Positions 1 to 64,000 of a DNA stretch of 64,000 bases are shown here, one piece after another; position 1 is the first letter of the stretch; every line of letters starts with the position of its first letter. Under the pieces are notes generated by a model. It worked only from the letters and a program-made list of their open reading frames with translations, searched no databases and had not been told where the DNA came from. The DNA is from Eledone cirrhosa (lineage: Eukaryota). A program made the position numbers and the translations under genes. Location of the stretch: contig OZ024741.1 in NCBI GenBank assembly GCA_964016885.1, positions 325,376,001 to 325,440,000 on the forward strand, given 5' to 3'.

Positions 1-390
1 CTATAAACCTCATATAGCCTCAATGACGCACTAAATCTTTATATAGTTTAGCAAACATTGAGGATTGCATTGGCATTCTTTATTGTTGTAGATCCTAAAT
101 TATAAGCACTTGAAGTTTCTAAAGGAAACTGGATTAAGTTTAGAATCACAAAGATAAGCCCATAACGTGAACTGTTCCTTTTTAAAAGTATTTATGACAT
201 CTGAAAGATAATTATTGTTATTTCAGTCATAGGATTGAAGATGTTTGAGCATATCAAATATTTGTGAATCTTGCAATAACAGAAACTCGGATCACCTGTA
301 CTTTAGCGAAACACCTGTGAATGAGAATTCCATTGACTTTGAATGAGAAATACTCAAACATATTCCTGTAATCAAGCTCTGTGAAATGGG

Positions 391-1135
391 GTGGGGATGG
401 CTTAGTGGTTAAGATGCTAGTCTGAAGATCATAAGATCTTGAGTTTGATTTTATTGGCGGCTCCTTGGAGCAAAACACAGTATTTACACCTTGCTCCAGT
501 CCATTCAGCTGCCAAAGATTACTTGTATCTATAATTCAACTTCTTTGGCCTAAATCAATGGGTGGCAGTAGTTCCAGCTGCACGTATCGAAAGATTGGTG
601 TAGTGGTTCTGAGAACAATGCGGCTTTGCAGATGATTAATGAAAATTGACAATGGAAAGGCGCTCTCGCTCGAGTTAGAAGAGAACTATTGAGCTCCAGG
701 AGAAGCAGCGACCTCTGATTGTATTCAGCAAACGAAACAAACATGAAGTACACCAAATCCAATGCTCCTAGGGGCGGCCCTAGTTCTTCTTGTCCTCGCC
801 ACACTACAAAGTCTACACAGATTCATGAATGTGCTCTCCCAAAGCCGAAAGGAAAGTTAGTACAGAATGGCAGTAGATCAAAAAGCAGACTGCTGACCTG
901 CAACAGTATACTAACGTAGCAACTATAATTCAAAGGGATCAGCATTGTCACATAATATGTCATGCTGAATCTCCCAGAGAACTATGTTGAGGAAGCGCGT
1001 CATTTGAAAGTCTTTTTCACGAGGAGGCTGTTCCGCTGATCAAAACAACTGGAACACCCGTCGTGGTCAGAACGACCAGATGTCAAACAACTGAATGCAG
1101 CCATACGGTCGAGATATTTCATTGCCATTCTGTAA
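391..1135 (+). mobile_element. Degenerate tRNA-derived SINE interrupted by a 383-bp insert (540-922)
   Basis: A-box-like TGGCTTAGTGG and B-box-like GAGTTTGATT near 408-450; CTATAATTCAA duplicated at 529-539 and 923-933. Confidence 0.45.
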
Positions 1136-1167
1136 CTTGATACGTCGACCCCCGTAACACACACACA

Positions 1168-1266
<99 letters not shown>

Positions 1267-1637
1267 CACACGCGCTCGGCGTTGTAAATTAAATGAATTT
1301 GCGTTAGTAGATTTAATCTGGTGAGCAATAAATATCTAAACTAAAATTACTTTTCTTAATTACAAGTTGTTCCTTCCAGCTCAGAGATCACTAGATACTA
1401 ACTTGCTGGACGAGCTATCGTCTCAAAGGAATTGACATCGAGAGGTTGTGTAAAGTTTATACGTTACATACCTAAGGTTTTTGTAGTTGCCAAGTGATTG
1501 GGTTTCATTCTGGGCTACAAGATTTATTCGTGATATGTAAAGGCATTTCGGATGATGAACATATACACAGCAATATGTCCTTATAACCACTGCATGACAC
1601 ACTGGATCAGGTCATATATTGGGTGTTGAGGTGTGTA

Positions 1638-1677
<40 letters not shown>

Positions 1678-1995
1678 AAAGGCAAGTTTCGATATAGCAC
1701 CGTGTAGCGCCGGAAACTTCTGTAAATGAAATTGAAAATTGAATGAAACGATACAAACGGAACAAACAATATCCGGTCTTCAGCCGTCCGTTTTTGGCGC
1801 TGACATGAGAAGAACGAAGCAAACAACACATTGCAATGAAGAAATTTATTAGTTTTACGCTTGATGCAGAAAGAAAAGAATCTTTATGTTTCGGAAATTA
1901 GTCCTTCATCTCGGGATCGAATGAGAAATAAAAGATCAAATAGAAAGACAGAGAATAAGCACTTGTGTATTCAGTCAGCCATTTTGGTTGAATGG

Positions 1996-2102
<107 letters not shown>

Positions 2103-2202
2103 ATATTGAAGAGTGAAACAAGATTCAATGATTACATCAAATAATGAGTTTTACAGTAGATTGGAAGCACTCTACAGCAAAAATTATTTTCCAGAGTTAT
2201 TA

Positions 2203-2541
2203 ATATTAAAATTCAAATATTAATAAAATAGATGTTCTTGTGATCAATTAAATTTTATTATACATATTTCAGAGGCACTTGAATCAGGTTCAACAGTACG
2301 TCCTCATAAGATAAAATAAAATGATACATGACATACCCTAAGATGTTAGATGGTTAAGATTTAATCACTACCTTTAAAACTACCTTGATTAAATCTTAAC
2401 CATCTAACATCTCAGGGTATGTCATGTATCATTTTATTTTATCTGATGAGGATGTACTGTTGAACCTGATTCAAGTACCTCTGAAATATGTATAATAAAA
2501 TTTAATTGATCACAAGAACATCTATTTTATTAATATTTGAA

Positions 2542-2550
<9 letters not shown>
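2203..2550. repeat. Fold-back palindrome (165-bp arms, 18-bp spacer), Penelope-pLTR-like, carrying hammerhead motifs
   Basis: 2203-2367 is the near-perfect reverse complement of 2386-2550; abuts (TA)n. Confidence 0.9.
2436..2501 (+). ncRNA. Type I hammerhead ribozyme (minimal stem III)
   Basis: ATTTTAT-CTGATGA-stem II hairpin (GGA..GTAC..TTGAA/TTCAA GTAC..TCT)-GAAA-TATGTA-TA|ATAAAAT; predicted cut after 2494. Confidence 0.75.
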
Positions 2551-2598
<48 letters not shown>

Positions 2599-3249
2599 TT
2601 ATGAAAATATGAGATTAAAGTTTAAGCAAAGAATCGTTGCTTTCACCCTTCTGTTATTTTAATAAATATTTGCTCTACGTTTATATATTCTTATATATAT
2701 ATTATCCTTATCGAGCCCTCTTCGGATTTTAGTCTTCACATTTACTATTATTACTACACACACACACACATATATATTTATATATATATATATATATGCG
2801 CGTGTGTGTATGTGTATGCTTGTGTGTGTGCGTATGTGTGCGCATATGTACGTATTTGTGAGTAAGTTGTATAGCGTTACAAACAGTAGAAAAAATTGTG
2901 GACAGTATTCATGCATGATTGTTGGATCTCCGTATAAATATGTGTGTGTATGTGTGTACGTAGGTATGCATCTCTATCTCTCTCACTCTCTTTCTCTCTA
3001 TATATATATATTATCGAATCGATATAAATATAAATATTATATATATATGTGTTTGTGTCTGTCTCTGTGTGTATATATACGGGTGGGTAAGGGTGCAGAA
3101 GTGTGTATAATGTTTATAACGCTATAAATATACTTCAAACATATTTAGTGACGTTTCAAAACATGTTTCTTTTACAAAAATATGTGAAAATATCGATGTG
3201 TTGTATTTTATATTATCGCGTACACATGTCTAAATAAATGAGCAACAAC

Positions 3250-3323
<74 letters not shown>

Positions 3324-3448
3324 TGTATATATAGTGTATTTTGCAATACATTGTATACTTAATTAAAAGCATTTCGAAGACCTTATGTTATTGTTTTATA
3401 GTAGTGACAGTCTCACTTACTTTAATTTTCAGCAAACAGGGGAGATAA

Positions 3449-3493
3449 AGCTGACAGGGCCCTGTTTCGCATTTTTTTATGCTTATCAAAGCC
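3449..3493 (-). ncRNA. Type I hammerhead ribozyme, U3:A8 core variant
   Basis: Minus strand GGCT-TTGATAA-GCAT(AAAAAA)ATGC-GAAA-CAGGGCCCTG-TC|AGCT; 19-bp distal stem I helix (3423-3441 with 3503-3521). Confidence 0.85.
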
Positions 3494-3768
3494 AAGTACT
3501 CACCCTGTTTGCTGAAAATTATGGATGTTTTATTCTTATAGAATTCTAGTAAATAATCAGGAACTGATTATACAGAGCGGTTGCCGGTCAAGCAGAAATT
3601 GAAAATTAGAATTTGTGCTCTGAAATAGCTATATATATATGAATGTATATATAGTGTATTTTGCAATACATTGTATGCTTAATTAAAAGCATTTCGAAGA
3701 CCTTATGCTATTGTTTTATAGTAGTGACAGTCTCACTTACTTTAATTTTCAGTAAACAGGGGAGATAA

Positions 3769-3813
3769 AGCTGACAGAGCTCTGTTTCGCATTTTCTGAT
3801 GCTTATCAAAGCC
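3769..3813 (-). ncRNA. Type I hammerhead ribozyme, U3:A8 core variant (second tandem copy)
   Basis: Minus strand GGCT-TTGATAA-GCAT(CAGAAA)ATGC-GAAA-CAGAGCTCTG-TC|AGCT. Confidence 0.85.
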
Positions 3814-3960
3814 AACTGCTCCTCCTGTTTGCTGAAAATCATGGATGTTTGATTCTTATAGAATTCTAGTAAATAATCAGGAACTGAATGTACAGAGCGG
3901 TTGCCGGTCAAGCATTCATATATATATATAGCTATTTCAGAGCACCAATTCTAATTTTCT

Positions 3961-4345
3961 CCGAAACCCATCAGTGGTCCTGGGGGTTAACCTTATGCAA
4001 GGCGAAAAGGTCATCATCTCGGTATAATCCTCCAGTTAGGCCCGTGAAGAGGTTCTTCAGGTGGTATAAGATGTACAGGCCCACGAGGTCACTAATTTCA
4101 GCCGAGTCACTTGCTCCCATGTTGACGTCAAAAGGGGTCTCAGACTTCTTGTTAATCCAGTAAGATTCCTCGTGGTGTAGAAAGATCTTATGGGTGTAGA
4201 GGATCACATCCTTCTCAGTGTCGGTTATGGTGGTAACATTCCTGGCAAAAGCAAGTGCGTCCTTCAGTAGGGGCTCTGAGATAGAAGCGTAGTAGTCTTC
4301 TATGAAGAGTTGCAGGAAGCGAGTGTCGCGTTTATCGAGTATGTG
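3961..4345 (-). pseudogene. Penelope-like reverse transcriptase fragment (Naiad/Chlamys-like)
   Basis: YASISEPLLKDAL...FDVNMGASDSAEISDLVGLY...GLYRDD within ORF 3971..4513; that ORF's N-terminus is microsatellite. Confidence 0.8.
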
Positions 4346-4353
4346 GGAGTAAA

Positions 4354-4495
<142 letters not shown>

Positions 4496-4737
4496 TGCTT
4501 GTAGACATCTCAAATATAGCTTAAGAGAAACTTAACAGTAAGGAGAGGCACCCCAATTTGAACTTGTTTATAGAATTCTTTCTGCCTTTGTCACTCTAAA
4601 TACAGCTTTAAAGAATTAGCTTTTAAAGATTTCCCTTTTCTTTAAACCCATCAACCAATGACCTCCGCCCATCCCAATCCCCACCCTCTCCTACCACCAG
4701 AAAAGATATAAATACCACCATATTTACTTGAACAGTC

Positions 4738-4788
4738 AGCTTCCTGATGATTTCTCACGAATGAAACAGTTCTAGTCCTGTAGAAGCT
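4738..4788 (+). ncRNA. Type I hammerhead ribozyme in a probable inverted pLTR (about 4490-4795)
   Basis: AGCTTC-CTGATGA-TTTC(TCAC)GAAT-GAAA-CAG(TTCTAGTC)CTG-TA|GAAGCT; upstream ACRHLKYSLRET* resembles a PLE C-terminus. Confidence 0.75.
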
Positions 4789-4820
4789 TTTCTATATAAA
4801 AACACACACACACACACACA

Positions 4821-4907
<87 letters not shown>

Positions 4908-5040
4908 GCGCGCACACACGCACACACACACACACAACAACATTTGATGGTGAATTAAACTAATATTTAGAGTGTTTAATTTAAGGTTTCACTGATACTA
5001 GCTTCCCAAAATGAAACAATAACAAATATTATATATATAG

Positions 5041-5104
<64 letters not shown>

Positions 5105-5276
5105 ATACAAATAACACTCTGTGCTTTTAATTTGAATTATTGTACAATTCTTGTTTAATATATGTCGCATCCAGTATACCATGTAAATACGAAACTGTTG
5201 CTCACAACATCAATATATATGTATCTATATGATTGTTCAGTTGAATAGGAGTTTAATTATATGTACAAACATTGAT

Positions 5277-5328
5277 AATGCTCCGATGATTCCAAACGAA
5301 AGTTTAGAAGAAACGATTGTCAGCTATT
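5277..5328 (+). ncRNA. Hammerhead ribozyme motif (core CCGATGA, U4C)
   Basis: AATGCT-CCGATGA-TTCCAAAC(GAAA)GTTTAGAA-GAAA-CGATTG-TC|AGCTATT. Confidence 0.6.
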
Positions 5329-5357
5329 AAATGATTTGAACACAACTTTGATAATTG

Positions 5358-5421
<64 letters not shown>

Positions 5422-5425
<4 letters not shown>

Positions 5426-6984
5426 TGTTTTTCTCTCTCTCTCTCTCTTACTGCTCCCCCGTTCTCTCTGTTTCTCTTACTTTCTTTCGCCCCCTCTGTC
5501 ATGTCAGTTAACACTTTCTCTCTACTGACCTCTTCCTCACACTTCCACTGACTCACTCACTGTTTCTCCCCTTCTCACTTCACCCCGTTCGCGACGAAAA
5601 CAATTACCTTCTTTCTTACATTGGATTCATCTCGAAAGGTCTATTTTCTACGCGCTCATATATTCACCCAGCTTATACTTATAGAATAACTATGTAGCTT
5701 GTGTCTTTCCTATCTACGGTTAGCTTTCCTCTTTGTTGTTTACTTGTCTCACTCGCTTTACGCGTTTTAATTGTCCTAATAACTTAATTTAGTTATTATT
5801 GTACCAACGTGAGGTATATGATTTTTAATGCAATGAAATATCTATGATCGTTGGCAAATCACTGATGAGGGACTCATTTTATAACATGTTATCCATGTGC
5901 AACCTGCAGTATTCTTCTCCCCATTTTTTCACATATATTTACCTAAACTGCGATTCTGTTTTTCTCTCTCTCTCTCTTACTGCTCCCTCGTTCTCTCTGT
6001 TTCTCTTACTTTCTTTCGCCCCCTCTGTCATGTCAGTTAACACTTTCTCTCTACTGACCTCTTCCTCACACTTCTACTCACTCACTCACTGTTTCTCCCC
6101 TTCTCACTTCACCCCGTTCGCGACGAAAACAATTTCCTTCTTTCTTACATTGGATTCATCTCGAAAGGTCTATTTTCTACGCGCTCATATATTCACCCAG
6201 CTTATACTGATAGAATAACTATGTAGCTTGTGTCTTTCCTATCTACGGTTAGCTTTCCTCTTTGTTGTTTACTTGTCTCACTCGCTTTACGCGTTTTAAT
6301 TGTCCTAATATCTTAATTTAGTTATTATTGTACCAACGTGAGGTATATGATTTTTAATGCAATGAAATATCTATGATCGTTGGCAAATCACTGATGAGGG
6401 ACTCATTTTATAACATGTTATCCATGTGCAACCTGCAGTATTCTTCTCCCCATTTTTTCACATATATTTACCTAAACTGCGATTCTGTTTTTCTCTCTCT
6501 CTCTCTTACTGCTCCCTCGTTCTCTCTGTTTCTCTTACTTTCTTTCGCCCCCTCTGTCATGTCAGTTAACACTTTCTCTCTACTGACCTCTTCCTCACAC
6601 TTCTACTCACTCACTCACTGTTTCTCCCCTTCTCACTTCACCCCGTTCGCGACGAAAACAATTTCCTTCTTTCTTACATTGGATTCATCTCGAAAGGTCT
6701 ATTTTCTACGCGCTCATATATTCACCCAGCTTATACTGATAGAATAACTATGTAGCTTGTGTCTTTCCTATCTACGGTTAGCTTTCCTCTTTGTTGTTTA
6801 CTTGTCTCACTCGCTTTACGCGTTTTAATTGTCCTAATAACTTAATTTAGTTATTATTGCACCAACGTGAGGTATATGATTTTTAATGCAATGAAATATC
6901 TATGATCGTTGGCAAATCACTGATGAGGGACTCATTTTATAACATGTTATCCATGTGCAACCTGCAGTATTCTTCTCCCCATTT

Positions 6985-6990
<6 letters not shown>
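5422..6990 (+). repeat. Three near-identical ~529-bp tandem units, probably Penelope-derived/retrozyme-like
   Basis: Units start at 5422, 5953 and 6482; CTGATGA at 5862, 6391 and 6920; flanked by (TA)n; related pieces at 9943-10240 (-) and 20833-20903. Confidence 0.9.
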
Positions 6991-7026
<36 letters not shown>

Positions 7027-7043
7027 CTATAGGAACAAGTAAG

Positions 7044-7137
7044 ACCCCGACGGCTGAGCTCAAGCCGTTTCGACGGCTAATTCTGGACTGAATGAACATT
7101 TATTCTGGTATTTAAATAGCCGAGCTTATCAAGGGGT
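7044..7137 (-). ncRNA. Type I hammerhead ribozyme, U3:A8 variant with extended stem II
   Basis: Minus strand ACCCC-TTGATAA-GCTCGGCTA...TAGCCGTC-GAAA-CGGCTTGAGCTCAGCCG-TC|GGGGT. Confidence 0.75.
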
Positions 7138-7604
7138 AATTCCATATATGGTCAAAGAGATAATCACCAGGATTGGTCACATCACAAGTTAGTAGTAAAT
7201 CTGTGATGGCAAATTGGTGGGAGAAGGGGTAGCTAAACCTGCCGGTAGGAGAAAAAGGGAGAGGGGGTGGAGTAGACCCATTCAGTGCCGGGTACAGCTG
7301 GGCGAGAGGTCAAAGAGGATACTGGGGAGGGGGAGGGGGAGGAAGTCGAAACGGTAAGTAGAACAATGAAGGGTAAAACTATAAAAAGTACTGAGAGAGA
7401 AAAAAAACTAAGGAAAGTCTGGTTACTAAGACTTAAGTCTCTCGCTATATTTCTATATATATATATATTTGTTATTGTTTCATTTTGGGAAGCTAGTATC
7501 AGTGAAACCTTAAATTAAACACTCTCATTTAATAATAAATATTAGTTTAATTCAGCATCAAATGTTGTGTCCTGTATTCAGTAAATGTGTAGCATATATA
7601 TCAG

Positions 7605-7696
<92 letters not shown>

Positions 7697-8129
7697 TATA
7701 TTTGTATATATATATATATGTATATATATATACAAGTTACCAAGATTGCTCTAATGTGTATATAAATATGCACAAAGGGTAATACATTTTCGTCTAGAGC
7801 AAACATAAATTTAAGAAAGTGTGACACCATAAAGAGAATGACCAGATGTATGTGGCTATAGTTTATAACCACAACAATATATATGTGTATGCATATAAAT
7901 ATATCCACATATAATATTTAATATATGGATATAGATATATAAATATTCCCCCCCCCCCCACACACATACATACACATATATTTAGTATAAATCGAAGTTG
8001 TAGTCGCCGTAGAGCAGAGGTATATACAACTCGGAAAGAGGTGTGAAGATAGAAAGTTTGCCAATATCGTTAGACATAAGAACCAGAGACGTGAAATGTT
8101 TTGCATTGCAAGGCAGTGTGTCTGTGTAA

Positions 8130-8450
8130 ATTAAGATGTTGGGGAAAAGTGTTTTAGAAATGACGCTGGTGCACCTAGCACCACTGATGCCCAAAAGAAA
8201 GAGGCCAGGAAATGTTACAATGAAAGATTGATGAATGTAGAGAATTAATGGGAGGAAGAGAAACTACCGCCAACTTATCCAACAGAAGGACCAGCTACTG
8301 AAGTTGACAATTATAGGGTCAAAGAAGCAATCAAGGATATGAAGAATAGTAAAGCTGCGGCACCGCCAGAGATAGTTGCTGAGATGCTAAAACCTTCTGG
8401 AGAAGTAAGAGTCGAACTAGTAACCCACATATTATAATCATAAATTGCTA
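8130..8450 (+). pseudogene. Degenerate RTE-like LINE ORF fragment
   Basis: Translates to VKEAIKDMKNSKAAAPPEIVAEMLK...VELVTHII, resembling the LINE KAxGPDxIxAEMLK region. Confidence 0.6.
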
Positions 8451-8499
8451 CAAGGGTAGGTTTGTAGCCCATTGGTATTCATCATAATATATATATATA

Positions 8500-8911
8500 T
8501 CTTATATATATATAAAGTTGTAGTTCCTGTTTGTTTGTTTGTCTGTTTGTTTGTTCACAAACTCCTCCTATGGTTTTGGAGATGGACCCCCATAACCATA
8601 TATATTCTCAAACTACATTTCCCAGGGTACTTGGATAAGTATATTTCAACTTAATCAAAGGGTTCCCTGAGGGCACAATCCCCCGCTGAAAATGTTTTCC
8701 CTTCAATTTATATGAAATTTATACCATAGGTAAATGACAAAATATGATGCCTTTTTGAAATGCTTATTATTGAAATTTCAGCAAATTTCAATAATATTAA
8801 GAGACCCTAATGGAATTTTTCTCCATAAATTATATCACTGATTTAAAATCAACCATCATTTTCTTACAAAAAAAGGTATGAAACGCAGCAAGGCGCGGGT
8901 ATTTCGGCTAG
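8500..8911 (+). mobile_element. Non-autonomous Helitron-like element
   Basis: 5' TCTTATATATA, internal (TTTG)n, GC-rich subterminal hairpin remnant, 3' CTAG, sits between A and T. Confidence 0.65.
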
Positions 8912-8974
8912 TATATATATATAAACAATAAGTGCAAGTCAACAGGTAAAAATTAACTTCGTTTATTCATATTC

Positions 8975-9033
8975 GCAGTTATATATATTTCGGTGATAAC
9001 CATTATGCAGCAGCTATGACCTCATCAGACAGC
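8975..9033 (-). ncRNA. Type I hammerhead ribozyme
   Basis: Minus strand GCTGT-CTGATGA-GGTCATAGC...GTTATCACC-GAAA-TATATA-TA|ACTGC. Confidence 0.75.
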
Positions 9034-9162
9034 TAGAATTTGAACAGAAAACACAGAAAAACATAACGATGGAATCAAGTTTACTTCTGATATTTCGATT
9101 TTTTCATATGCTCAGTGCTGAAGTTTGGTGTTGTTTTCTCAAAGAACTGGTCGCATATATTA

Positions 9163-9331
<169 letters not shown>

Positions 9332-9342
9332 ATATAGATATA

Positions 9343-9898
9343 ATTTAGCGAGAATCGCATTTCGGCGGGTAGAAATTAGCGAAACGCAACTTCAATAATG
9401 TGCAGACAAGCGCTCCATGCATATGAAGAGGATAGCATAGCTATAAACATAAGTTAAAATGGTCATACACGCTGAGACGATGGTTAAGAAGCCATAGCCA
9501 CCATAGCCAAAAAAAGCGAACAAGCTAAACGGGTCAAACAAAATGAGATATGATTGAAATAGTTACCCGGACCCTCGGGGAAGATGTAATACTCCGAAAT
9601 TTGGGTTTCTGCAACACCTAAATCAATAATACTGTCTGCTTATAAAAACAAAAATAAGCTGTTGGTATAATGATCGAACAAGGCATCACTTTCTCAACGG
9701 GTTTTTGTTCATTTTTCGCCGGAATCTCTCAGGTTGTGAAAGCACATGTGAGATTCCAAGGGGAGGAAACCCCTAATTTAGCCAGTGAATTCAGCATGTG
9801 TAGTTATTGCAAACATTTGCAAAAACCGCACAAAACGAATAAGCTCTCTACCGATTTGTTTTTAAAATAAACTTAAGCGATTAATCGGTCAATATATG

Positions 9899-9947
<49 letters not shown>

Positions 9948-10780
9948 AAGTGAGTCCTTCATCAGTGACCCTCCAACCGTCCTGGGTATTTCATCGCTTT
10001 AAGGGCCATATGCCTCAGGTTGGTGCGAACAACGGCTAAAAAAAGTCGTTGGGACACGTAAACAAAGGGGACGCCAGGGTAACAACAAAAAAGTTTTAGC
10101 AACGGAAAGTGAGTAGAAATAGACAAGTCCCAGATCTCTATGAATATAAACTCTGTGAAATCGTGAACAAGAGACAAAAGACCATCAAACCTGGTTGAAA
10201 TGTGAGCAAGGAAAGAATTTCGCCCAAGTTTGACGGGGGAGGGGGGGGGAAGAGAGAGAGAGAAAGGAGAGAAGAGGAAGAAGAAGAAGAAGAAGAAGAA
10301 GAAGAAGAAGAAGAAGAAGAAGAAGAAGAAGAAGAAGAAGAAGATAAAGGGGTCATATATATATATATATTCATTTATTATCTTGTCTGATGACCTTGTG
10401 ATAAACAGGCGAATCTCCAGAGTAACAAGACTCACTATTCAGACTTAATAAATGAATATTGAAAATCTGCTTCTGTATTGAGTACTCCTTTCTCTCAATA
10501 GTCAACCACATACGGATATATATATATATATATATGGGATAACAAGTTATCGTTATAGGTAATGCAGTTAGAGGTTGTGAGTGCTCTGCGTTGTGGATAG
10601 TTTTAATAGGGTGACCCACATGATCAACGAAACAATTGTCGGTACTTTAAATAAAGCCCTTATTGTACAGCCAACCATGTTAATCTTCATTCTTTAACTA
10701 TATATATATATATATATGCCAAAACAAATCGGAAATTGCGTTTCGCTTATTTCTACCCGCCGAAATACGATTCTCGCTGA

Positions 10781-10785
<5 letters not shown>
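9343..10785. mobile_element. TIR DNA-transposon remnant with nested Penelope-derived pieces
   Basis: About 50-bp inverted termini (AGCGAGAATCGCATTTCGGCGGGTAGAAAT at ~9347, reverse complement at ~10731-10785); a solo end also at ~23568. Confidence 0.6.
10381..10430 (+). ncRNA. Degenerate hammerhead ribozyme
   Basis: TCTTGT-CTGATGA-CCTTGT(GATAA)ACAGGC-GAAT-CTCCAGAG-TA|ACAAGA, enclosed by a 14-bp outer stem (10367-10380 with 10446-10459). Confidence 0.6.
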
Positions 10786-10811
<26 letters not shown>

Positions 10812-11162
10812 ATGATAATTTTTATTAATTTTCGACTATAGATTAATGAACACTTGTGTAAATAGAATCGACCACTCGAAATAGTATAGCTTCACCATTA
10901 TGATATTATCACAAAGCAGTAGGTTAGATGATGCTGTGTGGCCATCGATAAGCACCGAATAAACCATCCATTAAAATAGTCACTGCAGTTTAGATTTGTA
11001 TAGCGAAGTAGGAATGAAAAAAACGAAAGGAAAAGGAAATATTTGGTATGACAAATGGGAGAATGAAATTGCAAGTGGTGTCTTGATGTTGAAAAATAAA
11101 TCTGTTTAGATCTAGCAATGACGATAACATCAGTCGTTTATGTGTGGTGTAATATATATATT

Positions 11163-11226
<64 letters not shown>

Positions 11227-26414: not shown

Positions 26415-27063
26415 TATTAATAAACACATTAAATCGTGTGTCTAAAATTACGAGGGTTGAAATAGCACATTTGTTTGAGAAATTTAATCGGAAGAAACGG
26501 AATATACATAAAATAAAATAAAATATATACAGACCACTTCAATAACTATTACATCTCCCGCCGGACAGATTATGGATTTAATCTGTTTCGCCCTGAGAAT
26601 TGTGTTTCTAACAGATAATCCGTGGGCATCATCAACGAGAGAATAGATTAAATGAAACAAACACCTAAGCTAAAAGCCACACGAATGAATATTTCACCTT
26701 GTGTGCTAGAAGTCAAAAGTGGCGTGAGTAGATTGACTAGAAACAATAGCCTAATACACCCAACTTATAAGCTCACCTAGTAGGGAGCCGAAATACAAAT
26801 AAAAGGCAGAGTTAATAACTCATACAGATACCCTGTAATTAAAAAGCTCAAAGTAGAAATACTGAGCATTTTAATAATAGATGTAGTAATAAACACATTA
26901 AATCGTGTTTCTAAAATTACGAGGGTTGAAATACCCTCGTAATTTTAGAAACACGATTTAATGTGTTTATTACTACATATATTATTATATAATGCTCAGT
27001 ATTTCTACTTTGAGCTTGTTAATTACAGGGTATCTGTATGAGTTATTAACTCTGCCTTTTATT

Positions 27064-27067
<4 letters not shown>
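26415..27067 (-). mobile_element. PLE-derived unit with a hammerhead (26553-26643) and a terminal fold-back (26795-27067)
   Basis: Diverged homolog of 13075-13600; minus strand TTGATGA-TGCCC...GGGC-GAAA-CAGATTA..TAATCTG-TC; palindrome centred near 26931. Confidence 0.75.
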
Positions 27068-27137
<70 letters not shown>

Positions 27138-27174
27138 CGTGTGTCTATGTGTGTATATATATATATATATAGAA

Positions 27175-27590
27175 ATTAATTCTTTAAAATTCGCCATCTC
27201 TTCGCATTGTAGTGTCCACATTTTCTGATAAGGTCTACATCTTTCTTCTATCCGATGATTTTTTCATCTGTGGATTCTTCACTCAGTTTCCGAGTATAAC
27301 TGGAGAGTTTCTTGTATTTCTTTTCCTCCCGAATACGACACCGTGTGATTATAACGTTATTTGAACTGCCGTTCTGTAAGCCTGACACGTCGCTTGAAGC
27401 TGATTGTACAGTCTGTATTTGCTGATTTGTCTATTCCCCCATGGATCATACCACCTATTTTACAAGTCCTATTTAGAGGGTATGTATCTTGTTCCTACAA
27501 ACGTATCCGGTTAAAACATGTAGCGGGGGTTTATTAGTGAGTGGTTTCAAAGTTGGGAATGGAACTAAAACTGCTTAAAATCTTTTGCCT
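27175..27590 (-). pseudogene. Highly decayed Penelope-like GIY-YIG endonuclease region (Naiad/Chlamys-like)
   Basis: Frame-shifted remnants CRNK..YPLNRTC, GLTERQFK*RYNH, KLSSY, ERCRPYQ. Confidence 0.5.
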
Positions 27591-28408
27591 CTCTCTCTCT
27601 ATATATATATGAATAAAATGGCGGGCTGTGTGGTTGCTGTTAAGTATAATGAAAATAAAAGTTATCGGCGAAAGAGGGTAAGTAGTGGTCGAAGTTCTTT
27701 GTGAACACAGTTAAATCTTTCATGGCGGCGGATAGGAGGTGGGGGGTGGCTGAACTTGCCTGTAGAACAAAGAGGGAGTGGGTGAAGCCAGTCAATCAGC
27801 TATTTCTAAAGAGTGTGGGTAAAGTAGGCTATATATATATATCATTGTAGTATTCAAAACACGATGGGTAGCTGTAAACAGCTGAATAGTATATGTATAA
27901 TAAAAGTCAGGTTAAGATATAACCTCATATTAAACGGAAAGCAGGAGAGAAAGGAAGAAAGAGAGTCTAAAGCATGAGATGAGAAAAGAGAGCGGTATAG
28001 AGAGAGGGAATAGAAGAGAAGAGAAAGGTGGGAATGAGCTCGATGGAGTAGAACTTTAGGAGAATTGCGAAAAAGGATAACAATAATGGAGAATGTATGG
28101 AGAAAGTAAACTGACAGGAAAAATAGAACTTTAGCGTCATATGAATCATCAGATTCTTTCTAGACCAACATAGTTTCTCGTAGGAGAGCAAGTACTATGT
28201 ATGTAAGACTAGCCCGCGCAACAGAACCTAAATATCTGTTGTTCTGATGCTGAACTGGGACACGTCTATACCAAGCAGTGGTAGACAGGAAAAGAGGCTG
28301 TCTGTTATTCTGGCGGGAACAGCTGCAGTAGTAAGCGACAAGAGTGGAAGTATCAATAGCAATAGTGGTAATAAATTTATATGTATGTATAATACACACA
28401 GACAGACA

Positions 28409-28535
<127 letters not shown>

Positions 28536-28888
28536 GCAGATATATATCTGGTGGACTGTGAACTGTAGATGAAAGTACTTAGAAGCTTTCGTTTCAACGG
28601 AAAAGTTTTGACAACCGTGGATATAAACCTTATTTGTGTAAAAATATATGCAATTCATTATGTAATATATATTTCCCTATATCCAATACATTATATCATA
28701 TTAAAATATTATATTATATTATTTACTCTTATATTCCCTTATATGTCTTCAAATTGACTTGATATATTAACATTTTCCTTTTGTATGAAAGTTATGGCAC
28801 ATCTCAGTCAACTGTGATATTGTTTATATGGAGAAAAGGCCTAACAATTTAACTTTCATATGAATATTTAGATCTTATTAAATTTTAG

Positions 28889-28979
28889 AATAACGTGGAA
28901 AGACTGCAATTTCTCCAAGGAGATTTCGATTTGCTTGAAGCAGTAGACAACATCAGGAATACACAACGTAGATTTCCAG
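28889..28979 (+). CDS. Candidate host coding exon (NNVERLQFLQGDFDLLEAVDNIRNTQRRFP), product unknown
   Basis: Unique, non-repetitive sequence; TTTTAG acceptor and CAG|GTTTAT donor; only the phase-0 frame is open; 91 nt. Confidence 0.4.
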
Positions 28980-29173
28980 GTTTATTGGTCACAATATCAC
29001 AGTTTATTCTCTCTATGAATATCAAATTTAATATAAGTGATGTTGCTTCTTTTATCATTCTTTTCTCAAAGCCATAAATGTATGTATGTATGTATGTATG
29101 TATGTATGTATGTATGTATGTATGTATGTATGTATGTATGTATGTATGCATGTATGTATGTATGTATGTATGT

Positions 29174-29535
29174 CCTAGAGAAGGAAAACTCTGATATAAC
29201 ACCTGCAACTCTGATGGTATCCAATGGTGTTGACTTGTTCTTCTTTTTGGTAAATATCATCTTGGTTAAGATAGTGGGACTGGCTTTGTGCAGTGCCTTT
29301 GCTCACTATAAAAGCTTCACGGCACAGGCATTGCTTTATATCTGGAGATCTCTCTGCACTTGTCACATGGTACCAGCACAGTGTGTCAATCATTGTCACA
29401 AGTGTAGTGTTTGTACCAGAGTTTTCAAGTCGCTGGCTGGACTAAAAAGTCACACTCATTCAGCGCATCGGTAGGGATTCTCCTACATGGATATGAAGTA
29501 GTGGCCGTACTCGAAAACAAGTTGGCAGCCACCAT
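29174..29535 (+). mobile_element. Bipartite RTE-derived element, 5'-truncated
   Basis: Matches the 3' part of 24847-25455; (TATG)n on both sides. Confidence 0.85.
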
Positions 29536-29604
29536 GTATGTATATATATGTATATATATGTATATGTATATGTGTATGTATATATATGTATGTGTATGTG
29601 TGTG

Positions 29605-29637
<33 letters not shown>

Positions 29638-29727
29638 GTATATATATATGTATATATATATGTATATATGTGTATATATATATATGTATGTATATGTGTA
29701 TGTGTATGTGTGTGTGTATATATATAT

Positions 29728-30325
29728 GTTGGTGCTACTGGTAACATGTATCCCAGTACAACCTGTCTCATGGTCGGGTCGTTGGCGACTAAACTGGCAA
29801 CCCCACCAAGGTTTCTTGGTGAGGAGGGTGACTTTGGACATCCTGCAGGACTAAAAACAAAACCTGTCAAAGGGCAAAGGAGCTCTTAAGAGTCAATGGC
29901 CATCCAAAATCACCGGGAGAGATGACCCCGTAGCCTTTGTCAAGGCAGAATTCTAGGAGAAGGAAAACTCTGATATAACACCTGCAACTCTGATGGTATC
30001 CAATGGTGTTGACTTGTTCTTCTTTTTGGTAAATATCATCTTGGTTAAGAGAGTGGGACTGGCTTTGTGCAGTGCCTTTGCTCACTATAAAAGCTTCACG
30101 GCACAGGCATTTTTTTATATCTGGAGATCTCTCTGCACTTGTCGTCACATGGTACCATGGGCCCAGCACTATGTGTCAATATTTGTCACAAGTGTAGTGT
30201 TTGTACCAGAGTTTTCAAGTCGCTGGCTGGACTAAAAAGTCACACTCGTTCAGCGCATCGGTAGGAGTTCTCCTACATGGATATAAAGTAGTGGCCGTAC
30301 TCGAAAACGAGTTGGCAGCCACCAT
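29728..30325 (+). mobile_element. Bipartite RTE-derived element, near full length
   Basis: Matches 24847-25455; (TATG)n tail. Confidence 0.85.
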
Positions 30326-30484
30326 GTATGTATGTATGTATGTATGTATGTATGTATGTATGTATGTATGTATGTATGTATGTGTGTTGTGTGCGTGTGT
30401 GTGTGTTTTGTTATTTGGATTTTTTTTTTTTTTTTACCATATAATTTGAGTACTCCTTAAGAAAACAACAACTTTAATAATAAT

Positions 30485-30615
30485 AATTTTTCTGCTTTTG
30501 GCACGGAGCCAGCGATTGTTCCAGCGCATTACTGGTGCTCTCTTTTGTTGACTCCGTGGGGATGAAAGGCAAGGTTAACCTCAGCGGGATTTGAGCTCAG
30601 AGCGTGGAGAGCCAT
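30485..30615 (-). mobile_element. tRNA/Nin-domain SINE fragment
   Basis: GGATGAAAGGCAAGGTTAACCTCAGCGGGATTTGAGCTC is the reverse complement of the family core. Confidence 0.65.
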
Positions 30616-30889
30616 ACCTTTATACTGAACTGTAACACGAACGGCTTCAACTATACGAACTCTTGAAAGTCAACAGTTGACATAATCTTGTAATCTTGTA
30701 TCAGTAATGACGGTATATATATATATGTGTGTGTAAGTGAGTAGCGTGTGTGTTTGTATGTATGAGTGTTGGTGTGTGCGCGTGTATGTATGTGTGTGTG
30801 TGCGCGTGTGTGTATGTCGTACGTATAAGTGTCAATAAGTGATTTTTTTTTATGCGCGGGGACATAGAAATAATCGGGCTGGATGCCCT

Positions 30890-31140
30890 ATCGCGCAGTT
30901 AAACCACTGGGAGTGAAGAACCCCTAGCCCTTGTCAGGGCATTCTTCTAGGAGAAGGCATCTCAGGAAACTGGGTTAACTCCGACATAAAACCTGCGGCT
31001 CAGTAGTTACCGATGATGTTGATCTTTTCTTCTTTTCGGGTTATAGCTACTGTCGCTCAGAGAGTGGGATTGGCTCAGTGCACAGTCTTTCCTCACTTTA
31101 AAAATATTCGTCACGCACAGGCATTGCACGATTGCATTAA
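30890..31140 (+). mobile_element. RTE-derived subfamily B fragment
   Basis: Matches ~15157-15420. Confidence 0.75.
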
Positions 31141-31159
31141 CTAATAATTATTAATAGTG

Positions 31160-31497
31160 TATTATTATTCTTATTATTCTTTGAGTCGCAGTCATTGATG
31201 TTATTTAACTGGAAAGTTTGTTGAAATGAATATCAAGCCACTACCTGCAGCCTCAGATATTCAGGACGTATCGGAGGGTTCTTGCTGTTCCCAGCAAGCA
31301 TGCCTTGTGAAGTGTTCCAAAAAGCGGAGCGGGACCAATTTTCTTTAACCATCCTTGGAAACTCTTTGAGATAGTACCTAGTGCGCCTATGACAATCGGG
31401 ACCACTTTGACTTCATGGCAGTTCCAAATCCTTTTTACCCCCCACTTTAAGTCCTGGTATCGGTTAATTTTCTCCCTCTCCTTCTCTTGAGAATGCG
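31160..31497 (-). mobile_element. 3' fragment of a Dong/R4-type RLE retrotransposon, ending in TAA-like repeats
   Basis: EKEREKINRYQDL..IWNC..VVPIVIGALG..KACLLGTARTLR*; 3' junction in TTA-rich sequence. Confidence 0.85.
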
Positions 31498-34400
31498 ACC
31501 CTGGTGAGTGTGTATGCTCCAACTATGAATTCTGTCGATGAAGAAAAAGTGTCCTTTTACCATGCCTTGAAAGTTGTTTTAAGAAATATCCCTCAGGCAG
31601 ACAAAGTCATCGTGCTTGGTGACTTTAATGCTAGAGTGGGTAGGGATTTTAACACATGGAATGTAATCGGAAGGCATGGGGTGGGAAAGTGTAACAACAA
31701 TGGTATGCTCCTGCTGCAGATGTGTGAGGAGCTGGATCTGTGTGTTACCAACACCATGTTCCAAAAAAAGAACAAATTCAAGACCACATGGATGCATCCT
31801 GCATCTAAGGAATGGCATCTTTTGGACTACGTCCTAGTCAGGATGCGTGACAGACAGGATGTGCAGTGTGTTCGTGCTCTTCGTGGAGCTGAATGCTGGA
31901 CGGAGCACCGCCTGGTACGCGTAAAAATGAAACTAATCACTAAACGTAAAATCCGAGCTCCTGGTGTTGCCCTGCCCAGAAGATTGAATGCTGCTCGTCT
32001 TAAGGATTTAAATGTGAAGAGGACATTGCAAGAAGAGATGCAGGTTGCAGATTTTGGTGAGGATTGGCCGATCCTTAAAAAGTCGGTTTATGATGTAGGC
32101 AGGCGTGTTCTGGGATTGGTGCAGAGAAAACATCAGGACTGGTTTAATGAGAATGATGTACATATAGAAAACTTGTTGGCCGATAAGAGGCGTGCTCTGT
32201 CACGCTACTTGACGACAAAACCACAGGAGAAGAATATGTTGCATAATGAACTCAAGGATGTGAAATAACGTGTTAGGCGGAGTCTTTCTCAGATGAAGGA
32301 TCAGTGGTGGAGTGAGAAGGCTGATGAGATACAACCTGCGTCAGATTCCAATAACACAAAGCTGTTGTACAGTCTCTTGCGTGAAGTTTATGGACCGTCT
32401 TCTTCTCTGGTGACACCGCTTCGCAGCAAGGATGGCAAAGAACTTCTTCGTGACTCACAAGGAATTCTACGAAGGTGGCGAGAGCACTTTGATGATCTTT
32501 TGAATCAGCCGTCTTTAGTCAATGAAGATTTCCTCAATCTCATTCCAGAAAGTCCTGTGAAAGTAGCTCTCGCAGAACCTCCGACGCTTGTGGAGGTTGC
32601 AGTGGCTATCTCGAAGCTGAACAGTGGAAGGTCTCCAGGTATGGATGGCATACATGCTGAGCTCCTACAATATGGTGGTGAGAGATTCCTGCAACATCTT
32701 CACTCTTTGTTTGGCAGGATATGGGCTAATGAATCCGTACCTGAGGACTGGAGAGATGCAGCAAAGGTGGTCTTGTACAAGGGAAAGGGTAACAGGAATG
32801 ATTGTGGGAACTACAGAGGTATATCATTGCTTTCTGTTGTAGGGAAAGTTTAATGTAGGGTGCTTCTGGACCGTCTGTTGACACACATTGCAGATTGTGT
32901 TCTTCCTGAAAGTCAATCTGGTTTTCGTGCTGGACGCGGCACTACTGATATGATCTTCTCAGCTAGACAGCTCCAGGAGAAGTGCATGGAACAAGGTTTG
33001 GATCTGCATCAAATTTTTGTTGATCTGACAAAAGCTTTCGATACTGTTAACAGAAATGCATTATGGAAGGTTCTCTGAAACTTGGTTGCCCTGATAAGTT
33101 CCTTGCTTTAATTAGGTCTATCCATGACGACACGAAGGCTTGGGTTAATGTCGGAGGTAACATGTCGGAGCCTATCTCAGTAAAAAATGGAGTGAAACAG
33201 GGAGATATTCCAGCACCGACCCTGTTTGCAATATACTTTGCAATGGTTTTCTGTATTGCATTCAGGAATTGCGAGCATGGTGTTTACATCCGATATCGAA
33301 CCTCAAGTAGCATATTTAACATCAGGCGCTTTGCTGCAAAGACAAAAGTATTTACATCAATCATAAGAGACCTCTTGTATGCAGATGATTGCGATCTTGT
33401 AGCGCACACAAAGAGTGATATGCAGCACATTTTGAATGCATTTTCTGACGCTTGCACTGCCCTAGGATTGACTGCCAGTCTCAAGAAAACCGTCGTCATG
33501 TACCAACCTGCCCCTGGTAAGCAGTACAGTGAACCAAATATCTAGGTGTATGGTAAACGACTTGGAGTGGTTGATCAGTTTGTCTACCTGGGAAGCACTG
33601 TCAATCGATACAGTAACCTTGATAGTGAAATCTCACTTAGGATTAGGAAAGCAAGTGATGCTTTCGGAAAGCTAGAAAGGCGACTCTGGGGTCGGCGAGA
33701 CATATGCAAGAAGAAAAAGAGTAAAGGTGTACAAGGTATGTGTGCTCTCTTCTCTTCTTTAAGTCTGCGAGACCTGGGTCACATATTGACACCACCTTAA
33801 GCAATTGGAGCTTTTCCATCAGATGTGTCTCAGACGGATCCATGGCGTTCACTGGAGGGACCACATCAGTGATGTCGAGATTTTGGAAAGCCCTTTGTGA
33901 CAGTATAGAAGCTCTTGTGCTTAAGCAACGACTCTGTTGGAATGGTCACCTTGCCAGGATGAAGGATTCTAGAATACCCAAACAACTCTTTTATGGAGAG
34001 TTAGTTAAAGGAAAACGACCGCCACATAAACCAAAAAAGAGGTATAAGGATTCATTGAAAGCCTCTCTGAAAGACGCTAACATCTCTGCTGATACATGGG
34101 AAAATATTGCTGCTGATCGTAATAAATGGAGAAAGGCTGTATATGAGGGAAAAGTTGCCTTTGAGGCATCTCGAATCGCATACAAGAAAGTAAAGCGGCA
34201 TGTGAGGAAGGGCATTGCTGTTGCACTTCCAGACGGCGAGGGTCCTCCTATGGTACTGACATGCAGCGTCTGTGTGAGACTCTGCCTAAGCAAAGCTGGA
34301 CTCGAAAATCATCTTCGCAGTCATAAAGTAAGACCAGTGGTTGACTACCAGCCTGCTGTTGGAGATGCTACTCATCATGCTTGCCAAGCATGTGGTAGAG

Positions 34401-34755
34401 AATGTAAATCAGCAGGAGGGCTCAAACGACATGCAAAAGTACATGAACTCCAACCACAGCCGGCTATTCCCAGTGAATGTTTTGGTTGCCGACTCTGTGC
34501 AAGACCTTTTAGATCATTGGCTGGGCTAAAAAACCACATTCGATCGCAGCGCTGTTAATTGCTATCCTGTGTGTGTGTGTGTGTATAGATATGTATATGT
34601 GTGTGAGTGTGTGTGTATATATATATATGTATATTATTATTGTTGTTGTTGTCGTTATTATTATTGTTGTTATTATTATTGTTATTAATATATATATATA
34701 TATTTTTTCTCTCGTGCAATGGCCATACTCGATAACGAGGAGGCAGCTATCATTA
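31498..34755 (+). mobile_element. Second RTE-clade LINE copy with C-terminal zinc fingers and an intact 3' terminus; disrupted
   Basis: Highly similar to the 16945 copy; multiple stops and frameshifts; ends GCAGCTATCAT followed by TATG repeats. Confidence 0.95.
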
Positions 34756-34771
34756 TCAGGTATGTATGTAT

Positions 34772-34800
34772 GTTCTTCTGGTTTTATAAGTTCACAATGT
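34772..34800 (-). mobile_element. Extreme 3' tip of R4 family B in the RTE tail
   Basis: TTCTTCTGGTTTTATAA matches the 3' ends at 53992, 54905 and 55889. Confidence 0.6.
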
Positions 34801-34843
34801 ATGTACGCATGTTTGCATGTACTTATGTACGTACGTACGTACG

Positions 34844-34913
<70 letters not shown>

Positions 34914-34952
34914 CATACATACATACATATACATAGATACATAGATAACTAC

Positions 34953-34985
<33 letters not shown>

Positions 34986-35040
34986 TATATATATATACAC
35001 ATATACATAGATACATAGATAAATACATACATATACATAT

Positions 35041-35231
<191 letters not shown>

Positions 35232-35356
35232 TATATTGGTAAACGGAATAGAAAATGCTGACAAATTGTTCACAGTTGAAAAATGGTTTAATTAGGAATA
35301 AAAGAGTATTAGTGATTGTATGGGTTAGTATTCAGTTGTGGTTTTAAGTTTTTAAG

Positions 35357-35396
35357 TTTTTACCGGTTGCGCATTTCTAAATGCTTTTCAAAAATA
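35357..35396 (-). ncRNA. Minimal hammerhead-like motif in the pLTR (U3:A8, GCAA variant)
   Basis: Minus strand TTT-TTGAAAA-GCATT(TAGA)AATGC-GCAA-CCGG-TA|AAA. Confidence 0.55.
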
Positions 35397-35954
35397 ATTT
35401 TGAGATAGAGTGTCCGTGTTGTTTGCTCTGATCTGATCAGTTTTGGGAATTCTACCTGTTTTTATGTTAAAAAAGTGGCTCCAGCGTTACTTTGGTGTTG
35501 TAAAAATTCTTGTGGTCAAAACAATTTTGATTGGTCGGTAGAGGTCATGTGAATGTAAAAAATTGATTTTGCGCCAAGACTGTTTTTATGTTAAAAAAGT
35601 GGCTCCAGCGCTACTTGGTATTTGCAAAAATTCTTGTGGTCAAAACAATTTTGATTGGTCGGTAGAGGTCATGTGAATAAAAAATTGGTTTTGCGCCAAG
35701 ATTGAGAAATGACTCTTTCACAACAAATATGTGTGTGTGTGTGTGTGTAGTAGTAGTAGTAAGGTGTTCGATGTTGTGATAATGGTTAGCAGGGATGCGT
35801 GTCAAATGGCTATTAAGATAAGTGTGTGTGTGTGTGTATAGCAGAGTAATTCGTGGTAGCAGGGATGGTCAGTAAGAATGTGTCTGAAAGCAATGGGGGG
35901 CATTTTAGCATGTCAAAAGATATTTTTCAGCTTTTGTCTTATACGGAGAAGTGC

Positions 35955-35985
<31 letters not shown>

Positions 35986-36221
35986 TGTGTGTATAAGTCT
36001 CTTTGTATGTTAATGTACGCGTGTGTATGTGTGTGTGTATATATATGTGTGTGTGTGTGTGTGGGTGGACCAGTAGTTTTTTCCCCTGGTAAAATGGTGT
36101 ACATTATTCGATTTTTTCAGTAAAATCGGTTCTCTTAATAGAACATCAAAAATCTTAACAATAAAAGGTGTGAAATGATATTCACTATATATATATATAC
36201 GCATACATATATTCACTATAT

Positions 36222-36254
<33 letters not shown>

Positions 36255-36378
36255 CATATATTTTTTTGTGTTGCACCATAGAGCATGTGTGTTTACGTAT
36301 GTCATTGTGTTTATATGTGGGTAGAGATGTGTGCTGATGTAGGTATGTATGTTGACGTGTGTATGTTGTGGGTTCGTC

Positions 36379-37880
36379 TTAGGGAGAAGTGTTTAGACGG
36401 GGTCCGTATTTGTTAATGAAGTAAGATTCCTTGCTGATGCGCTGGGTGTGGGTGGCATTATCCTTAAATTTGTAGAGGGGAAAAATTCTGAAGTTGGGAT
36501 GATTTTGGGCGGCACAGGTATCAATGTGTTCACTCAGTGGTATTTTCCTGTATTCCCGTATTTTAATTTGGGATCTATGGACAGTCATGCGTTGGCGGAG
36601 GCTGTCTTTGGTCTGGCCTATGTATTGTTCTCGACAACCTGAGCAAGTTAATACATATATTAGATTTTCCGATGCACATGTGAAATTGTGTTTTACTATA
36701 AAACGTTGTCCATCTTTGAAATAGAATTCCGAACCCTCTATTAGGTTGATGCAAATGCCACAGTTGGGTCTATCGCATTTTTTTACTGTGGGTTTCGTTG
36801 TTGTGGTTGGCAGTACTTTGGCATGTGTTAGGATGTTTTTCATTGACTTGGATTGTCTTTTGCTCTTTATGATATCGTGTGTTCGTAGAATTTGGTTCAT
36901 TCTATGGTCCTTTTTCAACACAGGGATGTTCTGGAGGATGGTGTCAAAGGCCTCATTGTTGAGGGAGTTGTGAGTGGAGATGTATGGAAGGGCTTTTAGT
37001 TTCGGTTGATTTACTTTAGGGTGTCTAAGGTCCTGGGTACTGAGTTTTAGGGCACGTTGGATTCCATTGTCAATTAGTGATGCAGGGTAGTCCCTGCCTA
37101 TGAGTGTGTCCTTTAGTTCTTGTAGCCGTAAGTAGCAGATGTTTTTATTGGAGACTATAGTACAGATTCTCTTGGCTAAGTTAATTTTAACGTGTCTAGG
37201 GTGGCAAGAGTTGAAGGGGAGATATTGCTTGGAGTCTGTGGGCTTGTAGTATATGTCTGTTTCTATTTTTTTGTTATGGATCTTAATGAGGATGTCGAGG
37301 AAGGGGAGTTGTTGATGGCTGTATTCCATCGTGAAGTTAATATTCGTGTTGAGCCCATTTATAAGGGTGTGAAATTCTTTAAGTTTTTCGATGTTTTCGT
37401 GCCAAAGGATGAAGCAGTCATCTAGATATCGCTTCCAGTTCCTTTCAATGTGTAAGTGGAGGGTGTTTCCAAATTTGTTTAGGACTTTAGTGTAGAGGGT
37501 GATTTCCAGGTATCCCATGACTAGGTTGGCATAAGTGGGGGCTGTTTTCGTTCCCATAGCGGTCCCAGATTTCTGCCTGTAGGGTTTGTTATTGAAAACG
37601 AAGTAATTGTTCTCCAAGATAAATTTGAGTCCCTCTATCACGAATTCTTTTTTGATGCGTTGTGGGAGTTCATTGGGGAAATTATCCAGCCAGAATTGGA
37701 TAGCTTCTATTCCTAGGTTGTGGGGGATGTTGGAGTATAGGTTGACTACATCGAACGTAGGGTTTGTTCAGAAAGTGGCATATTAGGGAGGTGATTGAGC
37801 ATATCTAGGTCGTCCCTTATATAGCTTTTGATGTGTTTGAGGAAGGGTTTGAGAAGGGTATCAATGAAGTTGCTAAGACG
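36379..37880 (-). pseudogene. Penelope RT plus GIY-YIG endonuclease (truncated, frameshift near 37757)
   Basis: FDVVNLYSNIPH, GTAMGTKTAPTYANL, RYLDD, LPFLDI, linker CDRPNCGIC, LIYVLTC..QYIGQT. Confidence 0.93.
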
Positions 37881-38052
37881 GTGCATCAGCAAGGAATCTT
37901 ACTTCATTAACAAATACGGACCCCGTCTAAACACTTCTCCCTAAGACGAACCCACAACATACACACGTCAACATACATACTTACATCAGCACACATCTCT
38001 ACCCACATATAAACACAATGACACACATGCTCTATGGTGCAACACAAAAAAA

Positions 38053-38144
<92 letters not shown>

Positions 38145-38363
38145 ATATATGTATGTGTATATATATATAGTGAATATCATTTCACACCTTTTATTGTTAA
38201 GATTTTTGATGTTCTATTAAGAGAACCGATTTTACTGAAAAAATCGAATAATGTACACCATTTTACCAGGGGGAAAAAAATACTGGTCCACCCACCCCCA
38301 CACATACACACACACATATATACACACACACATACACACGCGTACATTAACATACAAAGAGAC

Positions 38364-38429
<66 letters not shown>

Positions 38430-38539
38430 TTCTCCGTATAAGACAAAAGCTGAAAAATATCTTTTGACATGCTAAAATACCCCCCATTGCTTTCAGACAC
38501 ATTCTTACTGACCATCCCTGCTACCACGAATTACTCTGC

Positions 38540-38614
<75 letters not shown>

Positions 38615-39030
38615 ATCTTAATAGCCATTTGACACACATCCCTGCTAACCATTATCACAACATCGAACACCTTACTACTACTACACACACACACACATAT
38701 TTGTTGTGAAAGAGTCATTTCTCAATCTTGGCGCAAAACCAATTTTTTATTCACATGACCTCTACCGACCAATCAAAATTGTTTTGACCACAAGAATTTT
38801 TGCAAACACCAAGTAGCGCTGGAGCCACTTTTTTAACATAAAAACAGTCTTGGCGCAAAATCAATTTTTTACATTCACATGACCTCTACCGACCAATCAA
38901 AATTGTTTTGACCACAAGAATTTTTGCAACACCAAAGTAACGCTGGAGTCACTTTTTTAACATAAAAACAGGTAGAATTCCCAAAACTAATCAGATCGGA
39001 GCAAACAGCACGGACACTCTATCTCAAAAT

Positions 39031-39070
39031 TATTTTTGAAAAGCATTTAGAAATGCGCAACCGGTAAAAA
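39031..39070 (+). ncRNA. Minimal hammerhead-like motif in the inverted pLTR copy
   Basis: TTT-TTGAAAA-GCATT(TAGA)AATGC-GCAA-CCGG-TA|AAA. Confidence 0.55.
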
Positions 39071-39226
39071 CTTAAAAACTTAAAACCACAACTGAATACT
39101 AACCCATACAATCACTAATACTCTTTTATTCCTAATTAAACCAATTTTCAACTGTGAACAATTTGTCAGCATTTTCTATTCCGTTTACCAATATATAATA
39201 ACTTGTGTGTTACACCTCTATTCTTT

Positions 39227-39316
<90 letters not shown>

Positions 39317-39445
39317 TATATACACATATGTACGTATGGGTTATATCGAACATTAATAATAATGTTCGATTCGTTTGTAAACAAACGAGCCCGATTAGAA
39401 GCTATGCCGTGCCGTCACTTGTTTGTTCAACACTGGCTTTGAGGA

Positions 39446-39488
39446 ACAATCAACATGTTTCTAGGTCATTACTCTTCATCAGGACTGT
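39446..39488 (-). ncRNA. Hammerhead motif with a weak stem II
   Basis: Minus strand ACAGTC-CTGATGA-AGAGTAATGACCTA-GAAA-CATG-TT|GATTGT. Confidence 0.55.
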
Positions 39489-39673
39489 ATACCTCTCTGC
39501 TAATGTGTTGAACAGTTGAAATATATATTATTTTCTGAAGTATACATCGGCTGAGTAGCTTCATGTGCATACCGGGCGAGTTGCGGCTCGCTTTGCCGAA
39601 TATTAAAAATAACATAAGAATTTTATTTCTCGCTCTAGCATATACATATTTATGCCCCCCCCCCCCCCCCCCA

Positions 39674-39706
<33 letters not shown>

Positions 39707-39711
39707 GCACG

Positions 39712-41099
<1,388 letters not shown>

Positions 41100-41305
41100 G
41101 TATGTCTATGTGTACGTATGCATACTTACTTTTATGTATCAGCTGTTAATTCTGGATGGTATTTCTTTGTTGTTGTTGTTGTTCGTTGTCACTGTTATTG
41201 ATGTTGTTGCTATTATTATTGTTGTTGTTTTTATTATTATTGTCTTTCTTAATTTTATCGGTTAGTTTCGTTGCTGTAACTTTTGTTGTTATTTACATTT
41301 TTATC

Positions 41306-41338
<33 letters not shown>

Positions 41339-41799
41339 GTTGGTGGTGTTGGTGGTGTTGCTGTTCCTGAAAGAACCACTTAAAGTAAAACAATATGATT
41401 CAAAACAATATTGTTTTTTCTGTTAAAATATTTTTTTTCCAAAGCTGCCATTAAAAGCACGCTGTCTTGTTCGACTGTTGAGAATATCGTCTCCCTCTTT
41501 CTATGTTGCCTTTTAACGTTCTCTGTTGAGAACATCGTCTCCCTCTTTTTATGTTGCCTTTTAACGTTCTCTCTCTCTCTTACTGCTATGTCCATGTTAA
41601 AATGTCGATGCAAAATAAAAATAAAAACATTTTGTGAAATTTTACGAGTGCCACACCTGTGATAAGTGGGTTACTTGCTCTAAACTCGTATTAAGTTCAA
41701 AACTCGATTAAAAGGTTAGAGACGGTCGAAATAAATGTAAACAATTCAAATTTACCTGGAGGCCATTTGAAGCGTGGCTTTATCTTCGGTAGTCAATAA

Positions 41800-42008
41800 T
41801 GGTTTCTTATATAGGCACAAGGCCAGTAATTTTGGGGGAGGGGAAGGTCGATTAAACCGACCCCAGTACGTTACTGGTGCTATATTTTATCGACCCCGCA
41901 AGGATGAAAGGCAAAGTTAACCTCGGCGGGATTTGAACTCAGGTCATAAAGGGCCGTAACTCTATGCTGCAAAGCATGGCGTCTGACACTCGACCGATAC
42001 TGCCAATT
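41800..42008 (-). mobile_element. tRNA/Nin-domain SINE with target-site duplication
   Basis: Family core on the minus strand; TTCGGTAGTCAATAAT at ~41785 and ~42033. Confidence 0.75.
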
Positions 42009-42364
42009 AGTGTTATTATTATTGACTACCCTTTCGGTAGTCAATAATAATAACACTAATAATAATAATAATTTCTTTATTAATTAAAAAAAATTGTTTA
42101 CAAAAAATCACACGAGGGAATGTACACTGCAGTGTGATTTTGTGGAAACGTGTAAAAATTAGAACAACAACGGCGACATTTGCACATTAATTTAATTAAA
42201 AAAATTCATTTCGTCTAGATAGATAATTCATTTGTTATGTGAAAAACAAATGATAAACTCATTGTTTTTTTATTTTTATCATTAAGATGTTACATCACGA
42301 TTGATGATTGCAACATTTGGTGCATCAGAACAAACGGAGTATATATATATATACATTCTCACAT

Positions 42365-42398
<34 letters not shown>

Positions 42399-42594
42399 GT
42401 ATAAACACATATATACACACAGAGAGACACGCACACACACACATTTGACACATACACACACATATATACCAAAACAAAAGGAAAAAGATATGACATCATC
42501 ATCATCGTCTCCATTTTTGTCTCTGCTACAGGCACCCCCACCACCGACACAACCTGTAGTGGTCATGGTATTAGTAGTGGTAATAGTAGTAGTG

Positions 42595-42645
<51 letters not shown>

Positions 42646-42799
42646 ATAGTACTAGAAGTAGCAGCAGCAGCAGCAGTAGTAGTATAGAAAATAAAATGGT
42701 TTTAATGCAGAGAAATAATCTCCGTTTATTATGAAATCGTAAACAAAACTGAATATTTGAATATTTTCCTACCTTATCATATTTTTTATCACTATTATT

Positions 42800-46060
<3,261 letters not shown>

Positions 46061-46261
46061 TAAGCTTAAATAATACGTGTGAATTCAGAAATGTTTTAAT
46101 ACTGATAACAAGAAACACACGCACACTCACACATGTACACATGTACACAGACACACACTTACCACTCACACTCTCTCTTTCTTCACTTTCTACACATTCA
46201 CCCACTTCCGGTTTTTCTCTTTATACATATACAATCACAGAATTGTGTTGAGGACTTTTAA

Positions 46262-46700
46262 GGATACGCATACACACATGCGCACTAACATGCGCACTAA
46301 CATGCGCACTAACACGCGTACACACACAGATGCGCACGCACGCATATGCACACACACACATGCACATACAGCAATGCTCATATTCACATACCCATACAGC
46401 CATGCGCACACACACATGTGCACATTCACATGCGCACACACATATGTGCACATTCACATGCGCATACAGCCATGCGCACATACACATGTGCACATTCACA
46501 TGCGCATACAGACATGCGCACGCACAATGCACACATTCACATGCGTATACAGCCATGCGTACACATATGCACATACACACACATATGGACATCCACATGC
46601 GCATAGAGCCATGTGGACATTCACATGCGAAGACACACACACGCGCAGGCACACATGCACACATTCACATGCGCATATAGCCATGCGCGCACAAACACAT
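46262..46700. repeat. Purine-pyrimidine alternating minisatellite (CACATTCACATGCGCATACAGCCATGCG-type units)
   Basis: Repeated ~20-42-bp modules. Confidence 0.8.
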
Positions 46701-47789
46701 AATCGATTATAAGACGTTTAAATCCCGAAAACATGTACATACATACAATCATACTCACACATAATCTTTTACATGACTACGAGACACACACGCCTACATA
46801 CAGACATGTATGAACACACACATAGAGATATTCGTGTATGCATGTACATACATCCATACACACACAGTGACATACGTATGTATATATATACATACTTATA
46901 CCAGTGCATGTGCATACACAAACACACAAAAAATGCATACAGACACACATACAGGTACGTGTATGTACATACATACACATGGACATTTATGCGCGTGTAC
47001 TTGCATTCATATACATATAGAGATACGAATACATGTACATACACATACATATACAGATATGCGTACATGTGCATATACATACACACTTATGCACATATAC
47101 ATGCATTCAAACATACAAACCTATGCAATTATACACAGATTAGACTACATAGAAGCTATTTTCAACACGTTATTGTGTATAAAAACATACAGAGATAAAT
47201 AAAAATTACTTGTACATAGGTGTGAATTGAAATGGACTTCCGTCAGTTTCGCTGAGGAACATTACAGTTGCTCGATCAATGGAACTACTTGTTCATGAAA
47301 TTAGCACATAGGTGGTTGAGTATTCCATAGACACGTGTAATCTTAACGTAATTATCATGTAGCCTCAGCGTGACATTGTGTATCCCATGGCTGGCTGGTA
47401 CTTTGAATTACAGGTACAGAACTTCTGAGAGGTTTCCAAACAGTTTCTGTCTACCAAGTTTCATTCACAAGGTACGGATCGACCCGAGGATACGGAATTT
47501 ATTTATTTATTTATTGAATCAATTTAAGGCGTCCTTTTAGAGCTAGTAAGCTATGGTAGATTAGGGGAAGTGTCAAGTATATTTTATAATGGAGAAGCAA
47601 AAAAACAACAACAAAAACAGCAACAACAAAAAACAACAAAACCAAAAACAAAAAAAACAAACAAAAACAAAAACCAAAAAGTAAAAATAAAACAAAAACA
47701 AGGTAGACAAAGATATGTGAATATGAATATAAAGATTAAAATAAAAATAAAATAGTGAAGGCCAACGGGAGGCAAAATAAGCACAAAAA

Positions 47790-47885
47790 AATGTTACACT
47801 TGCCTTAGATGCCATGCAGTGGGATCGAACAGGAGTTCTAACGACTGCAAAGCGGACCTGTTGACCATTCGGCCATACTGCATCT
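47790..47885 (-). mobile_element. tRNA-derived SINE head
   Basis: Minus strand TGGCCGAATGG A-box and GTTCGATCCC B-box. Confidence 0.55.
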
Positions 47886-48004
47886 ACGTAAGTGAGTATA
47901 TCTGCTTGCATAATCACTTACGTAGAGAAAAGCATTGAAGAGTGACATGATGCTGAATGAAAACAAAAGCAATATATACAAACACACACACACACCGACC
48001 ACAA

Positions 48005-48141
48005 CTAAATATGGAATGATACGCGATGGGGCTCCGCCACAGCCCCGGCGGTCAGAATGGAGAAGGCGTTTCCCCGGAGGACAGCAAGGGTGACGCGCTG
48101 GAAAAGCCACTCCAACTCGCGGGGCTCACACCTGCCTATAA
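48005..48141 (-). pseudogene. 3' fragment of a CRE-clade RLE non-LTR retrotransposon
   Basis: Minus frame GRCEPRELEWLFQRVTLAVLRGNAFSILTAG..* resembles the CRE C-terminal QRxSxAxQRGNA motif; GC-rich island. Confidence 0.7.
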
Positions 48142-49055
48142 CTAACCAACAAATTTGTCGAATTTGAGACAGGATTTCCATTATTTTCTCTATCGCTCCC
48201 CCACCCCCCCGTTACATATATTCGCGACTTTGAGACCACGAAGGGGAATCTTTAAGTAGTCCAACCCCTTGCGAGAAATAGCAGCCAAATTGTTCTCGCT
48301 TAAATCACAGTCTACCTTTTTAAAAACATAGAAGGTCGCATTAGACGATATGTTTATAGATACACTATATATGGAAATAAAAAAAAAGACGAAATATTGT
48401 TTTTGGTCATATATTTTAAGTTGAACAGGAGCAACTACATAAACAACAACAACAAAAACAACAAATCAACAACAGCAACAACAACAATCACAGTACCACC
48501 ACAGCCATATGGTAAAGAAGGGTTAAGTTATATTCCCCAAACTACTATGGTTTCTGATTTAGGCAAAAAGCCAGGTGTTTTGGTTGAAGGGAGAAATATA
48601 TATACATGGAGTCCCACCCCCAATTATTTGACTGGTACTTTATTTTATCGAACTCAGAATGATGAAAAGCAAAGTTGACCTTAACAGAATGTAGCGAGCT
48701 GGAACAAATAACGCAAAACATTTCCCCATTATTCTAATGATTCTACCTACTCACCACCCTTAGCGGGTCCTCTCAGAAGCAACCATCTCCAATTGATGCG
48801 GCTGCTTCCTCAAGCTAGACCTACCGAGCTTATGTATCTTATCCAACTATCGTGCTCGATATCTACCTCTGGGTCTCCTACCGGTTGGTTTTGCTCGTAA
48901 AATCTGTCCAACAATTCTAACCAAGTGCTGCTACGAAGACTGAGACATTTGTCCAGGTAAAACTAAAATTCTTGATGATTTTCGAAGTTATTTGATAATC
49001 ACAGTCAGTGTTTATATATGTATATTTAGAAATAAGTAACGAAAGGGTTAATAAC

Positions 49056-49257
49056 TACGAGAATAGACTGAAAAGTTCATAGGCTGTCTATGAAGGAGTG
49101 ATGCTAGAGCTGTGAAATCTCGCATGCTTTAATTAACAACTCTTCTCATTAATAACTGCTTTGTTTATTTCCAGGAACCATGTTGCAAAATAAACCTCAT
49201 TTGGTAAATCTATGAGAGATTCTTGGCGAGCCTATGAACTTTTCAACCAACCTTGTA
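49056..49257. mobile_element. Mariner-type MITE
   Basis: TIRs TACGA..CTGAAAAGTTCATAGGCT / AGCCTATGAACTTTTCAACCAACCTTGTA with TA ends. Confidence 0.75.
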
Positions 49258-49734
49258 TATCGGTGTTCAAGGTGGTGAAATACAAAAAATTCTAGGTTAA
49301 CATGGCGATCAATCGCATGTCCGTTACAGATTCATACACTTAAGTTTGTGTTTAAAAATAAATGACATTCATATTCCATATAGAGCAAAATCATTTATAT
49401 TTTCATATATGAAAGCTATGCACTATTTTCTGAAATTTATTTGGACCCTTGAGCTATGGTCCTCTACTTCAGTGATATTTAATGTAAAGAAGCCCTTTAC
49501 TTTGGGGGGTTTATTTAAAAATTCATTTATACCAAATATTAAGTTTTCAATATAGGAAATTTACTGAATATCTTTCCTGTGGGGCTTTTTAATATAACTT
49601 TAATGGCTTTGCATTAAAATTAGAATCCTCTGTGTGTGTATGTGTGTGTGAGAGTGTGTGAGTGTGTGTTCATATATATATATGTACAATTACATTTAAA
49701 ATATTCGTATAAATATATATATGTGTATGTATGC

Positions 49735-49833
<99 letters not shown>

Positions 49834-49899
49834 TATAATAGTATGTGTATGCTTATGTATACACAGACACCCACCCCCACACACACACATATATATATG

Positions 49900-49932
<33 letters not shown>

Positions 49933-50164
49933 ATTTATATACATATGCATACACATATACAATTATATGTCTATATATATGTACATACACGTAAGTTATG
50001 TGGCAGGAGATAAATCAAGCCCAAAGTACTAAAAATATGTAAAATGATAAAAAATAAAGGAATATGAAAAGATACAAAAAATAAAGAGAACATTTTAAAG
50101 AAGATAAAAAATTAATAAACTAAATATAGAAAAACTTAAAAACTGTGAAATTGACGTAATTCTA

Positions 50165-50478
50165 TGTTGTTGTTACTATGTTGTTGTTGATGTTGTTGTT
50201 GTTGTGGCTGCTGTTGTTGCTGATGTTGTTGCTGTGTTGTTATTGTTGTTGTTGTTGATGTTGTTCTTTTTGTCAATGTTGTTGTTGTAGCTGTTATTGT
50301 TGTTGCTGATGTTGTTGCTGTGTTGTTATTGTTGTTGTTGTTCTTTCTGTTAATGTTGTTGTTGTGGCTGTTGTTGTTGATGTTGATGTTCTTTCTGTTA
50401 ATGTTGTTGTTGTGGCTGTTGTTGTTGTTGTTGCTGATCTTGTTGCTGTGTTGTTATTGTTGTTGTTCTTTCTGTTAA

Positions 50479-50512
<34 letters not shown>

Positions 50513-50529
50513 GATGTTCTTTCTGTTAA

Positions 50530-50560
<31 letters not shown>

Positions 50561-50900
50561 GATGTTCTTTCTGTTAATGTTGTTATTGTAGCTGTTGTTG
50601 TTGTTGCTGAAGTCGTTGTTGTTGCTGTGTTGATGTTGTTGTTCTTGTTGTTGTTCTTTCTGTTAAATGTTGTTGTTATGGCTGTTAAAGTTGTTGGTGT
50701 TATTACTGTTGATAATATTGTTTTTGGTGTTGTTTTCTTACTGTTGTTCTTGTTAAGGTTGATGTTGCCAATGTTATTAATGTTGTTTTTGTTCTTAATG
50801 ATGGTGTTGTTATTTGGCTTTAATGTTGTTGTTCTTACTGTTGTTGTTGTTATTGTCGTTTTTGCTGTTAACTTTGTTGTTATTGTGGTTGTATCTTGTT
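50165..50900. repeat. (GTT)n-derived low-complexity repeat
   Basis: Directly visible. Confidence 0.9.
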
Positions 50901-50914
50901 ATTACATCCTGTGT

Positions 50915-51200
50915 AGGCGGCGAATTTGCAGAGTCGTTAGAAAGTCAGATGAAATGTTTTGCGGTATTCGTTTCGGCTCTCTGGCCTCTGAGTTCAAATT
51001 CTGCCGAGGTCAACTTTGCCTTTCATCCATTCGACGTCGATAAAAAAAGTACCAGTCCAGTACTGGGTATCTCTTCATCACTTCCTCTCTCTCACTTTCA
51101 TGAACAAAATCTACTGTATTCAGACCTGGAGAGAAGATGGTCCTACCAGGTTTAAAAGAATGGCCAAGAAACGCCGTATGCAAATACGGCACCCTTACGA
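50915..51200 (+). mobile_element. tRNA/Nin-domain SINE with a LINE-like 3' tail
   Basis: Core motif plus a shared CAGACCTGGAGA tail; relatives at 59610-59910 (+), 62165-62500 (-) and 48548-48760 (-). Confidence 0.7.
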
Positions 51201-51224
51201 CTCCCTCTGCAATTATGTGACCAT

Positions 51225-51690
51225 GCATGCATCCTGTAAACACTTTAATCCTTTTTCTCTGTCTATACATTTCAAGTATAACCTTTCATCGTTAGATCGT
51301 TTTCCTAAGTCATTCTTGTTCCTAATATCTCTCTTTGTCAGCATATAACATTTTTTAATTCAATTCTTGGAATACAGCAGACATTTATAAAGTAAGCAGC
51401 TACCAGAATTACTATCATGTTGATTGTTTTCATCTGGTTTTTATCATAAAAACCTTGTTCTAAAATATTTTGCAATCTTATCGACATTTCTGCTTTAACT
51501 TTCTGCAATATTTTGTTGACATTAATCTCATCTGCTTGCTCTATCACCAATACCTTATACATGTCTGCCTTACTTGGTTTTAAAGCTGCCATTCTTTTAG
51601 ACATTATCTCTAGTCCTTTTCCTTCAAACATTTTTCCTCGACTGAACAACAACTTTTTGAAACCCCGTAACAAGCTCCTGTATCAGAACC
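51225..51690 (-). pseudogene. Decayed R4/Dong-type RT fragment
   Basis: YKVLVIEQAD..RLQNILEQGFYDKNQMKTIN..VILVAAY and DERLYLK..EKGLK; adjacent to (TAG)n. Confidence 0.65.
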
Positions 51691-51943
51691 TACCATGACA
51701 AGCAAGCAATATTCTGTTACAGGTGTTTCTCCATTTGTAGTAGTAGTAGCAGCAGCAGCAGTAGTAGTAGTAGTAGTAGAAGTGGTATTAGTAGTAGTAA
51801 TAACAGTAATAGTAGTATTGGTAGTAATAGTAGTATTAGTAGTATTAGTAGTAGTAATAATAGCAGTAGTAATAGCAGTAGTAATAGTAGTAGTAGTAGC
51901 AGTAGTGGTAGTAGTAGTAGTGGTAGTAGACGTAGTAGTAGTG

Positions 51944-52000
<57 letters not shown>

Positions 52001-52206
52001 TTTAATTTCATTACATTTCTTATGAAATATTCCCAGTAAAACTAAAAAATAAAAGCAAAACAACACATATACACATATACAAAAATATAAATATGAATAA
52101 ATTGATAACGTAAAGGATGAAAATATGTAATATTTGCATGTATGTATGTATGTATGTATGTATGTATGTATGTATGTATGTATGTATGTATGTATGTATG
52201 TATGTA

Positions 52207-52688
52207 TGGTCGGGCTGTCGGAGACTAAATCGGCAACCCCACCAAGCTTGCTTGGTGAGGAGGATGATATTTGGACACCCTGCGGGATGAAATACAAGAC
52301 CCGGCAAAGGGCAGAGGAACTCAGCAGAATGAACGACCATCCAAATAACAATCTTTTTTTTTCACCTGGGAGTGAAAGGCCCCCAGTTCTTCTCACAACA
52401 CCTTTCTATGAGAGGGAGACTCTGAAAAAAACAAACAAACAAACCTGCAGTTTTGGAAGCATCCGATGATGTTGACCAGTTCTCCTTTTCGGGTAATGTT
52501 TTCGATGCTCAGAGAGTGGGATTGGTCGAGTGCAAAGCCTTTCCCCACTTAAAAACCTTCAAAGCACAGGTATTGCTTGTTCAGGATCTGTTACAGGTTC
52601 GTGTGGTTGCCCGTAGCCTAAAGGTGCACCGAACTCTATAATCTGACAAGCGATTGCAATACTCTTAGCAGAGTTTGCAGCCATCATA
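52207..52688 (+). mobile_element. Diverged bipartite RTE-derived element, subfamily C
   Basis: Homologous 5' hairpins and 3' GCAGCCATCAT; (TATG)n flanks. Confidence 0.7.
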
Positions 52689-52704
52689 TATGTACGTATG
52701 TATG

Positions 52705-53232
52705 TTTCTCTTTCTCTTAATTTTGAGTACATTTTTGACCGACCACCTCCCTGGTGGCAGGGTTATAAAAGGAAAGAAATTGTCATCTCTTGAACCGCAA
52801 GAATGTTTTGCAAAATTTGAAGGTGCCAGATATCGCGGCCATTTGTAGTCTATTGATTAGGGAGCTGTGCTCTTTGTCCACAAATCCTAGTTCAGTCAAA
52901 CTTTGGCTCAATTGGGTTGGTACATAACATGTAGCTCCAATAATGATGGGTATGAAGCTGAAGGTGTATCTTGGATACTGGATCTGTAAAATGTTCATCA
53001 ATGGTCCGTGGATGTACTCCTTCTCCTGTATTTTTGTTACAATATTGGCATCAAGTAGGCAGCTAATCTCTACAACAGAGCACGTTTTCAATGTGTGGTT
53101 CCAAGCAACAATATCTGGCCGGATGTGCTTTAATTTGGTGGCAGTTTTTATTTTCAGGTTCCACCAGTGTTTCTTAGTGACATCTATCTCAAAATATTCC
53201 TTCTAATTTGTTTTTAATTTTGTTTTCCTTAT
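52705..53232 (-). mobile_element. R4 family A 3' fragment (RLE)
   Basis: Homologous to 15508-16030; (TATG)n flanks. Confidence 0.88.
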
Positions 53233-53313
53233 GTATGTATGTATGTATGTATGTATGTATGTATGTATGTATGTATGTATGTATGTATGTATGTATGTAT
53301 GTATGTATGTATG

Positions 53314-53922
53314 TCAGGTCACCAGTTGGTGCTACTGGTAACATGTATCCCAGTACAACCTGTCTCATAGTCGGGTCGTTGGCGACTAAACTGGCAACCC
53401 CACCAAGGTTTCTTGGTGAGGAGGGTGACTTTGGAGATCCTGCAGGACTAAAAACAAAACCTGTCAAAGGGCAAAGGAGCTCTTAAGAGTCAATGGCCAT
53501 CCAAAATCACCGGGAGAGATGACCCCTTAGCCTTTGTCAAGGCAGAATTCTAGGAGAAGGAAAACTCTAATATAACACCTGCAACTCTGATGGTATCCAA
53601 TGATGTTGACTTGTTCTTCTTTTTGGTAAATATCATCTTGGTTAAGAGAGTGGGAATGGCTTTGTGCAGTGCCTTTGCTCACTATAAAAGCTTCACGGCA
53701 CAGGCATTGCTTTATATCTGGAGATCTCTCTGCAGTTGTCGTCACATGGTACCATGGGCCCAGCACTATGTGTCAATAATCGTCACAAGTGTAGTGTTTG
53801 TACCAGAGTTTTCAAGTCGCTGGCTGGACTAAAAAGTCACACTCGTTCAGCGCATCGGTAGGGGTTCTCCTACATGGATATGAAGTAGTGACCGTACTCG
53901 AAAACGAGTTGGCAACCACCAT
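53314..53922 (+). mobile_element. Full-length bipartite RTE-derived element, subfamily A
   Basis: Matches 24847-25455; (TATG)n on both sides. Confidence 0.88.
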
Positions 53923-53991
53923 GTATGTATGTATGTATGTATGTATGTATGTATGTATGTATGTATGTATGTATGTATGTATGTATGTATG

Positions 53992-54630
53992 TTCTTCTGG
54001 TTTTATAATTTCACAAAGTTTTACCAATAGAGAGAGAGTCGGTTTCTAACATAGACACAAGACTCTCTCATTGGAATTTACACAACATCAACTAGATAGA
54101 TTATGCATGTCTACATGCAATCATGTGTAGATATGGATGTTATTGTATGTGTGGATGTGTTTGTTTTGAGTTGTATGTGTGCATGTGTATATGCTTAGTA
54201 TCTGTACATGTGAATATGCAGTTATTAGATGCAACATTTTTGGAATGTTTTACATATTTTTACTGTTCCATTAATGGATTGTACTTGTAATTTCCTAACT
54301 AGTTGTGTTCTTTCAGTTCCTGTGAAGCCTAGCTTCTCAAGATTTGTATTGAGGCAGTTACTAACATATCCCAGTGCCCCAATAATCACAGGCATAAATC
54401 TGAAGGTGTAATCAGGGTGGAGTATCTGCAGATTTCTCATCAGTTCTGCATAAATATTCTCCTTTTCGCTAATCTTTGATATAATTAATATATTAGCATC
54501 TGCTGGGCAGCTAATTTCCACTACTGTGCATGCTTTCTTCTCCCTGTCCCATATAATATCTGGTCTGTTATGCCTGCATTTTATTGGGGTTTTTACTGGA
54601 ACATTCCACCAGTACTCTTTCATATTATGT
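53992..54630 (-). mobile_element. R4 family B 3' fragment (RLE)
   Basis: HNRPDIIWD..VVEISCPAD..PVIIGALG; (TATG)n flanks. Confidence 0.88.
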
Positions 54631-54638
54631 ATGTATGT

Positions 54639-54855
54639 ATTGCTTTATATCTGGAGATCTCTCTGCACTTGTCGTCACATGGTACTATGGGCCTAGCACT
54701 ATGTGTCAATAATTGTCACAAGTGTAGTGTTTGTACCAGAGTTTTTAAGTCGCTGGCTGGACTAAAAAGTCACACTCGTTTATTGCATCGGTAGGGGTTC
54801 TCCTACATGGATATAAAGTAGTGGCCGTACTCGAAAACGAGTTGGCAGCCACCAT
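54639..54855 (+). mobile_element. RTE-derived element, 3' part
   Basis: Zinc-finger remnant [18 protein letters not shown] and family 3' end. Confidence 0.85.
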
Positions 54856-54904
54856 GTATGTATGTATGTATGTATGTATGTATGTATGCATACATGTATG
54901 TATG

Positions 54905-55788
54905 TTCTTCTGGTTTTATAATTTTACAAAGTTTTACCAATAGAGAGAGAGAGTCGGTTTCTAACAAAGACACAAGAGTCTCTCATTTGAATTTACACAA
55001 CATCAACTAGGTAGACTCAACAGTCGAGGTAGACTCGGATGGTACACGTGGTGTCAAATTTCTTCGATTATTATTATTATTTCTTCGATTATTATTATTA
55101 TCGATAGTGTTTTCCCCAGCATTCGAGGTAGACTTAGATGGCACAGGTGGTGTCAAGTTTCTTACAGGCATAGTTGTTTCAAGGCGCTGTTCGACCTGGC
55201 TGCTAGGAAGTCTGGTAGTATGGCGACCTGTAGCACGTGTTGTTGATTCCATGTTTGTTGTGGGGGACTTACAATTAATAATATTTATCTTATTTTTACG
55301 TTCAACAAACGTCGCTTGTTGGCGTAATTGTTACGCTGTGAAATAATTTAGCTCTGGGTGCATTTCGTCCCAGTGTAGCTTCATTCTGTTCATATAGCCA
55401 ATGGAGGGATTGTTTTTTGCCATTTCATAACAATTAAATAAATCATTAAGTTCGCAACTCCAAGAGAAATGCGATTTATAATTTCGGTTTCTTCTGTAGC
55501 TACAACTGAATAAAGTTTGTTTACCTTTCTTGTTGGTTGTCTTCGATACTTCCTTAATTTTGTTGTTGATGTTGTGTTCAGCCATGCTGTTTGTAGCAAA
55601 TCCTTGTAAAATGAATTATGTATTTAGTCGGATATCTCTACGAATTCGAATAAAAGGTGTCTTCAGAAGATATAGTTAGAAGTTATTCAACATGACTGTA
55701 GTTGTGGCATTACTGTCGGAGATAGTATTCATCTTAAATTTAATAAATAGTCTCCCACGCCAAAATATGCGACTGGTCGCGTTGACTG
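54905..55788 (-). mobile_element. Internally deleted R4 family B element (5' end and N-terminal coding region fused to the 106-bp 3' terminus)
   Basis: WSCELNDLFNCYEMA..GYMNRMKLHWDEMHP..QLRQQA resembles the R4 N-terminal motif; 54905-55010 is the family B 3' end; (TATG)n on both sides. Confidence 0.75.
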
Positions 55789-55888
55789 TATGTATGTATG
55801 TATGTATGTATGTATGTATGTATGTATGTATGTATGTATGTATGTATGTATGTATGTATGTATATATGTATGTATGTATGTATGTATG

Positions 55889-57280
55889 TTCTTCTGGTTT
55901 TATAATTTCACAAACTTTTACCAATAGAGAGAGAGTCGGTTTCTAAAATAGACACAAGACTCTCTCATTGGAATTTACACAACATCAACTAGGAAGACAT
56001 GTATGTATGCATGCATCTATAAATATGGATGTTATTGTATGTGTGGATGTGTATGTTTTGAGTTGTATGTGTGCATATATATATGCTTTGCATCTGTACA
56101 TGTGTATATGCAGTTATTAGATGCAACATTTTTGGAATGCTTTACATATTTTTACTGTTCCATTAATGGATTGTACTTGTAATTTCCTAACTAGTTGTGT
56201 TCTTTCAGTTCCTGTGAAGCCTAACTTCTCAAGATTTGTATTGAGGCAGTTACTAACATACCCCAGTGCCCCAATAATCACAGGCATAAACCTGAAGGTG
56301 TAATCAGGGTTGAGTATCTGCAGATTTCTCATCAGTTCTGCATAAATATTCTCCTTTTCACTAATCTTTGATATTATATTGGCATCTGCTGGGCAGCTAA
56401 TCTCCACTACTGTGCATGCTTTCTTCTCTCTGTCCCATATCATAATATCTGGTCTATTATGCCTGCATTTTATTGGGATTTTTACTGGAACATTCCACCA
56501 GTACTCTTTCATATTATGTACATGGATGTCTTCCACATTGCTGTAGCTTTTAATGTGTTTATTATCGGAGCTATCTTTTTTACGAACTGCATTGTACAGT
56601 GTGTTGGCCACTACATCATGCCTCATAGGTAAATAGTACCGCGATGACATCTTTGGACAGCTGCTGATGACATGGGTGATATCCTCGATGTTAGTTCTGC
56701 AGAGTCTGCACTTGTTATCACATCTAGGTGTTTTGCCTGCATCCCTATCTCTTTTGTGAATCAGGTATTTCGTGTTAATCTCCTGTTCTTGGATTGCAAA
56801 AGCGTATCCTTTAAAGTGGGAACCAATATAGCGGTTGTTGGTCCAAGATAGACTACTTTCCTTATCTATATTACTCTCACGCTGGAGCTTCCTGGCAACA
56901 TATCCATGCATGATTTTTTTTTTCATCCATTGATTCACTGCGATACTGCTGAGCGACTTCCCTGGGTGTGAGTTTTTGATTATCACACAGGGAATATCTC
57001 TCGAGGAGTTCCTTCCCAACTCTCATGATTTTATCTGTTTCATGCAGATAGACTTGCTCGAGAGACGGGCTCCTACGCTTTGATTCGTAGATGTTGTCGG
57101 AGAGATATGATGCGACATTCAAATGCTGTCTGGACTGATGTTAGGCCTCTGCCTCGCTGCTTACGTTTCAAGTAAAGGCCGTCTATGTCACTGTTGATGT
57201 GGAAGTTTCCGGTGTTGTTTAGTATTTTTCGAGTTCCAACATCAACTGCTCAGATTTCGTCTATCGTCCAATTGAGTGTT
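55889..57280 (-). mobile_element. R4 family B 5'-truncated copy (CCHC knuckle plus RLE)
   Basis: CRLC..EDITHVISSC, RHD, RPDIMIWD, VVEISCP; frameshifts upstream. Confidence 0.9.
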
Positions 57281-57530
57281 GATCGTCCTTTGTCAGTGTT
57301 GAACAAAAGGGCAACGATGGTTGCCGAACACTGTACGGCTAATAATTTACAAACAAACCGAGCATTATAATAAATGTTCTGTAAACCCATGCGTACATAT
57401 ATATATATGTGTGCATGTATGTATATATATACATACTACTGTACGTCTGTATACATATGTGTATGTACGTATACATACTTATATTTAAGTATCAGCCGTA
57501 TTAAGAGTGAGAAATGAAATTGCATTTTTT

Positions 57531-57580
<50 letters not shown>

Positions 57581-57764
57581 GAAGAAGAAGAAGAAGAAGA
57601 AGAAGAAGAAGAAGAAGAAGAAGAAGAAGAAGAAGAAGAAGGTTAATTTGCTTGTGGTATACGTTTACTATTATTGTGTTATTGGGTGGCGTTTGCCAAT
57701 GCCCAGCATTTGATACTATGCGTGTTCTTAGAATTTGTATTTGGTTAAACTCTATCCCTTCTTA

Positions 57765-64000: not shown

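Follow-up and report, generated by a model that had tools for sequence, protein, structure and literature searches.

R4 and RTE-type retrotransposons likely share a (TATG)n microsatellite target, on opposite strands, in Eledone cirrhosa

Results

Seven separate-looking insertions from two unrelated LINE clades, R4 and RTE, form an array at 52137..57280 of the window, by which we mean the whole 64,000-nucleotide stretch of Eledone cirrhosa DNA that was analysed (contig OZ024741.1, positions 325,376,001 to 325,440,000). Both clades likely target one pre-existing (TATG)n microsatellite from opposite strands. The order, strands and borders of the array agree with an earlier note on this DNA, and its plus-strand pieces are RTE-derived, as that note had held.

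The array in the window

The left end of the array is a (TATG)17 tract (52141..52208, +). It is followed by an older, 5'-truncated RTE derivative of family C (52209..52685, +), which has the RTE 5' UTR in common with families A and B (~67-68%) and a 3' part that other copies match at 92-96%. An imperfect AT/TATG spacer whose last letters are TATG (52686..52704, +) leads to an old, 5'-truncated R4A copy consisting of the restriction-like endonuclease (RLE) end and the 3' UTR (52705..53228, -). This is the oldest dated piece, with 48 private changes in 497 sites. Next comes a (TATG)21 tract (53230..53313, +), the final unit of which is probably the first four bases of the element behind it, a full-length derivative A (53314..53920, +; private changes 9/581) in which an RTE-type 5' UTR is fused with a 3' piece that keeps a remnant of a C2H2 finger. 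A (TATG)17 tract (53921..53991, +) then precedes a 5'-truncated R4B copy (53992..~54630, -; private changes 5/538), and the truncated end of this copy overlaps the following (TATG)3 spacer (54626..54638, +) by a few letters.

A 3' piece of derivative A (element positions 393-607; 54639..54853, +) and an imperfect TATG tract (54854..54904, +) stand before an R4B copy with an internal deletion (54905..55787, -), in which the last ~110 bp are fused to the first ~770 bp, so that this copy keeps the true 5' end of the element (4.1 kb in full). A TATG tract of 18+6 units (55788..55888, +) separates this copy from the right-hand R4B (55889..57277, -), which is 5'-truncated and carries the CCHC finger and the RLE. 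The right-hand copy has no TATG at its 5' (far) side, where it adjoins another common repeat. The three RTE derivatives of the array belong to two families, A twice and C once.

The deleted R4B was considered as a member of a non-autonomous family, but a look-alike at locus L024 proved to belong to an upstream copy, of which it is the 5' part, and in the fetched DNA the deletion junction was noticed only this once; the deletion was treated as a one-off. Local tandem duplication was ruled out as the source of the array because the copies in it are no nearer to one another than to copies in the genome (the proportion of genome copies at the same or a smaller distance was 0.57, 0.36, 0.06 and 0.27).

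Two further sites were found in the window. A derivative of family B, which combines the 5' UTR and the last ~45 bp of a zinc-finger RTE (14933..15468, +; private changes 20/454), is followed by a tract that holds a very young, 5'-truncated R4A copy with TATG on both sides (15508..16906, -; private changes 0/1343). A rearranged zinc-finger RTE (30892..34751, +) comprises a 5' UTR, APE, RT, C2H2 fingers, a microsatellite 3' UTR and the terminal ~45 bp, and behind its end lies a stub of 25 bp from the 3' end of an R4B (34773..34797, -). The R4 junction earlier given as 34772 begins at 34773.

R4A and R4B and their junctions

The R4A copy at locus L261 has an intact ORF of 1,169 aa. Pfam found RVT_1 (E=4e-25) and zf-RVT in it and no endonuclease family (no APE domain), and its matches in the PDB were R2 proteins only. 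By eye, the C-terminus of both R4A and R4B shows CxxC...H...C, RHD and RPD...VVEISC...K motifs, corresponding to a CCHC finger and a restriction-like endonuclease, which we take to be the motif pattern of the R4/Dong clade. No zinc finger was seen at the N-terminus, either in the R4 sequence or by Pfam. A confident three-helix model of the N-terminus (pLDDT 91-95 for residues 21-70) gave top fold matches that were mostly Myb/SANT-like, all with Z <8, including Zeste (Z 5.6, rmsd 2.5, 64 aligned) and TRF1 (Z 5.2, rmsd 3.4, 65 aligned); sequence searches for an N-terminal Myb/SANT domain returned nothing. When 52000-57500 was scanned against Rfam, no ribozyme was matched, an HDV-like one at the 5' end included, and the only matches were to miRNAs, repeat-driven and below threshold.

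In an RT tree (FastTree), R4A and R4B formed a branch with relatives flanked by (CTTA)n, the nearest ones with a flank label, separate from 17 unnamed TAA-flanked relatives (SH-like support 100, root unsure). The tree was built on 36 rows of 48, among which named R4/Dong references were absent; one R4B copy, 3 proteins and 8 metagenome rows, most of which lacked a readable flank, were left out. R4A and R4B have the R4/Dong trait of site-specific insertion into a repeated target, and this target is (CATA)n, not the (TAA)n that defines Dong in the narrow sense.

All six R4 junctions in the window come directly after TATG, with a single phase and orientation, a pattern that genome samples also showed. 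TATG precedes 3,947 of the 4,561 exact R4B 3' ends genome-wide and 0.66% of the positions in a 1-Mb random sample; the enrichment is, therefore, far beyond chance. For R4A, TATG stands exactly at the end of 38 of 50 copies, and TATGTATG occurs within 24 bp in 43 of 50. The reverse (CATA) orientation was seen at none of 149 sampled junctions. On the 5' side, TATGTATG was found in 69/100 R4 copies. These data uphold the earlier description of R4A and R4B as RLE-type LINEs bound to (TATG)n in a fixed phase and orientation, with junctions that are enriched in TATG rather than random. The proposal that R4 duplicates its target fared less well, as eight informative copies show at most ~4-8 bp (by eye); L163 and L268 fit 14-17 bp. 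Short left tracts are frequent for R4 generally (36/100 at <=24 bp). Cases in favour of the left tract edge outnumbered the others 12 to 4, without significance in a paired test; the asymmetry between left and right tracts was not significant either (p=0.10-0.16).

RTE-type elements and their flanks

The RTE of the window carries Exo_endo_phos, RVT_1 and C2H2 domains in broken frames. The traits expected of RTEs, namely APE and RT in one ORF, a short repeat-like 3' end and target duplications of ~6-15 bp, are present. With its APE, RT, C2H2 fingers and microsatellite-rich 3' UTR it resembles RTE-2_OV from octopus, a likeness taken from part of the published description (PMC9115989). The clade name RTE is a putative assignment based on domain layout and the RTE-2_OV description. 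Family B is a bipartite non-autonomous RTE without an ORF, matching the UTR that precedes the RTE ORF at L064 and the last ~45 bp of the RTE. The 5' part of families A and C is ~70% like family B, and the 3' part of family A encodes a C2H2 remnant resembling the last finger of the RTE; no direct autonomous parent of families A and C was seen in the fetched DNA. The derivatives are built like Bov-A, RTESINE1/2, MAR4 and WALLSI3, bipartite non-autonomous RTEs in which, in the passages covered, an RTE 5' UTR is joined to an RTE 3' end (PMC5786205).

The flanks of derivative A were examined in 103 copies. TATGTATG lies within 32 bp upstream of the 5' end in 75/103, including 40/57 truncated copies (by subtraction) and 38/62 copies not found via R4, against a background of 0.8% of 20,000 random 32-mers. 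The fixed end of the RTE derivative is ...CCACC-AT, and the repeat that comes after it mirrors the 5' flank. Genome-wide, ATGT repeats follow this end in 8,020 copies and AT repeats in 6,475. AT tracts are 17x commoner than TATG tracts (2,509 vs 145 per Mb), and per tract the derivative prefers ATGT over AT ~20-fold. The type of repeat before derivative A correlates with that after it (Spearman 0.41 for TATG and 0.58 for AT; 2x2 p=5e-5).

Target duplications of derivative A are 9-15 bp long and start at the terminal AT; those with marker letters begin at the end of the element (L211, 14 bp; L226, 12; L245, 9; L152, 13; L268, 15). According to the earlier note, RTE creates the target. The mirrored flanks speak against this, and in the marked duplications the element places no repeat of its own between its end and the duplication. 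A one-sided repeat in that position is how Tay et al. (2010) recognise a microsatellite generator; here the repeat is two-sided in most copies, and TATG follows the 3' end alone in 11/103.

Adjacency and order of insertion

Five of the six R4 junctions in the window do sit in RTE-family tails, 18-71 bp past the 3' end of an RTE-family element; at the sixth, the preceding end is the 5' end of another R4B. This proportion exceeds those found in other parts of the genome, where three samples gave 45/120, 4/11 and 3/29. In the largest sample, 10.8 of the 120 were expected after run-length matching; the null, built on few tracts, was 9-19% of sites, with upper bootstrap limits of 16-38%, and the adjacency was counted on fetched loci. 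The third (best-hit) sample shows no excess. The idea that R4 ends go into RTE tails thus holds as an enrichment, ~2-4x over TATG availability, and not as a rule: 75/120 junctions lie outside RTE tails, with 25/120 at the 5' end of another R4 and 50/120 without an RTE or R4 neighbour. Target availability alone may not suffice for the excess of 45/120 over 10.8.

RTE derivatives were also proposed to re-insert. Both orders of insertion do occur, without the preference for RTE first and R4 second: among 40 dated adjacent pairs, R4 was the younger in 20 and the RTE side in 20 (at p<0.05, 5 each). When divergence was scored by majority letter, R4 came out as the less diverged of the two in only 6/22 pairs. 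In family B pairs R4 was younger in 7/10, and clear cases of a young R4A behind an older RTE-family end are 15508 in the window, L268 and L148. Pure repeats hide duplications as well as insertion order. Spacers between RTE tail and R4 were <=24 bp in 26/59 cases, 7 of them at exactly 15 bp, near the length of the RTE duplication; no duplications bearing the partner's letters were found in either direction. A composite unit arising by R4 read-through was ruled out, since tail-adjacent copies do not agree in their truncation points or in their spacers.

R4 copies also cluster. Gaps under 7 kb between R4B copies numbered 14/99 (1.1 expected), and 22/59 R4A copies lay within 7 kb of an R4B (1.4 expected). 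Some arrays elsewhere grew by segmental (tandem) duplication (L153-L156, L044).

Discussion

A common target used from opposite strands may be explained as follows. The R4 restriction-like endonuclease, guided by its putative Myb-like N-terminal domain, would nick the TATG strand and prime there, and R4 would consequently read on the CATA strand. The RTE enzyme would nick the other strand, with the terminal AU of its RNA pairing with the target, so that RTE would read on the TATG strand. Every insertion would split one tract into two usable tracts. With a short duplication contributed by RTE and tracts likely regrown by slippage, a site that has been hit would stay a target and gather further copies. 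The feedback would be mutual and would run through the common target, not through a tail that one element makes for the other. Two clades on one repeat in opposite orientations would give polarized mixed stacks without a one-way dependency.

Known elements offer partial parallels. The passages covered on Dong of the R4 clade (Bombyx Dong, DongAg, snail DongBg, ostracod Dong1/2) describe a single ORF with RT, a CCHC finger and an RLE-type end, no N-terminal zinc finger, a predicted Myb-like N-terminus and microsatellite insertion (PMC7998251; PMC3812793). R4A and R4B share with these the single ORF, RT, CCHC finger, RLE-type end and insertion into microsatellites, whereas the reported target of Dong is (TAA)n and theirs is (CATA)n. 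Dong-R4 is described as abundant and recently active in octopus, with families counted in Octopus vulgaris, and the passages covered give no target sequence (PMC13282606). No tetranucleotide target for Dong was found in the literature searched; octopus Dong-R4 targets may be listed in supplements. It is likely that (CATA)n adds a new repeat to the targets of the Dong/R4 group, within a branch that uses four-letter repeats (CATA, CTTA). The repeat itself is a known retrotransposon target, since the ACAY microsatellites of Waldo, as given in part of one source (PMC3812793), include (ACAT)n; Waldo, however, is an APE-type insect element of the R1 clade, and in the present case the repeat serves an RLE element on one strand and an RTE family on the other. 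Lepidopteran RTE sites are, in the sections covered, not sequence-specific (PMC2887409), in contrast to the strong ATGT/AT tract bias on both flanks of the family described here. Nishiyama and Ohshima (2018) reported, in the part covered, that terminal repeat letters of RTE RNA match the start of the duplication, by pairing or by choice of cleavage (PMC6007223). Their RTEs have a T stretch upstream of the duplication, where we find a microsatellite common to a second clade.

It is unlikely that RTE copies seed tracts with a (TATG)n tail of their own and that R4 enters these tails later. Such a one-way loop would fit the 45/120 R4 junctions in RTE tails (~4x the run-matched expectation), the young R4A copies behind older ends (15508, L268, L148) and the TATG found only downstream in 11/103 derivative copies, as a self-made tail would give, and RTEs are said to seed microsatellites in the part covered of a study on Lepidoptera (PMC2887409). 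The AT ending of 6,475 copies, TATG upstream of the 5' end in 75/103, the 20:20 order with R4 less diverged in only 6/22 pairs and the 75/120 junctions outside RTE tails argue against it. In addition, the covered text of that study asks for a repeat between element and target duplication (PMC2887409), and the five marker duplications, starting at the end of the element, are contrary to this. Quite improbable is a direct coupling, in which the insertion of one clade improves the site for the other beyond the supply of repeats, for example through RTE machinery acting on R4 nicks or junctions, or through purified, lengthened tracts beside new insertions. The fourfold excess over run-matched sites, the short spacers (26/59 at <=24 bp, 7 at exactly 15 bp) and the ~20-fold bias of the derivative for ATGT over AT per tract are compatible with it, but left tracts are short for R4 in general (36/100), the left/right asymmetry is not significant (p=0.10-0.16), duplications with the partner's letters are missing in both directions and the best-hit sample has no excess (3/29).

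The least probable explanation is that no active targeting takes place and that the arrays reflect local tandem duplication or passive survival in repeat-rich DNA under low constraint. The genome is indeed very rich in microsatellites and tandem duplicates exist at L153-L156 and L044. Passive survival, though, cannot make phase and strand constant over thousands of junctions, and for R4 an absence of targeting is largely refuted; the youngest copies have the same flanks, and within the array truncation points and ages differ and copies are not mutually closer than to genome copies. Targeting of one pre-existing repeat by both clades remains the reading we prefer. More tentatively, and on balance doubtfully, the two clades may have converged on one tetranucleotide repeat and be coupled beyond sharing it. 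The RTE family would then be truly microsatellite-specific, the insertion of either clade would raise the chance of the other alongside, and together they would build polarized, self-extending stacks and many long (TATG)n tracts.

Since the reported microsatellite target of Dong/R4 is TAA, (CATA)n is a likely addition, and with an intact ORF in a young R4A family the target switch is directly testable. The RTE family, from a clade usually described as unselective, is bound to this repeat as well, on the strand opposite to R4. Long tracts in a random sample adjoined these families in at least 16/46 cases (4 or more units) and at least 10/26 (6 or more units), which is compatible with targeting of tracts and with their making. 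Multi-copy elements lie beside many of this genome's long TATG tracts, which would be poor choices as markers.

R4 elements lie in TATG tracts

The alternating array at 52137..57280 was found as the earlier note had described it, with three RTE-derived pieces (+) interleaved with four R4 pieces (-) and TATG tracts between them. All six R4 3' junctions in the window end in TATG, also as claimed, and five of them lie in RTE-family tails, 18-71 bp behind the RTE-family end; the sixth lies behind the 5' end of another R4B. The array pieces are no more similar to each other than genome copies are, and their ages and truncation points differ, so they are likely separate insertions. The array probably began at its left with the old derivative C and R4A, and younger copies joined on the right. 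In the R4B copy at 54905-55787, the last ~110 bp are fused to the first ~770 bp of the element. The R4B N-terminal coding part (55018-55163) holds internal repeats of ~47-80 bp, seemingly variable in number among copies. The last R4B is truncated, and at this end it borders on a common repeat (57278-57540) that matches many random loci at 83-88%.

The flank tabulation that the earlier note had called for extended this pattern to the whole genome (3.0 Gb), where exact 3'-end motifs number 4,561 for R4B and 3,764 for R4A. TATG directly precedes 3,947 of the 4,561 R4B ends, compared to 0.66% of positions in a 1-Mb background sample (100 pieces of 10 kb, evenly spaced). In samples, 64/70 R4B and 38/50 R4A junctions end exactly in TATG, and none of 149 carries the repeat in the opposite orientation. 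The 5' side, too, carries TATGTATG in 69 of 100 R4 copies with both ends in view. Two loci break the rule on that side, with (CATA)n in reverse orientation (L179) or (TTC)n instead (L109). R4 clusters of the array kind are common: gaps below 7 kb separate R4B copies in 14 of 99 cases (1.1 expected), and 22 of 59 R4A copies have an R4B within 7 kb (1.4 expected). At L153-L156 and L044, the arrays repeat units that are almost identical and share their truncation points; therefore, segmental duplication also enlarges some stacks.

Full-length R4B and R4A measure ~4.1 kb and ~4.4 kb. One R4A copy (L261) has an intact 1,169-aa ORF with RT, a CCHC finger and RLE-type motifs, in which no APE or N-terminal finger was found. 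Its N-terminus is predicted to form a three-helix domain, with best fold matches that are mostly Myb/SANT-like at modest Z. Among named relatives, a protein of Argonauta hians is closest to it, at 65% identity, which makes an octopod host likely. Metagenome searches matched 80 relatives, and flanks were read for 24. Among relatives with 43-49% identity, L332 and L334 end in (CTTA)n at the 3' side and L331 carries (CTTA)n on the 5' side, a unit one letter off CATA; the flanking DNA examined for the close relatives L333 and L335 showed no repeat. Distant relatives among the 24 mostly have (TAA)n at the end. A FastTree of 36 rows, with an unsure root, split five tetranucleotide-flanked rows from 17 TAA rows by a branch with SH-like support of 100.

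The literature consulted describes Dong features and a TAA target in insects, molluscs and cnidarians (PMC7998251) and lists Dong (TAA) and Waldo (ACAY) as microsatellite targeters (PMC3812793). R4A/B differ from these Dong elements in their TATG/CATA flanks. Dong-R4 and RTE are reported in octopus, with no target sequence in the relevant text (PMC13282606; PMC9115989). Related literature includes PMC4640811 and PMC3774820; the relevant portion of PMC3124438 held nothing pertinent. Our literature search found neither a CATA- or tetranucleotide-specific Dong/R4 element nor a comparable two-clade array, though Repbase, Dfam and supplements outside the search may record either. R4A/B are likely a tetranucleotide-specific Dong/R4 branch.

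The RTE family shares the repeat

The zinc-finger RTE of the window encodes APE, RT and C2H2. Derivative B joins its 5' UTR to its terminal ~45 bp and is therefore a bipartite RTE, a type described in PMC5786205. Derivatives A and C have the same 5' UTR at ~70%, and A has a C2H2 remnant at its 3' end. The start of a young zinc-finger RTE copy (16945-20333), whose terminal ~45 bp are missing, lies directly within the TATG tract 5' of the R4A at 15508-16906.

Derivative A (24,906 exact 3' and 9,488 exact 5' motifs genome-wide) has the fixed end CCACC-AT, followed by ATGT repeats in 8,020 copies and AT repeats in 6,475, while tract densities per Mb are 145 for ATGT vs 2,509 for AT. Within 32 bp before its 5' end, TATGTATG occurs in 75 of 103 distinct copies (background 0.8%). 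A TATG-type 5' flank is also present in 40/57 truncated copies, without the element's own initial TATG, and in 38/62 copies found otherwise than through R4. Downstream of the element, the repeat type follows the type upstream. We conclude that the RTE family is microsatellite-biased, toward the same repeat as R4A/B. Full-length copies apparently start with their own TATG (53310-53320 in the window; L197, L211, L216, L226, L236, L244, L247 and L250 elsewhere); the element thus begins like the target repeat, a match that may assist 5' joining. Two derivative A copies face each other at L260:5095-6163, and L069:8942-9179 has repeat-like matches on both strands in an inverted arrangement. At L171, L207 and L231, TATG tracts with R4A or derivative A are directly preceded by a further element, which has a (GAT)n end.

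Insertion order and origin of the arrays

The first 120 listed R4 junctions on contig C1 (the window is on C2) comprise 70 of R4B and 50 of R4A, with tandem duplicates included. Of these, 45 fall in RTE-family tails, 25 adjoin the 5' end of another R4, and the other 50 are in free tracts. RTE tails hold 9-19% of randomly sampled TATG sites across run lengths, with bootstrap upper limits of 16-38%; matched for run length, 10.8 of the 120 would be expected there. A true excess of two- to fourfold is therefore probable, against a thin null. Smaller sets gave 4/11 (random sample, by eye) and 3/29 (best BLAST matches). This layout is silent on which element came first because either order gives the same picture. 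Private changes do separate the two: the R4A at 15508 (0/1,343) is younger than derivative B (20/454), and the derivative A at 53314 (9/581) postdates the R4A at 52705 (48/497), whose 5' tract it occupies. Of 40 adjacent pairs, 20 had the R4 as the younger-looking partner and 20 the RTE side (significant, 5 vs 5), with 13 vs 17 in family A pairs and 7 vs 3 in the older family B pairs; a majority-letter count at fewer loci made the R4 younger in 6 of 22. Both insertion orders occur, and the nested-age analysis proposed earlier showed no preference for an RTE-first order.

We consider it probable that R4 and RTE target one existing TATG microsatellite from opposite strands and pile up there. The observed basis is the flanks, phase, strand, RTE duplications, mixed order and clustering. 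Following established target-primed reverse transcription, R4 would nick the TATG strand and prime there, and RTE would prime on the other strand through AU/AT pairing, as PMC6007223 proposes for RTE; this would orient the two clades oppositely. Each insertion would leave repeat on both sides, so that the site stays a target.

The earlier note had proposed a one-way loop in which RTE makes the target that R4 uses. That RTE supplies the (TATG)n is unlikely. TATG is present only downstream in 11 of 103 derivative A copies, possible exceptions, but the five marker-letter target duplications of derivative A (9-15 bp) begin directly at the element's end, with no repeat of its own between. An element-borne repeat would lie between element and duplication (Tay et al., PMC2887409), and on this ground derivative A mostly does not bring it. 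The loop is not supported, given the two-sided repeat, these duplications and the 20:20 order. A direct coupling, by which one clade's insertion improves the site for the other beyond repeat supply, seems to us quite improbable, and passive causes for the arrays very improbable.

Other features of the window

A Penelope-like element at 35096-39332 carries long terminal copies in inverted orientation and, internally, a duplication of 125 bp; its RT and GIY-YIG ORF lies at 36379-37767 on the minus strand. The stretch 42800-46060 is a long low-complexity satellite, degenerate and matching itself in inverted orientation, and a 530-bp unit in three nearly perfect tandem copies occupies 5422-6999.
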